From positions 3,784 through 67,783 of the forward strand of contig JBNASH010000033.1 in the NCBI GenBank assembly GCA_049720475.1: a DNA stretch of 64,000 bases. The letters run 5' to 3'. Positions 1 to 64,000 of this stretch are shown here, in pieces. Below the pieces are notes generated by a model. That model had not been told where the DNA came from, did no database searches, and saw nothing but the letters and a program-made list of their open reading frames with translations. Both the position numbers and the translations under genes were made by a program. The first letter of the stretch is position 1. Each line of letters starts with the position of its first letter. Source of the DNA: Minisyncoccia bacterium (GTDB lineage: Bacteria; Patescibacteriota; Minisyncoccia; UBA6257; JAAZHW01).

Positions 1-1015
1 TGAGCATATTTAAAATAGAATACAAAGTAGTTGTTTTACCAGAGCCAGTCGGACCAGTTACCAAAATCATTCCGTAAGTTTTTTTAATACTCTCTTCAAT
101 TAATTTGGCAGTATCATCAAGCATTCCTAATTCTCTTAAACTCATTGGTTTGGCGGTGGCACGCAATAAACGCATTTCTACTTTCTCGCCATAAAAAGTT
201 GGCATAATGGACACACGAATATCCATTGCCTCCCCTAACGCTTCATAACGCAAACGACCATCTTGCGGCTTTCGATGTTCATCAATTTTTAAACCAGCTA
301 ATAATTTAATTCTTGCCACTATTGCTGGGTGAACTTCTTTTGGAATTCGCATCATTTCATGTAATACGCCATCAATGCGAAAGCGTACCAAAACCGCATC
401 TTTTAAAACTTCAATATGAATATCTGATGCATTTAAAGAAATGGCGTAGGCCAAAATACCATCAACAATATTAATAATTGGCAATTCTTCCGCCACTTCT
501 TTTTCGCCTACCATCTTCAACCGCGCCGTGGCTTTAATATTTTCTTCAATTAATTGTCTGAAGTCTTCAACAACTTCTTTGCCATAAAGCGAATAAACAT
601 AATTTAAATCTTTGTCAGTGGTAAGAAAAATTTTAATGGGCGCGTTGAGATATTTCTCTAAAAAATTAATTGTTTCCAAATCGCCCGGATCTTCCATCGC
701 CACATAAAAAACACCATTTTTATCCTGATCAAAAACTACCGCCCGCCGCATTCGAGCAATTTCCTCAGGAATTTTCGACAAAAGTGATTTTTTAATCAAG
801 CGGCCGCGCAATTTAATGACGGGCATCCTGAAATAATCCGCATAAAGTTGCAAAACATAATCCTCACTAATAAATCCGCGGGAAATTAAAATATCAATAA
901 TATCTTGGCCAGCTCTTTTACTTTCTTCAATGATTGTCTGAAAAACATCAGCCGGCACCAAACCACTATCCACCAAAAGTTCTTTTATTTTCTCAATTGG
1001 TAAACGCAAGGCCAT
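1..1015 (-). CDS. pilB: Type IV pilus / T2SS assembly ATPase (PilB/GspE family), N-terminal ~338 codons; the rest lies beyond the window start
   Basis: Absent from the ORF track because the window edge truncates it. Minus-strand translation from ATG 1015..1013 reads MALRLPIEKIKELLVDSGL... and ends in Walker A VTGPTGSGKTTTLYSILNML at nt 60..2. Confidence 0.85.
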   Translation of the reverse strand, partial: MALRLPIEKIKELLVDSGLVPADVFQTIIEESKRAGQDIIDILISRGFISEDYVLQLYADYFRMPVIKLRGRLIKKSLLSKIPEEIARMRRAVVFDQDKNGVFYVAMEDPGDLETINFLEKYLNAPIKIFLTTDKDLNYVYSLYGKEVVEDFRQLIEENIKATARLKMVGEKEVAEELPIINIVDGILAYAISLNASDIHIEVLKDAVLVRFRIDGVLHEMMRIPKEVHPAIVARIKLLAGLKIDEHRKPQDGRLRYEALGEAMDIRVSIMPTFYGEKVEMRLLRATAKPMSLRELGMLDDTAKLIEESIKKTYGMILVTGPTGSGKTTTLYSILNML

Positions 1016-1020
1016 AATTT

Positions 1021-1629
1021 TTAAAACCTGATGCTATTAATAAAATTGTTTATCCACTCAATGGGCAAATTGACTTTTTGCAAAAAGAAAACAACAATCG
1101 CCAATGGCAGCCATAAATAATAAAGGGGCAGGCGTTGATTAAACTGAATTTTTTTAAAAGCCAGCTGAACTAAATAAAGAATAATGGCAATGATTAAAAT
1201 TAAGAAAATATAAACGAGCCACATCGGATGCCCTAAAAAGATTATAGCATAAAATAACATCCATGGCTCTTCTTTTTCAAAAAAACGCTCGCCAGCCAAA
1301 CGATTTAAGATATTGGCTAAAAAGAAAAATAACAAGCCCACCAAAATAGGAAAAATCGCAGGCAAAAGAAAACGGTAATCAATATAGTGCAAAAAGAATT
1401 GAGATAATTTCTGATAGGGAGGAAGCAAATAAACAGCAATTTCGGAATTTTTAAATATTAAAAACTGCCCAATTACCTTAATGGTTAATTCAGCAATTTT
1501 CAAAATTAAAATTAAAATGACAGCAGGTTTGATTAACTGCTGGATTTTTTTAAACCCAATAATCAAACCTGCTGTAAGAACGAAATAAACAAAAGGCAGC
1601 TGATTTATAAGTCCATTTAAAAATTGCAT
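1021..1629 (-). CDS. Polytopic membrane protein of unknown function, between pilin and pilB
   Basis: 202-aa ORF with about 6 hydrophobic segments, 5 nt upstream of the pilB start. No GxGD prepilin-peptidase motif seen, so function is left open. Confidence 0.5.
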   Translation of the reverse strand: MQFLNGLINQLPFVYFVLTAGLIIGFKKIQQLIKPAVILILILKIAELTIKVIGQFLIFKNSEIAVYLLPPYQKLSQFFLHYIDYRFLLPAIFPILVGLLFFFLANILNRLAGERFFEKEEPWMLFYAIIFLGHPMWLVYIFLILIIAIILYLVQLAFKKIQFNQRLPLYYLWLPLAIVVFFLQKVNLPIEWINNFINSIRF

Positions 1630-1663
1630 AAAAAATTAATATCTGATAGTTAGAATAAAATGC

Positions 1664-2227
1664 TTAGAATAAAGTCAGATCTGAACCAACTTCATAAAGA
1701 TCACTATTATTCCCACCGTCTTTGCTTTCTACATCACCGGAACCACCATTAGAATAATAATTAGATTCCATATTGGCGTCCAGTTCAAAAGTCGTAGAGG
1801 CTGTTTTTGTTCCGTAATAATAAACATAGGAGGTTGTTGCGGATGTAGATGTTGTATTTTTAGGATCAATTGGTAAGGAAGAAAGAGGAGAACCAGAAGA
1901 AATGGAAGTAAAATTGATCGGGATCCATCCGCCGGTAATCGCCTGGGTAGTAGTGCCAGTAACACTTGAGCAAAGTGTACCACTTGCTGGAGCGCCAACT
2001 TGACTAGCGTAACAAGATGGTACTGATGATCCCATACTTGGCGAACTAACATCGGAAACGTACAAGTTAATCGCTGTTCTTAAGGCATCTAAATCAGCAA
2101 TTCTTTTGGTATCGCGGGTTTTCTTTAACATTTCCGCTGGATTTAAAGTAACAACAATCACACTCATTAACACCGCCAAAATAGCAATAACAACCAATAA
2201 TTCAATTAAAGTAAAACCTTTTTTCAT
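1664..2227 (-). CDS. Type IV pilin-like protein (class III signal peptide)
   Basis: N-terminus MKKGFTLIELLVVIAILAVLMSV carries the G/FTLIEL prepilin cleavage-methylation motif plus a hydrophobic helix. The core is Ser/Thr/Gly-rich and variable. Confidence 0.85.
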   Translation of the reverse strand: MKKGFTLIELLVVIAILAVLMSVIVVTLNPAEMLKKTRDTKRIADLDALRTAINLYVSDVSSPSMGSSVPSCYASQVGAPASGTLCSSVTGTTTQAITGGWIPINFTSISSGSPLSSLPIDPKNTTSTSATTSYVYYYGTKTASTTFELDANMESNYYSNGGSGDVESKDGGNNSDLYEVGSDLTLF

Positions 2228-2260
2228 ATTAATTAATTTTTGTTTTTAAATTAATTATTT

Positions 2261-2330
2261 CGACTTTTTAATATTTTCGACCTTTTGTTTTTAAATGATT
2301 TACATATTCTTTTTTTTTAAACGACCTTTT
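2261..2330 (-). promoter_or_regulatory. Three direct AAAARGTCG repeats in the spacer between the two pilin genes
   Basis: Plus-strand CGACTTTTT (2261), CGACCTTTTG (2278) and CGACCTTTTT (2322). A TATAAT (minus sense) lies at about 2331..2336. Confidence 0.25.
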
Positions 2331-2349
2331 TATTATAACAAATTTTAAA

Positions 2350-2931
2350 CTAATTTAAAATACTTAAATCCGAACCAATTTCATAAATTGTAGAGTTATT
2401 TCCACCATCTGTAGTTTCCAAAGAGGCATAGGCACTTGACTCTAAATTAGCATTTAATTCATAAGTTGTTAAGCTGCTTGAGGCGGCAAACACATAATAA
2501 TACCCTGAAGAAGTACTATTGGTTGGATCAATTGGCAATGCTGAAATTGGTGAGCGCAGAGTTAAAACACTAAAATTAATTGGTAGCCATCCTGTCGTAC
2601 CTATCGTCCGATAATTACTTAAAGCAGCACAATAAGCTGTTCGTCCACCATAAGAACCGCAGGTGCCAGCACTAGCTAATGGCACAGAAAGATAAGCATA
2701 GGTGGTGTAGCCGGAAAAATTATAATCCTCAGATAAATACAAATTTAATGCCGTTCTTAACGCCGCTAAATCAGAAAGTCTTCGTGAATCTCGAGATTTT
2801 TTTAACATTTCTGAAGGGTTTAAAGTAATTACAATCACACTCATTAACACCGCCAAAATAGCAATAACTATCAATAATTCAATCAAAGTAAAACCTTTTA
2901 AGGAGCTTTTCTGAATATTTTTCTTTGACAT
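2350..2931 (-). CDS. Type IV pilin-like protein, tandem paralogue
   Basis: KGFTLIELLIVIAILAVLMSV motif. The 5-prime ~100 nt and the C-terminal DGGNNSxxYExGSDL are conserved with 1664..2227, while the middle is divergent. Confidence 0.85.
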   Translation of the reverse strand: MSKKNIQKSSLKGFTLIELLIVIAILAVLMSVIVITLNPSEMLKKSRDSRRLSDLAALRTALNLYLSEDYNFSGYTTYAYLSVPLASAGTCGSYGGRTAYCAALSNYRTIGTTGWLPINFSVLTLRSPISALPIDPTNSTSSGYYYVFAASSSLTTYELNANLESSAYASLETTDGGNNSTIYEIGSDLSILN

Positions 2932-2971
2932 TTTGAAAAATTAGAAGTTTATTTTATTTATACCGGCTTTT

Positions 2972-3361
2972 TTATTTTTTGCTTTTATTTAAAAATTCTT
3001 TAATTTTAAAAATTAAATCATCAATGGAAATTTTGGCTTTAACAAAATATTCAACCGCGCCCAATTGTTTGCCTTTTTGAATATCAGTTGTTTGTCCAAG
3101 ATTGGAAATAATAATTACTGGTTTGTTCCTTAAACTAGGATTTTTGGAAATGTTTTCTAAAACTTCAAAACCACTTTTCTTAGGCAAAATTAAATCTAAT
3201 AAAATTAAATCGGGTTCAATTTCATTTAATTTTTTTATCGCTTCATCACCATCCACAGCGGAAATAACCTCCATTTGTTCCTTTTGGAGACGCAATTTTA
3301 AAAGATTAGACAAAAAAGGATCATCTTCAATAACTAAAATTTTAGCCATTGTTTCTGCCAT
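2972..3361 (-). CDS. Single-domain response regulator (CheY-like receiver)
   Basis: KILVIEDDPFL...DLILLDLILPKKSGFEVL...PVIIISN...K receiver signature. No output domain. Confidence 0.85.
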   Translation of the reverse strand: MAETMAKILVIEDDPFLSNLLKLRLQKEQMEVISAVDGDEAIKKLNEIEPDLILLDLILPKKSGFEVLENISKNPSLRNKPVIIISNLGQTTDIQKGKQLGAVEYFVKAKISIDDLIFKIKEFLNKSKK

Positions 3362-3430
3362 TAATTATATTATAAATAAAATAAATAATTTTTGACAAAT
3401 TAAATTGTGGATATCTTTGAGATAAAAAAC

Positions 3431-3460
3431 AAAAACCGCCATTTATTAATGGCGGTTTTT
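3431..3460. terminator. Bidirectional intrinsic terminator after the 16S trailer
   Basis: AAAAACCGCCATT-TATT-AATGGCGGTTTTT: an 8-bp GC core extended by A/T pairs, with T-runs on both strands. Confidence 0.7.
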
Positions 3461-3570
3461 GTTAAAAAATAAATCTCTTTTTCATTGTTTCGTGCCGCCC
3501 ATCGCTATTCTAAAAAGAATAGCGAACCGACCTAAGGACCTCATTCTCAGCGAGAATGAGCGTCATCCTT

Positions 3571-5095
<1,525 letters not shown>

Positions 5096-5208
5096 AAAAA
5101 ATTTGATCTAACCCCATCCGATTATTATCGAATGGGACTAATACAACTCAAAGGACGACACGAAACAATGAAGAAAAAATTTATTTTTTGTTATTAATGT
5201 GCTAAAAA

Positions 5209-5237
5209 CGAAAATGATAAATTTATTATCATTTTCG
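5209..5237 (-). terminator. 12-bp hairpin plus U-run between rpsI and the 16S (r-protein operon terminator or rRNA leader hairpin)
   Basis: CGAAAATGATAA-ATTTA-TTATCATTTTCG, followed on the minus strand by TTTTTAGCACATTAATAACAA (weakly boxA-like). Confidence 0.5.
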
Positions 5238-5245
5238 ATAGATTT

Positions 5246-5273
5246 ATTTTATTCTTAATTTTTCTGATGTCAA
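5246..5273 (-). promoter_or_regulatory. Sigma70-like promoter TTGACA-16-TAAAAT
   Basis: Minus-strand TTGACA (5273..5268), 16-nt spacer, TAAAAT (5251..5246). It sits right after the rpsI stop and upstream of the 16S leader. Confidence 0.45.
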
Positions 5274-5281
5274 GAATAAAA

Positions 5282-5788
5282 TTAACGCTTAGACCATTGA
5301 GGAGCGCGGCGCGCTTTCTTTAATCCGTACTTCTTTCTTTCAACCATTCTTGCATCGCGAGTAAGAAATCCTACTCGACGCAATCGTTTCTTAAAATCTG
5401 GATTGAAAGCAACCATCGCTCTGGCAATTCCCATTCGCACAGCCTCCGCTTGAGCAGATAACCCTCCTCCTCTCACTATAGCCGTTAAACCAAATTTACC
5501 AGGACATTTCATTTTTTCAAACGGGGCTTCAATCATTGCCTGCAATTTTTTAAAGGGAAAATAAACTTTATAATCTTTTCCATTAATCAAAATTTCTTTA
5601 TTCCGGGTATAAAGTCGAACAATAGCAGTGGCTGTTTTTCTTGAGCCAACGCCTTCATAATAAACTTTCCCTTTGCGTCCTCTTTTTTCTTCTTTAGTTT
5701 CTTCCTCTTCAGAAGTTAAAACTTCGGGATTTTTTTCTTCCGATAATTTATTTTCTTTTTCTTCTGTAGTAATTTTTTTCCTAGGCAT
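5282..5788 (-). CDS. rpsI: 30S ribosomal protein S9 with a ~40-aa acidic/basic N-terminal extension
   Basis: YYEGVGSRKTATAIVRL...GGGLSAQAEAVRMGIARAM...RDARMVERKKYGLKKARRAPQWSKR. Confidence 0.95.
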   Translation of the reverse strand: MPRKKITTEEKENKLSEEKNPEVLTSEEEETKEEKRGRKGKVYYEGVGSRKTATAIVRLYTRNKEILINGKDYKVYFPFKKLQAMIEAPFEKMKCPGKFGLTAIVRGGGLSAQAEAVRMGIARAMVAFNPDFKKRLRRVGFLTRDARMVERKKYGLKKARRAPQWSKR

Positions 5789-6125
5789 ACATCTTTAAAT
5801 TTTTAATTCTTTTTGACCGCAAACTATTTTTAGGCAACATTCCTAAAACAGCTCTTTTTAAAACCTCCGTGGGATTCTTCTCAAAAACTTCCCTTAACTT
5901 TTTTTCTTTTAAATGACCCAGATACCCTGTATGATGTCTGTAAACTTTCTGATAAAATTTCTTTCCCGTAAATTTCATTTTTGAAACATTTTCGACGATG
6001 ACTTTAACATTTGCCACTTTGTTAGGCGCATAATCAGGATTATCTTTGCCTTGCAAAAGAACGGCTATTTTTGAAGCCAAACGTCCTAATGGTTGATTGG
6101 TAGCGTCAATTTTATATTCTCTCAT
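5781..6125 (-). CDS. rplM: 50S ribosomal protein L13 (short form)
   Basis: IDATNQPLGRLASKIAVLLQGK...YRHHTGYLGHLKE...AVLGMLPKN. Overlaps rpsI by 8 nt. Confidence 0.9.
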   Translation of the reverse strand: MREYKIDATNQPLGRLASKIAVLLQGKDNPDYAPNKVANVKVIVENVSKMKFTGKKFYQKVYRHHTGYLGHLKEKKLREVFEKNPTEVLKRAVLGMLPKNSLRSKRIKNLKMYA

Positions 6126-6126
6126 A

Positions 6127-6483
6127 TTAATCCAAAATAAATTCGATTATTGCCATTGGAGCGCCATCGCGTTTCCGAGCGCGAGGACTTTTAATAATGC
6201 GTGTATAACCGCCACGGCGATTTTTCATTTTTGGAGCAATATTATAAAAAAGTTCTTTCGCGGCTGGCTCTCCAATTCGACTAATTAATAAACGATAAGA
6301 AGCAAGGGTTTGTTTTTTGGCTAAAGTTACTAATTTATCAACTAATCTTTTTAGTTCACGAGCTCGTGCTTCAGTAGTTTCGATTTTTTTAGACAAAACA
6401 AAATTATGAATTAAACTCTTCAAAAAGAGTTTGCGATCACCGCGTGTTCTTCCAAATTTTCTGCCTTTTTTTAAGTGACGCAT
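6127..6483 (-). CDS. rplQ: 50S ribosomal protein L17
   Basis: MRHLKKGRKFGRTRGDRKLFLKSLIHNFVLSKKIETTEARARELKRLVDKL. Confidence 0.95.
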   Translation of the reverse strand: MRHLKKGRKFGRTRGDRKLFLKSLIHNFVLSKKIETTEARARELKRLVDKLVTLAKKQTLASYRLLISRIGEPAAKELFYNIAPKMKNRRGGYTRIIKSPRARKRDGAPMAIIEFILD

Positions 6484-6492
6484 AAGTTCGAA

Positions 6493-7281
6493 TTATTTTT
6501 TAGTTGCTTTAGTTTTTTTAGTTTTTTTGGTAGTTGCCTTCTCTTTCTCTTTTTCTTTTATTTCTTCTTTCGTCGCTTTTGTTGTTTCCTCAGGCACTTG
6601 AATATCGGCAACGATTTTAAAATGATCGACCAAAATATCAGCGGCTTGTTTTAGAGCCACACGTGGCAAAATGCTTCCATCGGTTTCAATATAAATTCTT
6701 AAACGGTTATAATCGGTTCTTTCTCCAACGCGCATATTTTCAACTTCGTAGTTCACTTTTTTAACGGGAGTAAAAATTGCATCTAAATTAATTGTTCCGA
6801 TTGGCAATTTTTCTTTCTGACGTGTTTCCGCCGGCGAATAACCAACACCTTCTTCAACGGTTAAAACCATTTCCAATTCTGATTTTTTATCTGTTAAAGT
6901 GGCAATATGTGTTTCGGGATTGATAATTTCAACATTTGAATTTTTGGCAATATCTCGAGCTGTTACCTCTCTTTCTCCTTTGGCAGATAAAGTTAAAGTA
7001 TGAGGGCCGGGGCTATAAACTTTTACTCTGATTTTTTTCAAATTAAGAATAATCTGAATAACATCTTCCAAAACACCTTCAATAGTAGAAAACTCATGAT
7101 GAACGCCTTTGATTTTAACGCTAGTAATGGCTGCACCTTTTAAAGAGGATAAAAGAACCCGACGTAAGGCATTCCCCAAAGTTAAACCATAACCAGTGTA
7201 TAAATTTTCAATTTCAAAAACGCCTTCGGTTTCTGTCTCTTTTATAATTTTTGGTTTTGTGGGTAAAATTAACCCTAACAT
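6493..7281 (-). CDS. rpoA: DNA-directed RNA polymerase alpha subunit, N-terminal domain only, followed by a Lys/Thr/Glu-rich tail
   Basis: GYGLTLGNALRRVLLSSLKGAAITSVKIKGVHHEFSTIEGV is the alpha NTD signature. The ORF ends at 262 aa with EEIKEKEKEKATTKKTKKTKATKK. Confidence 0.9.
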   Translation of the reverse strand: MLGLILPTKPKIIKETETEGVFEIENLYTGYGLTLGNALRRVLLSSLKGAAITSVKIKGVHHEFSTIEGVLEDVIQIILNLKKIRVKVYSPGPHTLTLSAKGEREVTARDIAKNSNVEIINPETHIATLTDKKSELEMVLTVEEGVGYSPAETRQKEKLPIGTINLDAIFTPVKKVNYEVENMRVGERTDYNRLRIYIETDGSILPRVALKQAADILVDHFKIVADIQVPEETTKATKEEIKEKEKEKATTKKTKKTKATKK

Positions 7282-7292
7282 ATTTTTATAAA

Positions 7293-7919
7293 TTAACGTG
7301 AATAAAATTCGACGATTTGTCTAAAATCAAATGGCGGCAATTGTTTTGCCAAGCTTGGCTCGGCAATAATTTTAGCTTCTAGTTTTTCTGGATCAAAACT
7401 TAGATAATCTGGTAGTTGAACTTTTTTAAGTTTTTTATCTAAATTCACAAAAGGAGCCTTGTTCTTACTTTCCGGCCGAATAGAAATTATATCACCCTTT
7501 TTCAATTCATAAGCGGGAACATCGATTTTCTTGCCATTAACCAAAATATGACCGTGACTTACCAGCTGGCGCGCGCCTCGTCGAGAAGAAGAAAAACCCA
7601 AACGATAAATAACATTGTCCAATCGCAATTCTAATTTTTTAAAGAAAATGTCACTGGTTGATTGGGGACTTTTACTTGCTTCTTTAAAGTATTTTTTCAT
7701 TTGAGCTTCATTAACACCGTAAGTAAGCTTAACCTTTCTTACCTCATTCAATTGTTTTCCATATTCAGAAGTGGCTTTTGTGACTTTTTTGCGATGCATA
7801 CCGGGCGCATAAGGCTTTCTAATTAAAGCGCATTTTATAGAATAGCAACGATCCCCTTTCAAAAAAAGTTTTTCCCCAACTCTACGACATTTTCGACATT
7901 TAGCATCTAAAATTGCCAT
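7293..7919 (-). CDS. rpsD: 30S ribosomal protein S4
   Basis: Zinc-ribbon type N-terminus MAILDAKCRKCRRVGEKLFLKGDRC, and S4 domain RLDNVIYRLGFSSSRRGARQLVSHGHILVNG. I chose the ATG at 7919; the track ORF runs on to 7988 inside rpsK. Confidence 0.9.
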   Translation of the reverse strand: MAILDAKCRKCRRVGEKLFLKGDRCYSIKCALIRKPYAPGMHRKKVTKATSEYGKQLNEVRKVKLTYGVNEAQMKKYFKEASKSPQSTSDIFFKKLELRLDNVIYRLGFSSSRRGARQLVSHGHILVNGKKIDVPAYELKKGDIISIRPESKNKAPFVNLDKKLKKVQLPDYLSFDPEKLEAKIIAEPSLAKQLPPFDFRQIVEFYSR

Positions 7920-7923
7920 AATT

Positions 7924-8382
7924 TTATACTCTCCGTGGTTTTGGCGGTCGACATCCGCCGTGTGGAACCGGAGTAATATCTTTAACACTAACGACGTTTA
8001 AATTTTGAGCAATAAAACTTCTTAAAGCGGCTTCCCTACCAGCACCTAATCCTTTGATATAAACATGAAACTCTGGAATAATTAATTTCTTGATTTTTTG
8101 AACAATCGATTCGGCAACTTTGGTAGCCGCAAAGGCAGTTGCTTTTTTGGGTCCTTTAAATTGTAAATGTCCAGCCGATGACCAAGCCAAAGTATTTCCC
8201 AAATGATCAGTCACGGTAATAATAATGTTATTATAAGAAGAGGAAATATAAATATTAGCAAATGGATAACTTCCTTTTTTGCCAACTTCTTTTGATTCAA
8301 CTTTTTTAAGCGCTGATTCCAGCGTCTCTTTTTCTTTTAAAACTTCATTTTCATCTTGAACAGCTACTCTTTTCTTCCCCAT
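7924..8382 (-). CDS. rpsK: 30S ribosomal protein S11 with an N-terminal extension
   Basis: ANIYISSSYNNIIITVTDHLGNTLAWSSAG...KGLGAGREAALR...ITPVPHGGCRPPKPRRV. Confidence 0.95.
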   Translation of the reverse strand: MGKKRVAVQDENEVLKEKETLESALKKVESKEVGKKGSYPFANIYISSSYNNIIITVTDHLGNTLAWSSAGHLQFKGPKKATAFAATKVAESIVQKIKKLIIPEFHVYIKGLGAGREAALRSFIAQNLNVVSVKDITPVPHGGCRPPKPRRV

Positions 8383-8383
8383 A

Positions 8384-8770
8384 TTATTTAAGTTCTAATT
8401 TTCTGCGACCGCTACCGACTGTCCGACGAACATTACCACGAATGGTTCGCGAATTAGTTTTTGTTCGTTGACCGCGCACCGGTAATTTTCTTAAGTGTCT
8501 TATACCACGATAACAATTAATATCTTTTAATCGGCGGATATTAGATTGAATCTCTCGTCTTAAATCACCTTCAATTTTATAATTCGTTTCAATTATATTT
8601 TGCAAACGATTAATTTCTTCGGTTGTTAAATCTTTGGCTTTTTTGTTTTGATTAATATTAGCCATATTTAAAACTTTTCTAGCCAAAGATTGCCCGATTC
8701 CATAAATATAGGATAGGCTAACAAAAATTGGTTTATTATCAGGGATATTTACATTACAAATACGTACCAT
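8384..8770 (-). CDS. rpsM: 30S ribosomal protein S13
   Basis: MVRICNVNIPDNKPIFVSLSYIYGIGQSLARKVL...CYRGIRHLRKLPVRGQRTKTNSRT. Confidence 0.95.
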   Translation of the reverse strand: MVRICNVNIPDNKPIFVSLSYIYGIGQSLARKVLNMANINQNKKAKDLTTEEINRLQNIIETNYKIEGDLRREIQSNIRRLKDINCYRGIRHLRKLPVRGQRTKTNSRTIRGNVRRTVGSGRRKLELK

Positions 8771-8775
8771 ATTTT

Positions 8776-8892
8776 TTAACCTTGTCTTTGTTTATGTTTT
8801 GGATTTTTTTTACAAATAATAAAAACGCGGCCTTTGCGCCTTACTACTTTACAATCGCGACAAATTTTTTTAACCGACGCTCTTACCTTCAT
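8776..8892 (-). CDS. rpmJ: 50S ribosomal protein L36
   Basis: Too short for the ORF track. Hand translation gives [38 protein letters not shown], in the expected position between infA and rpsM. Confidence 0.9.
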
Positions 8893-8901
8893 AAGATTTT
8901 A

Positions 8902-9108
8902 TCATTTGCGATAGACAATACGTCCTCGCTTTTCATCATAAGGGCTTAGTTCAACCACTACCCTATCACCAACCATAATGCGGATAAAATTTAATCTTAA
9001 TTTACCTGATAAATGAGCTAAAACCTCTCTCCCATCATCCAGTTGGACTTTAAAAGTGGTACTGGGTAAGGCTTCGATCACTACGCCCTCAAATTGATTA
9101 TTCTTCAT
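8902..9108 (-). CDS. infA: Translation initiation factor IF-1
   Basis: [59 protein letters not shown]-16-TATAAT promoter lies at about 9146..9173. Confidence 0.95.
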
Positions 9109-9176
9109 AAAAAATGCTTTTCCAACCCAATGGTTGATTATTGTTCATTATAAAAATGTTTTTGAAATAGTCAACA

Positions 9177-10892
9177 CTAAATCGTTTTTTCATCAATTAA
9201 AACTTTGATTCTGTTGGGATTTAAAGGTGTAAACTTTAGGAATTTTGGCCAGATGTCTATTTCTACTTTATTGATAGTTTTATATTGCTTTAAAAATGAT
9301 TCGAGATTATTAACATTTTTTCCTGCCAAATTATTAATGAATTCAGATAAAGAAATTCTGTCACAGAAAACCAAATTAGCAGTAACAGGAAAAGATAAAA
9401 GTTTTTTATCAAAATCAAATCGAGCAGCGCCATAATTGAATTGATAACTAAATAATTCTTTATCCGATAATTGAGAATTGCTTTTTTGGGCTTCATTAAC
9501 AAACAATTTTTTAATATCTTCTTCATTAAATACCAAACTCTTCATCGTAATTTTAGCAGTAGCCTCAAATTGTTCTGCTTTTTCATCTAGTTTTGGATTG
9601 GTTGAAAAACTGACAATTGTAATTTGTTTCGCATCAGGCAAAACAATATCATTAGAAAGCAATTTACTCTTTAACTCTTCTTCCAAAGAAAGAGAAGCAA
9701 TTTCAATTAATTTACTTTTGGCTTGATTAATATCTGATTGACCAACTACTTTTGTTGTTCCTATATAACCACCGGTCATCGGCGAAAGAGATTCAGCATA
9801 AAATTTAGTATAGCGCGGCGTCCCTTCAAAACCAGGAATAGTAAAGGTTGTTGGGCCAATATTATAAGATTCGCCGGCTTGATCAGCGACAACTTCCGCA
9901 TCAATATAAGACGGAACAATTTTTCCATCCTGAATTTTAGCGCCGGGAATTGTTGTTTTGTTTACTAATCTAAAAAGTTTTCCTTCTTTTGATAAAAATC
10001 TTGTTGTTGCCACCAAAACCTGGGGTTCGGAGCTATAAGCATTATAAATTCTTATTGTACCCCTGGCTTTAGCTTGAATAGTTTTTATTTCGGTGGCAGG
10101 AAAGTTTTGAGTAATTGTACGGGAGAATTCAAAAAATTTTACAGGGATTTTAAAATTAGTTTGATCAATCTCGCTAATTCCAGCTGTTGCTAAAACTGGA
10201 ATTTGCTCGGACCAATTATATTTATTAGAAAAAATTCTTACTTCTGCTTTGGCAATAAAATAAATAAGGAAAAAAATGAGGAGAACAAAAACGAAAACGG
10301 AGGCTGACAAAATTTTGATGCCTTTTGTAATTTTAATTTTTGGCTTGAAAGATTTTTCTCTTTTTATTTCTGCTTCATCCAATTCAACGCCGCTGAAATC
10401 TGCTTCGTCAAAATAATCTGTAAAAAATTTTTTCTCAGTATTAATTTTACTCTCCTCACCTTTACCTTTTTTAACCTCAACTTTTTTGGGTTTTTCTGTT
10501 TCTATTTTTTGAATAATTTCTTTAATCTCTGGCAATTCTTCTTCTGATCTCACATCGATTTTCTTTTCAGTTTTTTTTCTTTTTGGTGGCTTAATATCAC
10601 CTAGAAAATTTTTTGTTTTTGGCTTAGGCCTGCTTATTTCTGCCATTTCAATTAATTTCATTCCTGCTTCTTTGGCCATAGCCACAATCTCCTCAACATC
10701 GCTACTAACAAAAAGTTTTTTATCAGCAGCAGCCGCTTCTCTTTTGATCAATTTGAAATTTAACAAAGAATCGGCGATTTTTGCGTTTTGCGGAATAATT
10801 AAAACAACGGTGTCGTTTTTAGAATTAATAATTTTTTCAACGACCTCAGAAACCGATTCAGTTATATCAACATAAATATTTTCTGCTTTCAT
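9177..10892 (-). CDS. Hypothetical membrane-anchored protein (571 aa)
   Basis: N-terminal cytoplasmic domain, Lys/Glu-rich linker, one TM helix (ILSASVFVFVLLIFFLIYFIA) and a large beta-rich extracytoplasmic part. I recognised no family. Confidence 0.5.
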   Translation of the reverse strand: MKAENIYVDITESVSEVVEKIINSKNDTVVLIIPQNAKIADSLLNFKLIKREAAAADKKLFVSSDVEEIVAMAKEAGMKLIEMAEISRPKPKTKNFLGDIKPPKRKKTEKKIDVRSEEELPEIKEIIQKIETEKPKKVEVKKGKGEESKINTEKKFFTDYFDEADFSGVELDEAEIKREKSFKPKIKITKGIKILSASVFVFVLLIFFLIYFIAKAEVRIFSNKYNWSEQIPVLATAGISEIDQTNFKIPVKFFEFSRTITQNFPATEIKTIQAKARGTIRIYNAYSSEPQVLVATTRFLSKEGKLFRLVNKTTIPGAKIQDGKIVPSYIDAEVVADQAGESYNIGPTTFTIPGFEGTPRYTKFYAESLSPMTGGYIGTTKVVGQSDINQAKSKLIEIASLSLEEELKSKLLSNDIVLPDAKQITIVSFSTNPKLDEKAEQFEATAKITMKSLVFNEEDIKKLFVNEAQKSNSQLSDKELFSYQFNYGAARFDFDKKLLSFPVTANLVFCDRISLSEFINNLAGKNVNNLESFLKQYKTINKVEIDIWPKFLKFTPLNPNRIKVLIDEKTI

Positions 10893-12157
10893 TTTTTATA
10901 ATTTTTTAATAAATTTTGATTTAACCATTTAATTCGACGTTTTAAAATTTTGTTCATTTCCTCATATTTAGGCTCTGACACAAAAGGATAAACTAAATTA
11001 GGTATAAGGTTAAAAGAGATATTTGCGGCTCTATTATCCTCTACTTCAATTTCCAAATCAGAAAGAAATCTTTCATTATCATAATAAATTATATTAACCG
11101 GCGTTTTAAAAATACTCACAGGCCAATGGTTTTTTTCAAAACTCTCTATTAAACCAGGAAAGTTTTTCAAAAGACCTATTAAATAAAAACCTTCGATTTT
11201 TTCTTTTGGCGATATTTCTTTAGCCGTTAAGTTCACGCCATCCAATAAAATTTTCAATTCCTTATCAAATAATTTTTTTAACCAATTACTTGCATTCTCG
11301 CTTAAATCACCATTCTCATATTTGTTTTTTATTTCTGTGGCGGTTGTCAAAGAAACAGAAAGGTTTTGAGAAATAGCGAGCAATAAATTCTTTTCTCCCC
11401 AATCAAAATATTTGGCTGTGTTTAAATAATCTGTTATCAATCCGGCGCTCGTAATCGTATAACCAATTTCGACAAGAATATTTTTCTCTATATTATTTAT
11501 TAAAGAAAAAGTTTTATCAAAAATCAAATTTTTTTCTCCGATAAAAAGCAGTTCGCCACCCCATTGCTCTAAAACATTCTTTACTGCTTCCCAAAAAAGG
11601 CAGTGCATGTAAACATTCTCAACACAAAAAGAAAATGTTTTGCCGGTAAAACCAAGAGGATTTAAAACTCTTTTATCATCAATGCGAGGATCGCTTAATT
11701 TTGAATGTGCCAAAACCACATCCCATTCAGAAATTTTCATTTTTTGTCCAACAAAAATACGCTCTTTATCATACAAACGCCAAATCAGATTTAAAATGAC
11801 ATTTTCCAATTCTTCGTGATCAATTGCGGTTAAAGGATTGTCCCTAACAACAGAAAGGCGCGTTTTCGTTGATTTAATAAACGGTTGTTCAAAACTGATA
11901 ATCGCTGGTGTTTTTTTGGAAATTTTTTTAATCTCTTTAGTTAAAATTTTCACCAAATCCTCTTCTCCAAATCCCTCATCATTATCACAAAAATAATTTT
12001 TGATTTTTTTAATTTTTATTTTCTTTTTTTCAAAATCTACCAACGCCAAAGCCGCAGCTATTTCTCTCATTCCTCCAAAAAAGCAAAAAACAGGTTTCCA
12101 ATTTTTATGAAATATTTTGAACATCGTAAATTTTCCTCTCTTTATAATTATAATCAA
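10889..12157 (-). CDS. Hypothetical protein (422 aa; alternative start at 12124)
   Basis: Long ORF whose stop overlaps the downstream start by 4 nt (ATGA). No motif recognised. Confidence 0.5.
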   Translation of the reverse strand: MIIIIKRGKFTMFKIFHKNWKPVFCFFGGMREIAAALALVDFEKKKIKIKKIKNYFCDNDEGFGEEDLVKILTKEIKKISKKTPAIISFEQPFIKSTKTRLSVVRDNPLTAIDHEELENVILNLIWRLYDKERIFVGQKMKISEWDVVLAHSKLSDPRIDDKRVLNPLGFTGKTFSFCVENVYMHCLFWEAVKNVLEQWGGELLFIGEKNLIFDKTFSLINNIEKNILVEIGYTITSAGLITDYLNTAKYFDWGEKNLLLAISQNLSVSLTTATEIKNKYENGDLSENASNWLKKLFDKELKILLDGVNLTAKEISPKEKIEGFYLIGLLKNFPGLIESFEKNHWPVSIFKTPVNIIYYDNERFLSDLEIEVEDNRAANISFNLIPNLVYPFVSEPKYEEMNKILKRRIKWLNQNLLKNYKK

Positions 12158-12165
12158 TAAAGCCG

Positions 12166-13947
12166 CTATTCCAAAATCGCTTTAATCCGTCTGACGCCGC
12201 TTGAAACCGCTTCTTCTTTAATTATTTTAAAATGTCCTAGAATACCTGTATTTTGCACGTGGGGTCCACCACAAATTTCTTTTGAATAAGCTTTTGCTGG
12301 ATCACCAATAAAATAAACTTTGACTCGTTCGCCATATTTATCTTCAAAAAGTCCAACAGCACCAATTTCTTTCGCTCTACTTAAACTCATTTCTTCCATA
12401 TAAACCGGCAGGTTCTCTTGTATTTTCTGATTAACTATTTCTTCAACTTTCTTTAATTGCTCTGGGGTAGGCTTTCCCGAATAAGAATAATCAAAACGCA
12501 ACCGCTCTTCATTGATATGACTACCTCTTTGTTTAACTTCCTCACCTAAAACTTCTCTTAAAGCTTTATGCAATAAATGAGTGGCTGTGTGATACTTGAT
12601 AGCTTTTTCAGAATGTTCCGCTAATCCTCCTTTAAACATCCCAGCCGATGCCGTACGTGATAATTCTTGATGTTTTTTAAATTCCTGATTAAAACCATCC
12701 TCGTCAATTTTTACCCCTTTTTCCTTGGCTATCTCTTTAATTAATTCCAAAGGAAAACCATAACTTTGATACAAACCAAAAGCATCCGCGCCACTAATCT
12801 CATTTTTGTTTTGAATAATTTTTTCTAATATATTAAGACCTCTTTCCAGTGTTTTGGTAAATTTTTCTTCTTCGCGAACTAATTGTTCTTCGATAAAATC
12901 CTTATTTTCCTTGATCTCTGAGTAAAAATCGCCATAAATTTCTAAAACAGGGGCAAGTAGTTGAAAAGAAAAAGTTTTTTGAACGCCTAACAATCGCCCA
13001 AACCGAACCGCTCGACGAATTAACCTTCTTAAAATATATCCCCTTTCCACATTCGATGGTTCTAACTTTTCAGCCAGCAAAAAAATAGCTGCTTTTAAAT
13101 GATCGGCAATAATTCTAAATTCTCTTGCATATTCACTATATTTTTTGCCAGTAATTTCCTCGATTTTTTTAATCAATGGTTCAAAAAGCTCGGTTTCAAA
13201 AACTGTTGGCAAACCATTAATGGCAGCAAGCGTTCTTTCTAACCCCATTCCCGTATCAACATTTTTTTGTTTCAAAACTTCATAAGTACCATCGGCTTTG
13301 CGATTATAAGTCATAAAAACATTATTCCAAATTTCTACCCAGTTAGGATTTTTTGGGTCAAAATTTTTTGGCGCTGGCTCATTAGAAATCCAATAAAAAA
13401 TTTCTGAATCAGGACCACAGGGTCCGGTTTCACCAATCGGCCCCCACCAATTATCTTTTTTGCCCAAAAAAGCAATCCGCTCCGCCGGAATACCTGAGCG
13501 GCGCCAGATTTGATAAGATTCCTCATCTTTCGGCGCATCTTCATCGCCACCAAAACAAGTCACCGCCAACCGATTTTTATCTAATGCCAGCCATTGGGGC
13601 GAAGTTAAAAATTCCAGACTCCAACTAAGCGATTCTTCTTTAAAATAATCACCCAAAGACCAATTGCCTAACATTTCAAAAAAAGTTAAATGTGAAGCAT
13701 CGCCCACTTCTTCAATATCATCAGTTCTCAAACATTTTTGAACATCACACAATCGCTTGCCCGCTGGATGCTTTTCACCAAGCAAAAAAGGAATTAAAGG
13801 ATGCATCCCGGCCGTCGTAAAAAGAACACTTGGATCGTTTTCTGGAATTAAAGGAGCCGAGGGTAATCTTTTGTGTCCTCTTTCTTCAAAAAATTTTAAA
13901 AATTTTTCTCGCAATTCATTTCCTCTCATAATTTTTATTCTAATCAT
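12166..13947 (-). CDS. alaS: Alanyl-tRNA synthetase, short form (likely start at 13929, MRGNELREKF)
   Basis: FLKFFEERGHKRLPSAPLIP...DPSVLFTTAGM, WNNVFM, HTATHLLHKALREVLG and CGGPHV motifs. The ORF ends soon after the editing-site motifs. Confidence 0.9.
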   Translation of the reverse strand: MIRIKIMRGNELREKFLKFFEERGHKRLPSAPLIPENDPSVLFTTAGMHPLIPFLLGEKHPAGKRLCDVQKCLRTDDIEEVGDASHLTFFEMLGNWSLGDYFKEESLSWSLEFLTSPQWLALDKNRLAVTCFGGDEDAPKDEESYQIWRRSGIPAERIAFLGKKDNWWGPIGETGPCGPDSEIFYWISNEPAPKNFDPKNPNWVEIWNNVFMTYNRKADGTYEVLKQKNVDTGMGLERTLAAINGLPTVFETELFEPLIKKIEEITGKKYSEYAREFRIIADHLKAAIFLLAEKLEPSNVERGYILRRLIRRAVRFGRLLGVQKTFSFQLLAPVLEIYGDFYSEIKENKDFIEEQLVREEEKFTKTLERGLNILEKIIQNKNEISGADAFGLYQSYGFPLELIKEIAKEKGVKIDEDGFNQEFKKHQELSRTASAGMFKGGLAEHSEKAIKYHTATHLLHKALREVLGEEVKQRGSHINEERLRFDYSYSGKPTPEQLKKVEEIVNQKIQENLPVYMEEMSLSRAKEIGAVGLFEDKYGERVKVYFIGDPAKAYSKEICGGPHVQNTGILGHFKIIKEEAVSSGVRRIKAILE

Positions 13948-13954
13948 TTTTTTA

Positions 13955-13984
13955 AAAAAGAAAAATCCGCCCTACTGGCGGATT
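13955..13984 (-). terminator. Intrinsic terminator of cassette A (stop codon in the loop)
   Basis: Minus strand AATCCGCC-AGTAG-GGCGGATT followed by TTTTCTTTTTT. The TAG stop of 13972..14352 lies in the loop. Confidence 0.7.
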
Positions 13985-14352
13985 GACTTTCTTAGAATTT
14001 CTACTCTTAAAAAGAAATTTCCTTCTTTTCTTTCAGCGATTTCTTCAATTTTTTCTTTTCCGACCGCCTTTTCTAACTCACCTACTTTAACCTCCACAAT
14101 TTGCAAAAATTTCTTTAAGGGCAACAGTTTGAAAACATTTACAGCTTCAACTTTCAATAATACTGGTTTAACTAATCTAACAATTCTGTTTTCTCTTTCT
14201 AAAATTATTTCTCTTCTTCCTCTCTTCTCCATTAATTTAATTAAACTTCTTTCGATTTTCTCTTCTTCTTTTTCTATGTGAGCCTTTTTTCTCCGCAGCT
14301 CCACTAGCTGCCTCCCTAATTTTTCCAACCGATGGTTTCTATTTTTTCTCAT
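13972..14352 (-). CDS. Hypothetical coiled-coil protein (126 aa), cassette A gene 2
   Basis: ATG at 14352 is preceded by GAAAGGAGGCAAA. N-terminal Arg/Lys/Glu coiled coil, then a beta-rich part. Any resemblance to phage Gam-like proteins is weak and unverified. Confidence 0.5.
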   Translation of the reverse strand: MRKNRNHRLEKLGRQLVELRRKKAHIEKEEEKIERSLIKLMEKRGRREIILERENRIVRLVKPVLLKVEAVNVFKLLPLKKFLQIVEVKVGELEKAVGKEKIEEIAERKEGNFFLRVEILRKSIRQ

Positions 14353-14611
14353 TTTGCCTCCTTTCAATCTTTTCAATAAAATCTCTTAAAACAAAAAATC
14401 GGCGTTTTTTTAGTTCATCCTGCCTCTGCTTCAAATTAGCAATTTTTTCATTGATTTCGTATAAATCCTGCATCCATCGCAACCGACTCAACTCTGCCCC
14501 CCAAAATTCCTGTTTGCTCAATAAACTTCTTTGTAGTTCCAATCTTTGCACCTCAGTTTCCAAAAAAGCAATCTCTCTACTGAGTAACAAAATAATTTCT
14601 CTTTCACTCAT
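14339..14611 (-). CDS. Hypothetical coiled-coil protein (90 aa), cassette A gene 1
   Basis: ATG at 14611 is preceded by TTAAAAATTTAATAAAGGAGGTTTTATAAA. Heptad-like sequence LETEVQRLELQRSLL...ANLKQRQDELKK. Confidence 0.55.
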   Translation of the reverse strand: MSEREIILLLSREIAFLETEVQRLELQRSLLSKQEFWGAELSRLRWMQDLYEINEKIANLKQRQDELKKRRFFVLRDFIEKIERRQNEKK

Positions 14612-14656
14612 TTTATAAAACCTCCTTTATTAAATTTTTAATTTTTGCTAACTTTA

Positions 14657-14684
14657 ATATTACAATTTTTTATTTATTTGTCAA
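14657..14684 (-). promoter_or_regulatory. Consensus promoter TTGACA-16-(TG)TAATAT of cassette A
   Basis: Minus-strand TTGACA 14684..14679 and TGTAATAT 14664..14657, about 45 nt upstream of the ATG at 14611. Confidence 0.6.
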
Positions 14685-14715
14685 CGATTACTTCCTATCT
14701 TGCTTTTAATAATTT

Positions 14716-16023
14716 TTACCAATTGAAAATCAATTTAATGGTTCTCATTATAATTGCCAAATCAAACCAAAAAGATTGATTGCGAATATAATACAAATCA
14801 TATTCAAATTTTTTTAATTCATCTTCCAAACAAGCGGCATAACGATAATTTAATTGCGCCCAACCAGCCAAACCAGGCTTGATTAAATTTCTCAAATAAT
14901 AAATTGGCTTTTCTTTCACGCATAAATCAAAAAGTTCTTTTTCAATCGGCCGCGGCCCAACAAAAGACATTTCTCCTTTCAAAATATTAACTAACTGCGG
15001 TAATTCATCTAAATGCGTCTTTCTCAAAAATTTTCCCACCCTCGTAATTCTTTCATCATTCTCTTTTGACCATCGCGATGAATTAGAAACATTTTGATAC
15101 ATTGAACGAAACTTATAAATTTTAAACAACTTGCCATTTTGGCCAACACGCCAAGAAGAATAAAAAATTGGCCCCGCAGAATCAATTTTTATTGCCAAAA
15201 TAATCAAAGGCCAAAACGGCAAACTCACAACTAAAAAAATCAACGCCAAAATAAAATCGCAAACATCTTTAATAAAAAGATTAATTTTTTGATGATAGAG
15301 ATTAAAGTAATCCAAAAACCAATTTTCATCAACAAAATTTAATGGCACGCACTTAAAAATCAACGAATAAAAATCAGCCGTATCATAAATCTCAACTTTT
15401 TTAAACATCATCTTTAAAAGCACGTCCTTTAATTCTTTCTGAGAAGATAAATTATCAACCACAATCACTTTAATGCCATCTTTTTCAAACATTCTTTCCA
15501 CATCTTCCTTTTTTATGCCATCAATTTTTTCAATATGTGTTATAAGTTTATAACCCAATTGAGGTGATTCTTCTAAGTGTTTTTTGATTTCCTTTATTTC
15601 TTCGCTTTCGCCGATTAATAAAGTTTTATAAACCAGATGTCGAGAGAAAACCGAATAAAAAACTAGCCGCCAAACCAAAACAAAAACAGAAGAAAAAACA
15701 ATAATCAAGATTAAATTGGTTTTTGGCGTAATGATGGGGTAAAGATAAAAAATGATAATGGCTAAAACAACATTAATGATCTGTAATTTTGTTAAAGAAG
15801 ATATTATTTTTTTTCTTTCCCTAAAATTTATTAACTCATAAAAATGTCCTATGTAAAAAATAAAAATCCAAACTAAAAAAATTATGGAAAAAAGCTTCAA
15901 GTGAATAATTAAATAATCAGCGCTTAAATTTCTAATAATCGCCATTAAATAAAGTGAAAAATAAAAACAGATGATGTCGCCTATCACCAAAATAATTTTT
16001 CTAATTTTTTCCGCGAAAGACAT
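14716..16023 (-). CDS. Polyprenyl-phosphate sugar phosphotransferase (WbaP/EpsL-type bacterial sugar transferase)
   Basis: N-terminal TM bundle plus a C-terminal domain with GPIFYSSWRVGQNGKLFKIYKFRSM...DELPQLVNILKGEMSFVGPRP. Confidence 0.85.
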   Translation of the reverse strand: MSFAEKIRKIILVIGDIICFYFSLYLMAIIRNLSADYLIIHLKLFSIIFLVWIFIFYIGHFYELINFRERKKIISSLTKLQIINVVLAIIIFYLYPIITPKTNLILIIVFSSVFVLVWRLVFYSVFSRHLVYKTLLIGESEEIKEIKKHLEESPQLGYKLITHIEKIDGIKKEDVERMFEKDGIKVIVVDNLSSQKELKDVLLKMMFKKVEIYDTADFYSLIFKCVPLNFVDENWFLDYFNLYHQKINLFIKDVCDFILALIFLVVSLPFWPLIILAIKIDSAGPIFYSSWRVGQNGKLFKIYKFRSMYQNVSNSSRWSKENDERITRVGKFLRKTHLDELPQLVNILKGEMSFVGPRPIEKELFDLCVKEKPIYYLRNLIKPGLAGWAQLNYRYAACLEDELKKFEYDLYYIRNQSFWFDLAIIMRTIKLIFNW

Positions 16024-16034
16024 ATTCGTCTTTA

Positions 16035-16940
16035 TTATCGCCTATTTTTTCTCTTTTGCAAAAACAAATACCAATCGTAAAGCAACGGACTAGCAATAAA
16101 AATAGACGAATAAGTGCCAAAGAAAGTGCCAATTAAAAGAACGAGGGTAAAATAAAAAAGATTGCTGAGACCAAAAATTAAAAGCGCTATAAGAACCAAG
16201 ATTAAAGTTGCAGAGGTTAAAATGGAACGGCGCATTGTTTCATTTATACTTTCGTTAATGACTTGCCCAAAATCTAAACCAGGATGAGTTCTTAATTTTT
16301 CACGAATCCGATCAAAAACAACAATGGTATCATGAACCGAAAAACCCAAAACAACAAGCAAAGCAACAATAAAATTCGAATCTATTTCCACTCCCTTTAA
16401 AAAACCTAAAAGAGCAAATAATCCAGCCGGAATACTAATATCATGAATTAAAGCTAAAATAGCAGTCACCCCATATCGCCATGAAGCCATTGGCCTTGAA
16501 ACCTGACGAAAAGCCCAAGCAAGATAAAGAATGATCAAGATGATGACTAAAATAATAGCGGTGATTGATTTATTTCTTAATTCCTTTCCAATGGTTGGAC
16601 CAAAAGAATCAAATCTCATTTCTTCAATTTTGGGATAGTGCTGTTTGATTTGAGAAAGAATTAATTGATGATTTTCTTCAGAAACATCATTTGAACGAAT
16701 TGTTAGTCCGTCATTTCCATTTGGAGAAATAGAAACAAATTGATAACCATATTGCTTATAAATATCTTCGATTACTTTATATTCTATTTGGGTGTTGTTC
16801 AATTTTAATTCTAAAAGTGAACCGCCCACAAAATCCATACCGGGCTTTAAACCAAAAACAATCAAAAATACCCAAGACGCTAATACTAAAATAGCAGATA
16901 TTCCATAAGCAATTTTTCTTTTTTGAACAAAATTAATCAT
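16035..16940 (-). CDS. secF: Protein translocase subunit SecF
   Basis: MDFVGGSLLEL..., FGPTIGKELR, and a C-terminal 6-TM domain with HDTIVVFDRIRE. Confidence 0.9.
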   Translation of the reverse strand: MINFVQKRKIAYGISAILVLASWVFLIVFGLKPGMDFVGGSLLELKLNNTQIEYKVIEDIYKQYGYQFVSISPNGNDGLTIRSNDVSEENHQLILSQIKQHYPKIEEMRFDSFGPTIGKELRNKSITAIILVIILIILYLAWAFRQVSRPMASWRYGVTAILALIHDISIPAGLFALLGFLKGVEIDSNFIVALLVVLGFSVHDTIVVFDRIREKLRTHPGLDFGQVINESINETMRRSILTSATLILVLIALLIFGLSNLFYFTLVLLIGTFFGTYSSIFIASPLLYDWYLFLQKRKNRR

Positions 16941-16945
16941 AATTT

Positions 16946-18241
16946 TTATTTAATAAAAACTCTCAAAAAAGACCGCGTTAAAACCACAGCTGAAAACATA
17001 CTCACCAAAACACCTATCAACAAAGTTAAAGCAAATCCTTTAATCATTGAACTGGTAAAATTATAAAGCACTAAACAAGTAATAATAGAAGATATATTGG
17101 AATCACGAATTGAAGGCCAAGCGCGACGAAAACCTTCTATTAAAGCGCGCTTTTTCTCCAAACCGCGTTTTATTTCTTCTTTATATCTTTCAAAAATTAA
17201 AATATTAGCATCAACCGCCATTCCAACCGACAAAATAAAACCAGCAATGCCGGATAATGTTAAAGTAACGGGTATTATTTTAAAGATAGAGAGATTAATA
17301 ATTGTATAGATAATTAAAGCCAAAGAGGCAACAAAACCAAGAAAGCCATACATTAAAATCATAAAAGCAATCACAACCAGCAAACCAATCAAGCCGGCTT
17401 TAATGCTAAGTTTTAAAAAGAATTCTCCTTGGAGAGCGCCCACTGATTGTTGAGAAATGAGTTTAATCGGTACTGGCAAAGCGCCAGCGTTTAAATTTTC
17501 AACCAGTTTTTTCGCCTCCTCAGCCGTGAATTTACCGGTAATCTGAGCCTGACCAGAACTAATTTCTTCCTGAACTACCGGCAAAGAAATTGGTTGACCA
17601 TCTAAATAAATCGCTAAAATTTTTCCTACATTCTTTTTGGTTAATTCGGCAAAAATTTTTGCGCCTTCATCATTAAATTCTAAACTCACCATTGGTTCAT
17701 AAGTGCGTGGATTGAAATCTAAACGAGCTGCCTTTAAATATTTACCCGTCAATAAAGGTTGCGATGGCACAAAATAAGGATCAACAAAAGCGTAATCAGG
17801 ATTTTTATTTTTTTGTTCCTCTAAAATTTTTTCTGTTTCTTCCTTTGGCCGCTCTTCGCGAAATTCTAAGTAGGGCGTTTCTCCGATCATTTGAATAGCC
17901 GAGGCAATATCTTTAACGCCGGCTAACTCAACATTTAAACGATAATCATTACCCACTTTGACCACTTCCACTCGCGGTTCACTCACTCCAAATAAATTAA
18001 CCCTTCGCTCAATAACATCGCGCAAACCATTCATTGCCGAATCACGATCTTTCGCTTCAACCTGCGATAAATCAGCCTCATAAATTAAACGCGTGCCCCC
18101 GCTTAAATCCAAACCTAAACGATACGGTTTTTTAAACCAATTGGGTAAAAAATTAAATTGGCCATAAGCAAATAGGCCACCAATAATTGCTAAAATTAAA
18201 ATGATAATAACAAAAATTAAATTCTTCGAATGTTCATTCAT
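16946..18241 (-). CDS. secD: Protein translocase subunit SecD
   Basis: LGLDLSGGTRLIYEAD, LEFREE, SIKAGLIGLLVVIAFMILMY and GMAVDANILIFERYKEE. Confidence 0.9.
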   Translation of the reverse strand: MNEHSKNLIFVIIILILAIIGGLFAYGQFNFLPNWFKKPYRLGLDLSGGTRLIYEADLSQVEAKDRDSAMNGLRDVIERRVNLFGVSEPRVEVVKVGNDYRLNVELAGVKDIASAIQMIGETPYLEFREERPKEETEKILEEQKNKNPDYAFVDPYFVPSQPLLTGKYLKAARLDFNPRTYEPMVSLEFNDEGAKIFAELTKKNVGKILAIYLDGQPISLPVVQEEISSGQAQITGKFTAEEAKKLVENLNAGALPVPIKLISQQSVGALQGEFFLKLSIKAGLIGLLVVIAFMILMYGFLGFVASLALIIYTIINLSIFKIIPVTLTLSGIAGFILSVGMAVDANILIFERYKEEIKRGLEKKRALIEGFRRAWPSIRDSNISSIITCLVLYNFTSSMIKGFALTLLIGVLVSMFSAVVLTRSFLRVFIK

Positions 18242-18302
18242 GGCAAATTAGTTTTATTCTAATCTAAAATAAATTATTTTCAAGCAATTTTTGTTTTTAT
18301 TG

Positions 18303-18375
18303 TCCCCCCGGCAGGACTCGAACCTGCAACTTTCTGCTTAAAAGGCAGCTACTCTACCAATTGAGTTACGGGGGG
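18303..18375 (-). tRNA. tRNA-Lys (anticodon UUU), CCA not encoded
   Basis: Hand-folded cloverleaf: CCCCCCG/CGGGGGG acceptor, anticodon loop CTTTTAA, T-arm GCAGG-TTCGAGT-CCTGC. Confidence 0.9.
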
Positions 18376-18410
18376 ATAAAAAGAACTTATTTAAAAATAA
18401 TAACTTTTTT

Positions 18411-18767
18411 TTAGAAAATTTCAAGAATTTTTGGTAGGAAAACAAGAAAACCGACAATTAAGGCAGTTAAAGAAGCAACTAGCACAGCGGCCGCCACTAA
18501 ATCTTTTGCTACTTTCACAATCGGATTAATTTCCGGCCGCAAATAATCAAAACTTCTTTCCCAAGCAGTATTAATAATTTCCAAAGTCAAAACCAAACCC
18601 ATACTTAAAACAATCATCACCCATTCCAACAAAGAAATTTTAAACAAAATTCCAAGAATACAAACCAAAATAACAATAAAAAGCATCACACGGAAAGAAT
18701 GTCCCTTTATCGCCTCCTTCAAACCATCAAATGCAAAAGAAAAACTTTTTATCAATTTTTGAAACAT
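18411..18767 (-). CDS. dgkA: Diacylglycerol/undecaprenol kinase (DgkA family)
   Basis: 118-aa 3-TM protein with FSFAFDGLKEAIK...EIINTAWERSFD. Confidence 0.8.
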   Translation of the reverse strand: MFQKLIKSFSFAFDGLKEAIKGHSFRVMLFIVILVCILGILFKISLLEWVMIVLSMGLVLTLEIINTAWERSFDYLRPEINPIVKVAKDLVAAAVLVASLTALIVGFLVFLPKILEIF

Positions 18768-18773
18768 AATTTT

Positions 18774-20174
18774 TTATCGCCAAGTTGGCAACCACAATCG
18801 CTGGAGATATTGTTGATCCGTTAAAGAAAGACCATAACTCAATGGCGCAAAATACAAAAAGGATTGAATAATAACAATAAAAATAACAATTAAAATCAAA
18901 GGTTTGATGCGCAAGAAAAACCATAATAAGAAGCCACTAATCAAAGTCATAAAAATAAAAGATGGAAAATAATGATAAATAAAAGCCGGCCGGGTAATAA
19001 AAACATAAGGCAAGAGGTTTAAAAGATAACCAAAGGTTAAGATGAGCAGCGGTTGGAAATAAATTGTTTTATCTTTAAATCGCAATTCATAAAGTAAAGC
19101 AAAAATAGCAAAAATAGCACATAAAAAACCCAACCACCAAATTAAAGGATTACCAATCAAATAAATTCTCTCATTCGTTTGATCACTAATATTTTTGTGC
19201 CATTCAAAAATAGGGCGATACATTATTGGCCAGCTATACCATTTCGAACTATAAGGATGACTTTGTTTAATGCTGGCATTAGCAGCAAACATTTTTACAT
19301 TTAATTCAATAATGCGTTTGATTAAATTTGGCGGTTCATATTTACCATAATATTGATTGCCCAACAAAGCGCTTTGCGATTGTGGGGATAGAAAAGCATC
19401 ATGATTTGGTCCGCCAGTATACGGCAAACTTAATAAATGGATAGCAAAAACCCCAAAATAAACCAAAACAAAAATAACAAACATTATTATTGATTCTTTA
19501 ATAAATAGTTGGAATTTTTTATGAGAAATTCTGTCCAACAACAAAATCAAAGCGCCGACAGCAACAAAAACCAAAGCCGTCCACTTGACCAAAACGCTAG
19601 CTGTTAAAAATAAACTGGCCAAGAATAATTCTGGAAAAGAATTAGCATCTAATTTTTTATAATCCCTCAAACGCAAAACAAAATAAATACCTAAAGCGCC
19701 AAACGCCAAAAGAAAAATATCGGTAAAAATATAGCGCGATTGAACTAAAATGGCGTTGTCAAAAATAATAAATAATGATGCCAAAAAGCCTGGCCATTTA
19801 TTGTAAAATAATCTTTTGCCAATTCCATAAACAGCCAAAACCAAAATTAAACTAAAAAACATTTCTACCGCTCTAAACAATTTATAAAAATCGCCTTTAT
19901 ATTTATTACCAATTTGGGAGAAATCAGTATTGTTTGTTTCATCAAAACCAAAAATTTTTCCAGTTGCTGCCAAAATCATTTTTGCCAGCGGCGGATGAAT
20001 ATCAAAATAAAATTCACCTTTGAAATAATTGGTTGACCAACGAGCAAAATAAACTTCATCAAAAACAACTTCATCCGGATGACCAAAATAAGGAATTCTA
20101 GTTGCAGCCGTTAAAATAATGAGGATTGTAATCAAAACCCATTCTTTTTGAAAAAATTTAAGCATTTTTTTCAT
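18774..20174 (-). CDS. PMT-family (GT39-like) glycosyltransferase, polytopic
   Basis: GHPDEVVFDEVYFARW...FDIHPPLAKMI loop motif followed by about 10 TM segments. Confidence 0.65.
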   Translation of the reverse strand: MKKMLKFFQKEWVLITILIILTAATRIPYFGHPDEVVFDEVYFARWSTNYFKGEFYFDIHPPLAKMILAATGKIFGFDETNNTDFSQIGNKYKGDFYKLFRAVEMFFSLILVLAVYGIGKRLFYNKWPGFLASLFIIFDNAILVQSRYIFTDIFLLAFGALGIYFVLRLRDYKKLDANSFPELFLASLFLTASVLVKWTALVFVAVGALILLLDRISHKKFQLFIKESIIMFVIFVLVYFGVFAIHLLSLPYTGGPNHDAFLSPQSQSALLGNQYYGKYEPPNLIKRIIELNVKMFAANASIKQSHPYSSKWYSWPIMYRPIFEWHKNISDQTNERIYLIGNPLIWWLGFLCAIFAIFALLYELRFKDKTIYFQPLLILTFGYLLNLLPYVFITRPAFIYHYFPSFIFMTLISGFLLWFFLRIKPLILIVIFIVIIQSFLYFAPLSYGLSLTDQQYLQRLWLPTWR

Positions 20175-20995
20175 AATTGAAATAAATTAAAACAATTTTC
20201 TGTAGTTATTTCAGCAATTTTATTTAAAGACATTTTTTTGATTTTGGCAACTTTTTCGGCAATAAATTCCACAAAAATCGGCTCATTTCTTTTTCCTCGA
20301 TAAGGAACCGGTGCGACATAAGGACAGTCTGTTTCTACTAATAATTTATCCAAGGGCAAAGAGGCGATAATATTATCATAACTTTCCGTAAAAGTAATCA
20401 CGCCTGGAAAAGAAATATAAAATCCGTGTTGAATAAATTCTTTAGCCAGTTTTAAATCGCCGGAAAAAAAATGAACCACTCCACTCCGAACACTTTTTTC
20501 ATTAAATCCATAATTTTTTAAAATTTCTAAAGCATCAAAGTAAGCATCTAAATTTTTGCTGGCGCGAAGATGCAAAACTAAAGGTTTTTGAATTTCTTTG
20601 GCAAATTCTATTTGTTTTTTAAATTCTTCCTTTTGCTTTTCTCTGGCTTCTTTTGATGAGTTATGAAAATAATCCAAACCACATTCGCCCACTCCTACTA
20701 TTTTCTTGCTTTGCGCCAATTGAAAAAATTTCTCTTTCATAAAAAATTCAACCTCGCTTTCTCCCTCATTTGGATCTCGAGATTCAAAAAGATGAATAGG
20801 ATGAAGTCCTATTACCGCATATAAAAAATCATATTCTTCTGCTAATTCCAATGCTTTTTGGGATAATAAAAAATTAGAACCAATATTAATGGCCCAAATA
20901 TTTTTCTGCTTCATCCGCTCAATGACTTCTTTTCTATCATTATCATAAGCGGCAAATTGCAAATGGGCGTGAGAATCAATTAGAAATGGTTTCAT
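20171..20995 (-). CDS. tatD: TatD-family metal-dependent hydrolase/DNase
   Basis: LIDSHAHLQF..., GECGLDY, LVLHLR, VETDCPYVAP. Confidence 0.85.
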   Translation of the reverse strand: MKPFLIDSHAHLQFAAYDNDRKEVIERMKQKNIWAINIGSNFLLSQKALELAEEYDFLYAVIGLHPIHLFESRDPNEGESEVEFFMKEKFFQLAQSKKIVGVGECGLDYFHNSSKEAREKQKEEFKKQIEFAKEIQKPLVLHLRASKNLDAYFDALEILKNYGFNEKSVRSGVVHFFSGDLKLAKEFIQHGFYISFPGVITFTESYDNIIASLPLDKLLVETDCPYVAPVPYRGKRNEPIFVEFIAEKVAKIKKMSLNKIAEITTENCFNLFQL

Positions 20996-20996
20996 A

Positions 20997-22475
20997 TTAA
21001 TTTAATCGCGGGAAAAGAGGCGGAATTCTTTTGACCGTAAATTCTTTGCCTAAAAAATTAATTTCGTTTTTAATCCCCAACGAATCCTTTATCTTTAAAG
21101 CGGTGTTGGGAAGATAAGGAGAAATTAAATCAGCTAAATTAGCGAGAATCAGCCACAAACTGCTCAAAATCTCATTCTTCTTTTGAACATCTTCAATCGC
21201 CCAAACTTGTGTTTGATTTATAAAAACATCAGCTTTGCTAATCAATTGCAAGAAAGCCTCGGCCGCTTGATTAAATCGGAAATCATTCATTGCTTCATCA
21301 TATTTTTGCCACGTCTCATCAATTTCATTTTTTAATAAATTGCTATTGATTTTAATTCTTCCTCCTTGTTTTTCGATTAATGCCACTACGCGATTTAATA
21401 AATTCCCCAAACCATTAGCCAATTCTTTTTCATAGCGCTCTTTAATGTTGGTTATTGTCAAATTGCCATCCTGCGCCAATGAAAATTCTTTTAGCAAATA
21501 ATAACGAATGGTTTCCACGCCAAATTGATTAGCCAATTCCACTGGATCAATAATATTGCCAATTGATTTAGACATTTTTTGACCTTCTACGGTAATAAAT
21601 CCATGAATAATAATTTTAGTTGGCAAACGCACACCAGCTGATAAAAGCATCGCCGGCCAATAAATGCAGTGGAATTTTGTAATGTCTTTACCAATAAAAT
21701 GCCAGATTTGGGTGGAAGGATCGTCCCACCAAGCGCGATACAAAGGAGAATTAATAGCATAACCCAAAGCTGTTATATAATTGCAAAGCGCATCAAACCA
21801 AACATAAATAATTTGACTATCGTCGTTCGGCACAGAAATACCCCAATTATGCGCTCGTTCTTTAGAACGTGAGATACTAAAATCTTTTAATCCGCCTTTA
21901 ATAAAATTCTCCACTTCCACCTTTCGATTTTCCGGCACAATTTGAATTTGATTAGTTTGATAAATCTCCTCTAATTTTTTCTCGTAATTAGAGAGTTTAA
22001 AAAAATAATTTCTTTCTGAAACCACCTGCGGCGGAGTTTTATGATTTGGGCATAATCCATCTATCAAATCCGTATCTTTTAAAAAATCTTCACAACCAAC
22101 ACAATATAATCCTTGATAATCACTCTGATAAATATCTTTTTGGGCGGCTTGCCAAAATTTTTTTACACCATCAATATGGCGCTTTTCGGTTGTGCGGATA
22201 AAATCAGAAATGCTAATATCATAAAGTTTTAAAATATCTTTAAATAACTGCGCCTTCTCATTAACCAAATCTATCGGCGAAATTCCTATCTTTTCCGCCG
22301 CTAAAGCATTCTTTAAACTATTTTCATCAACGCCGGTTAAAAAATAAACGTCATTGCCTTTGAGGCGTTGATAACGCGCCACGCAATCAGCTTGAATAAA
22401 TTCTAAAACATGACCAATATGCGGATCGGCATTAACATAAGGAATGGCAGTTGTAATATAAATTTTTTTGAGCAT
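20997..22475 (-). CDS. metG: Methionyl-tRNA synthetase
   Basis: ITTAIPYVNADPHIGHVLE (HIGH), zinc knuckle CVGCEDF...CPNH, and KMSKSIGN. Confidence 0.95.
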   Translation of the reverse strand: MLKKIYITTAIPYVNADPHIGHVLEFIQADCVARYQRLKGNDVYFLTGVDENSLKNALAAEKIGISPIDLVNEKAQLFKDILKLYDISISDFIRTTEKRHIDGVKKFWQAAQKDIYQSDYQGLYCVGCEDFLKDTDLIDGLCPNHKTPPQVVSERNYFFKLSNYEKKLEEIYQTNQIQIVPENRKVEVENFIKGGLKDFSISRSKERAHNWGISVPNDDSQIIYVWFDALCNYITALGYAINSPLYRAWWDDPSTQIWHFIGKDITKFHCIYWPAMLLSAGVRLPTKIIIHGFITVEGQKMSKSIGNIIDPVELANQFGVETIRYYLLKEFSLAQDGNLTITNIKERYEKELANGLGNLLNRVVALIEKQGGRIKINSNLLKNEIDETWQKYDEAMNDFRFNQAAEAFLQLISKADVFINQTQVWAIEDVQKKNEILSSLWLILANLADLISPYLPNTALKIKDSLGIKNEINFLGKEFTVKRIPPLFPRLN

Positions 22476-22517
22476 AATAAAATAATAATTGTCGATTTTT
22501 AAATTTCAAATTTAAAA

Positions 22518-23036
22518 ATGATTCTAAGTGTTCACTTTATCACCGGCGCGGCAATCACCAAACTAATTCCAAACAAATTGATTGCTTATCCTCTAGCATT
22601 TTTCAGTCATTTTTTGCTTGATGCTTTGCCGCATACTGATTATTCACTTAAAGGTCTTTCTGCTGGCTGGAAAAAACAAACTTTTTACGAAGCTATCTCA
22701 AGTTTAATTTTAGACTTATTATTTGGTATTGCTTTTATTATAATCTGGGCGATGGCTTTTGACAATTTTAATATCACAATGGCTTTAACAGGTGGCTTTT
22801 TGGGGGTTTTACCAGATTTTCTTAATCTTATCGCATATGGTCTGCACAATAAAAATTTTCTATTGTTTATTAAAGGTCATCCCCTAACCGAACTTGAAGA
22901 ATTTAAAACCAAGACCCAAAATCCTTATTATCGCTTTCATCATTTTATACACAACAAAAAAGAGCCGAGTAATTTTTTAGGCATTATAACGCAATTGATT
23001 GTTTTTTTAGTGAGTTTAATTGTTTTGGTAAAATAA
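22518..23036 (+). CDS. Small membrane protein (possibly a YdjM/DUF457-like membrane hydrolase)
   Basis: 172 aa, 4-5 TM segments, HFLLDALPH motif. The assignment is tentative. Confidence 0.35.
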   Translation: MILSVHFITGAAITKLIPNKLIAYPLAFFSHFLLDALPHTDYSLKGLSAGWKKQTFYEAISSLILDLLFGIAFIIIWAMAFDNFNITMALTGGFLGVLPDFLNLIAYGLHNKNFLLFIKGHPLTELEEFKTKTQNPYYRFHHFIHNKKEPSNFLGIITQLIVFLVSLIVLVK

Positions 23037-23070
23037 AAATGGCGAACCGGAGGCTCGCCATTTTTCTATT

Positions 23071-24117
23071 TTACGGCAAAGGGGGTGCTTCTGGCTCTCC
23101 TTTTTTATTAATCTCTTTAATTGTTTCTTCAATAACAATAATAGTTGGCAAAGCAATTAAAACGCCCACCACGCCACCTAATTTAGCACCAATCAATAAA
23201 CCCAAAATAACAATTACTGGATTAAACCCAATGGTTTTCTTCATCGTCAAAGGAATTACCAAATCATTTTCTAATCGCTGAATTAAAATAAAAGCAAGTG
23301 CTGTCCATAAGGCCAACGGCACTGATTGCGTTAAAGCAACTAAAGTTGCTACAATGCCAGCCAAAATTGGACCAACCACTGGAACTAATTCACAAAACGC
23401 ACCAAATAACGCCAAAACAAAAGCGTATCTTACACCCAACAAAAGCAAAGCCGCTAAATCCAAAACACCAATGAAAGTACTTAACAAAAGCTGAACCCGC
23501 AACCATTTCCCCAATCGCAATTTCGAACGATACCAAATTTTTAATACTGTTGTTTCAATGCTTGCCGGCAAAACAAATTTTATAAAATCCGCCACACCAT
23601 CTTTTTTAAGCAAAAGATAAAAGGAAATTAAAAAGACGGTTACAACCGAAACAATGCCGCCACCCAAATTAAACAAAATAGCAAAAAACCTGCCGGCATC
23701 CTGAAACAAAGAACCTTGATAAGTTGATAAGAAATCCAAAATTTTCTCACCTAATTGAGAAGTGGTGGCTGACCCAAAAAACTTTTCTGAAAATCCTGGC
23801 AATAAATTACCAATGTTTAAAATTTGCTCATAAACAATCGGAAAAGAAAAATACAAAATGGCAGCCAAAAGAAGCAAGATGCCTAAATAAATAATAATTG
23901 CGCCCAAAAAACGCGGCCAGCGCTTTTTTTCAAACCAATCAACCAAAGGCGTTAAAGCCGCCGCTACAATAATCGCCACAAAAAGCATCACAAAAACTGA
24001 CCTTAAAACATAAATTAAGGCCAAAATAATCACAAGCAAAAACAACCTCCAAAAACTCATCCACGATATTTCCAATGTTTGCCTCTCTTTAGCCATCAGT
24101 TTTATTATAAAAATCAA
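23071..24117 (-). CDS. AI-2E family transporter (PerM/UPF0118); probable true start at 24096
   Basis: 8-TM profile with a Pro/Gly-rich C-terminal core (ELVPVVGPILAGIVA...). A TATAAT at 24104..24109 lies 7 nt from the ATG at 24096. Confidence 0.7.
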   Translation of the reverse strand: MIFIIKLMAKERQTLEISWMSFWRLFLLVIILALIYVLRSVFVMLFVAIIVAAALTPLVDWFEKKRWPRFLGAIIIYLGILLLLAAILYFSFPIVYEQILNIGNLLPGFSEKFFGSATTSQLGEKILDFLSTYQGSLFQDAGRFFAILFNLGGGIVSVVTVFLISFYLLLKKDGVADFIKFVLPASIETTVLKIWYRSKLRLGKWLRVQLLLSTFIGVLDLAALLLLGVRYAFVLALFGAFCELVPVVGPILAGIVATLVALTQSVPLALWTALAFILIQRLENDLVIPLTMKKTIGFNPVIVILGLLIGAKLGGVVGVLIALPTIIVIEETIKEINKKGEPEAPPLP

Positions 24118-24182
24118 AAATAATTTAGCAAATAGAAACTCTGGGAAACTCAGTTTTTATTCTTTAAATCCTGGGTTATAAT
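24104..24182. promoter_or_regulatory. Divergent promoter pair giving leaderless mRNAs
   Basis: Minus-sense TATAAT at 24109..24104 is 7 nt from ATG 24096. Plus-sense TATAAT at 24177..24182 is 6 nt from ATG 24189. Confidence 0.55.
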
Positions 24183-24188
24183 AAAAAT

Positions 24189-25274
24189 ATGAAAATTTTA
24201 CTTGTTATTACACACGGAAAAATTGGCGGAGCTACTAATATGGTCTATTGGCTGGCGAAAGGAATAAAAGACGCTGGAGAAAATGTTGTGGTGAGTTTTG
24301 GTGAAGGAGAATATCTTAGACAAAAACTCGAAAAAGAAAATATTCCCTACTACAATTTCAAATGGCTCAAGAGAACGCACAATCCTTTTGCTAATCTCTG
24401 TTTTATTGCGGAAATTAAAAAATTCCTGGACAAAAACCATTTTGACATCATTCATTTGAATTCCACCAATGCTTTATTTGGTGCAATTGGTGCCAAACTT
24501 TCTCAATCAAAACCAAAAACCATTTTTACTTTTCACGGTCTTTCAATTTTAGATCCTAATTATAAAAAACTTTTCCTTTTGAAAATATTTTATTGGTTAT
24601 TATTCAAATTTTTGCTAATTTTTGTTGATATTCCAGTTTTTGTTTGTCAAAAAAATTTAGAAATTGCGCAAAAAATCGGCCTAATAAAAAAGGGAGTGGT
24701 AATTTACAATGGGATAGAAAAACCTGAATTTTTAGACAGAGAACGAGTTAGAAAATTTTTTGAAGAAAAATTAAAAATGTCTTTGAAAGATATTTTTGTT
24801 ATCGGCTCAATTGGCAGATTAGACTATTCAAAAAATTATGAGTTTTTAATTGGGATTTTTCCAGAAATTCTAAAAATTAAAGAAAAGGCCATTTTAATTA
24901 TTATCGGCGAAGGACCAGAAAGAAAAAAATATGAAAATTTAATTGCAAATTTGAATTTGAAAAATAAAATTTTTCTTATCGGAGAAATTCCAAACGCTTC
25001 ACAATATATAAAAGGTTTTGATTTGTTTGTTTTGCCATCGCGTTATGAAGGATTATCAGTTACTCTAATCGAAGCTGTATTTGCTCAAATACCAATTTTA
25101 GCTTCAGATGTAGGTGGAAATAAAGAAATTGTCGGGGAAGAACATACTTTCAACCTCAATAACAAACAAGATTTTTTAGAAAAAATTAAAAAAATTAAAA
25201 ATTCAGAAGAAAGAGGAAGTGTTTTCAAAATTGAAGAAATGATCAAGAAATATTTATCTTTTTATTTATCCTAA
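24189..25274 (+). CDS. Glycosyltransferase, GT4 (GT-B fold)
   Basis: GGATNMVYWLAKG N-terminal half. C-terminal EGLSVTLIEAVFAQIPILASDVGGNKEIV matches the E-x7-E region. Confidence 0.8.
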   Translation: MKILLVITHGKIGGATNMVYWLAKGIKDAGENVVVSFGEGEYLRQKLEKENIPYYNFKWLKRTHNPFANLCFIAEIKKFLDKNHFDIIHLNSTNALFGAIGAKLSQSKPKTIFTFHGLSILDPNYKKLFLLKIFYWLLFKFLLIFVDIPVFVCQKNLEIAQKIGLIKKGVVIYNGIEKPEFLDRERVRKFFEEKLKMSLKDIFVIGSIGRLDYSKNYEFLIGIFPEILKIKEKAILIIIGEGPERKKYENLIANLNLKNKIFLIGEIPNASQYIKGFDLFVLPSRYEGLSVTLIEAVFAQIPILASDVGGNKEIVGEEHTFNLNNKQDFLEKIKKIKNSEERGSVFKIEEMIKKYLSFYLS

Positions 25275-26465
25275 TAATTTCTTCCATTGATCAATAATCT
25301 TCTCTGCTGAAAAATCAACTGCTCTTTCTTTTGCTTTTTTTGAATATTCTTTTCTTAGACTCTCATTCTTTAAAAATTCCTTTAAGGTTTCAACCCAAAT
25401 TTTTTCCTTTTCTGTTAGAGGATCTTCTGCGTTTTGAAATTTATTCTCGAAAGCTGGCATTAAAATTCCGTATTCTCCAAATTCTGGTTTTTGAATCTTT
25501 TTTAACAAATTAGTATTCGGGGCCAAAATTTCCCTCGGACCAGATTGGCAATCAGAACTAATTATCGGAACCCCACACGCCAAAGATTCTAATAAAACCA
25601 TGGGAAAGCCCTCCCACAAAGAAGGTAAAACAAAAAGAGCTGATTTTGCTATAAATTTAAAAGGATTTTTTTGGAATCCCAAAAAGTAAACATCAAAATC
25701 CGAACTTAAATCATCCTTATCCCACATAAAAGTCTTTAAACCAAGTTCTGTGGAAATTTTAAATAAATAATTTCTTAATTCACCATCTCCCAATATAACA
25801 AGTTTTAACATTGGAAAATCGTCTTTTAATGCTTTATAAATTCTAAGCAAAAACCACTGCCCCTTTTGTCTAGTTAAACGCCCAATATTTATAAGGACAG
25901 GATTGCAAAAAATATCCTCATATTCTTTTAATTCTTCCTGCATTTTTTCTTGTATATCTTTAAAATCAATTGGATTATAAATAACTTTAATTTTTTGTGG
26001 TTGAATTTTATAGAATTTTTCAAGTTCACTTTTTATACCCTCAGAAACCGAAATTATTATATCCGCTTTAGGATAAAGAATTCTTGTTAATAAATTATAT
26101 GGATGCAACTTTGACCTTCCTACAGATTGGGACATATGTACAGAAATAATGGTTTTATGTTTACTTAACAAAGAAGCTAAAATATTAACATAATTTGCTC
26201 GCTCTAACATCGAAACTATTATAGAATCACTCCGAATTTTTTTAGCTAATCTCCAAGCATAAATTGGAATAAAAAGACTCTTCAAAATAGGACTGAATTT
26301 AATGTGATGATCTGATAAGAATTCTATTTGTTGGTTATTTAATTGGTACTTTACATCTTTTTCTAATAGGAAAATTTTAGAAAAATTCAAAAAATTGTAG
26401 AGATTTATAGCTACTCTTTCAGCGCCTCCAAAGGCTAATGAATTAATAAGAATGTATCTATTCAT
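25266..26465 (-). CDS. Glycosyltransferase, GT4 (GT-B fold)
   Basis: FGGAERVAINL..., and PSLWEGFPMVLLESLACGVPIISSDCQSGPREIL. Confidence 0.8.
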   Translation of the reverse strand: MNRYILINSLAFGGAERVAINLYNFLNFSKIFLLEKDVKYQLNNQQIEFLSDHHIKFSPILKSLFIPIYAWRLAKKIRSDSIIVSMLERANYVNILASLLSKHKTIISVHMSQSVGRSKLHPYNLLTRILYPKADIIISVSEGIKSELEKFYKIQPQKIKVIYNPIDFKDIQEKMQEELKEYEDIFCNPVLINIGRLTRQKGQWFLLRIYKALKDDFPMLKLVILGDGELRNYLFKISTELGLKTFMWDKDDLSSDFDVYFLGFQKNPFKFIAKSALFVLPSLWEGFPMVLLESLACGVPIISSDCQSGPREILAPNTNLLKKIQKPEFGEYGILMPAFENKFQNAEDPLTEKEKIWVETLKEFLKNESLRKEYSKKAKERAVDFSAEKIIDQWKKLLG

Positions 26466-27400
26466 TTTATATACAAATAATAAATAATTTCTATAATGTG
26501 TCTGGCTTTATAAGGAGAAATAAGATAGATAAGCCATTTAAAATAGTTATGAAGTTTGGGGCTAAATTTTATGATTATATTTTCTAAATATTGAGATAGA
26601 TAATCTAAAAATTTTGCAAAAAAATTAATTTTTCCATTTAAAACTTTTTTTAGATCAACTTCGCTCACTTCTTTATTTTTTCTTAAATTGTCTGCTATTA
26701 AAAAAGTCAATTTTAGCTGCATTGGTCGTTGGACAGATATTCTACCTCTTCGATACTCTACTCTATATTTAAGAAGAGGTTCATTAATGAAGCCTATTTG
26801 GCACCCATTTAAAACCGCTCGTGCTAATAATTCGTAATCCTCAACTGTTTGAAATTGAGGACGATAATAATTCAATTTTGTAATAAAAGATTTTCTAAAA
26901 AACCAAGTAGGGTGCGGGATTGGACTTATACCGGCGCAAAGTTTTTTTATGATTGTTTCTTTTGTTAAGCTTTTCGATTCGTTCAAAATCTGATTTTGGG
27001 GATTTATAAAAATTACCTTGCTACCAACCAAATCAATTTGTGGATTTTGTTTCATGTAATTTAATTGTGTTTCGAATCTATGCAATAAAGCAATATCATC
27101 AGCGTCCATACGGGCTATAAATTCTCCTTCGGCTAAGGAAATTGCTTTATTTAATGATTGTGGCAATCCCAAATTTTTCTCATTAATAATCAATCTTGCT
27201 CTGTCATCGTTGTTTAAACAATTTTTTACGGCATTATAAACTCTCAAAAATTCCGCATCATCTTTTCCTGTATCTATAACAATTAATAATTCAAATTTTT
27301 TAAAAGTTTGATTGAGTACGCTCTTTATAGATTCCTGAACATATTCATCCTTCTCTTTAAATACGGGTAAAATTACTGAAAGAGTAATTTTGTGAAACAT
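26462..27400 (-). CDS. Glycosyltransferase family 2
   Basis: LSVILPVFKEKDEYVQESIKSVLNQTF...ARMDADDIAL (DxD). Confidence 0.85.
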   Translation of the reverse strand: MFHKITLSVILPVFKEKDEYVQESIKSVLNQTFKKFELLIVIDTGKDDAEFLRVYNAVKNCLNNDDRARLIINEKNLGLPQSLNKAISLAEGEFIARMDADDIALLHRFETQLNYMKQNPQIDLVGSKVIFINPQNQILNESKSLTKETIIKKLCAGISPIPHPTWFFRKSFITKLNYYRPQFQTVEDYELLARAVLNGCQIGFINEPLLKYRVEYRRGRISVQRPMQLKLTFLIADNLRKNKEVSEVDLKKVLNGKINFFAKFLDYLSQYLENIIIKFSPKLHNYFKWLIYLISPYKARHIIEIIYYLYIK

Positions 27401-27434
27401 GCCTCTATCATAAAAAATAACGACGCTATAAAAA

Positions 27435-28460
27435 TTAAGCTTTAAAAATTCTTCTTAATTTAAACTTTATTCTACTTTTGTAAATTTTTTTTAAATCCTT
27501 CCACGATAAATCCCTTTTTATCCCATCAATTAGATCACATGTATAAAAACATGGCTGACATTTTTTTGATATAATTATATTTTTAATTTCTTCCACTTTA
27601 TTTGAATTTTGTTGAAATAAATTTATTAAACTTAAGTCATAATCCTTTAAATTGCCCAGACACAAATCTGCAACTAATCCATCACAAGGATAAACATTTC
27701 CATCGCTATCTATAACTATTTTTTTTATTAATCCATAACATGGAAAAATTGTTTGACCATTATTAATATTGCGAATTAAATAATATTGGGGGAGGTATTC
27801 TGGATAAATATGTGAGAGTTTTTGAAGGATCGTCTCCAACTCTCGCAAGTCTTTTGAAGAAAATTTTGTAAAACCTTGATTGCCATCTAAATCCCCATAT
27901 CTAGAATCCATACGCCCAATTCCCATAATAATATCTACCCCCCGACTTCTCCAATAATGAAAAAATGGTATTGTTTCCTGAATATTAAAAGGGAAGGCTG
28001 TATAACTTAAAGAAAATGTGATATTATTCTTTTTTAAAAAATAAATTAGATTTTCTATTTTTTGATAATTTCCCACTATATTGCGAGAAAAATCATGAAT
28101 TTGCTGAAATCCATTGCAAGACAAGGAAATATCAAAAGGAATTTTCTTTTTTTTCAATAAAAGTACGTCTCTTTTTATCTTATCTATTAAAATTCCATTT
28201 GTGGCAAAAGATATTCTTGCTCCTGAGGTGCGATGAATAATTTCTGCAATTTCAACAAAATTTTCTTTTAAAGAAACTTCACCTCCTGTTAAATAAACTA
28301 TTTTAGCTTTTACATTGGAATAGATTTTTTTTAGGCTTTCTATCTTTAGAATTTCATCATTGCTCTTTTTTATCTCACCTCGCCAGATAGAACATGTGAT
28401 ACATTTCGAATTGCATCGCCATGTTAAATATTGAATTATAGTGTCAAATTGTAATGACAT
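27435..28460 (-). CDS. Radical SAM enzyme with a SPASM/twitch-like Cys-rich C-terminus
   Basis: CNSKCITCSIW (CxxxCxxC), then FPCYG...GNVYPCDG...CQPCFYTC. Confidence 0.8.
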   Translation of the reverse strand: MSLQFDTIIQYLTWRCNSKCITCSIWRGEIKKSNDEILKIESLKKIYSNVKAKIVYLTGGEVSLKENFVEIAEIIHRTSGARISFATNGILIDKIKRDVLLLKKKKIPFDISLSCNGFQQIHDFSRNIVGNYQKIENLIYFLKKNNITFSLSYTAFPFNIQETIPFFHYWRSRGVDIIMGIGRMDSRYGDLDGNQGFTKFSSKDLRELETILQKLSHIYPEYLPQYYLIRNINNGQTIFPCYGLIKKIVIDSDGNVYPCDGLVADLCLGNLKDYDLSLINLFQQNSNKVEEIKNIIISKKCQPCFYTCDLIDGIKRDLSWKDLKKIYKSRIKFKLRRIFKA

Positions 28461-29102
28461 TTATTTTTGTTTTTTTCGACACTTAAAATAAAAAGTTTTC
28501 ATATAGCTTAAATTTCTAACACATTTAAAGTTTTCGATGATAAAATAACGTCCTAATATTTTTGAAATTTGTACAAAAGTAAAATGATGTGGATGAGGCT
28601 TATCTTCCCAAATGCCAAATATCTCTAAAATTTTTTCAATAATTAAAAAGGGTTTGGAATAAGTATTGATTAAAAAATTTAACTCCCCGTCATTTTTTAA
28701 TATTCGATGCATTTCTCTTAAACCAAGCTCTGGATCTTCGATATGATCTAAAACGTTGATACAAAAAACTATATCAACATAATCGTCTTCTAAAGGAATA
28801 GCCTCCGCGGTAGCATTAATAAATTTAGTATTAGAATCTAAAGTATATTTTTTACTATATAAATTTATAAGAGGGTCTAATCCTATTTTTTCTTTGGCAT
28901 CCGTAATATAATGTACAACCCCCCTTGGTCCACATCCAACATCAATAATAGTTTTGTTTTTGGTATTAATACCACTGAGCAAATATTTCTTCCATCTTTC
29001 TTCTTCAACTTCATTCAATGCTAAGGAATTCCAAAAATTTAACTCTGCATCTTGAGCCTCCTTCCATCTATTTTTTTTATCTTTTTTTTGTATTATTACC
29101 AT
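28461..29102 (-). CDS. Class I SAM-dependent methyltransferase
   Basis: IIDVGCGPRGVV motif I, DIVFCINVLDHIEDP, and LKNDGEL. Confidence 0.8.
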   Translation of the reverse strand: MVIIQKKDKKNRWKEAQDAELNFWNSLALNEVEEERWKKYLLSGINTKNKTIIDVGCGPRGVVHYITDAKEKIGLDPLINLYSKKYTLDSNTKFINATAEAIPLEDDYVDIVFCINVLDHIEDPELGLREMHRILKNDGELNFLINTYSKPFLIIEKILEIFGIWEDKPHPHHFTFVQISKILGRYFIIENFKCVRNLSYMKTFYFKCRKKQK

Positions 29103-29128
29103 ATTTTCATAAAACTTTTTAAATGCTG

Positions 29129-30409
29129 CTAAATTTTTAGATCTTTTTGTTGAGTGGCTTCTAACTTAATAATCTTATCTCTAAACCAAGTCAATAATCC
29201 AAAATTTGCCGCTTGGGATAAAATACTAGTGAAAGCGGCGGCGAACATGCCGAATTTTGGAATAAGCAAGAAATTAAGAACTAAGTTAATTATAGCACAA
29301 AAAGCCGTAAGATAAAAATTAAGCCATTGCTTGTTATAAGCAATATAAAGATAGCTTAAATAAACGGCTGGGAAGGTAAAAACAATAATCCAGCTTAAAA
29401 ATTGTGCCAAGGAAACTGATGGTTCATACTGTTTGCCAACAAAGAAGGGAAGAATTGGCGCAAAAATAAAGATTAATAAAGCAATTAAAAACCCTAAAGC
29501 TAAAAAGCCAATAAGCGCTTTTTGGGTAATTTTTTTGATTTTTTCTTTATCATTGATATTGGCGGAAAGATATGGGAAAAGAGCAATCATTATTAAACTC
29601 GGCAAAAGATTGATTAATAATATTCCTTTAGTAATAAGGGAATAATAACCAACTTCAGTTACTCCGCGCATTTTACCCAGCATAATTTGATCAGTCGAAA
29701 ATAAAATAAAATTTAAGAGACCAAACAAAGCAACTGGCAAACCATTAATAAATAATTGTTTGAAAAGATTTTTATCAAGTTGCGGCAAAAAATAATTTTT
29801 AAAAGGTTTTATCATCAAGCCAGCCGTAATAAAACTCAAAAGCACACCAATTAAATAACCCACGCTTAAAGAAATAATATTTTTATAAATTAAAATTAGA
29901 AAAATGCTAAATGCCATCACCGAAAAACTTTCAACCAAAATTACTATAAATTCCTTCTCCATTTTTTGAATGGCGCGCAAAAAAGAAACAAACAAATCTT
30001 TAATATTCGCCACAAAAAGATAAATTGAAATCACCAAAAAATTAAGACGGAATTCGGGATTTTGAAAAACAAAAAGTCCCAAGATTGCCGCAATTAAACA
30101 TAAAGAAGTGGTCAAAATTCTAAACAAAAACGCGGCGCGCGTATATTTTTCCCTTTCGACTGCTTGCTGATAATCGCGAATGATTAAAGTATTAATGCCC
30201 CAATCAGCAAACAAGAAGAAAAGCGTGCCAATTGATAAAATATAATTGAAGGTTCCAAAGCCTGTTGGTCCTAAAACGCGCGCTGAAACCAAAACTAAAA
30301 TCAACTTGAAAAGACGGCTCAAAATCTGACTAAACAAAAGCCAAAAACTATTTTTGAAAAAAGTTTGCTTGGGCGAAATGTTATTAAAAAGTAAATTTTC
30401 TAAATCCAT
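29129..30409 (-). CDS. Polysaccharide flippase (Wzx/MOP superfamily)
   Basis: 426 aa with about 12 TM segments, in a glycan cluster. Confidence 0.7.
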   Translation of the reverse strand: MDLENLLFNNISPKQTFFKNSFWLLFSQILSRLFKLILVLVSARVLGPTGFGTFNYILSIGTLFFLFADWGINTLIIRDYQQAVEREKYTRAAFLFRILTTSLCLIAAILGLFVFQNPEFRLNFLVISIYLFVANIKDLFVSFLRAIQKMEKEFIVILVESFSVMAFSIFLILIYKNIISLSVGYLIGVLLSFITAGLMIKPFKNYFLPQLDKNLFKQLFINGLPVALFGLLNFILFSTDQIMLGKMRGVTEVGYYSLITKGILLINLLPSLIMIALFPYLSANINDKEKIKKITQKALIGFLALGFLIALLIFIFAPILPFFVGKQYEPSVSLAQFLSWIIVFTFPAVYLSYLYIAYNKQWLNFYLTAFCAIINLVLNFLLIPKFGMFAAAFTSILSQAANFGLLTWFRDKIIKLEATQQKDLKI

Positions 30410-30412
30410 AAA

Positions 30413-30991
30413 TTAGGAGTTTTTCGCCTTTTCCACTCGTTCTACGTATTCACCTGTTTCAGTATTTACTCTAATAATATCTCCTTCGTTGATAAATAAT
30501 GGCACGGCAATTTTAGCACCAGTTTCAATTGTCACTGTTTTCGTGCCTCCTTGTGCTGTATCGCCTTTTATTCCCGGTGGCGCTTCTATAACTTTAAAAT
30601 CCATTTTAATTGGCAATTCGATATTGATAATTTTTCCGTTAAATTTAAAAGCGTCGATTGGAACTCCAGCTTTCAAAAAATTTTTATTATCCCCCAAAAC
30701 CGTTTCGTCTAATTGAAATCTTTTTGATCGATCGCCGGCTTCGCAAAACCAATATTCGCCGCGATGCTGATACAAAAACTCAACACTCAAGCGCTCGAGA
30801 TCGGCTTCTTCAAATTCTTCGGAATGCTGAATGTTTCGATCAATAACTTTGCCGTTAATTAAATTTTTGAGCCGCGTTTGAAGAACCGGTTTTCTCTGTT
30901 GCATCTTTAAAAAATTAGCGCTTAAAACTTCGTACGGCTCATCATCAATAATAATAATTGTTTTTGGTTTTAAATCATTGATTCCCAACAT
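30413..30991 (-). CDS. efp: Elongation factor P
   Basis: NDLKPKTIIIIDDEPYEVLSANFLKMQQRKPVLQTRLKNLINGKV...ETGAKIAVPLFINEGD. Confidence 0.95.
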   Translation of the reverse strand: MLGINDLKPKTIIIIDDEPYEVLSANFLKMQQRKPVLQTRLKNLINGKVIDRNIQHSEEFEEADLERLSVEFLYQHRGEYWFCEAGDRSKRFQLDETVLGDNKNFLKAGVPIDAFKFNGKIINIELPIKMDFKVIEAPPGIKGDTAQGGTKTVTIETGAKIAVPLFINEGDIIRVNTETGEYVERVEKAKNS

Positions 30992-31054
30992 ATTATCAAT
31001 AATCTTAAAAAATATTCGCTAACTGTCAATAAAAATTTTCCTCTTGAGAAAATT

Positions 31055-31300
31055 TCAGAGGGAAATATCAAAAATTTTTTGCCTGCTTTTCCCTCCTTTT
31101 AATAAATTAATTCGGGAAGGCGCAATATCAAAAAATTCTGCCAATAATTTAACAGCTGCTTCATTGGCTTTATTTTCTTTGGCCGGCGCTGTTACCAAAA
31201 TTTCAAATTGATTATCGCCAATTTTTTTAATTTTGTTTACTGAAGCATTAGGTTTTACTTTCACAAAAAAATGCATATTTTTAAAACGCCTATTTAACAA
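31055..31300 (-). CDS. YggU/DUF167 family protein
   Basis: VKVKPNASVNKI...ILVTAPAKENKANEAAVKLLAEFF...LLKGGKSRQKIF. Confidence 0.75.
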   Translation of the reverse strand: MLNRRFKNMHFFVKVKPNASVNKIKKIGDNQFEILVTAPAKENKANEAAVKLLAEFFDIAPSRINLLKGGKSRQKIFDISL

Positions 31301-31324
31301 AATGGTAACAAAGCTAAATTTTGA

Positions 31325-32992
31325 TTATTGACTCTCTTTATTTTCTTCTTTGTTTTCTTCTTTCTGGCTTAATTTAGCAAGTGATTCCCTTAAAGCCCTT
31401 TTTAATTCATCTACATTAGCTTGGGTTTTGGGTTTCTCTGTTGGTTGTTTGCTAATCAATTTTTTGCCGCTACTTTCAAAAATGTTTTTAACAATTTTTG
31501 TTTCTAAACGCAAAGGTTTTGTCGGCGGAATAATTTCGCCTTTCTCTACTCCGCTTAAACACGTTTTACAAAAAACCGGCCTTTTTCCATCTGGTTGAAA
31601 CGGCACTTCTGTTTCTGCTCCACACACCCAACAAAAATCAATATATGTTTTTTTCTTCTCTTTCTTCTCTTTTTTCTCTTCCTCATTATTTTCCTCGTTT
31701 CCCTCAAGCCATTCAGCGCTAATCTGTTTTTCTACTTCGCTGCGCGGCTGACAATAAATTTTTCTGGTGTTTTCTATAATTTGATTCTTAAAATTAACCT
31801 CGGGCTTTAATCGAGGTGGCAGAGTGACGGCTGAAAATGCTTTAGAAGTTATTCCATCAATCATTAATTTAAGATAAATATTGTATTTGGGCAGATTAAC
31901 TAAATCGGTTGCTGTAAATTCTGGCGCAAATTCTTTTTCCAGCCATTCTGCATCCTCTGCTCCTACTCGAAAAACAACAAAAGTGCCAACATTACCAAAA
32001 ATAGCTGCCTTTACGGATTCGGGCAACTGCCCAATGTATTGATGAGAAATAATTAGGGATAAATGGTATTTGCGCGCTTCGGATAAAATATTGGAAAAGG
32101 ATTCGGTAGCAAAAGTTTGAAACTCATCAACATATAAAAAGAAATCGGGCCGCTCTTCTGGTGGAACATCGGCTCGGCTCATCGCTGCTTGTTGAATACG
32201 CGTTATCATCATCGCTCCCAACAACGCCGAATTAACTTCTCCAATTCGTCCTTTGGACAAATTCACAATTAAAATTTTTCCCTCATCCATTATTTTTCTG
32301 ATATTAAAAGAAGATTTTGGTTGCCCAACAATATTTCTTACCAAAGGATTTGTCAGAAACTGCCCTACTTTATTTTGAATCGGCGCAATTGCTTCTACTT
32401 GAAATTTTTCATGATAACGGGCAAATTCATTAACCCAAAAATTTTTTACCACCGGATCCTTTAGGTTTGATACAATGTAATCGCGATATTTTTTATCTGT
32501 CAGCAATCGCATTATGCCCAACAGCGTTGAATTAGGATATTCAAGAAGCGCCATTAAACAATTGTTTAAAATATATTCCATTCGGGCGCTCCACACATCC
32601 GGCCAAATTTTCTTGAAAATTTCCAAAATACCACTGGCCACTAAATGTCTTTGCTCATCGTTGACTGATTCTAATGGATTAAAAGCAATGGGATAATTTG
32701 TATCGTGTGGACAAAAATAAATCACATCGTCAACGCGCTTTTCAGGAATATGCTCAAGCAATTGCTCGGCTGATTCGCCATGAGGATCAATAAAAGCCAA
32801 ACCAAATCCCGATTCAATATCAGAAATAGCCATATTGGTTAACATAACAGTTTTGCCCATGCCGGTTTTACCAATTGCATACATATGCTTTCGGCGGTCA
32901 TCTAATTTGATGCCAAATTTCACTTTCTGATTTCGAAAATTGGTCTCGGCAAAAAAATTGATGTTTTCTTCGCTGTATTTTGCTTTCTTCAT
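31325..32992 (-). CDS. VirD4/TraG/TraD-like P-loop ATPase with a C-terminal CxxC...CxxC zinc ribbon
   Basis: GKTGMGKTVML (Walker A), FFLYVDEFQTF (Walker B), LSLIISHQY, then CWVCGAETEVPFQPDGKRPVFCKTCL and a Lys/Glu tail. Confidence 0.7.
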   Translation of the reverse strand: MKKAKYSEENINFFAETNFRNQKVKFGIKLDDRRKHMYAIGKTGMGKTVMLTNMAISDIESGFGLAFIDPHGESAEQLLEHIPEKRVDDVIYFCPHDTNYPIAFNPLESVNDEQRHLVASGILEIFKKIWPDVWSARMEYILNNCLMALLEYPNSTLLGIMRLLTDKKYRDYIVSNLKDPVVKNFWVNEFARYHEKFQVEAIAPIQNKVGQFLTNPLVRNIVGQPKSSFNIRKIMDEGKILIVNLSKGRIGEVNSALLGAMMITRIQQAAMSRADVPPEERPDFFLYVDEFQTFATESFSNILSEARKYHLSLIISHQYIGQLPESVKAAIFGNVGTFVVFRVGAEDAEWLEKEFAPEFTATDLVNLPKYNIYLKLMIDGITSKAFSAVTLPPRLKPEVNFKNQIIENTRKIYCQPRSEVEKQISAEWLEGNEENNEEEKKEKKEKKKTYIDFCWVCGAETEVPFQPDGKRPVFCKTCLSGVEKGEIIPPTKPLRLETKIVKNIFESSGKKLISKQPTEKPKTQANVDELKRALRESLAKLSQKEENKEENKESQ

Positions 32993-33086
32993 AATTCTTT
33001 TTTATTGTAATTTAAAATAATGAAAAACTCAAATACAAGCTTTAATCTTGTTTAATCCGATTTTTTATAGTAAAATCCATTATTGT

Positions 33087-35294
33087 ATGACAGAAATGGA
33101 TAAAGTTTATAATCATTTAGCCATCGAGAAAAAAATTTATCAAAGCTGGGAAAAATCCGGCTATTTTAATCCAGATAAATTACCGACCAAAAGCAAAAAA
33201 TTTTTCTCTATTATTATGCCGCCGCCCAATGCTAACGGCGCGCTTCATTTAGGGCATGCTTTAACCGTAACGCTGGAAGATATAATGATTCGCTATAAAA
33301 GAATGCGGGGTTTTAAAACTTTGTGGCTGCCAGGGGCTGATCATGCTGGCTTTGAAACTCAAGTCGTTTTTGAGAAAAAACTGGAAAAGGAAGGAACAAG
33401 CCGTTTTGAAATTTTGAAAGAGGAAGGCGGCCGCGAGAAACTTTATCAAATGATTTGGGATTTTACTCAGACTAATAAAATTCAGATGGAAAACCAATTG
33501 CGACAATTGGGCGCTTCCTGTGATTGGTCAAGAGAAAAATTCACTCTCGATCCTTCGATTATTAAAGTAGTTTATGAAACTTTTAAAAAACTCTACGATG
33601 ATGGGCTGATTTATAAAGCCAATCGCATTATTAATTGGTGTCCCAAACATCAAACAGCGCTTTCTGATTTGGAAATTTTGTGGGAGGAAAGAAAGGATAA
33701 ATTGTATTATGTAAGATATTTTTTGGAAGAAGATCCTTCTCAATTTTTAACTGTTGCAACCACTCGACCAGAAACTATTCCGGCTGATATGGCGATTGCT
33801 GTTCATCCGAATGATAAAAGATACAAGAATTGGGTGGGCAAAAAATTGACTAATCCTTTGATTAAAAATCGCGGAAAATACGGCGATAGTATTGAAATTA
33901 TTGCCGATGAATTAGTGGATAAAGACTTTGGCACGGGCGCTTTAAAAATTACGCCCGCCCACGATCCAATTGATTTTGAAATTGGAACAAAGCATAATTT
34001 GCCTCTTGATTACCAAATCATTGATTGGGATGGCAAAATGAATGATTTAGCTGGTGAATTGAAAGGCTTAAAACCCGAGCCGGCCAGAGAATTATCAATT
34101 AAAATTTTAAGCGAGAGCGGCGCTTTGGAAAAAATCGAAGATTATTCCCACAAAGTGCCTCTTTGTTATAAATGTAAATCGGTTATTGAGCCATTGCCGC
34201 GTAAACAATGGTTTTTAAAAATGACGACGCCGCCAAAAAACAGCAAAAAATCTTTGCGCGATTTAGCGGTGGAAGCAGTAAAAAAAGGAAAGATTAAATT
34301 TGTTACTAAACGCTTTGAAAAAATTTTTTATCATTGGATGAAAAATATTAAAGATTGGAATATTTCCCGACAAATTGTTTGGGGCATTCCTATTCCTGTT
34401 TGGTACTGCAATGATTGCGGAAAAGAAATTGTCCATATTGAAAAAAAGCCGCTGCGTCAATGTCCGAAATGTCACAGCAAAAATTTAACTAAAGAAACTG
34501 ATGTTTTTGATACTTGGTTCTCGTCTGGTCAATGGCCATTTGCTACTTTGGGCTATCCTAATAATTCTGATTACAAAAAATTCTATCCAACCGATGTTAT
34601 GGAAACAGGCTGGGATATTTTATTCTTCTGGGTAGCAAGAATGATTATGTTTGGATTATACAGAACCAAAAAACCACCTTTCAAATATGTCTATCTTCAT
34701 GGTTTAATCCGCGATAAAGAACGCCAGAAGATGTCGAAATCCAAAGGAAATGTTATTGATCCTTTAGGCGTGATTGACTTATATGGCGTTGATGCTTTGA
34801 GAATGGCTTTTGTTGTGGGAACCGCGCCCGGCAATGATCCTATTATTTCCGAAGACAAAATTCGAGCTTATCGCAACTTTTCTAATAAAATCTGGAATGC
34901 TTCTCGTTTTGTTTTAATGAACCTCTCGAATTTTGATAGCAAACCAGTTAAGTTAAACAATAAGGACAAAAGAATTTTAAAACAGTTGGAAAAATTAATA
35001 TCGGATGTTACTAAAGAAATGGAAAATTTCCAATTCCATCGTGCTTCCGAAAAATTATATCACTATTTCTGGCATGTTTTCGCGGATAAAATTATCGAAG
35101 AAAATAAACCGCGACTTCAAAATCCCCAAGAACGTCGAATGGCCCAATATCTTCTTTTAACTATTCTAACAACGCTTTTGAAATTGCTTCATCCATTTAT
35201 GCCTTTTGTTACTGAAGCGATTTACCAATTGCTGCCAAACAAAAATAAAAAGTTTATAATGATTGAGGATTGGCCCCAAAAAATCAAACTTTAA
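33087..35294 (+). CDS. valS: Valyl-tRNA synthetase (short, no long C-terminal coiled coil)
   Basis: PPPNANGALHLGHAL (HIGH), TRPETIPADMA, KMSKSKGNVIDP. I preferred the ATG at 33087 to the TTG at 33048 used in the track. Confidence 0.9.
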   Translation: MTEMDKVYNHLAIEKKIYQSWEKSGYFNPDKLPTKSKKFFSIIMPPPNANGALHLGHALTVTLEDIMIRYKRMRGFKTLWLPGADHAGFETQVVFEKKLEKEGTSRFEILKEEGGREKLYQMIWDFTQTNKIQMENQLRQLGASCDWSREKFTLDPSIIKVVYETFKKLYDDGLIYKANRIINWCPKHQTALSDLEILWEERKDKLYYVRYFLEEDPSQFLTVATTRPETIPADMAIAVHPNDKRYKNWVGKKLTNPLIKNRGKYGDSIEIIADELVDKDFGTGALKITPAHDPIDFEIGTKHNLPLDYQIIDWDGKMNDLAGELKGLKPEPARELSIKILSESGALEKIEDYSHKVPLCYKCKSVIEPLPRKQWFLKMTTPPKNSKKSLRDLAVEAVKKGKIKFVTKRFEKIFYHWMKNIKDWNISRQIVWGIPIPVWYCNDCGKEIVHIEKKPLRQCPKCHSKNLTKETDVFDTWFSSGQWPFATLGYPNNSDYKKFYPTDVMETGWDILFFWVARMIMFGLYRTKKPPFKYVYLHGLIRDKERQKMSKSKGNVIDPLGVIDLYGVDALRMAFVVGTAPGNDPIISEDKIRAYRNFSNKIWNASRFVLMNLSNFDSKPVKLNNKDKRILKQLEKLISDVTKEMENFQFHRASEKLYHYFWHVFADKIIEENKPRLQNPQERRMAQYLLLTILTTLLKLLHPFMPFVTEAIYQLLPNKNKKFIMIEDWPQKIKL

Positions 35295-35295
35295 T

Positions 35296-36060
35296 ATGCC
35301 CACTATCCTGCAAATCTTATTTCTAGTTAGTTTAGCAATTTTACCTAGTTTAATTTGGTTAGGATATTATTTGAGACGCGATGATCGGCCTGAACCGCGT
35401 TCTCGTTTAATGATTTCTTTTGCCATTGGCGTTTTAATTACTCTTTTAGCGGCCTTTTTGGAAGGTGCTTTAGCTAAAATTTCTCCCAAAAACAATATCC
35501 TTCTCTCAACGGTAATCTTCTTTTTTGCTTTCCCTTTTATTGAAGAATTGAGTAAATTTATCACGACCCTAATTAGCAATATTAAAAATCGTTACTTCGG
35601 AGATGAATATACTGACCCGATGATTTATAGTATTACCGCTGCTTTGGGGTTTGCCGCTGCTGAAAATTTAAAAGTGTGTCTTTCTATCCTTCAAGAAAAC
35701 TCAATTGTATTAAAAATGCCTCTTTTAGCCAATTTAACTATTCCGTCTCTCGTGTTAAACACTTTAGTAATTACTATTTTCATTCGCTTTCTTTCAGCTG
35801 TTTTTCTCCACGCTAATGCCTCCTCAGTTTATGGATATTTTTGGGGGATTAGTTTAATTCTAAAAAAGGATAGAAAAACGAAATTTTTGCTTATTGCTTT
35901 TGGAATTATTATGGCTACACTTTTGCATTCTTTTTATAATTATCTTATAATGAAAACAAGTGAAAATTTATACTTTGCTTTAATGGTTATTGGGTTTTTA
36001 TTTATTACTAATTACATAATGGGTCGCGGTTTTAAACAATTAAAATCTTATCAACAATAA
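35296..36060 (+). CDS. PrsW-family intramembrane protease
   Basis: YLRRDDRPEP, FIEELSKF, LGFAAAENL and HSFYN motifs. The ATG lies 1 nt after the valS stop. Confidence 0.75.
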   Translation: MPTILQILFLVSLAILPSLIWLGYYLRRDDRPEPRSRLMISFAIGVLITLLAAFLEGALAKISPKNNILLSTVIFFFAFPFIEELSKFITTLISNIKNRYFGDEYTDPMIYSITAALGFAAAENLKVCLSILQENSIVLKMPLLANLTIPSLVLNTLVITIFIRFLSAVFLHANASSVYGYFWGISLILKKDRKTKFLLIAFGIIMATLLHSFYNYLIMKTSENLYFALMVIGFLFITNYIMGRGFKQLKSYQQ

Positions 36061-36065
36061 ACAAT

Positions 36066-36497
36066 ATGGCTTTTAGATTTTTTAAATCAAAAGAGGAAAA
36101 CGAAGAAAAAAAGATTGACATCAAAAATCATTTAGAAACTGAAGAAAACGATGATGTTTTGGAAGGAGAAGGACAATTAATGGTCGATGTTTATCAGACG
36201 CCCTCGGAAATCGTTATTAAATCAGCCGTAGCGGGAGTTAAACCAGAAGATATCGATATTTCTATTGTGAATGATATGATAACTATTAAAGGAAAGAGAG
36301 AGTTGGACGAAGTTGTTAAAAGCGATGATTATTTTTATCAGGAATGTTATTGGGGTTCATTTAGCCGTTCAATCATTTTGCCAATCGAAATTGATGCCGA
36401 TCGGGTAAATGCAACACTGAAAAACGGAATTCTAACTATTCGCCTGCCAAAAATTGATAAAAACAAGGTGAAAAAAGTAAAAATTAAATCCGAATAA
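36066..36497 (+). CDS. Small heat-shock protein (Hsp20/alpha-crystallin)
   Basis: VDVYQTPSEIVIKSAVAGVKPEDIDISIVNDMITIKGKR...GSFSRSIILP...ATLKNGILTIRLPK. Confidence 0.9.
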   Translation: MAFRFFKSKEENEEKKIDIKNHLETEENDDVLEGEGQLMVDVYQTPSEIVIKSAVAGVKPEDIDISIVNDMITIKGKRELDEVVKSDDYFYQECYWGSFSRSIILPIEIDADRVNATLKNGILTIRLPKIDKNKVKKVKIKSE

Positions 36498-36524
36498 AAA
36501 ATCTCCCCGAAAGGGGAGATTTTA
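36496..36524. terminator. Bidirectional intrinsic terminator
   Basis: AAAAATCTCCCC-GAAA-GGGGAGATTTT between convergent genes. Confidence 0.8.
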
Positions 36525-36527
36525 AAT

Positions 36528-37049
36528 TTATTGAAAAAACTTTATTTTTATCGCCAATTTTTCCACAAACCAAGCCGACAAAACTCCCAAAATTATCCCT
36601 CCTAAAATATCTGAAGGATAGTGAACACCACTATAAATTCGCGCAATTCCCATCAAAACACCCAAAACAATAAAAGCTAACCCGATTTTTTTGTTGGCCA
36701 GCGCCACAAAGTAAATTAAAGGAAAAATAAAGGTCATGTGGCCTGAAGGAAAAGAACCGCTAATATCGTGAGAAATTAAATTATTTACTTGGTGAGTTAA
36801 AAATGGTCGGGGACGGTAATAAAAAAATCGGATTATTTCTGTAATAATGCCACGACTTAAAATAATGGCTGAAATCACCTTTAAAATTTTTTTCCAATTT
36901 TTTTGATAAGCAAAAAATAGATAAATCAATCCAAAAACAGCCATCAAATAAATCAAATCTTCGGCAAGAAAAACCATTAATTTATCAAACCAAGGACATT
37001 GCCCGACCAAATTATTAATTTTTTGAAAAATTAAATAATCAAGATTCAT
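36528..37049 (-). CDS. PAP2-family phosphatase (undecaprenyl-diphosphatase-like)
   Basis: RPRP...SFPSGH...RIYSGVHYPSDILGG tripartite PAP2 motif. Confidence 0.85.
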   Translation of the reverse strand: MNLDYLIFQKINNLVGQCPWFDKLMVFLAEDLIYLMAVFGLIYLFFAYQKNWKKILKVISAIILSRGIITEIIRFFYYRPRPFLTHQVNNLISHDISGSFPSGHMTFIFPLIYFVALANKKIGLAFIVLGVLMGIARIYSGVHYPSDILGGIILGVLSAWFVEKLAIKIKFFQ

Positions 37050-38407
37050 AATTCAATTTGATAATGCGTCTTAACAAAATCGACCATTTTTAAAATATCT
37101 GATTTAACATCATCGGATTTTAAAGCAATAAAAACGATTGGGCGTTTTTCGCCATTAAATTGAAGTTCAAAAACCGCCAGCATTGTTTCTTTACTAACAT
37201 CGGTTTTGCCAACTTTTCCACCAACAAAATCATTATTATCCGCAAAAAAATTTAGATTTTTCAATTCATAGATTGGCTGGCCATAATAAGTGTTATCAAA
37301 AATTCCTTTGGTCATTTTGAAAATAAAACTGCGATTAAAATAAAGATAACGCGCCAATTGATAGAGATCAATGGGCGTTGAAACGTTTTCGCTTTCAATA
37401 CCATTGGCATCAACAAAATTCGTATTTATCATCCCGATGCTTTTAGCAATATCATTCATCCACTCAATTAATTTATCTGTCCCTAAATAGTTAGCCAAAG
37501 TAACTCCGGCTTCATTAGAAGATTCAACTAAAAGCAAAGCCAGCAAATCAAAAACAGAAATTTTTTGACCCGCCTTTAGTCTCGGAATGGAAGTAAAAAT
37601 TAATGCCTCTTTTGGTACGGTAATATTGTATTCTAAAAAAGTGTGATCCAACACTGCCAGCGCCGTCACCAATTTGGTAATTGAAGCAATGGGGAATTTT
37701 TGGTTTTTATTTTTTTCCAAAAAAACAAAGTTATTTTTTAAATCCACCGCTAAATACGCTTCGGCTGATAATTCAGGAATTGAGTAACGGTAACTCGAAT
37801 TTTCGGTTAATAAATCTTTTTTAAATACTAAAACTGGCATATCAATTTCGGCCAAATCATAAATTTTTTTTGCATCCTCATCAAATAAACGAATGCAACC
37901 ACCAGAATAAGAACTGTCTACTTTGCGGCCATTAGGATAATAAGGCCAGCCATGAATTAAAAAATTTCCTTCAAAAGCCAAGGCATAATTCATATAAACA
38001 TTGGCGAATCTAGAATAGGCCTTATTAAATTTAGCTTCGATTTTATATAATCCGACGGGCGTTTCAAACCAAGAACCCTCGCGACCCTTAGCAATAATCG
38101 GCACTGCTTCTACTATTTCTCCATTTTTATAAACGGTTATTTTCATTTCATCTAAATCCGCTAGAATAAAATCCATTTTTTGATTTATCATCTTGTTTAA
38201 AACATTATGGAAAAAATTAACATCACCCAATTCGGGCCAAATACCATATTGGAATTTAATTTCTTTATTATTGCCACCATCAAGTTGAATATTGTATTCT
38301 TTAACTTCTTTTTTTGGATAAAAATAAAATAAGGCAACAAGACTTAAAGCAACTATTAAAAAGCCGAAAATTAACCAAAAAGAAATTTTTTTTGATTGTC
38401 CGCTCAT
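37046..38407 (-). CDS. Fusion of an L,D-transpeptidase (YkuD) domain and a serine DD-peptidase (S11/PBP5-like) domain
   Basis: N-terminal TM; HGWPYYPNGRKVDSSYSGGCIRL (YkuD catalytic motif); then ASITKLVT (SxxK), ESSNEA (SxN) and GKTD. Confidence 0.75.
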   Translation of the reverse strand: MSGQSKKISFWLIFGFLIVALSLVALFYFYPKKEVKEYNIQLDGGNNKEIKFQYGIWPELGDVNFFHNVLNKMINQKMDFILADLDEMKITVYKNGEIVEAVPIIAKGREGSWFETPVGLYKIEAKFNKAYSRFANVYMNYALAFEGNFLIHGWPYYPNGRKVDSSYSGGCIRLFDEDAKKIYDLAEIDMPVLVFKKDLLTENSSYRYSIPELSAEAYLAVDLKNNFVFLEKNKNQKFPIASITKLVTALAVLDHTFLEYNITVPKEALIFTSIPRLKAGQKISVFDLLALLLVESSNEAGVTLANYLGTDKLIEWMNDIAKSIGMINTNFVDANGIESENVSTPIDLYQLARYLYFNRSFIFKMTKGIFDNTYYGQPIYELKNLNFFADNNDFVGGKVGKTDVSKETMLAVFELQFNGEKRPIVFIALKSDDVKSDILKMVDFVKTHYQIEL

Positions 38408-39033
38408 AAAATTATTACTTTCCGGCCATTAATTTTAATTCGGCCCTCAGCAAAAACTTTAATTCCCTCGCATAAAATTTCTTCTTCTTTTTGATGAATT
38501 TTTTCTTCTAAACTTTCTATGGTTTCATCATCTTTAATATCCACCGCGCGTTGAAAAATAATTGGACCTGTATCAACGCCCTCATCAACAAAATGTAAAG
38601 TACAACCTGTAATTTTTGCACCATAATCGAGAGCTTGCTTTGGTGCATCAAGCCCTGGAAAAGCCGGGCATAAAGAAGGATGAATATTGATTACAGCATT
38701 TGGAAAATTTTTTAGGAAGGTTGGAGAAAGTATCAAATCCCAACCAGCCAAAACAACTAAATTAATTTTTCTTTCTTTTAAAATATTCGCCAATTCTTTA
38801 TCAAAAGATTCTCTATTTTTACCTTGATTCTTCCAATCGCTCAAACGAAAATAAAAAGCTTCGATACCTTGCTGTCTGGCCCATTCAACACCTGGTGACT
38901 CTTTTTTGTGGGAAATAACAACAGCTAATTCAACTAGAGGATGATTTTGGCAACATTCATAAATAGCCTTTAAACGGCCGCCTCTTCCTATTAAAGCCGC
39001 AACGCGACATCGATTGGTTGAAGAAAAAATCAT
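38404..39033 (-). CDS. purN: Phosphoribosylglycinamide formyltransferase-like (PurN/formyl_trans_N)
   Basis: LVVLAGWDLIL...INIHPSLCPAFPG...GCTLHFVDEGVDTGPII. Confidence 0.75.
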   Translation of the reverse strand: MIFSSTNRCRVAALIGRGGRLKAIYECCQNHPLVELAVVISHKKESPGVEWARQQGIEAFYFRLSDWKNQGKNRESFDKELANILKERKINLVVLAGWDLILSPTFLKNFPNAVINIHPSLCPAFPGLDAPKQALDYGAKITGCTLHFVDEGVDTGPIIFQRAVDIKDDETIESLEEKIHQKEEEILCEGIKVFAEGRIKINGRKVIIL

Positions 39034-39042
39034 AATTTCGAG

Positions 39043-39594
39043 TTATTTTTGATTTTCTAATTCTTTGCTTTGTTCTGCCTGCTTTTTTAAATAATCTCCC
39101 ACCAATTTAGCTTCAGTTTTTCTAAAAGCAGTTTCCGCTCCTGCTTCCATCATTTCTTCATTTTTAGCTTCCGAACTGCTAAAACCAATTATTTTTATTC
39201 CATTCGCTAATTTTTTTATTTGATTAACAACAAGAGGGCCGCTATTCAATTCTTCATCATCTAAATCCAAATAACCGTCAACTAAAATTGTACCTGGCAA
39301 TTTTTCTTTATTTTCTATTCTTCTTTTTAACTCCTCAATAGCATCTTTAGCCTTATCAAAATGATTAAATTGATAATCAGATCCTTTACTTTCAAATTCC
39401 CACAATCTTAAACAAGCATCAACAATATTTTTATCATCATCAATAATCCAAATTTCTTTCTGGTTTAAATCCAGCAATTCTCTTTTTTCTATTTTTTCAT
39501 TAATGTTTTGGGGTGGTTGATCGCTTTTGGAAGATGATTGGTCTGTTTTTTTAAATTTGTCTATTTTATCAATAAAGCCAAACATATTATTCAT
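39043..39594 (-). CDS. Receiver-like (REC) domain protein with a ~45-aa N-terminal extension
   Basis: IWIIDDDKNIV...TILVDGYL...IIGFSS...FRK resembles the CheY fold. No output domain. Confidence 0.5.
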   Translation of the reverse strand: MNNMFGFIDKIDKFKKTDQSSSKSDQPPQNINEKIEKRELLDLNQKEIWIIDDDKNIVDACLRLWEFESKGSDYQFNHFDKAKDAIEELKRRIENKEKLPGTILVDGYLDLDDEELNSGPLVVNQIKKLANGIKIIGFSSSEAKNEEMMEAGAETAFRKTEAKLVGDYLKKQAEQSKELENQK

Positions 39595-39654
39595 TATATC
39601 TTATAATCTAAAAATCTGCAATTGAGCGGTGTGTATTTGAAAAAATCCGAACTG

Positions 39655-39760
39655 ATTTTGTGACTGATTGGCTCGGCGGGCGGAATTCCCTCCGAATATC
39701 CCTCTTCCGCCTACCTCGCACTGAAGCGGAAGCGAAAAGGACGATCTCAAATTTTTATTT
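39655..39760. other. GC-rich structured spacer (candidate ncRNA or decayed tRNA-like remnant)
   Basis: GGCGGA...TCCGCC and CTTCCGC...GCGGAAG stems share the TCTTCCGCC segment, so they are mutually exclusive. The minus strand ends in ...CCGCCCGCCGAGCCA. It stands out from the AT-rich flanks. Confidence 0.3.
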
Positions 39761-39808
39761 AGCAGCAAATTCTTTGGTTATTCTTTTAAATATTTCTTCC
39801 AAGAATGT

Positions 39809-40012
39809 TTAAAATCTGCTTCTAAATCTATGTTTTGTTTTGGAATTTGAATAACTACTACAAACAAAATTATCGTCAAACTTAAATAATAAATATTTAA
39901 GTTTTCTGACCAAAATTTCCCAATCGCCCAAAAAGAAACCCATATAAACACACTCCAAATAACCGGCGCGATTAAAAATGTAGAAATCGGGATCTGATTT
40001 TTTAGTTTTCAT
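39809..40012 (-). CDS. Hypothetical protein (67 aa), last gene of the XRE-led operon
   Basis: Its ATG overlaps the stop of the upstream small ORF (ATGA). No motif recognised. Confidence 0.4.
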   Translation of the reverse strand: MKTKKSDPDFYIFNRAGYLECVYMGFFLGDWEILVRKLKYLLFKFDDNFVCSSYSNSKTKHRFRSRF

Positions 40013-40122
40013 TCGCGCTTTAATTTTTTCGCTCTGGACAAAGCTAAAAAAAGAAGGTAAATAATTTGGCTAAAAGCAAACATCCTAAAAAATAAACCAA
40101 ATATGAAAATTGCAATTCCCAT
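40009..40122 (-). CDS. Small hydrophobic protein (37 aa)
   Basis: Not in the track. Hand translation gives MGIAIFIFGLFFRMFAFSQIIYLLFLALSRAKKLKRE. Its start lies 1 nt after the upstream stop. Confidence 0.4.
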   Translation of the reverse strand: MGIAIFIFGLFFRMFAFSQIIYLLFLALSRAKKLKRE

Positions 40123-40123
40123 A

Positions 40124-40834
40124 TTAGTAGTTTAAATTATTTTTAATAATAACCTCATTTGGCAATTCGGTTTGACCTGCCATAGAGCGACAATCTACTG
40201 CTGAATGGCCTTTTAATAAATCAGTGATTGAATTATCTAATTTTTCTTTCTTATCCTTGTTTCGTAATTTGTGCACTACATATTCGTATAAAATCCCGAC
40301 CGTAAGCGGAAGCAAAATAATATCGGGTCCGGCAGACATATGAAAGATATGACCCAAGCCATTGCCACCGGAACGCTCAAAAACTAAAAAACTATATTTT
40401 GCCAACGAATAACGCGGTTCTTCATCTTCTGAAAAAGTTAGGGGTGGCATTGGCAAAAATCTATTATAGATTTTGAATAATCCAAGCGTTGCATCTTTTT
40501 CCATTTGATCTAAGGTTTGAAAAATGATCTCATACAACTTTGGTGTAATCTCATTAGATTTTGATTTTTCGATTTCGTTTAAAAGAAATTTCCTAACAAC
40601 CTCTATCTGTCTATCATCACAGATGAAAAAGTATCGGGCTAAAAATAAGATATAACCGGCGATCAATAAGTCATCAGGTAAAAATTGCTCTTTGTATTTT
40701 GTTTCAATTTTTACAAACGAGGGGCCATAATTAAAATGCCACTCTAAAACATTGTCCTTTCGTTGAGTAAATAAATTTGTCAACCACCTAATTGGGGCGA
40801 AAATAATTGAAAATATAAAACGGAATATTGCCAT
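40124..40834 (-). CDS. Hypothetical protein (236 aa) with a hydrophobic N-terminus
   Basis: Long ORF tightly coupled to its neighbours (1-nt gaps). No family recognised. Confidence 0.5.
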   Translation of the reverse strand: MAIFRFIFSIIFAPIRWLTNLFTQRKDNVLEWHFNYGPSFVKIETKYKEQFLPDDLLIAGYILFLARYFFICDDRQIEVVRKFLLNEIEKSKSNEITPKLYEIIFQTLDQMEKDATLGLFKIYNRFLPMPPLTFSEDEEPRYSLAKYSFLVFERSGGNGLGHIFHMSAGPDIILLPLTVGILYEYVVHKLRNKDKKEKLDNSITDLLKGHSAVDCRSMAGQTELPNEVIIKNNLNY

Positions 40835-40835
40835 A

Positions 40836-41198
40836 TTATTCTTTGTTCGTTGTTAATCTATTACCACTGAAAGCACCAAAAACGACAGGAATATATAACA
40901 GCGTCATGAAATAAGCAAAATTTGCGGCTCTTTGTTCGGTGGTTGGCTCAAAACCATCATCAGCATATTGTTCGCAACCGCCATATACTGGATCAGATTG
41001 TTCTATGCAAGAGGGATTTCCCAAAGTGAAACTCGCGAATAAAGCAATCCCAGCACACCACAAAAGTCCTTTCCATAAAACTTTTTTAAGTTTTCCGTTT
41101 TTTGAGTTGTCGCGTGCTGTCTTCCAAGCAAACAACGCAACACCTGCGATTAACAGGTAGCCAAGTGCTCTAAAAATTTCATGAAAAATCAATTCCAT
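40836..41198 (-). CDS. Hypothetical 3-TM membrane protein (120 aa)
   Basis: Three hydrophobic helices and a Cys-containing loop (NPSCIEQSDPVYGGCEQY). Confidence 0.5.
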   Translation of the reverse strand: MELIFHEIFRALGYLLIAGVALFAWKTARDNSKNGKLKKVLWKGLLWCAGIALFASFTLGNPSCIEQSDPVYGGCEQYADDGFEPTTEQRAANFAYFMTLLYIPVVFGAFSGNRLTTNKE

Positions 41199-41199
41199 A

Positions 41200-41397
41200 T
41201 TATTTCAATAAATCCTCAACCGAAACGCCTAATGCTTTGGCAATTTTGGCCATAACTTGGACGCTCGGTTTTTTAACAAAATCGCCCTCTATTTTGGTAA
41301 GGGTAGTGTGTTTTACGCCAGACTTTTTCACCAAATCGTCCTGCGTTAAATCAAGTTTGTTGCGGTATTTTTTGATATTTTCACCTATTGTTGCCAT
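41200..41397 (-). CDS. XRE-family helix-turn-helix transcriptional regulator (65 aa)
   Basis: IKKYRNKLDLTQDDLVKKSGVKHTTLTKIE...MAKIAKALGVSVEDLL. A TGATATCA palindrome lies at 41411..41418 upstream. Confidence 0.85.
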   Translation of the reverse strand: MATIGENIKKYRNKLDLTQDDLVKKSGVKHTTLTKIEGDFVKKPSVQVMAKIAKALGVSVEDLLK

Positions 41398-41590
41398 AGT
41401 TTCAAAACTTTGATATCATTAAACCATAAAAGGTGATTTCAAATATATAATATTAAAAAATTTCAATTCAGTAAAGAAAGCCCGCTTCTGGCGTCCTCGC
41501 TTTGCGGGACAAAGACAAAAAATTCAATTTTACGTTTAAAATCGGCTGGCGAGCCCTTGCAGAGGGCGAGCCAGCAACCTTTTTTTTGAT

Positions 41591-41682
41591 TGGCGGTGGG
41601 GGCGAGACTCGAACTCGCATGTCCGCTCATCACGGACCCCGCTTTTCGAGAGCGGTGCCTTACCAATTCGGCGCACCCCACC
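41591..41682 (-). tRNA. tRNA-Ser (anticodon CGA), class II long variable arm, CCA encoded
   Basis: GGTGGGG/CCCCACC acceptor, anticodon loop CTCGAAA, variable arm GGTCCGTGATGAGCGGACAT, T-arm GCGAG-TTCGAGT-CTCGC, and G-CCA. Confidence 0.9.
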
Positions 41683-41699
41683 AATTTTTAAATTTCTTT

Positions 41700-43139
41700 T
41701 TATTCTAATTCGAAGGTTTGGCCGCAATCCGGTATCTCAGTAACAACACCAAAATTATCTTTTACTTTTTGAGCCAATTCTTTGGATGCTTCCTCTTCGC
41801 CATGTACAACAAATAATTTTTTAAGTCGGAATCTTAATTCTTTTATCCAATCCAAAAGCATTCTTTGATCAGCATGGGCTGAATACCCCGTAATTTGCAT
41901 TACCTTACAATTAACATTAATCAATTCATTATGAATTTCAACTTGTTTTGCTCCTTCTAAAATTTTCCTTCCTAAGGAATTTTTTGCCTGGTAAGAAACA
42001 ATTAATAAAATGCTGTGGGGGTCAGAAAGATATCTTTTTTCATGATGCAAAATTCGGCCGCCTTCCGACGATCCAGAACCAGCCAAAATCACTTTGGGTG
42101 GCGGCACAGCATTAATTGCTTTTGATTCTTCTGTTGTTAAAGTAAAAGTTAGACCCGGAAACTCAAATAATCCGCGGCCATTGCCCACAAATTTAAAAGC
42201 CTCAATTTTGATATATTCGAGATATTTTTGATAAACAGCAGTTAATTTCCCGGCTAAAGGACTATCCATAAAAATCGGTACCAAAGGAACGCGATGGTGA
42301 ACAACTAACTCATTTAACTCCACTAAAATTTCTTGTGTTCTTTCTAACGCTAAAACAGGAATCATCAACACTCCTCTATTTCGTATCACTTCTTCAATAG
42401 CATCTTCTAATAAATCTTTTCTAATCTCAGCATCTTCGTGAATTTTATTGCCATAAGTTGATTCGACTATGCAGTAATCTGCTTCCTCGCTAATAACATC
42501 AGTATCAGGCAATAAAATATTAAATGAATTTCCTAAATCTCCAGAAAATAAAATTTTTACTTCCTTTTCGGGTTTTTTTATTTTTAATAAAACAATTGCT
42601 GACCCCAAAATATGACCGGCATTATAAAAAATAAAAGAAATGCGTGGCGAAATTTTAACCTCTTGATAGTATTTTTGAGGACTAAACAGTTTTAAAGTTT
42701 CTTGCATATCATTCTCGTCATACAACAAAGGCAATCCTTGTTTTTCTGCTGCTTCTTTCATTAAATTAAAAGCATCTTCCCACAAAATAGAACAACAATC
42801 TATTGTTGGCGGCGTAGCATAAATTTTTCCTCGAAAACCATTTTTATACAACAAAGGAGCTAAACCGCTATGATCAATATGGGCATGAGTTAAGATAACG
42901 GCCTTTAATTCTTTTGGGTCAAAAGGTAATGGTTCATAATTTCTTTCGTTTCTTATATCGCGATAAATTCCGCAGTCAATTAAAACTTTTTCATTTTTAT
43001 ATTCAACTAAAAAGCGGCTTCCTTCTACTTCTTTCGCAGCGCCATAAAAAGAAATTTTAATTTTGTTATTGGTTTTTTTGCGATTAATTTGGCTATTTTT
43101 AGAATTTTTCTTTGGTTGTTTATTAATCTTCTTTGGCAC
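41700..43139 (-). CDS. MBL-fold beta-CASP ribonuclease (RNase J/CPSF-like)
   Basis: LIDCG..., ILTHAHIDHSG, STYG, and a C-terminal ...GYSAHAD...VHGE. Confidence 0.8.
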   Translation of the reverse strand: MPKKINKQPKKNSKNSQINRKKTNNKIKISFYGAAKEVEGSRFLVEYKNEKVLIDCGIYRDIRNERNYEPLPFDPKELKAVILTHAHIDHSGLAPLLYKNGFRGKIYATPPTIDCCSILWEDAFNLMKEAAEKQGLPLLYDENDMQETLKLFSPQKYYQEVKISPRISFIFYNAGHILGSAIVLLKIKKPEKEVKILFSGDLGNSFNILLPDTDVISEEADYCIVESTYGNKIHEDAEIRKDLLEDAIEEVIRNRGVLMIPVLALERTQEILVELNELVVHHRVPLVPIFMDSPLAGKLTAVYQKYLEYIKIEAFKFVGNGRGLFEFPGLTFTLTTEESKAINAVPPPKVILAGSGSSEGGRILHHEKRYLSDPHSILLIVSYQAKNSLGRKILEGAKQVEIHNELINVNCKVMQITGYSAHADQRMLLDWIKELRFRLKKLFVVHGEEEASKELAQKVKDNFGVVTEIPDCGQTFELE

Positions 43140-43620
43140 TTTTTTGACGATTTGTTATTAATTCGACAGCTTGAAGAAAAATTTTACGAGTATTAGCAAA
43201 AGTTATAGTTTTTGATGCTTCGTTTGTTGTCATCCATTTTGCTTCCGTGTGTTCGGGCGATAATCGAATGTCGCTTTCTTTAGTCTCGCCTAATAAAAAA
43301 ATGACTTTTTTATAAATCCACTCTTTCTTGCCCGTGTATTTTTGATTATTAAACCAGTAGGTAATTGATTTTTGAAAATTCGGATAAATTTGAAAATTTT
43401 TGATGCCCGTTTCTTCAAAAACTTCCCTTCTTATAGTTTCCTCTATTTTTTCATTTTTTTCAATATGTCCTTTCACAAAATCCCAGTGGCCAGCCGGATA
43501 ATGAAGGAGGAGCCAAAAAATTTTTTCGTTTTCTTTTCGAAAAAGAAAAATGCCAACAGAAATTTCAAATTTTACTTTTTTCTTTTTGCGGTTTTGAGTA
43601 ATTTTAACATTTCTGGCCAT
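43123..43620 (-). CDS. Nudix hydrolase
   Basis: GHWDFVKGHIEKNEKIEETIRREVFEETGI matches the Nudix box. The ORF overlaps the polX 3-prime end by 49 nt if the ATG at 43620 is used. Confidence 0.8.
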   Translation of the reverse strand: MARNVKITQNRKKKKVKFEISVGIFLFRKENEKIFWLLLHYPAGHWDFVKGHIEKNEKIEETIRREVFEETGIKNFQIYPNFQKSITYWFNNQKYTGKKEWIYKKVIFLLGETKESDIRLSPEHTEAKWMTTNEASKTITFANTRKIFLQAVELITNRQKSAKED

Positions 43621-45326
43621 GGTCTTGTATTAATAACATCTTCTTTTGTTGCCCAACCGCGCCGCGCTTGAGCAATACCAAATTTTAAATAATTCAGATG
43701 AGTAATCGAGTGGGCATCAGAATCAATAGAAAGTTTAACTCCAGCTTCAATAGCTTTTTTTATATGCTCATCTTTCAAATCCAATCTATCGGGAGAAGCA
43801 TTAATTTCCAAACACGTCCCGCTTTTCTTCGCTTCTTCAATAATTCTTTCAATATCAATTTCATAAGCCGGCCGTCTTAAAAGCACTCGACCAGTGGGAT
43901 GGAAAATTATATCAACATAGGGATTGCGGATGGCTTTGATTATTCTTTCAGTCATTTCTTTTTTATTCATATGAAAATGGGAATGAATGGCCGCTGCCAC
44001 TAAATCAAGTTTTTTCAAAACTGATTCATCAATATCCAAAGAGCCATCTTCTAAAATATTAACCTCAGCGCTTTTCAAAACTTTAAATTTGATCCCTTCT
44101 TTTTCTAATTTTTGATTAATACCATCAATCTCTTTCATTTGTTTCATCAATTTCTTTTCATCATTGCCACCGGTCATGGCTAAACTTTTAGTATGATCAG
44201 TAATAGCAATATACTCTAAACCAATTTTCATTGCCGCCTCAATATATTCTTCAATGGAATTGCTTCCATCAGTCCAGGTTGTTTGAATTTGGAGATCGCC
44301 TTTTAAATCATTGTAAGAAATTAATTTCGGCAATTGATGTTTTAAAGACAGCTCAATCTCTCCCCAGTCCTCTCGCATTTCTGGCTCAATATAATCCATT
44401 CCCAATTTGTGATAAATTTCTTCTTCATTTTTACCAGCAATTCTAATTTCTTTTCCTTTTTTTATTTCAAACAATCCGTACTCATTTAGTTTATAACCTT
44501 TTTTCATGGCAATTTCGCGTAAATGAATGCCGTGGGATTTAGAACCAGTAAAATAATTCAGGGCGGCACCAAAAGATTCTTCCGGCACAACCCGCAAATC
44601 AACATCCAAACCATTATTTAAGCGAATGGCTGACTTTGTTTCACCATGTGCCACCACCTCAAAAACATCATCAAGATTAACAAAATAATCCATCACCGGC
44701 TTCGGATTATCAGAAATAATTAAAATATCCAAATCGCCGATTGTTTCTTTCATTCGTCTGACTGAACCAGCAGCAATAATTTTTTTCACTTGTTTTAATT
44801 TGGCTAATTTTTCAATAATAGCTTCGATCTGCGGATAAATAAAACCCAAAATAAAACGATTGCCACCTTGTTTTAAAAATTCAATACTTTTTAAAATTTT
44901 TGCTTCGCTTTTTTCACCAAAACCTTCAATTTTTCTAATTTTTCCATCTCGCGCGGCCTTCTCTAAATCATTTATTGTTTTAATTTTTAATTTTTCATAA
45001 AGTTTTTTTAATGATTTAGGACCAACCCCTTCAACGCGCGTCAAATTATCCAAATCCAAAGGATATTTTTTGCGAAATTGTTCATAATATTTTAATTTGC
45101 CGGTTTTCAACAATTCTTCGATTTTTTCTGCAATTGAAACGCCAACACCAGGAATTTCCTCAATTCCCTTAATCCCTTTCTTTTTATAAATCTCTTTTAA
45201 TGGCGTATCTAAAGCCTCAATTGCCGAAGCAGCTTTTTCATAAGCGCGCGGTTTAAATGGTTCGCCTTCCATTTCCAAATAAAAAGAGAGATGGGATAAA
45301 ATTTTAGCAATCTCCCAATTTTGCAT
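43572..45326 (-). CDS. polX: Family X DNA polymerase with a C-terminal PHP domain
   Basis: N-terminal HhH (PRAYEKAASAIE, IPGVGVSIAEKI), GSVRRMKETIGDLDILI, then PHP motifs ITDHT and IDSDAH. Confidence 0.9.
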   Translation of the reverse strand: MQNWEIAKILSHLSFYLEMEGEPFKPRAYEKAASAIEALDTPLKEIYKKKGIKGIEEIPGVGVSIAEKIEELLKTGKLKYYEQFRKKYPLDLDNLTRVEGVGPKSLKKLYEKLKIKTINDLEKAARDGKIRKIEGFGEKSEAKILKSIEFLKQGGNRFILGFIYPQIEAIIEKLAKLKQVKKIIAAGSVRRMKETIGDLDILIISDNPKPVMDYFVNLDDVFEVVAHGETKSAIRLNNGLDVDLRVVPEESFGAALNYFTGSKSHGIHLREIAMKKGYKLNEYGLFEIKKGKEIRIAGKNEEEIYHKLGMDYIEPEMREDWGEIELSLKHQLPKLISYNDLKGDLQIQTTWTDGSNSIEEYIEAAMKIGLEYIAITDHTKSLAMTGGNDEKKLMKQMKEIDGINQKLEKEGIKFKVLKSAEVNILEDGSLDIDESVLKKLDLVAAAIHSHFHMNKKEMTERIIKAIRNPYVDIIFHPTGRVLLRRPAYEIDIERIIEEAKKSGTCLEINASPDRLDLKDEHIKKAIEAGVKLSIDSDAHSITHLNYLKFGIAQARRGWATKEDVINTRPWPEMLKLLKTAKRKK

Positions 45327-45353
45327 AATTTATTTTATTATAATCCTTTTGTT

Positions 45354-46388
45354 TTAAATAATAAACATGGCGTCACCAAAGCTGAAAAAACGATAATTAT
45401 TTTTGATAGCTTCCTTATAGGCCTTAAAAATCAAATCCTTTCCAGCAAAAGCAGAAACAAGCATTAATAAAGTTGATTTCGGTAAATGAAAATTGGTGAT
45501 TAAAGCATCAATAAATTTAAATTGATAACCGGGATAAATAAAAAGATCTACAAATTTCTGGCCGGCTTTTAAGTGATTCTTTTCGGCAAAACTTTCTAAA
45601 GTACGAGTAGTAGTTGTGCCAACAGCAATAATTCTTTGTCCTTTATCTTTGGCCTGATTTAAAAATTGGGCTGTTTTTTTATCTATCTCTGCCCATTCAG
45701 CCTCCATTTTATGTTTTTCGATTTCTTCCACTCTCACCGGTTGAAAAGTTCCCAATCCCACATGCAATGTCACATATTTAAAAATAACACCCTTCTTTTT
45801 TAATCTTTTAATCAAACGCGGAGTAAAATGAAAACCAGCCGTTGGCGCCGCCACTGATCCCAAACGTTTCGCATAACTCGTTTGATATTCCTTTAAATTT
45901 GAAAGGCGTTTAATATAAGGTGGGGTTGGTGCTTGTCCGACTTGATAAATTAATCGTTTTAATTTTTCACCTTGATAATTAAATTCAATAATTCTTTCAT
46001 AATTCAAAACTTCCTTCACTTCAGCCTTTAAACCATTTTTAAAAATAATCTCTTGCCCTCTATTTAATCCCGGCTTGCCAATCGCAATCCATTTTTTGCT
46101 CCATTGATAATTTTTTAAATTTTTGACCTGCGGACGAATTAACAAAATTTCAATTTTGCCTTTTGTGTCTGGTTTTTGCCCAATTAATCGCGCTGGCAGA
46201 ACTTTGGTGTTATTTAAAACCAAAACATCACCTCTTTTTAAAAACTTCTCTATTTCATAAAAATAATGATGGGAAATTTCACCAGTTTGGCGGTTGACAA
46301 TCATTAATTTCGAATGGTCACGAGGAGAAACTGGTTTTTGAGCAATATATTCTTTTGGTAAAAAATAATCAAATTCAGAAAGTTTCAT
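45354..46388 (-). CDS. queA: S-adenosylmethionine:tRNA ribosyltransferase-isomerase
   Basis: MKLSEFDYFLPKEYIAQKPVSPRDHSKLM...APTAGFHFT...VTLHVGLGTFQPV...GTTTTRTLES. Confidence 0.9.
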   Translation of the reverse strand: MKLSEFDYFLPKEYIAQKPVSPRDHSKLMIVNRQTGEISHHYFYEIEKFLKRGDVLVLNNTKVLPARLIGQKPDTKGKIEILLIRPQVKNLKNYQWSKKWIAIGKPGLNRGQEIIFKNGLKAEVKEVLNYERIIEFNYQGEKLKRLIYQVGQAPTPPYIKRLSNLKEYQTSYAKRLGSVAAPTAGFHFTPRLIKRLKKKGVIFKYVTLHVGLGTFQPVRVEEIEKHKMEAEWAEIDKKTAQFLNQAKDKGQRIIAVGTTTTRTLESFAEKNHLKAGQKFVDLFIYPGYQFKFIDALITNFHLPKSTLLMLVSAFAGKDLIFKAYKEAIKNNYRFFSFGDAMFII

Positions 46389-46390
46389 AA

Positions 46391-47068
46391 TTAATAATGA
46401 TAATCCCTGATTTTAAACGGTGAAAAATTAGTTTGAAAATCAAAAGTATCAATTTTTTCTTTTTTCTTCAAAAAATTAGCTACCCAATAAGTAATCGGTG
46501 TAAACAAAACTTCAATTAAAACTTTGAAAATATAATTGGAGATTATAATGGCAAAAAGAAGAGAAGAGGGAATTTTCCCTAAAAAAGCAATTAGACAAAA
46601 AATTAAGGAATCTAAAAATTCAGCTACTAAAGTTGAACCAATAGTGCGCATCCATAAAAATCGGCCCTTAGTAAAAATTTTCATTTTGGCCAATATAAAA
46701 GAATTAACAAATTCGCCCACCCAATAAGCAATAATACTTGCCAAAACAATTCTCGGCACCCAGCCTAAAATGGCTTCATAAGCCTTTTGATTGTTCCATC
46801 CTTCGGCTGGCGGCAATTTCGAAACAATTATAAAAACAAAAGCCATCAAAATATTAGCTAAAAACCCTAACCAAATCACCCGACGCATTCTTTTATAGCC
46901 ATAAACTTCAGTAAAAACATCACCTAAAATATAAGCCAAAGGAAATAAAATAGTGCCTCCATCAAAAGTCAAAGGACCGAATTTTAAAATTTTGGCTGAA
47001 ACAACATTGGAAACCAAAAGAACAACAATAAATAATGCCAAAAGAAAATCAAAATATTTAAAAAACAT
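46391..47068 (-). CDS. yhhQ: Queuosine-precursor transporter (YhhQ/DUF165 family)
   Basis: VVSAKILKFGPLTFDGGTILFPLAYILGDVFTEVYGYKRMRRVIW. Adjacent to queA. Confidence 0.75.
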   Translation of the reverse strand: MFFKYFDFLLALFIVVLLVSNVVSAKILKFGPLTFDGGTILFPLAYILGDVFTEVYGYKRMRRVIWLGFLANILMAFVFIIVSKLPPAEGWNNQKAYEAILGWVPRIVLASIIAYWVGEFVNSFILAKMKIFTKGRFLWMRTIGSTLVAEFLDSLIFCLIAFLGKIPSSLLFAIIISNYIFKVLIEVLFTPITYWVANFLKKKEKIDTFDFQTNFSPFKIRDYHY

Positions 47069-47069
47069 A

Positions 47070-48557
47070 TTATTGGAAAATTAATTTGTCTCCAACAGCA
47101 ATTTCTACATCAGAATCAATTAATATTCCGCATTCTTTGCCTTCTAAGACTTCTTTACTATCAATTTTGTTGCATTGTAAATTTAGAATTTTGCCGCGGC
47201 CAACAATTTCTTCTCCTCGCATTATTTTCACTTGCGCGCCCTTAACAATGCGGCCGTTAATAACTTTTCCACCAATTACTTGCTCGCTGCGTTTTTTGCT
47301 GAATAAAGCCAAAATTTCAACTTCTCCTTTAATCGGCGGCTCTTGCGGTTTAAACATCGTCTCTATTTCCTCTTTTAAGAATTTTTCCATTTCATAAATA
47401 ATATCAAAAGTATAAACGCGAATATTTTTAGCTTGAATAATTGTTTGCAAATCTTTTGGAATTTTAATACGGAAACCCAAAATTACTGCTGGCGCTGTTT
47501 CTGCCAAAGAAACATCCGAAACAAAAACATCACCAATTGATTCACTGATAATTTTAAGCGCTGTTCCTTCTGGTAAAGTTAAATTATTTAAAATTTTCTT
47601 CATTGCCTCAAGCGAACCAACAACATCGGCTTTTAAAATAAGATTGAGAGTATTCTCTTCGGTGGTTTTCTTTTGGATCTCAATTTGTTTTGTCTCTCTA
47701 ATTTTTTTCAATTCTTCTTCTGTTTTTTCGCCAACAAAAAATTCTTCGCCCACCTGAGGCATATCCTTAAAACCAACAATTAAAACGGGTGAGGAAAAAG
47801 TGGCTTCTTTAATTTGCTTGCCATTGCAATCCTCTAACAAACGCACTTTTCCTAAACTTGTTTCCGTATAAATTGGGTCGCCGATTTTTAAAACGCCATT
47901 CTTAATAACGGCACTCACTAAAATTCCGCGTTTATTATCAAATTTAGTTTCTAAAATGACACCATTTGCCGGCCCATCTTTTTCAGCCGTCAAATTTTCC
48001 ATATCAGCCACCAAAAGAATTAATTCCAATAATTCTTCAATATTTTTGCCTTCTTTGGCAGAGATATTAACGATCGGCACATTACCACCCCATCCCTCAA
48101 CAAAAACTCCCAATTCCGCTAATTGAGTCTTTACTCTGTCTGGATTGGCCTCGGCTCGATCAATTTTATTCAAGGCAACAATAAAGGGAATTTTAGCTTG
48201 TTGAATATGATTTAATGCCTCAATTGTTTGCGGCTTAACGCCTTCATCAGCCGCAATAATTAAAATTGCTACATCACCTACTTGCGCCCCTCGCGCTCTA
48301 ATAGCAGAAAAGGCTTCGTGTCCTGGTGTATCAATAAAAGTAATTTTTCGGCCATTGTATTCTGGATTTTTGCTCTGAACAGTAATTTCATAAGCGCCGA
48401 TATGCTGGGTAATTCCGCCTGCTTCTTTAGCTGCCACATTGCTTTTGCGAATGGTATCCAAAAGAGTGGTTTTCCCATGATCAATATGGCCCATTACTAC
48501 AACAATCGGTGGTCTGGAAACTTGATTATTTAATTGTTGCCCTTTTTTATCTGCCAT
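47070..48557 (-). CDS. infB: Translation initiation factor IF-2 (short form)
   Basis: [37 protein letters not shown] chose the ATG at 48557 (MADKKGQQ). Confidence 0.95.
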
Positions 48558-48623
48558 AATTTTTATTTCCAAACTATTTTTTGTGTTTTTATCTTATCAC
48601 AAAAAATTCTTTTCGTCCACTTT

Positions 48624-48656
48624 AAAAAACAAAAAGGGACTCAAATGAGTCCCTTT
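48624..48656 (-). terminator. Intrinsic terminator of cassette B
   Basis: Minus strand AAAGGGACTC-ATTT-GAGTCCCTTT followed by TTGTTTTTT. Confidence 0.75.
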
Positions 48657-48663
48657 ATAAAAA

Positions 48664-49077
48664 TTACCTTCTTTCCACATACAATCGCCCATCCGACCCT
48701 TGTCGGATGGTGAAAGTATAAGAATATCTGGAATACGAGGAATAAACCCAGAGGGCATCGCTATAAGCGAAGCCCTTTTTATCAATAATCTGAAGTGCTA
48801 CTTGAACGCCATAATAAGATCCATTCCATAATCCTCCAACCCATTTTCCGTAGGATTCCACCACCCCTTTCTCTTCCCCATCAATTAAAACATAAAAATA
48901 ATAAGGAGTGGCGTTGATTACAGTAATACGAGTCGTCTGGATGGGAAGATTGGTATCAACCGCCATCGTTATCCCCAGCGGGGTACAGCTGGAAAACAAC
49001 AGCAGAGCCGCCAACAACCCTAGCAATATCAAAACAATAAAAAATCTCCTTGCGAATTCTTCAATTAATTCTTTCAT
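48664..49077 (-). CDS. Putative lipoprotein (137 aa), cassette B gene 2
   Basis: ATG at 49077 is preceded by TTTAAAAGGAGGAAAAAA. Signal peptide with lipobox LLLFSSC. The mature part is Tyr/Gly-rich and beta-like. Confidence 0.6.
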   Translation of the reverse strand: MKELIEEFARRFFIVLILLGLLAALLLFSSCTPLGITMAVDTNLPIQTTRITVINATPYYFYVLIDGEEKGVVESYGKWVGGLWNGSYYGVQVALQIIDKKGFAYSDALWVYSSYSRYSYTFTIRQGSDGRLYVERR

Positions 49078-49103
49078 TTTTTTCCTCCTTTTAAATTTTA
49101 AAA

Positions 49104-49628
49104 TTAAAATAAAATTTCGTTTTTCCAAAAATGTCTCTGCCAACCATGGGTTGGGGGGACATTAATACCCATTCGTCTGGCCAGTTTAACAACTTCATAA
49201 TCTAAGGAAAGTAATTTTACTTTGCCTTCGCCGCCATTTTTGAGGGCAATGGCTGTCGCCACCACCCGAATATCTGCTATAGAAATGGACTTTAAATTCA
49301 TTTTTTGTGCCTCTAAAATCAAGCTGGGTACAATCCTTTTTCGATAGGATCCAGCAACCTTCCATTCGCCGGATCTAATTTTCTTTTCAATCTGTGGCCA
49401 TCGCCTTAACGCTAAAGCGATGGTTTTTTTCCACTTTTTAACCTCTCCCTTTTGCGGCTTAGTTTTTAGCCGCTTTAATTTTTCAAGATCGGCGGCATTT
49501 CGAAGTTCTTCCACTACTGCCCGCGGAACTACTATCTGAATCTCATCTTCTTTTCCCAACATTTCCACAAAAGCAAAACTTCTCAACAACATATTACTAT
49601 CAACAATCAAAAACAACCTTTCTTCCAT
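49104..49628 (-). CDS. PIN-domain protein (putative ribonuclease) with a ~60-aa basic insertion, cassette B gene 1
   Basis: Acidic quartet in the expected order: LIVDSN, VVEEL, IADIRVVATA, LLSLDYE. ATG preceded by AAATAAAAGGAGGAAGAA. Confidence 0.65.
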   Translation of the reverse strand: MEERLFLIVDSNMLLRSFAFVEMLGKEDEIQIVVPRAVVEELRNAADLEKLKRLKTKPQKGEVKKWKKTIALALRRWPQIEKKIRSGEWKVAGSYRKRIVPSLILEAQKMNLKSISIADIRVVATAIALKNGGEGKVKLLSLDYEVVKLARRMGINVPPTHGWQRHFWKNEILF

Positions 49629-49679
49629 TTCTTCCTCCTTTTATTTAATTTTTAAAGATCTCTTTTCTTTGCCGCCTAA

Positions 49680-49707
49680 ATTATAATAGATTTTAATCTT
49701 TTGTCAA
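49680..49707 (-). promoter_or_regulatory. Consensus promoter TTGACA-16-TATAAT of cassette B
   Basis: Minus-strand TTGACA 49707..49702 (overlaps the stop of the upstream rluD-like gene) and TATAAT 49685..49680. Confidence 0.65.
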
Positions 49708-50414
49708 ATGTTTGGACTGCCGCCTGTTTTTCTTAAAACAAACTCTAAATCTTGAGGTAAATCACTTTCTAAATGCAAAACTGTGCCATTGGGCGCTTTA
49801 AATTCCAAAAAATAAGCATGTAAAAATAAACGCGGGGATAAATCGTTTTTCTTCCGACCATAAATTTTATCTCCCACAATCGGATGCCCAATACTTGATA
49901 AATGAACTCTAATTTGATGGGTTCGACCGGTTTTAGGGAAAACTTTTAATAAAGAATATTTTTCGCCTTCAAACTCCCAACTATCGACCACTTCATATTC
50001 AGTAATGGCCTCTTTTAATTCCTTCATCTTCTTAGCAGCCGTCGAACGCTTAATTGAAGAGGAAACAATGCCAATGGGTTTATCAATTATTCCTTTTTTG
50101 TTTTTAAACTCGCCATAAACTAAAGCTAAATATCCTTTTTTAATTTGATGTTCTTGAAAAAGTTTTTTGAAATATTCGAAAGCTTTTTGATTTTTAGCAA
50201 CCAAAAGCAAACCGGAAGTTTCTCTGTCCAAACGATGAACAATGCCCGGCCGCGTTCTGTCCTCGCCTACATCTTTTATTTTAGGATAACGATTGAGTAA
50301 CCAATCAACCAGCGTTTTTTCATCTTTTTTTGCTGAATGCACCAAAAGGCCATTGGGTTTATTCACCACTAAAAAATCTTCATTTTCAAAAATAATTTTA
50401 ATTTTTTCCAGCAT
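49704..50414 (-). CDS. RluA/RluD-family pseudouridine synthase (no N-terminal S4 domain)
   Basis: FLVVNKPNGLLVH...GIVHRLDRETSGLLLVAKN...RTHQIRVHL. Confidence 0.85.
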   Translation of the reverse strand: MLEKIKIIFENEDFLVVNKPNGLLVHSAKKDEKTLVDWLLNRYPKIKDVGEDRTRPGIVHRLDRETSGLLLVAKNQKAFEYFKKLFQEHQIKKGYLALVYGEFKNKKGIIDKPIGIVSSSIKRSTAAKKMKELKEAITEYEVVDSWEFEGEKYSLLKVFPKTGRTHQIRVHLSSIGHPIVGDKIYGRKKNDLSPRLFLHAYFLEFKAPNGTVLHLESDLPQDLEFVLRKTGGSPNI

Positions 50415-50489
50415 TGATAATATCCTAACATCTATTGATTTTTTTGCAAATAAAAAGCGCCTTCTAAGAGGCGCCTTTGTTTTTTTAAA

Positions 50490-51038
50490 TTACAACCCAC
50501 CAAACCACTTAACAAAAAGATAGCCATTACCAAGAACAAGCAAATTATAAGCAAGATGAGAAAAAATTACACTTAGAGCTGCTGGGGCAAATTTTTGCCG
50601 ATACCCGCCATTTTTTAAAAAGAGATAAGACCAGATTAATCCTAAAACGCCTTGAATAAAAATATTAAACGACGTTGAATGTTCAAGAGCAAATCCCCAC
50701 GATAAAAAAATAATCGCAATAATCAACAATAAATTTCCCAATCTTTTATCTTTTAATTTACTAAACAATGACACGAGTAAAGATAATGGCAAAATTCGCC
50801 AAATAACTTCTTCGCCAACTGAAAAAATAATTATTGTTTTTAAATTAATAGCGGAATTTTTTAAAAACCACATCCAGAATTTCGCAAAATAAACCTGTGG
50901 GAAAAAGAAATTATCAGAAATAAACGAAAAAAAATAACAGAAAAACAGCGTATAAATAAATCCAACAAGAGTAACAATCATTACCAAAACAGCTTTTTCT
51001 ATATTATTTAATTCGGTCAGTTGATTTTTTCCAAACAT
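50490..51038 (-). CDS. CPBP-family (CAAX/Abi) intramembrane metalloprotease
   Basis: EEVIWR (EExxxR), FALEH (FxxxH) and HLAYN (HxxxN) in a 6-TM frame. ATG preceded by TTTAAAGGAGGTCAAA. Confidence 0.8.
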   Translation of the reverse strand: MFGKNQLTELNNIEKAVLVMIVTLVGFIYTLFFCYFFSFISDNFFFPQVYFAKFWMWFLKNSAINLKTIIIFSVGEEVIWRILPLSLLVSLFSKLKDKRLGNLLLIIAIIFLSWGFALEHSTSFNIFIQGVLGLIWSYLFLKNGGYRQKFAPAALSVIFSHLAYNLLVLGNGYLFVKWFGGL

Positions 51039-51121
51039 TTTGACCTCCTTTAAATTTTTAAATTGCTAATTTTATTATAAAGTGTTTAAAAAAATAAAAA
51101 AACCCACTAGCAGGTTTTAAG

Positions 51122-51193
51122 TGCGCCCTGGAGGGATCGAACCTCCGACCTTTTCGATGTCAACGAAACGCTCTACCACTGAGCTAAGGGCGC
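51122..51193 (-). tRNA. tRNA-Val (anticodon GAC), CCA not encoded
   Basis: GCGCCCT/AGGGCGC acceptor, anticodon loop TTGACAT, T-arm GGAGG-TTCGATC-CCTCC. Confidence 0.9.
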
Positions 51194-51255
51194 AATCTGA
51201 AATTTAAAGATCTTCTTTATATTAGAATAACAAAAGAAAAAATTTAGTCAATCAA

Positions 51256-51330
51256 TGGTGGACCGGATGGGAGTTGAACCCACGACCTTCCCGATGCGAA
51301 CGGGACGCTCTGCCACTGAGCTACCGGCCC
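51256..51330 (-). tRNA. tRNA-Ala (anticodon CGC), CCA encoded
   Basis: GGGCCGG acceptor with a G3:U70 pair, anticodon loop TTCGCAT, T-arm GTGGG-TTCAACT-CCCAT, A-CCA. Confidence 0.9.
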
Positions 51331-51396
51331 AGAAATTATTTTAACTAACCTTATTAATCTTAATAATTTTTCTTGTTTTTTCAATTCCTGATTTAT

Positions 51397-51424
51397 TTGA
51401 CAAAAAATAAAAAAGTTCTAAGAT
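51397..51424 (+). promoter_or_regulatory. Promoter TTGACA-16-TAAGAT
   Basis: TTGACA 51397..51402 and TAAGAT 51419..51424, about 37 nt upstream of the ATG at 51462. Confidence 0.55.
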
Positions 51425-51461
51425 TAAATTGGTTTTTTAAAAATTTTTTAGGAGGTAAAAA

Positions 51462-52463
51462 ATGAATAAAAAAAGAAATGAAAAAGTTTTTCCCCTATTG
51501 GAACCCATTCATACTATTCAACCAGATACTCTGACTGGAATCGTTTTTGGAGATGACCCTGAGATAGATGCCAGCGATTTTCCTTTAGTTTTCATCGATG
51601 CTGATGCCACTATTATGCCTATTACGCTTTTTAAGGGGTATGGAGAAATTGGTAGTGATGCTTTTGTTTCCAATTGTTTTTTATCCAAAGCAACCATAAA
51701 AGATGGAGTTAAAATTATTGATAGTAGAATTTTTACGGCGGTAATTGAAGAGGGATCAGTGGTAATCGACTCCACCATCGAAGGTTCAAAGTTTGGACCG
51801 GGCTGTTATGTTAACGGGTCTATAATTATGGAAAGCGTTTTCGGCAAAGAAGTGGTTGTTTGCGGAAATTCGCATATTAATTGCTCAAGGATTTATGATG
51901 AGGTTGTATTGGGACCACAAGTTGTTGTAGACAATGCTAAAATTGAAAATTTTTCTTATTTAGAAACCGGAGTAAAAATTATAGGACACAAGGGAAAAGA
52001 GCAAGCAATAGTAATTATTAAATCAAAGGTTTATATTGGGGCTGGTGCTTGGATTATTGGGCCGGCACTGATTGATCATAATTGTTACATTGATAACAAT
52101 GTTATACTTGATCCAGGAAAAAATTCTATTGGTATTTTTATTCCGCCATTTTCTTGGGTTCGAAAAAGCAATAATGCAGAAGGATATGAAATTTTAGAAA
52201 AGAGGGCATGCTATTTACTCGATGGGTTGTGGTATGTATCAAAAGCAGAACCGATAAAAATCAAAGAGTTGGTGGATGTAAAAAGAAAAATAAGATTATT
52301 AGAAGAAGAAGTTGCGAAAAAAAGAATAGATATCAAGGAAATATTGCAAGAACCAAATCATTTAACTCAAAATCAACCACCAGTTAGTACTCTCCTTGAA
52401 AAAAATGGATTGGAAAAATTTAGAAATTTCCTTCAATCAATCATAGAAACCCTGGTCAATTGA
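51462..52463 (+). CDS. Left-handed beta-helix (hexapeptide-repeat) protein with a C-terminal coiled-coil tail
   Basis: About 10 imperfect [LIV]-x-x-x-x-x repeats (VKIIDSRIFTAVIEEGSVVIDSTIEGSKFG...VYIGAGAWIIGPALIDHNCYIDNNVIL). ATG preceded by TTTTAGGAGGTAAAAA. Confidence 0.6.
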   Translation: MNKKRNEKVFPLLEPIHTIQPDTLTGIVFGDDPEIDASDFPLVFIDADATIMPITLFKGYGEIGSDAFVSNCFLSKATIKDGVKIIDSRIFTAVIEEGSVVIDSTIEGSKFGPGCYVNGSIIMESVFGKEVVVCGNSHINCSRIYDEVVLGPQVVVDNAKIENFSYLETGVKIIGHKGKEQAIVIIKSKVYIGAGAWIIGPALIDHNCYIDNNVILDPGKNSIGIFIPPFSWVRKSNNAEGYEILEKRACYLLDGLWYVSKAEPIKIKELVDVKRKIRLLEEEVAKKRIDIKEILQEPNHLTQNQPPVSTLLEKNGLEKFRNFLQSIIETLVN

Positions 52464-52473
52464 CCAGGGTTTT
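52450..52473 (+). terminator. Terminator formed by a 20-nt perfect palindrome that contains the stop codon
   Basis: CCCTGGTCAATTGACCAGGG followed by TTTT. The TGA of 51462..52463 is at the centre. Confidence 0.7.
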
Positions 52474-52508
52474 GACTTATTAATGGAAAATTTATAAAAT
52501 TAAAAAGT

Positions 52509-53771
52509 ATGAAAACAAATATTTTTGATGAATTAGAATGGCGCGGTCTGATTAATCAGACAACCGATGCCAATCAATTAAAAAAACGGCTAGAAAAACC
52601 GATTGTGTTATATTGTGGTTTTGATGCCACTGCTGATAGTTTGCACGTTGGCCATCTTCTGCCTTTAATAACTTTAAAACGCTTTGCTCAATTTAATCAT
52701 ACGGCTATTGCTGTTTTAGGTACTGGCACGAGTTTAATTGGCGATCCCAGCGGAAAAAAATCAGAAAGAAAATTACAAGCAGAAGAATTAATTGATGAAT
52801 GGGCAAAAAAATTAGAAAAACAATTCTTATGGTTATTAAATGAAGAGATAGAAAACAAAAAAGCGCTTGTTTTAAAAAATAAAGATTGGTTGAAAAAATT
52901 AACTATGCTTGAATTTATCCGGGATATTGGCAAGCATTTTGGCATTGGTTATATGCTGGCAAAAGAATCAATCAAAAACCGATTAGAAGTAGGTATATCT
53001 TTTACCGAATTTAGCTACATGCTTTTACAGGCCTATGATTATCTCTGGCTTTTTAGAAATTATAACTGTGAACTTCAAATTGGTGGCAGCGATCAATGGG
53101 GCAACATCACAGCAGGCATTGATTTAATTAAAAAATTGGAAAATAAAGAAGTTTTTGGTTTAACTTTGCCCTTGCTTCTTAAAGCAGATGGAACAAAATT
53201 TGGTAAAACCGAAGGAGGGGCAATCTGGCTCGATGCGCAAAAAACTTCTCCTTATCAATTCTACCAATTTCTTATTAATACTGATGATCGTGATGTGATT
53301 AATCTTTTAAAACTTTTGACATTCTTAGCCAAAGAAGAAATCGCCGAATTAGAAAATGAGGTAAAAAATCGTCCGGAACAAAGAAAAGCGCAAAAACGTT
53401 TGGCCGAAGAATTAACAAAAATGATTCATGGTGAAAAAGCTTTAGAACGCGCTCAAAAAATATCTGAAGCTTTGTTTTACAATAATTTAAAAAATCTTTC
53501 GGCTGAAGAATTAAAAGAAGGATTAAACGATGTTCCTTCTGCAATAATTAAAAGCAAAAAAGAATTAAATATTGTTGATTTTCTAATAGAAACGGGAGTT
53601 TGCCCATCCAAAAGACAAGCACGTGAAGATATAAACAATAAGGCCATTTCTTTAAATGGCGAGATTGTGAAGGATATTAATTTAATTCTTACACCCCGAA
53701 AAGCTTTGGTTGAAAATATCTTTGTTGTTCGCCGCGGCAAGAAAAATTATTATCTAATTTATTGGCAATAA
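52509..53771 (+). CDS. tyrS: Tyrosyl-tRNA synthetase
   Basis: YCGFDATADSLHVGHLLP (HIGH), GGSDQWGNI, KFGKTEGG (KMSKS), and a C-terminal S4 domain. TTGACT-17-TAAAAT ends 8 nt before the ATG. Confidence 0.95.
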   Translation: MKTNIFDELEWRGLINQTTDANQLKKRLEKPIVLYCGFDATADSLHVGHLLPLITLKRFAQFNHTAIAVLGTGTSLIGDPSGKKSERKLQAEELIDEWAKKLEKQFLWLLNEEIENKKALVLKNKDWLKKLTMLEFIRDIGKHFGIGYMLAKESIKNRLEVGISFTEFSYMLLQAYDYLWLFRNYNCELQIGGSDQWGNITAGIDLIKKLENKEVFGLTLPLLLKADGTKFGKTEGGAIWLDAQKTSPYQFYQFLINTDDRDVINLLKLLTFLAKEEIAELENEVKNRPEQRKAQKRLAEELTKMIHGEKALERAQKISEALFYNNLKNLSAEELKEGLNDVPSAIIKSKKELNIVDFLIETGVCPSKRQAREDINNKAISLNGEIVKDINLILTPRKALVENIFVVRRGKKNYYLIYWQ

Positions 53772-53816
53772 TTTAAAATTGACATTCTCTTTTTATCAAT
53801 TAATATCAATTCTGAT

Positions 53817-54296
53817 ATGACAGGGCTCATATTTAATTCGTCGGATAACAAGAAATTCAGCCTCAAAAAATTAATTGGGGAAATTTTTAGTTTCATCCAA
53901 GAAAATCCCACTGCCACTTACAAATTAGTTATTGGCACGGATTCTTTGAATGCAGCCGACCATTCAGATTTTGTCACAGCCATTATTATTTGGCGAGTTG
54001 GTAATGGCGGTCGTTATTTCTGGCGACGGATTAAAGATAAAAATTTTAAGAGTTTAAGGGAGCGTATCTATAAAGAAGTCTATCTTTCTTTGGAAATCGG
54101 CCAACAATTGTTAAAGCTTTTGGAAAAAAATAAATTTTATAATTTTGATTTAGAAATTCATGTTGATGTGGGTCAAAATGGCGAAACGCGCAATTTAATC
54201 AATGAAGTTACCGGCTTAGTAAGAGGCTGCGGTTTCTTGGTTAAAACCAAACCCGAAAGCTTTGCCGCTTCAAGCGTCGCTGATCATTGTATTTAA
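53817..54296 (+). CDS. YkuK/DUF458-like RNase H-fold protein
   Basis: YKLVIGTDSLNAADHSDFVTAIIIWRVGNGGRYFWRR...EIHVDVGQNGETR recalls the DUF458 pattern. The assignment is from memory only. Confidence 0.5.
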   Translation: MTGLIFNSSDNKKFSLKKLIGEIFSFIQENPTATYKLVIGTDSLNAADHSDFVTAIIIWRVGNGGRYFWRRIKDKNFKSLRERIYKEVYLSLEIGQQLLKLLEKNKFYNFDLEIHVDVGQNGETRNLINEVTGLVRGCGFLVKTKPESFAASSVADHCI

Positions 54297-54297
54297 A

Positions 54298-54915
54298 ATG
54301 CTTGATAAAATAGTTCTTGATTTAGAAACAAAAAATTCTTTTGCTGATGTTGGAGGAAAACAAAATCTTCACAAACTCCAAATTTCTCTCATTGGCGTTT
54401 ATTCTTATAAACGAGACGAATATCTGGCTTTTACGGAAAAAGAATTTCATCTTTTTGAAAAGTTACTTCATGAATCAGGTGTTATTGTTGGTTTTTCAAT
54501 TTATAATTTTGATTTGCCGCTAATTGAAAAACATTTTAATTATAAATTCGACGATCATATTGTTTTGGACATTTTGAAAGAAATCGAAGAAAAACGCGGG
54601 CATAAAATCAGCTTAGACGAATTGGCTCTTGCAAATATAGGACAAGGAAAAAATGGTAATGGTTTGGAGGCAATTCAATTATACAAAGAAGGCAAAATCG
54701 AAGAGCTTAAAAAATATTGCTTAAATGATGTTAAAATAACTAAAGAGTTATACGAGCTTATTTTAAAAAAAGATCATTTAATTATTCCCTCCAAATTTCA
54801 TGCGCCCGTCAAAGTGCCTTTTAATTGGTTATCATTGCATCGGGAATTAGAGAAAAAATTAGAAGAATTGGAAAAAAAGCGTTTTGCAACACCCTCTCAA
54901 AATTCTTTATTCTAA
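54298..54915 (+). CDS. DEDD-type 3-prime-5-prime exonuclease-like protein (RNase H superfamily, YprB-like)
   Basis: IVLDLETKN (Exo I), GFSIYNFDLPLI (Exo II), CLNDVKITKELY (Exo III). The ATG is 1 nt after the upstream stop. Confidence 0.6.
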   Translation: MLDKIVLDLETKNSFADVGGKQNLHKLQISLIGVYSYKRDEYLAFTEKEFHLFEKLLHESGVIVGFSIYNFDLPLIEKHFNYKFDDHIVLDILKEIEEKRGHKISLDELALANIGQGKNGNGLEAIQLYKEGKIEELKKYCLNDVKITKELYELILKKDHLIIPSKFHAPVKVPFNWLSLHRELEKKLEELEKKRFATPSQNSLF

Positions 54916-54946
54916 AACCAACCGCCGAAAGGCGGTTGGTTTTTTA
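54914..54946. terminator. Bidirectional intrinsic terminator
   Basis: AAACCAACCGCC-GAAA-GGCGGTTGGTTTTTT. Confidence 0.8.
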
Positions 54947-54947
54947 G

Positions 54948-55020
54948 TGGACCTGAGGGGACTCGAACCCCTGACCTCCTCGATGCCATCGAGGCGCTCT
55001 ACCAACTAAGCTACAGGCCC
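54948..55020 (-). tRNA. tRNA-Ala (anticodon GGC), CCA not encoded
   Basis: GGGCCTG acceptor with G3:U70, anticodon loop ATGGCAT, T-arm AGGGG-TTCGAGT-CCCCT. Confidence 0.9.
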
Positions 55021-55071
55021 TTAAATTTTTAACGTTTTTTATTTTACTTCTTTTTCAAAATTTTTCAACTT

Positions 55072-56388
55072 TTAAAGTGAAGACGCGATATAACGCTTGG
55101 GCAATAATTTTTCATCCATTGGAAGCGTAAAATAGAAAGTGGAACCGCGATTCTCAATTGATTCAGCCCAAATTTTTCCTCCGTGCGCTTCAACAATATT
55201 CTTAGTGATGTAAAGACCAAGTCCTGTTCCTTCGGTTTCATATTTTAATACATTGGTAGCACGGAAAAATTTATTAAATAATTTGGGAATTTCATCTTTA
55301 GGAATGCCGATACCAGTGTCTGTAACGGAAACCTCAACATAAGGCGGCTTTTTTTCGATTTTGATAATAATTTGCCCATTTTCAACATTGTAACGCAAAG
55401 CGTTTTCAATAAGATTTTGAATAACGATTTTTATTCGCATTGGATCAAATTTGAAAGGATCCAAACCATCAGCTGGCGGCTGAAAATAAATTTTAATTCC
55501 ATGTCTTTCAGCTAAAGAAACATACCCTTCTATGACTTTATGGATTAGAGCAATTAAATCACTTTGCACAAATTCATAACCAAATTTACCTGCTTCAATA
55601 TTAGCCGTATCAAGCAAATCATTAGCCAATTTCAAAACTTTATCCGTTGCTTCCAATGTTCTCTTTAATAAATCCCTCTGGGTTTCAGTCAAATTTTTAT
55701 TATCTTCACCCAGCAAAGTCTCCAAACTCCAGCGAATACCCGATAAAGGCGTTCGCATCTGATGGGCTGCTACCGTCAAAAATTCTGATTTGGTCTTTAA
55801 AATTTCCTCTTCTCTTGTCCTGTCCTTAATAACTTTAAAAAATCCCAAAATTTTTCCTTTTTGATCCAAAACTCGAATAGTGGTTACAACTAATTCTATA
55901 AATGGATCAGTAATTGAAATTTCCATTATATTGGGGAAAACAGCTGGATCGCTTTTCCAAGTCATCGTTGGTGCTAAACTGGGAAAAAGAACCTGGGCCA
56001 ACAATTTGGTTTTTGAATTTTTAGCCCACTCAGGAGTAACAATCTGACCTACAATGTCAATCGCTTTTAAACCAAAAAGTTCTTCAGCAGCGCTATTAAA
56101 AACAGTGATTCTAAAATCGCTGTCATAAGCAATAATTGCTTCGGTAAAATTAGCAATTATTGTTTTAATTTGATTGCGTTCGGCCAAAAGCTCGTAGTGT
56201 CTAATTGTATTGCGTAAAGTTAAAAAGAAGCTGATTAGCAAAAAAACTATTATGACTACAAGACCAATTGTTTCCCAAATCCCTTCGCCAAAATACAAAA
56301 TAATGCCTAGTAAAAATAGCATCACAACCAACATCATCCAAAACAAAATCATTTCTGGTAATGACAAATAGGCTAAAATTTTCTTCAT
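55072..56388 (-). CDS. Sensor histidine kinase (2 TM, PAS, HisKA, HATPase_c)
   Basis: H-box AAHQMRTPLSGI, N-box NLIENALRY, DTGIGIP, GTGLGLYITKNIVEAHGG. A TATAAT lies 7 nt upstream of the ATG. Confidence 0.9.
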   Translation of the reverse strand: MKKILAYLSLPEMILFWMMLVVMLFLLGIILYFGEGIWETIGLVVIIVFLLISFFLTLRNTIRHYELLAERNQIKTIIANFTEAIIAYDSDFRITVFNSAAEELFGLKAIDIVGQIVTPEWAKNSKTKLLAQVLFPSLAPTMTWKSDPAVFPNIMEISITDPFIELVVTTIRVLDQKGKILGFFKVIKDRTREEEILKTKSEFLTVAAHQMRTPLSGIRWSLETLLGEDNKNLTETQRDLLKRTLEATDKVLKLANDLLDTANIEAGKFGYEFVQSDLIALIHKVIEGYVSLAERHGIKIYFQPPADGLDPFKFDPMRIKIVIQNLIENALRYNVENGQIIIKIEKKPPYVEVSVTDTGIGIPKDEIPKLFNKFFRATNVLKYETEGTGLGLYITKNIVEAHGGKIWAESIENRGSTFYFTLPMDEKLLPKRYIASSL

Positions 56389-56454
56389 CTTTTTAATTAT
56401 ATAAAAAACTTAAAAAAATAAAAACCCCCAAAGGCTTAGGGGGTTTATTTTGAT

Positions 56455-56700
56455 TTATTTTAGAAGTCCTTTTTCCTTTAAAATTCTTTCTAATTCTGCC
56501 CTATTAAAGCCAACAATGATTTCTCCATCAATATCAATAACTGGCACACCCATTTGACCACTTTTTTCAATCATTTCTTGCGCTGCTGCTTCATCTTGAG
56601 AAACATCAACATCTTCAAACTCAACATTCATCGCTTTTAAAAATTCTTTGGCTAAATGACAATAAGGGCAGGTTGGGGTTGAATAAATTTTAATTTGCAT
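56455..56700 (-). CDS. Glutaredoxin-like protein (NrdH/YruB type)
   Basis: IKIYSTPTCPYCHLAKEFL...GVPVIDIDGEIIVGFN. I preferred the ATG at 56700 to 56712. Confidence 0.85.
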   Translation of the reverse strand: MQIKIYSTPTCPYCHLAKEFLKAMNVEFEDVDVSQDEAAAQEMIEKSGQMGVPVIDIDGEIIVGFNRAELERILKEKGLLK

Positions 56701-56701
56701 A

Positions 56702-57478
56702 TTATCGCGCATAAGTATCTAAAATCGACTTCACAACAGTGTAGGGCTGGGCTCCGATTAGTAATGTTGCATTGCCCAGATCAGCCGAAGGACTAGAACC
56801 CTCAAAAGCTGCCTTAATTTTTTGAACATCAATATCTAAAGGCAAGTTTTTGGTAGGTGTAATAATCAATGAGGGTGTTCCAATAATTCCCAATTTAAAA
56901 GCTAGATCAAGAGATTGTTGAACTCGCGCTGCATATTTATTTGAATTCAAACAATCAGAAAAATTCGCAGGGTCTAGTTTTAATTCCTTGGCATAATTTA
57001 TTAACGAATCAATTTTTAAACCATCCGCACTTTCAGCTGAAGCAAATATTTTGTCATGCATTTCCCAAAATTTATTTTGGTCTTTGGCGCACCAAACTGC
57101 TTCTGAAGCCTTTTGAGCAAACTCGTGGAAGGGCAATGGCGTATCAACAAAGACAATTTTGGCTAATCCTGTATCAACATAATCTTTAACTAAATCAAGA
57201 TGACTTAATAAATAAAAACGGCGGCAATAAGGACACTGATAATCCGCAAATTCAAAAATAGTTATTGGCGCATTCTCTTTACCTAAAACAACATCATCGG
57301 AAGCAATATTTAACTTTAAAATATTGCCCGACGATTGTTGTTCTGTTTCTTGCGTTTTTTGGGAAACATTTAATCCCTTACTATAAATAAAAGCGCCACC
57401 AATAATCAAAGCTGCCAAAACAATAGAAATTGGCAATAAATAATCTTTTTTCTTAGGAGTTTGATTTTGTGTTTCCAT
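56702..57478 (-). CDS. DsbA-like thiol:disulfide oxidoreductase, membrane-anchored
   Basis: N-terminal TM, EFADYQCPYCRRF (CxxC), and GTPSLII. Confidence 0.85.
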   Translation of the reverse strand: METQNQTPKKKDYLLPISIVLAALIIGGAFIYSKGLNVSQKTQETEQQSSGNILKLNIASDDVVLGKENAPITIFEFADYQCPYCRRFYLLSHLDLVKDYVDTGLAKIVFVDTPLPFHEFAQKASEAVWCAKDQNKFWEMHDKIFASAESADGLKIDSLINYAKELKLDPANFSDCLNSNKYAARVQQSLDLAFKLGIIGTPSLIITPTKNLPLDIDVQKIKAAFEGSSPSADLGNATLLIGAQPYTVVKSILDTYAR

Positions 57479-57537
57479 AATTGTAAATTTTATTTTGACC
57501 TTTCTAAAATCTTAAACAACTTTTAATTTTATGCAAG

Positions 57538-60051
57538 TTAGAAAAGTTTATCCCATTGTTCGTTTTCAACTAAATTAATAAATTCCTGAACATCAGTTGC
57601 ATAACGCGAATCAATTTTTAAAACTTGTTTCGCATATTCGATAGCCTTTTCTTTATTATGTAACTGAGCGTAAGCAGCAGCTAATTTAATAATTATTTGG
57701 AGGCGATTTTTTTGATATTGATTAGCTTTTTCTAAATAGGCAATAACTTTATTGATATGTTCTGGATCTTTAGGTGGATTGCTAATTTCTACAAAAATAG
57801 CCAAATCAATTAACCCTTTGACTTTATTTAACAGAAGGCCTTTTTGGAAAGCCGACAATTTTTTATCTTGAAGCATTGCTTCTGTTTTTTCAATTTCTTG
57901 ATCCACTAAATTAATTAACTTTCCTTGTTGCTGAAAATAAGAAACTTGCGGCATAACATTCATAATGAAATCAGAGGTATTTTCCAAAGAAAACTCATAG
58001 CCATTATCAAAAGCAGTGTTCATATATTTGAAAATTTCCTCCTCGCTTTTTTGATCTTGAATAGCCAAAACTGCCTTCAACCACCAAGCGGGTGCATATT
58101 TAGGAGTTTTCTCTAGCATTTCTGATAATTCCTGTTGTGTTTTTTCTTTTGTTGGCTGACTCAAAACATATTGCAAAATCAAATCGCTTCTTTTCGGATA
58201 ATTTTTCTTCAAAAAACCAAAATATTCATCCATTTCATTTAGGTATAACTGTCTTTCTGTTTCTGATAAATTAGGAAGTTTTGGCATTTGCGAGGCAATA
58301 TAGCTCAAATAAACATAAAAATCTACCATTGGCTCTCTTTTATAACCCGATAGTAATTGATCTTTAATCTTTTCATAATCTTTAATTACTTGATTCGTGT
58401 CAATTTTAATCTGACCAGAGTTGGCATAGGATAAATAAGAAAAGAAGTAATCGGCCCAAGGCTTTTTTATTTCGGTATTAATGAAAGTGTTCAAATTGAC
58501 CGCCTTCTCAAAAATTACAAATCTCCCTTCTAAATCCTGGGGGTTAACCCGATTTGCTTCAAAAACTAATTGGGCGGCCTTATAAGGTTTGTAATCAACA
58601 TGATAAAAGATAAAGGCGGCCACCAATAAAAACGCTCCTATTACTAATACATCCAAAACATCGAGCGAGTTTTTGGAAATAAATTTTTTTGACTCATTTT
58701 TATCATCAATGATATTTTTTCGAATTTTTATATTAGTAGTTGATAAATTGATAAATGCTAAAAAGAAATAGAAAAAGATTGAGTTAGCTGGCGTATCAAA
58801 AACAAAAAAGTTATGAACATTATAGGCTATAAACAAAGAAAAAATGATGATCCAACTAATTTTATCTTTTAATGTTTCGGATGATTTAACTTTTTTATAA
58901 ATCAAATACCCGACCACAAACAACAAAAATAAATAAGCTAGAAAACCAACTATTCCATTCATCACTAAGACATCAAAAAATTTATTATGCGCTCTATCAA
59001 AACGTTCATGACTTAAGGCATAATCATTGGCATCATAATGACTATCAAAAACAGCATAATACATATCTTGGCCATAACCAAAAATAGGTCTTTCTTTCCA
59101 CCAATTAAAACTGCGCTGCCAATTTAAAATACGGGCGCGCGTCGAAGCATCGGACAAAGAAATACTGGCCAAACGACCGATAAAAGGAATTTTTTCGCTA
59201 ATAACACTTTTTTGAATTTTGGGTTGAAAAACAAAAAACAAAACACCCAAAATAATAATCGCGACGGCAACAATAGCACTAATTTTTTTGTATTTTTTAT
59301 CAGGAATAGTAAAAATACTCAAAATTAACCCAACAAACAATCCCAAACCCAAACCTAAAATAGAACCGCGCGTCTGAGCCCACCAAAAAACGAAAAACGA
59401 AACAATGCCCATTATTAATACTAAATTTTTTTGCTGTTTAAACTCAGATTGCTGAATAAAATTAAGATAATACCAAACGATTAAAAACAAATGCACGAGC
59501 AAAAAGCCGGCAAAGAATGTTGGATTGCCAAAAACACCACCGGGCCGGGACAAATTTTCACCTCCCACTACCGGCACAATTTTTAAAATTTCCAAAATAG
59601 GAAAAATAGCGCCAAAAAAACTAATACAAATCGAAGTAAAAATTAATTTGCGGATCGCTTCTTTATCTTCAAAAAAAATCGAAGAAATGGCTAAAAAGAA
59701 AACATAAAAATGAAGCAAAGAAATAAAACCCTCCATTCGCTCAGCATTACCCCAAAAACTACGATAAGGAACAAGGCTAAAAATACAACTAATTAAAATG
59801 GCTAGATAAAAAATTGAGATGGCAATCGTTAAGAGATTAAAATGCGGCTTATATTTTTGAAAATTAATCACCATTAAAATTACCCAGACAAACAAAAGCA
59901 AAAGGACAAAAAACTGAAAAGGAAACATTTTGCCTAAAATAAATGGCCTTAAAATATTAGGCAAAAACATTAATGCGGAAAATAAAGCCGCGCCCACCAA
60001 GAAAAAAGCAACTTTTTTTAAATTTTTCTCCAGAGAAATTAATTGGTTCAT
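57538..60051 (-). CDS. O-antigen-ligase-like (Wzy_C) polytopic membrane protein with a C-terminal TPR-like domain
   Basis: About 12 TM segments with the WAQTRGSILGLGLG loop, then a ~350-aa helical-repeat region (AIEYAKQVLKIDSRYA). Confidence 0.6.
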   Translation of the reverse strand: MNQLISLEKNLKKVAFFLVGAALFSALMFLPNILRPFILGKMFPFQFFVLLLLFVWVILMVINFQKYKPHFNLLTIAISIFYLAILISCIFSLVPYRSFWGNAERMEGFISLLHFYVFFLAISSIFFEDKEAIRKLIFTSICISFFGAIFPILEILKIVPVVGGENLSRPGGVFGNPTFFAGFLLVHLFLIVWYYLNFIQQSEFKQQKNLVLIMGIVSFFVFWWAQTRGSILGLGLGLFVGLILSIFTIPDKKYKKISAIVAVAIIILGVLFFVFQPKIQKSVISEKIPFIGRLASISLSDASTRARILNWQRSFNWWKERPIFGYGQDMYYAVFDSHYDANDYALSHERFDRAHNKFFDVLVMNGIVGFLAYLFLLFVVGYLIYKKVKSSETLKDKISWIIIFSLFIAYNVHNFFVFDTPANSIFFYFFLAFINLSTTNIKIRKNIIDDKNESKKFISKNSLDVLDVLVIGAFLLVAAFIFYHVDYKPYKAAQLVFEANRVNPQDLEGRFVIFEKAVNLNTFINTEIKKPWADYFFSYLSYANSGQIKIDTNQVIKDYEKIKDQLLSGYKREPMVDFYVYLSYIASQMPKLPNLSETERQLYLNEMDEYFGFLKKNYPKRSDLILQYVLSQPTKEKTQQELSEMLEKTPKYAPAWWLKAVLAIQDQKSEEEIFKYMNTAFDNGYEFSLENTSDFIMNVMPQVSYFQQQGKLINLVDQEIEKTEAMLQDKKLSAFQKGLLLNKVKGLIDLAIFVEISNPPKDPEHINKVIAYLEKANQYQKNRLQIIIKLAAAYAQLHNKEKAIEYAKQVLKIDSRYATDVQEFINLVENEQWDKLF

Positions 60052-60124
60052 TGTTTAAAAAATTTTAAATTAATCTTAATTCGCGACATTAATCTATATT
60101 ATAGACAATAATTTATTTATGACA

Positions 60125-60153
60125 AACAAAAAAGCCCATAAAAGGGCTTTTTG
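60125..60153 (-). terminator. Intrinsic terminator
   Basis: AAAGCCC-ATAAAA-GGGCTTT with flanking A/T runs, downstream of 60172..60990. Confidence 0.7.
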
Positions 60154-60171
60154 CTTTAAATCTCAGCAATT

Positions 60172-60990
60172 TTACAATCCCATCTTCTGTTTCAATTCAT
60201 CAATAATTATCAAAACATCTACGCAACGATTATTGCTTAATAATTCATCAGCTTGTTTTAACTGATTTATAACTTCTTCTTTTTCCTCCATACTGAAATC
60301 TATGTAATCAATTTTGTCTTTAATATAATTTAAATCGTCTTCCAAATAAACAGGGCAATGATTAATTTTTTCTTCTGCTTCTGATTTTAAGGCAAAAACT
60401 TTATTTTCTACTTCCTGCAGTTGATTTTGAATTTTAACTATTTCGCTTGCCGATTCGTTTTTATTTGCAATTTGTTTCAAACTCTCTTTTGCTTTGTTGG
60501 TTTCTTTTTGTAATTGTTCGGATAAAATAGCCACTTGTTGAGGATTGGAAATTTGTTTTATTTGATTGGTCAATTCCTCTAAATTCTGAGCAACGGTTTC
60601 AAAAGCCAGCTGATTGTAATAATCACCTACTTTTTTATTTAAATCATTAACGACTGCTTGCGTCAGCATCATTTTCAAATCCAACTTGTATTCAGCCGGC
60701 GCTAAAGCAATTAAGCTTTTATTTATTAAGAGTTTAAAGCTGTAAAGAGGGCTATCAATGGAAGCGGTTTGAGCTAAATTAACGATACCGCCGAACAAAA
60801 GCAAGAAAGCACAAAAAACGGCTGCTAATTTATATTTCCAACCAAAAACAAAAATAGGCGCTTGAGCGCTTTTTATTTCAGTTTTCTCAATTTGGGCCAT
60901 TAAAATTCTTTTGCTTGAATCCAACCATTCTTGATCAGGCCTTATCATCTTTAATTGTTTGATTCTGGCAATAATTTCGGCTTTTTTCAT
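60172..60990 (-). CDS. Hypothetical single-pass membrane protein with an extracytoplasmic coiled coil
   Basis: One TM (LAAVFCAFLLLFGGIV) after a ~50-aa cytoplasmic head, as in anti-sigma-like layouts. No motif recognised. Confidence 0.45.
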   Translation of the reverse strand: MKKAEIIARIKQLKMIRPDQEWLDSSKRILMAQIEKTEIKSAQAPIFVFGWKYKLAAVFCAFLLLFGGIVNLAQTASIDSPLYSFKLLINKSLIALAPAEYKLDLKMMLTQAVVNDLNKKVGDYYNQLAFETVAQNLEELTNQIKQISNPQQVAILSEQLQKETNKAKESLKQIANKNESASEIVKIQNQLQEVENKVFALKSEAEEKINHCPVYLEDDLNYIKDKIDYIDFSMEEKEEVINQLKQADELLSNNRCVDVLIIIDELKQKMGL

Positions 60991-61036
60991 ATTGTCCCTC
61001 TATAATATATAACGAAAAACTTGCCAAAATATTACC

Positions 61037-62710
61037 TTAATAACCAAACCATTGACGATTGGCAATAGCCCGCGTTAAAGGACCAAAATAACCGGTGGCT
61101 GGCAGACCATTTTTCTGCTGGAATTTTTGAATGGCTGCCTTGGTTAGATCCAAAAAATTACCAGTGATTAATCTTTCGCTATAAAGATCGGGTTCTTTTT
61201 CAGAAAGCATCTTTTGCAAACACTTTACTTCATTATCATTTCTTAAACCATAATACAAGTCTCTTTGGAAAAATGAGCAAGAAAGATTTGTTTGATTCAT
61301 TGCGTTCAATTGAGCAATAAGCGTTGATAGCTGGGCTTTTAATTGAGCAATCCGTTGAGTGAGCTGCTCTATTAAAGCAGAATTATTGGAAGCGCTGCTA
61401 GAAATTTGAGCATCATACTTGAATAAAACGCCGCCGGAAGAGCTATCGGTAATTATTGGTAAAAGATAAAGAGTATTGGTATCAACGCCGAAATCATTAA
61501 TCGAGATTGTCCCTTTTTTATTCTCACTACTAACCGTTTCAATCTTTTTGTTGTTACTTTTATCAGTGGTGATATAAACTAAAATAAATTGGGTGTCTTG
61601 AGGAAATTCATAATAAATTTTTAAATCACCTCGGCCGCCACTAATTTTAATCCAGTTGCCAGCATATAAATTTAAATAAGTGCTAGCAGTTAAAGAAACC
61701 ACGCCATATTCCGGCAAATAGGTAGTATAGGGATAAATATGAAAGTTTTTTAAATTAGCATTATCAAAACAATAAAGTTTGCCCAACGAACAATCATTAA
61801 AAAGGAGGGTAATCAACCAATTTTTGAAAATAGTATTAAAATCTTCCGAATAACCATTTTTTGCTAAAGCATAATTGATGGAAGCAATACCAGTTAAATT
61901 AGAACGCAAAGAGTCAACTAAAATTTTAATGCCATACTTCTCAACAATGTATTCTGCTAAAAGATGGACCGCGGCATAATCGCTGTTTGTACCTCTAAAT
62001 TCTAACAAAGAAAAGCTTGGGTTTTGACGTAAATCATTAAGATGTTTTTCTAAAAAACTGCCGCTTAAATTAGTGTTATAACCCAAAAAGGTGGAGAGAT
62101 AATCAGAACGCGCTTCGGCTAACCAGCGCTCATCGTCAGAATTAACAAAAATCCCCTTTTGATTAAACGAAATAAGATGCAATACTTCATGAGAAAGATA
62201 ATAGCCAAGTTGATTAATCGACGCGTCCCAAAAAATACTCGTGCTTAAATAAACCATCTCATGCTGATTGGAAAAATTGCCAGAGGCGGCTGGCAAAGAA
62301 TCAACAAAGCGAGCATAACCAACATAATTTTCTTTCAAAGGATGAATTAAAACATAAATGTGGTAATCATTGTCATAGCCGGGAAGCGCTTCAGAGCCAA
62401 AAGTAGCAACAATTCGTGGATAATCGTACTGCTCAAAATAAGTAGCTAAGGTAGCAAATTTGGCGCTGATGGTGTTTTGATTATTGAAAGAAAGGCTTTG
62501 CCACCAATTAGTATCAACGAAAAAATTAAGTTTATTGGTTTGATAAACAAGGGTGGCATTAAGTTGATTGCGCGAATAATAATCATAATCGCTTTCAACA
62601 TAAAAAACGCTCTGAGAATTAATTGATTGCGCAAAAACAGCTGGCGAGAGAAAAACAAAAAGTGCCGCGATAATAAAGATAATTTTCCAATTAAATATCT
62701 TTTTTGGCAT
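61037..62710 (-). CDS. Secreted protein with an HExxH motif and a C-terminal peptidoglycan-binding domain (track ORF extends to 62746)
   Basis: Signal peptide MPKKIFNWKIIFIIAALFVFLSPAVFA, SHEVLHLISF, and C-terminal QKFQQKNGLPATGYFGPLT. TTGAAA-17-TATAAT ends 7 nt before the ATG at 62710. Confidence 0.65.
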   Translation of the reverse strand: MPKKIFNWKIIFIIAALFVFLSPAVFAQSINSQSVFYVESDYDYYSRNQLNATLVYQTNKLNFFVDTNWWQSLSFNNQNTISAKFATLATYFEQYDYPRIVATFGSEALPGYDNDYHIYVLIHPLKENYVGYARFVDSLPAASGNFSNQHEMVYLSTSIFWDASINQLGYYLSHEVLHLISFNQKGIFVNSDDERWLAEARSDYLSTFLGYNTNLSGSFLEKHLNDLRQNPSFSLLEFRGTNSDYAAVHLLAEYIVEKYGIKILVDSLRSNLTGIASINYALAKNGYSEDFNTIFKNWLITLLFNDCSLGKLYCFDNANLKNFHIYPYTTYLPEYGVVSLTASTYLNLYAGNWIKISGGRGDLKIYYEFPQDTQFILVYITTDKSNNKKIETVSSENKKGTISINDFGVDTNTLYLLPIITDSSSGGVLFKYDAQISSSASNNSALIEQLTQRIAQLKAQLSTLIAQLNAMNQTNLSCSFFQRDLYYGLRNDNEVKCLQKMLSEKEPDLYSERLITGNFLDLTKAAIQKFQQKNGLPATGYFGPLTRAIANRQWFGY

Positions 62711-62775
62711 TTTTTTGATTATAAAATAAAAAAGATGAGGTTTCAATAATGAAAGGAAAATGAAAGGAAAAAGAA

Positions 62776-62806
62776 AAGCGGCTGCGTTGTCCCAACGCAG
62801 CCGCTT
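62776..62806. terminator. 13-bp bidirectional terminator at the left edge of the GC-rich island
   Basis: AAGCGGCTGCGTT-GTCCC-AACGCAGCCGCTT, with A-run/T-run flanks, 5 nt after the stop of 62811..63605. Confidence 0.8.
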
Positions 62807-62810
62807 GTTT

Positions 62811-63605
62811 TTAATTTTCTTCTTGGAAGTCCCTCAGGGACAGGCCCCGAGGGTTTTTTTCTACCTCATCCGCTGCCCGAAGGGGCAATTCCTTGCCCCT
62901 TCTCGCCTCAACCACCCTTCTTTTTTCTTTTATTTTTTTATTTTTAGAAGGGGAAGGGGAGGCAGGGGAGGCAGGCTCCGGTGGTTGTGGCCGAATTAGT
63001 TGCGGTGGACGGGTTGGGATTGGGACTTTTTTAAGCCCCGCTTCCCATTTGGGGTTGGGAAGTCTCCGATCGGACTCAAAGAGTTCGACCGAGACTTTCA
63101 GGATTTCCTCGTCAACCTGACCGACGAGGAAATCCCGCAGGGATTCCTTATCCCGCACATAGTGCGGGATATCAATCATTACTCTCTCTCTTTCTAAGAG
63201 AGAGTAATGATTTCCCTGACGGGCTACCCCTAGGTAGTCCGCCACCAGTTTCCGGCCATGGAACCGTACAACGGTCCCATTCCGGAAAAGAAGTAACCAC
63301 TTCCCCACTTTATTGTTAAAGTGGGGAGTGATAAGTTTGTTCTCCCCAACCACTACAGCCCAGCCCTTGGGACCGGGCACAGAAAGGGAAATCTGAAACC
63401 ACTGGGGCTGCCCCAGTTGGGGCAAAAACACCCAAGGTTTCACAATTCCCCGCTCTACCACCACGCACGGCACTTTCAGCCGTGCTTTTAAAGGATCAAA
63501 GTGGACGCCCTGAAGGGCGCCACTTTTAATCCTCTCCAGAATGTCCTGCGGTTTGGGAATGCGTTCCCAAACCGCCCAGATTTTCAAAAAATTACTCCTG
63601 ATCAT
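62811..63605 (-). CDS. Hypothetical protein (264 aa) of the GC-rich island: beta-rich N-domain, Pro-rich linker, basic tail
   Basis: ATG preceded by TTAAAAATTTAATAGGAGGTTTTAA. Plausible protein composition. The ORF is overlaid by many perfect hairpins (see findings). Confidence 0.55.
   Translation of the reverse strand: MIRSNFLKIWAVWERIPKPQDILERIKSGALQGVHFDPLKARLKVPCVVVERGIVKPWVFLPQLGQPQWFQISLSVPGPKGWAVVVGENKLITPHFNNKVGKWLLLFRNGTVVRFHGRKLVADYLGVARQGNHYSLLERERVMIDIPHYVRDKESLRDFLVGQVDEEILKVSVELFESDRRLPNPKWEAGLKKVPIPTRPPQLIRPQPPEPASPASPSPSKNKKIKEKRRVVEARRGKELPLRAADEVEKNPRGLSLRDFQEEN
63101..63212. repeat. Three consecutive perfect inverted repeats (13, 10 and 16 bp stems) inside the ORF
   Basis: GGATTTCCTCGTC-N9-GACGAGGAAATCC (63101..63135); TATCCCGCAC-ATA-GTGCGGGATA (63149..63171); AATCATTACTCTCTCT-N7-AGAGAGAGTAATGATT (63174..63212). 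Confidence 0.9.
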
Positions 63606-63628
63606 TTAAAACCTCCTATTAAATTTTT

Positions 63629-63672
63629 AACAAGGTGTGGCCCGGGCCGATAGCCCTAAGGTTCACCTTGTT
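63629..63672 (-). promoter_or_regulatory. 5-prime-UTR stem-loop immediately upstream of the SD leader
   Basis: AACAAGGTG...CACCTTGTT 9-bp stem enclosing GGCCCGGGCC and GGGC-N5-GCCC sub-helices. A TATTGACTTTTT promoter-like box lies at 63701..63712. Confidence 0.5.
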
Positions 63673-63726
63673 GCTGTTTTAAGAATATCATAAAAATACA
63701 AAAAGTCAATAGGGTTGAAGAATAAA

Positions 63727-63746
63727 AGCGGGCTTAAAAGCCCGCT
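63727..63746 (-). terminator. Intrinsic terminator with the stop codon in the loop
   Basis: Minus strand AGCGGGC-TTTTAA-GCCCGCT followed by TTTATTC. The TAA of 63734..63931 lies in the loop. Confidence 0.7.
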
Positions 63747-63931
63747 TTTTTTCTTTCGCCCTTTTCCTTCTTCCTGTCCTCTAGGACAGAAAGAAGGACC
63801 ATTAAAAAGACTGAGAACAGCATCAGTCCCCCAGTCAACCCCGTCCATCCAACCTTTTCCTGTCCCCACGGCCGAAAGGCGTAGAGAACCAGATTCTCAA
63901 TTAATAACAAAAACAATAAAAAATATTTCAT
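63734..63931 (-). CDS. Small 2-TM membrane protein (65 aa) of the GC-rich island
   Basis: ATG at 63931 preceded by GAAAGGAGGTTTTTTG. MKYFLLFLLLIENLVLYAF...GLMLFSVFLMVLLSVL...KKEKGERKKAGF. A TATTGACTTTTT box lies at 63989..64000. Confidence 0.55.
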   Translation of the reverse strand: MKYFLLFLLLIENLVLYAFRPWGQEKVGWTGLTGGLMLFSVFLMVLLSVLEDRKKEKGERKKAGF

Positions 63932-64000
63932 CAAAAAACCTCCTTTCTTTTTTTTAAAAAGCTTCTTATATTCCAGCATAAAAATTTAAAAAAGTCAATA

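Follow-up and report, generated by a model that had tools for sequence, protein, structure and literature searches.

Selection appears to have shaped the whole mRNA of a 264-aa protein gene in a Patescibacteria genome for near-saturating, mostly local hairpins. With a stabilising role included, this reading is given a probability of about one half, while the narrower claim, that a real gene carries selected secondary structure in its sense mRNA, is made with high confidence. The most likely role, judged from the analysis as a whole, would be to shield the mRNA against nucleases or hydrolysis while ribosome entry is kept open.

The window, i.e. the whole stretch of DNA analysed, comprises 64,000 nt of Minisyncoccia bacterium GCA_049720475.1 (contig JBNASH010000033.1, positions 3,784-67,783); DNA past its end was taken from the 99%-identical locus L009. 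The host is a tiny uncultivated Patescibacteria bacterium with a genome GC of 32%, and it is described as an obligate episymbiont. As to thermophily as a possible driver of the structure, the F(IVYWREL) of 0.431 may by a crude formula suggest a warm habitat, but the 16S GC of 0.54 is not thermophile-like.

The ORF (Table 1) is a genuine, lineage-restricted protein-coding gene, as an initial annotation of this DNA had supposed: it has a promoter, the Shine-Dalgarno sequence GGAGG, an ATG at 63605, a terminator, 19 homologues in conserved synteny, a dN/dS indicative of purifying selection and a confident AlphaFold2 model of its N-domain. The promoter is predicted to be strong, near consensus and of the sigma-70 type, and the block CTATTGACTTTTT..TTTTTATGATATTCT is found 5' of every homologue; on the + strand of the locus a single weak promoter-like site was found. 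The terminator stem is identical across all clade-A loci, and this site at the gene end is the only one where a stem runs directly into a U-tract on the transcribed strand. No sense-strand U-tracts were found at the internal stems of the ORF, which are therefore not intrinsic terminators or attenuators. The T7 tract reported after 62831-62853 lies on the antisense strand. GC content of the gene is 0.51-0.57, the level of rRNA and tRNAs in this genome, and GC3 is 0.55-0.69. The GC-ending codons are unusual for the host genome, which counts against simple optimisation for high expression. A 'GC-rich island' in the sense of a foreign insertion is not supported, as the gene occupies the same place in all relatives, although its alleles are exchanged between strains.

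The 264-aa protein is soluble, with no signal peptide and no repeats, and comprises a conserved N-domain (residues 1-195), a variable Pro/Gln-rich linker and a tail that is Lys/Arg-rich and basic, then acidic. Its dN/dS is 0.2-0.3 and most substitutions are synonymous, from which purifying selection is deduced. AlphaFold2 modelled the N-domain (18 sequences) with a pLDDT of 88.5; the full-length model (pLDDT 49) was unusable. Sequence and profile searches of Pfam, PHROG, NCBIfam, PADLOC and PDB gave no family match, no Rep/HUH, other initiator or any known domain was found in the protein, and a search with the N-domain model returned no fold match; the modelled fold appears to be without known relative. 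IMG/VR contained no viral contig with a relative of the protein or of the leader described below. An origin of replication, transfer or packaging as in rolling-circle replicons, put forward by the initial annotation, is not supported, given the lack of a Rep or known domain, the chromosomal synteny and the lack of a viral contig, and a large ncRNA in place of a protein does not agree with purifying selection on a confidently folded product. The gene with the same helices was recovered independently from NCBI MAGs, JGI, ENA and Logan, in >15 metagenomes, including a contig 99% identical to the window copy, and none of these recoveries has a disrupted reading frame.

Table 1. Coordinates of the 264-aa gene, its predicted signals and hairpins, and the adjoining gene (positions within the window).
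Feature	Position	Strand	Remarks
264-aa coding sequence	62811..63605	-	ORF; 795-nt CDS, ATG at 63605
Putative promoter of 264-aa gene	63682..63709	-	TTGACT, 16 nt, TATTCT; TG ahead of -10 hexamer; consensus scan
Conserved 5' leader RNA motif	63629..63672	-	Predicted transcript 5' end
A+U-rich ribosome entry region	63606..63628	-	Contains Shine-Dalgarno GGAGG at 63612-63616; read directly from sequence
Intrinsic terminator of 264-aa gene	62776..62806	-	14-bp stem, U-tracts on both strands
Most structured mRNA part	63021..63605	-	N-domain codons; 17 conserved helices, 15 local
12-bp perfect hairpin	63548..63575	-	Close to CDS 5' end
Imperfect or nested stems	63249-63288; 63492-63533		Present in sequence
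7-8-bp hairpin, helix 6	63465..63485	-	Perfect over 7 bp; codons A-R-L/V-K-V/I-P-C; conserved in all clades
7-8-bp perfect stem	63401-63417		
11-bp perfect hairpin, helix 10	63302..63327	-	
16-bp perfect hairpin, helix 13	63174..63212	-	Longest; codons N-H-Y-S-L-L-E-R-E-R-V-M-I
10-bp perfect hairpin, helix 14	63149..63171	-	Position kept in all clades; clade B sequence differs
Weak competing 6-bp hairpin	63131-63145		Present in sequence
13-bp perfect hairpin, helix 15	63101..63135	-	18 bp in allele L001
7-bp perfect stem	63041-63062		
10-bp perfect hairpin	62879..62902	-	C-terminal tail codons; conserved in L001
65-aa upstream partner gene	63734..63931	-	Two predicted membrane helices; motif YAFRPWGQEK

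All of the hairpins listed by the initial annotation were found in the sequence, including the 5' UTR stem at 63629-63672; the stem given as 63303..63326 is present, although it has 11 bp and not the nine counted. Many of the perfect stems in the ORF enclose loops of 3-9 nt. Seven of the 31 perfect stems of at least 9 bp in the window lie inside this 0.8-kb ORF, and nearly all of the others are intergenic terminators or rRNA flanks. The stems all differ in sequence and blastn of the locus against the window returned only self-palindromes, so that no portion of the gene is duplicated there; a REP, MITE or RPE-type repeat family was rejected on these grounds, in agreement with the earlier view. 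A proposed switch did not hold up, as the 6-bp alternative stem faces a helix of 13-17 bp and is not conserved. An apparent template-switch-like loop inversion between alleles WIN and L001 was also rejected, since it proved to be a common Gly/Asp polymorphism that further alleles carry too.

The fold density is beyond that expected from chance, codon and amino-acid composition. The whole transcript is predicted to be 72% paired, with an MFE of -461 kcal/mol and z = -23.6 against dinucleotide shuffles. Shuffles that preserve the protein and the codon set fail to reproduce the stem structure: the first 600 nt of the CDS have an MFE of -321.5 kcal/mol versus -217 +/- 7 kcal/mol (z = -14.1), and synonymous shuffles of three other alleles gave z = -12.8 to -15.3. 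The initial observation is thus confirmed and is stronger than was claimed, a second layer of information over a real protein is borne out, and a highly structured mRNA fits best of the options that were offered. Over the other 56 kb, 200-nt segments have a mean z of -0.2, with only rRNA, tRNA and terminator clusters conspicuous; flanking genes have z about 0, and the edges of the structure are sharp at the limits of the transcription unit. The antisense strand of the gene is also strongly structured (z about -15). Per nucleotide, the MFE of the transcript is -0.51 kcal/mol versus -0.42 kcal/mol for the host's own 16S rRNA. The N-domain CDS has an average unpaired probability (AUP) of 0.25, with a range of 0.23-0.27 over eight alleles; that of neighbouring genes is 0.43-0.48. 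Engineered 'superfolder' mRNA designs average an AUP of 0.24-0.28 and standard designs 0.34-0.40 (PMC7457604), and the 264-aa gene falls within a 'superfolder'-like range (near 0.25 or below and far under its synonymous alternatives), a term used here for a functional analogy and not for a family. In the 64-kb window only the rRNA and tRNAs pass Rfam gathering thresholds; between 62600 and 64000, with E-values up to 10 admitted, the best matches reach <=29 bits versus thresholds of 37-430 and fall mostly on terminators, so that the suggested Rfam search gave no family match at the locus. In distant clades the synonymous-shuffle z is only about -3 to -4 (-3.2 to -3.7) while the protein and leader are kept, and the extreme structure is therefore inessential to protein function.

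Few helices are shared in a three-clade consensus, and the CDS consensus fold was consequently confined to the eight closest alleles (clade A). For these, RNAalifold gave -246 kcal/mol with 192 pairs in 17 helices, and 93.5% of cells are paired in the consensus versus 38-49% with slid partners. Pairs changed on both sides number 37, versus 20.3 +/- 2.8 in shuffles (0/500 reached 37, a control that according to the tool is not a probability) and 8-15 with slid partners. Differences between alleles favour unpaired columns, or retain the pair through G.U or a double change, and the helices stay in register across alleles with dS up to 1.4. Helix 13 is retained in 8/8 alleles, with five doubly changed pairs and G.U intermediates. 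In helix 14 (alignment columns 460-480) a synonymous GAT/GAC change makes up for an Ile/Val change; in helix 6 (columns 129-151) a Leu-to-Val change covaries with Val-to-Ile and the pair is kept, while in clade B synonymous Arg and Pro changes offset each other. In these alignments some compensatory changes force amino-acid covariation. Covariation above background, the general mark of conserved structured RNA, was found in both the CDS and the leader, and the comparison of homologues called for at the outset therefore yielded helices conserved with compensatory changes. Between clades, helix positions and sequences are kept only in part and the protein is conserved; dS is saturated there, which makes synonymous-site conservation uninformative as a test.

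The leader motif consists of an 8-9-bp outer stem, an internal loop, 3-bp and 5-bp stems and an AUC loop. In alignment A5 (16 loci, three clades) it has 17 pairs, and 100% of their 261 cells are paired; six pairs are changed on both sides, two U.G pairs are invariant, as are the unpaired AACCUUA and GGGCCA bases, and the covariation score is 0.356 versus 0.153 in the control. The motif matches no Rfam family. With covariance model R1, each locus yielded a single copy, and a leader regulon was rejected since no second copy was found elsewhere. Downstream of it, the predicted unpaired probability rises to 0.41-0.64 at positions -26..+6, versus 0.23-0.27 in the CDS; an entry site more open than the CDS and a strong promoter are consistent with a translatable message. 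The Shine-Dalgarno is predicted to be partly sequestered (unpaired probability 0.11-0.45) by partners that vary by allele: GGACUUCC of the last codons in 3/8 alleles (WIN, L001 and L002; P = 0.94-0.99 at five paired bases of AGGAGG, 0.01-0.58 at the leading A) and leader CACCUU in four others. No single switch is supported, as the partner is not conserved, and partial sequestration of the predicted kind would fit translational control as well as stability.

The 65-aa gene adjoins the 264-aa gene in clades A, B and C and is absent in L006. It has a similar promoter of its own, a terminator at 63724-63749 and, at 63765-63798, a hairpin of 16 bp. The mRNA of this gene shows moderate structure (z = -2.6 to -3.9 versus synonymous shuffles), and its product matches Phage_holin_2 weakly, at an E-value of 0.0012 that does not reach the Pfam cut-off. 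Seven loci share the same chromosomal neighbours (PG_binding_1 genes, a 273-aa gene and Wzy_C), and in L004 an orphan ORF near the gene, with no homologue at all, is equally structured (z = -15.4). The 264-aa CDS is mosaic through recombination, with blocks that match other alleles at 98-100%, whereas the flanks on either side show 100% identity across strains, a pattern indicating a mosaic cassette whose alleles are exchanged between strains; no silent donor cassettes for gene conversion were found in the window. Local hypermutation was rejected in favour of allele exchange, as the dS between alleles (0.23-1.38) is within that of flanks between distant genomes. A diversity-generating retroelement target was rejected as well: no reverse-transcriptase domain was found among the called genes of the loci, there is no template repeat, and the variation is mosaic and not adenine-specific. 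Other recombining or divergent stretches nearby, the N-terminus of a 557-aa gene and the Wzy gene, have a GC of 0.32-0.37, z about 0 and no palindromes. No Rep, relaxase, transposase or nuclease gene was found near the 264-aa gene.

The explanation preferred here is that selection shapes the monocistronic mRNA from the leader hairpin through the terminator. Synonymous codons would be picked to build both arms of each stem, which would raise GC3 to the level seen, the amino acids themselves may be chosen for pairing in several places, and only the A+U-rich ribosome entry site would stay comparatively open. Single-strand-specific endoribonucleases and in-line hydrolysis both act poorly on double-stranded RNA, and a transcript that starts with a stem-loop, ends in a strong terminator and leaves about 25% of its bases unpaired is therefore proposed to be unusually long-lived; this role is drawn from RNase specificity, as general knowledge, and from engineered mRNAs. 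A translating ribosome would melt one or two short-range hairpins at once and, because these would refold behind it, the message is proposed to remain translatable. Short-range pairing would also tolerate frequent intragenic recombination, as long-range pairing would not. In effect, the transcript would be a natural counterpart to engineered 'superfolder' mRNAs.

Several features suggest that the structure is one of sense RNA and not of DNA cruciforms. Among 1x1 mismatches inside stems there are 32 G.T and 11 A.C, deviations in pairs defined without G.U number 106 versus 53, and the sense consensus fold has -246 kcal/mol versus -179 kcal/mol for the antisense. Many helices are bulged and some are nested in longer-range helices, and the leader has U.G pairs, internal loops and conserved unpaired bases; these too were counted toward sense RNA. 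A stricter count of conserved G.U versus conserved A.C positions gives 5 versus 4, at few sites, and a sense-strand C-to-T bias linked to transcription could likewise produce the G.U excess. In the window allele, many stems are perfect Watson-Crick palindromes, which ssDNA would form equally well. Palindromes acting at the DNA level, as hairpins or cruciforms that make a contingency locus prone to breaks, recombination and the exchange of alleles or as an origin-like element, would be in keeping with these perfect, short-looped stems, with the structured antisense strand and with a mosaic CDS between identical flanks. However, cruciform extrusion would not accommodate the bulges, the G.U pairs retained between alleles or the nested helices of longer range, the consensus fold of the sense strand is better by 67 kcal/mol, the structure follows the transcript limits and includes a typical RNA leader motif, no gene for a Rep, relaxase, transposase or nuclease is nearby, and the adjacent recombining segments are palindrome-free, which together make this account improbable. 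Template switching can make perfect stems and multi-base compensatory changes in a single event (PMC8794818). A functionless by-product of such quasipalindrome mutations and of GC-biased gene conversion at a recombination hot spot would thus agree with the unusual perfection of the stems and the frequent recombination of the locus. Yet the effect is limited to particular genes while adjacent, equally recombining DNA lacks it, helices stay in register to a dS of 1.4 with changes that avoid or compensate paired positions, and a neutral process would not hold the ribosome entry open or match the transcription unit. We consider this origin to have little probability, although template switching may well be a source of variation for selection. 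An assembly or amplification artefact (fold-back chimeras), a concern raised initially, has in its favour nothing but the unusual look of the sequence; independent assembly of the same architecture and helices in >15 metagenomes, the 99%-identical contig and the intact frames refute it, and its probability is negligible.

Two further alternatives accept an RNA structure and assign it another purpose. Regulation in place of stability, with translation throttled or gated, could take the form of Shine-Dalgarno sequestration by the CDS 3' end or the leader 3' arm, a thermosensor, dependence on a helicase or leader protein, or Rho-proofing of a poorly translated transcript. The Shine-Dalgarno pairings predicted in three and four alleles are in line with it, and the leader sequence is conserved far past the needs of a generic 5' stabiliser, suggesting a specific ligand. 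Nevertheless, the pairing partner is not conserved, one or two helices would suffice where 17 span the whole CDS, and the total folding energy is far too large for a thermosensor to melt; regulation is regarded as unlikely on this balance. The transcript might instead have a dual function and serve also as a structural RNA or scaffold, perhaps as a component of a ribonucleoprotein or as an RNA that its own basic-tailed protein binds or packages. Its GC and fold density equal or exceed those of host rRNA, the protein has a fold without match and a Lys/Arg-rich tail, and in the L004 orphan ORF, which is as structured and has no homologue, the RNA may outweigh the protein. Against this, helices are only partly conserved between clades where the protein is conserved, no conserved loop motifs were seen as repeated binding sites, and viral relatives were not found in IMG/VR, and a dual function is judged quite unlikely.

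A broader form of the preferred explanation, which as a whole is doubtful, holds that one Patescibacteria lineage evolved natural 'superfolder' mRNAs in a few strongly promoted monocistronic cassette genes: the 264-aa gene, its 65-aa membrane partner, an orphan 197-aa ORF and a PG-binding surface protein. Under it, the proteins would co-evolve with the hairpins, the CDS would be shuffled between strains as a hypervariable mosaic cassette, the message would be armoured against, e.g., endoribonuclease toxins, RNA-guided nucleases or long dormancy, and the leader would represent a cis-regulatory RNA of a new class, confined to the 264-aa gene.

RNA structure within the coding sequences of bacteria tends to be weak and local, and its signal is difficult to tell apart from codon and amino-acid constraints; we know of no natural bacterial genes that fold their mRNA as densely as 'superfolder' designs. 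Here, a natural gene matches the fold density of designed, stabilised mRNAs and exceeds that of the host 16S rRNA. If the structure prolongs mRNA life, evolution reached the 'superfolder mRNA' solution ahead of engineers, and the locus would be a test bed for ribosomes against saturated structure, for RNA and protein constraints in one sequence and for why a recombining, hypervariable episymbiont gene needs an armoured message. The analysis also yields a new conserved 5' leader motif and a protein domain without detectable structural relative. Furthermore, genome scans should take heed that ncRNA-like GC-rich islands in AT-rich genomes can be protein genes.

The coding RNA of ssRNA phages (MS2, Q-beta; Leviviricetes) is full of conserved, ORF-overlapping hairpins that constrain synonymous sites. 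The 264-aa gene is similarly packed with hairpins, but it is chromosomal DNA whose synteny is conserved, has a promoter and a terminator of its own, was not found in the viral contigs of IMG/VR and is without a repeated loop motif. A further comparison is with the 5' stabiliser stem-loops of stable mRNAs for abundant envelope proteins (ompA and S-layer gene leaders) and with hok-type type I toxin mRNAs that fold back 5' to 3': a 5'-terminal stem-loop right after the transcript start, a strong terminator and an adjoining gene for a small membrane protein recur here, and in some alleles the Shine-Dalgarno would, by prediction, pair with the 3' end. In those systems structure is confined to UTRs or to one fold-back, whereas here it takes in the whole 795-nt CDS. 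Toxin peptides of the hok type have about 60 aa or fewer, and the protein encoded here is soluble and 264 aa long; a fold-back of the transcript is predicted for WIN, L001 and L002, and other alleles pair the Shine-Dalgarno differently. REP/BIME, MITEs and Rickettsia palindromic elements can likewise add codons as hairpin-forming DNA in a reading frame, but here the stems differ, have no copies in the window and are part of a conserved protein rather than insertions. OLE, GOLLD, ROOL and HEARO are also GC-rich, strongly folding islands with covariation in AT-rich genomes; unlike them, this locus encodes a conserved, foldable protein and has no Rfam match.

As at S-layer cassette loci, mosaic alleles are swapped between otherwise identical strains, with the variation in one gene. 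RNA structure was raised as a possible target of selection for a hypervariable repeat gene of a Gracilibacterium (PMC6851277), but repeats and a signal peptide are absent here and RNA structure is backed by statistics and covariation. The closest functional analogy is with engineered superfolder mRNAs (Wayment-Steele et al., PMC7457604; Mauger et al., bioRxiv 10.1101/549022), in which synonymous codons maximise pairing of the CDS: the AUP of 0.25 compares with their average of 0.24-0.28, the start region is more open than the body in both, and in both the expected effect, predicted for the present gene, is resistance to hydrolysis and nucleases. Where those designs use long helices, the 264-aa gene uses short local hairpins, and it is natural and evolved, its structure kept by compensatory substitutions and amino-acid covariation.

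The predicted fold of the 264-aa gene exceeds chance by a wide margin. All of the inverted repeats listed in the initial annotation are present, with stem lengths slightly corrected, and of the 31 perfect stems of at least 9 bp in the 64-kb window, most of them terminators, seven lie within this single ORF. When codons were permuted with protein and codon set unchanged, the first 600 nt of the CDS gave an MFE of -217 +/- 7 kcal/mol vs -321.5 kcal/mol observed (z = -14.1), bearing out the earlier impression that the stems were beyond chance; the corresponding z-scores were -12.8 to -15.3 in three other alleles and -3.2 to -3.7 in distant clades. The 931 nt spanning the transcription unit (62760-63690) reached -460.8 kcal/mol (z = -23.6), while 72% of bases are paired in the predicted fold of a 921-nt version of the transcript, which folds more stably per nucleotide (-0.51 kcal/mol per nt) than the organism's own 16S rRNA (-0.42). 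Average unpaired probability was 0.25 for the N-domain codons vs 0.43-0.48 for neighbouring genes; averages for designed 'superfolder' mRNAs, recoded for maximal pairing, are 0.24-0.28 and for standard designs 0.34-0.40 (PMC7457604). In a sliding z-score scan the signal ends sharply at the edges of the transcription unit and z is about 0 in flanking genes; across the other 56 kb, nothing but rRNA, tRNAs and terminator clusters is conspicuous. This gene-specific, extreme fold propensity goes beyond codon constraints. Two short intergenic stretches also had very negative z-scores, 52401-52600 (-7.6) and 48576-48710 (-11.5), the latter a three-hairpin cluster between two minus-strand genes that looks like stacked terminators.

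The ORF encodes a real protein, with substitutions mainly synonymous (dN/dS 0.2-0.3), and lies where GC climbs to 0.47-0.52 (about 62.75-63.9 kb) in a host genome (Patescibacteria, Minisyncoccia) of about 32% GC. A sequence search of 5.8 billion proteins returned 11 relatives, a profile raised this to 19, and an exhaustive profile search of 1.84 billion cluster representatives matched just 15 clusters; all relatives come from Patescibacteria-type MAGs and metagenomes. In their alignment a conserved N-domain (about 195 aa) is followed by a linker rich in Pro and Gln that varies in length, and then by a tail that is first basic and then acidic; the predicted fold has no detectable relative. Gene order is conserved: PG_binding_1, (99-aa, SLT_2), small membrane-protein gene, 264-aa gene, PG_binding_1, 273-aa, Wzy_C. 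As to the host, 16S GC in the window is 0.54, tRNA GC is 0.55-0.58 and the IVYWREL fraction is 0.431 (41 ORFs, all at least 200 aa); by a published linear relation, this fraction would presumably correspond to an optimal growth temperature near 69 C, yet 16S GC is only 0.54.

Features of the 264-aa gene and its neighbours; positions refer to the window unless a homologous locus (L002, L004, L021) is named, and z-scores are against synonymous shuffles
Feature	Position	Strand	Remarks
264-aa ORF	62811..63605	-	ATG at 63605
Shine-Dalgarno GGAGG	63612-63616	-	seven bases 5' of ATG
Promoter-like site TTGACT-16-TATTCT with TG extension	63709-63682	-	sequence match
Terminator, 14-bp stem	62806-62776	-	3' of gene
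5' leader stem	63629-63672	-	within 45-nt motif CAAGGUG-AA-CCU-UA-GGGCU-AUC-GGCCC-GGG-CCA-CACCUUG
65-aa two-helix membrane protein gene (motif YAFRPWGQEK)	63734-63931	-	16-bp hairpin, terminator; z -2.6 to -3.9
620-aa PG_binding_1 / beta-rich surface-type gene, upstream, in relatives (outside window)	L002 1345-3207; L004 465-2327		z -2.6 to -6.5
Extra 197-aa ORF, between small gene and 264-aa gene	L004 4281-4874; first 350 nt of L021		z -15.4
SLT_2, 99-aa, 557-aa, 273-aa and Wzy_C genes			z about 0 (-2.3 to +1.5)

Structure is also found in some neighbours. The 65-aa gene is conserved as the upstream partner of the 264-aa gene in all clades, although the homologous locus L006 lacks it, and its product matches Phage_holin_2 weakly (E = 0.0012); its promoter, truncated by the end of the window (about 63960-64000), is nearly identical in sequence to the 264-aa gene's promoter. 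The 620-aa PG_binding_1 gene has raised GC (0.40-0.46) and moderate but significant mRNA structure, and its C-terminal part, seen also in locus L009 (32-661), differs between near-identical strains (75-83% identity). The extra 197-aa ORF contains a 200-nt window at z = -27, shares the TATTGACTTTTT promoter type, carries leader hairpins of its own, and had no homologue among 5.8 billion proteins; it could have arisen de novo as a gene, or the ORF could be incidental to an RNA element.

The helices of the 264-aa gene are conserved with covariation. Comparison with homologues, proposed in the initial annotation, found them kept with compensatory changes in alleles of clade A, the group of homologues that includes the window's allele, and in a codon alignment built on the protein alignment hairpins occupy matching codon positions from allele to allele. 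The stem GCACGGC-N7-GCCGTGC (A-R-L-K-V-P-C) becomes GCACGGG..CCCGTGC (A-R-V-K-I-P-C), Leu-to-Val being paired with Val-to-Ile, and in clade B GCAAGGG..CCCTTGC, via synonymous Arg and Pro changes; likewise TATCCCGCAC..GTGCGGGATA becomes TGTCCCGCAC..GTGCGGGACA, where Ile to Val is offset by synonymous GAT to GAC, and GTTCCTTATC..GATAAGGAAC in clade B. RNAalifold on eight clade-A alleles gave a consensus fold of -246 kcal/mol whose 192 pairs form 17 helices (15 local), with standard pairs in 93.5% of 1531 cells vs 38-49% when partners were slid by 1-3 columns. Both-sided changes occurred at 37 pairs vs 20.3 +/- 2.8 in column shuffles (none of 500 reached 37) and 8-15 in slid controls. Differences between alleles favour unpaired columns, and others keep the pair via G.U or a double change: among 175 differences between the window and L006, 76 fell in unpaired columns, 23 doubles and 22 singles (via G.U) were kept, and 15 singles and 8 doubles were lost. 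Few helices are common to all three clades; the extreme structure belongs to clade A and lies on top of an older, weaker tendency.

The leader motif, which starts a few bases past the -10 hexamer, is kept in clades A, B and C, with 17 pairs paired in 100% of 261 cells, both-sided changes at six pairs, and two U.G pairs and the unpaired bases invariant. A covariance model found exactly one copy per locus, always 5' of the 264-aa gene, and no further copy in the window or homologous loci; the motif was not found in IMG/VR, its region matched no Rfam family, and it is considered novel. The annotated start of P0018, the homologous protein encoded at locus L018, is a GTG inside this hairpin (L018 611-675); the true start is the ATG at L018:675, after GGAGG, and the first 21 residues are probably not translated.

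Selected structure in the sense mRNA is likely (about 0.8). Single mismatches (1x1) in Watson-Crick-seeded stems are 32 G.T vs 11 A.C, deviations at pairs defined without G.U are 106 G.U vs 53 A.C, G.U intermediates are the commonest pair difference between close alleles, and the consensus fold is stronger on the sense than on the antisense strand (-246 vs -179 kcal/mol). Furthermore, helices contain bulges, some are nested within longer-range helices, the structured zone matches transcription units in extent, and the leader, which resembles a typical RNA motif, was counted for sense RNA. The reading is not proven: folded one sequence at a time, the antisense strand is likewise very stable (z about -15); counted strictly, 5 conserved G.U vs 4 conserved A.C sites are too few to be informative; and C-to-T mutation bias on the sense strand could contribute to the G.U excess. 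In one alternative the stems act as DNA palindromes promoting recombination. Translational gating via leader or Shine-Dalgarno pairing is another alternative: in the window, L001 and L002, the Shine-Dalgarno is predicted to pair with GGACUUCC (62822-62829, the last CDS codons; P = 0.94-0.99 at five paired bases) and could be gated in this way, but the leader 3' arm is its predicted partner in four further alleles, so that the pairing is not conserved; the ribosome entry region is predicted to be more open than the CDS.

A further alternative is that the stems are a by-product of template switching or biased conversion, and the locus does recombine. Between the window and L001, L006, L004 and L021, flanks are 97-100% identical and the CDS (62811-63605) 48-96%, with recombination blocks limited to the CDS. 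Against L001, the flanks are nearly identical (dS = 0.009 in the PG_binding_1 gene) and the 264-aa gene has dS 0.23 and dN 0.07; against L006, flanks are 97-100% identical across more than 3 kb and the proteins just 57%. L021 and L004 share 100% identity either side of the CDS, within which 100% blocks alternate with 70-88% blocks and linker identity is 42-64%, and over its first 250 nt the L021 CDS is 98-100% identical to the L006 allele. The gene tree conflicts with the flank tree, and the gene is a mosaic cassette formed by intragenic recombination among old alleles. No silent donor copies were found in the window, and hypermutation was rejected because allele dS falls inside the flank-dS range of distant genomes. 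Adjacent segments in the Wzy_C gene and at the N-terminus of the downstream PG_binding_1 gene also vary between near-identical strains and show neither high GC nor structure, so recombination by itself does not create hairpins. Template switching, a described source of perfect stems (PMC8794818), plausibly supplies material for selection to act on, and short-range hairpins are an architecture tolerant of allele shuffling. Within the Wzy_C (O-antigen-ligase-like) gene at 57538-60051, a patch at 57860-58960 is only 63-87% identical between the window and L006, has no rise in GC or structure, and is separated from the 264-aa gene by DNA of about 100% identity.

The structure most likely guards the message from single-strand-specific ribonucleases and hydrolysis; local hairpins would refold behind translating ribosomes, and the protected mRNA would have a long functional half-life. 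A dual-function RNA or ribonucleoprotein is an alternative. Among the initial proposals the structured mRNA held, while the replication, transfer or packaging origin, the switch and the ncRNA did not. The gene is not an origin-bearing rep gene, nor a DGR target or hok-like system, and belongs to no Rfam or repeat-element family. No literature report was found of structure this strong across the whole CDS of a chromosomal gene in bacteria; the nearest CPR report only suggested RNA structure, for a hypervariable repeat gene (PMC6851277). The gene falls under the known phenomenon of functional structure in coding RNA: its message would work like an engineered superfolder mRNA, has a hairpin density similar to that of ssRNA-phage genomes and, like stable envelope-protein or type I toxin mRNAs, carries a 5' stem-loop.
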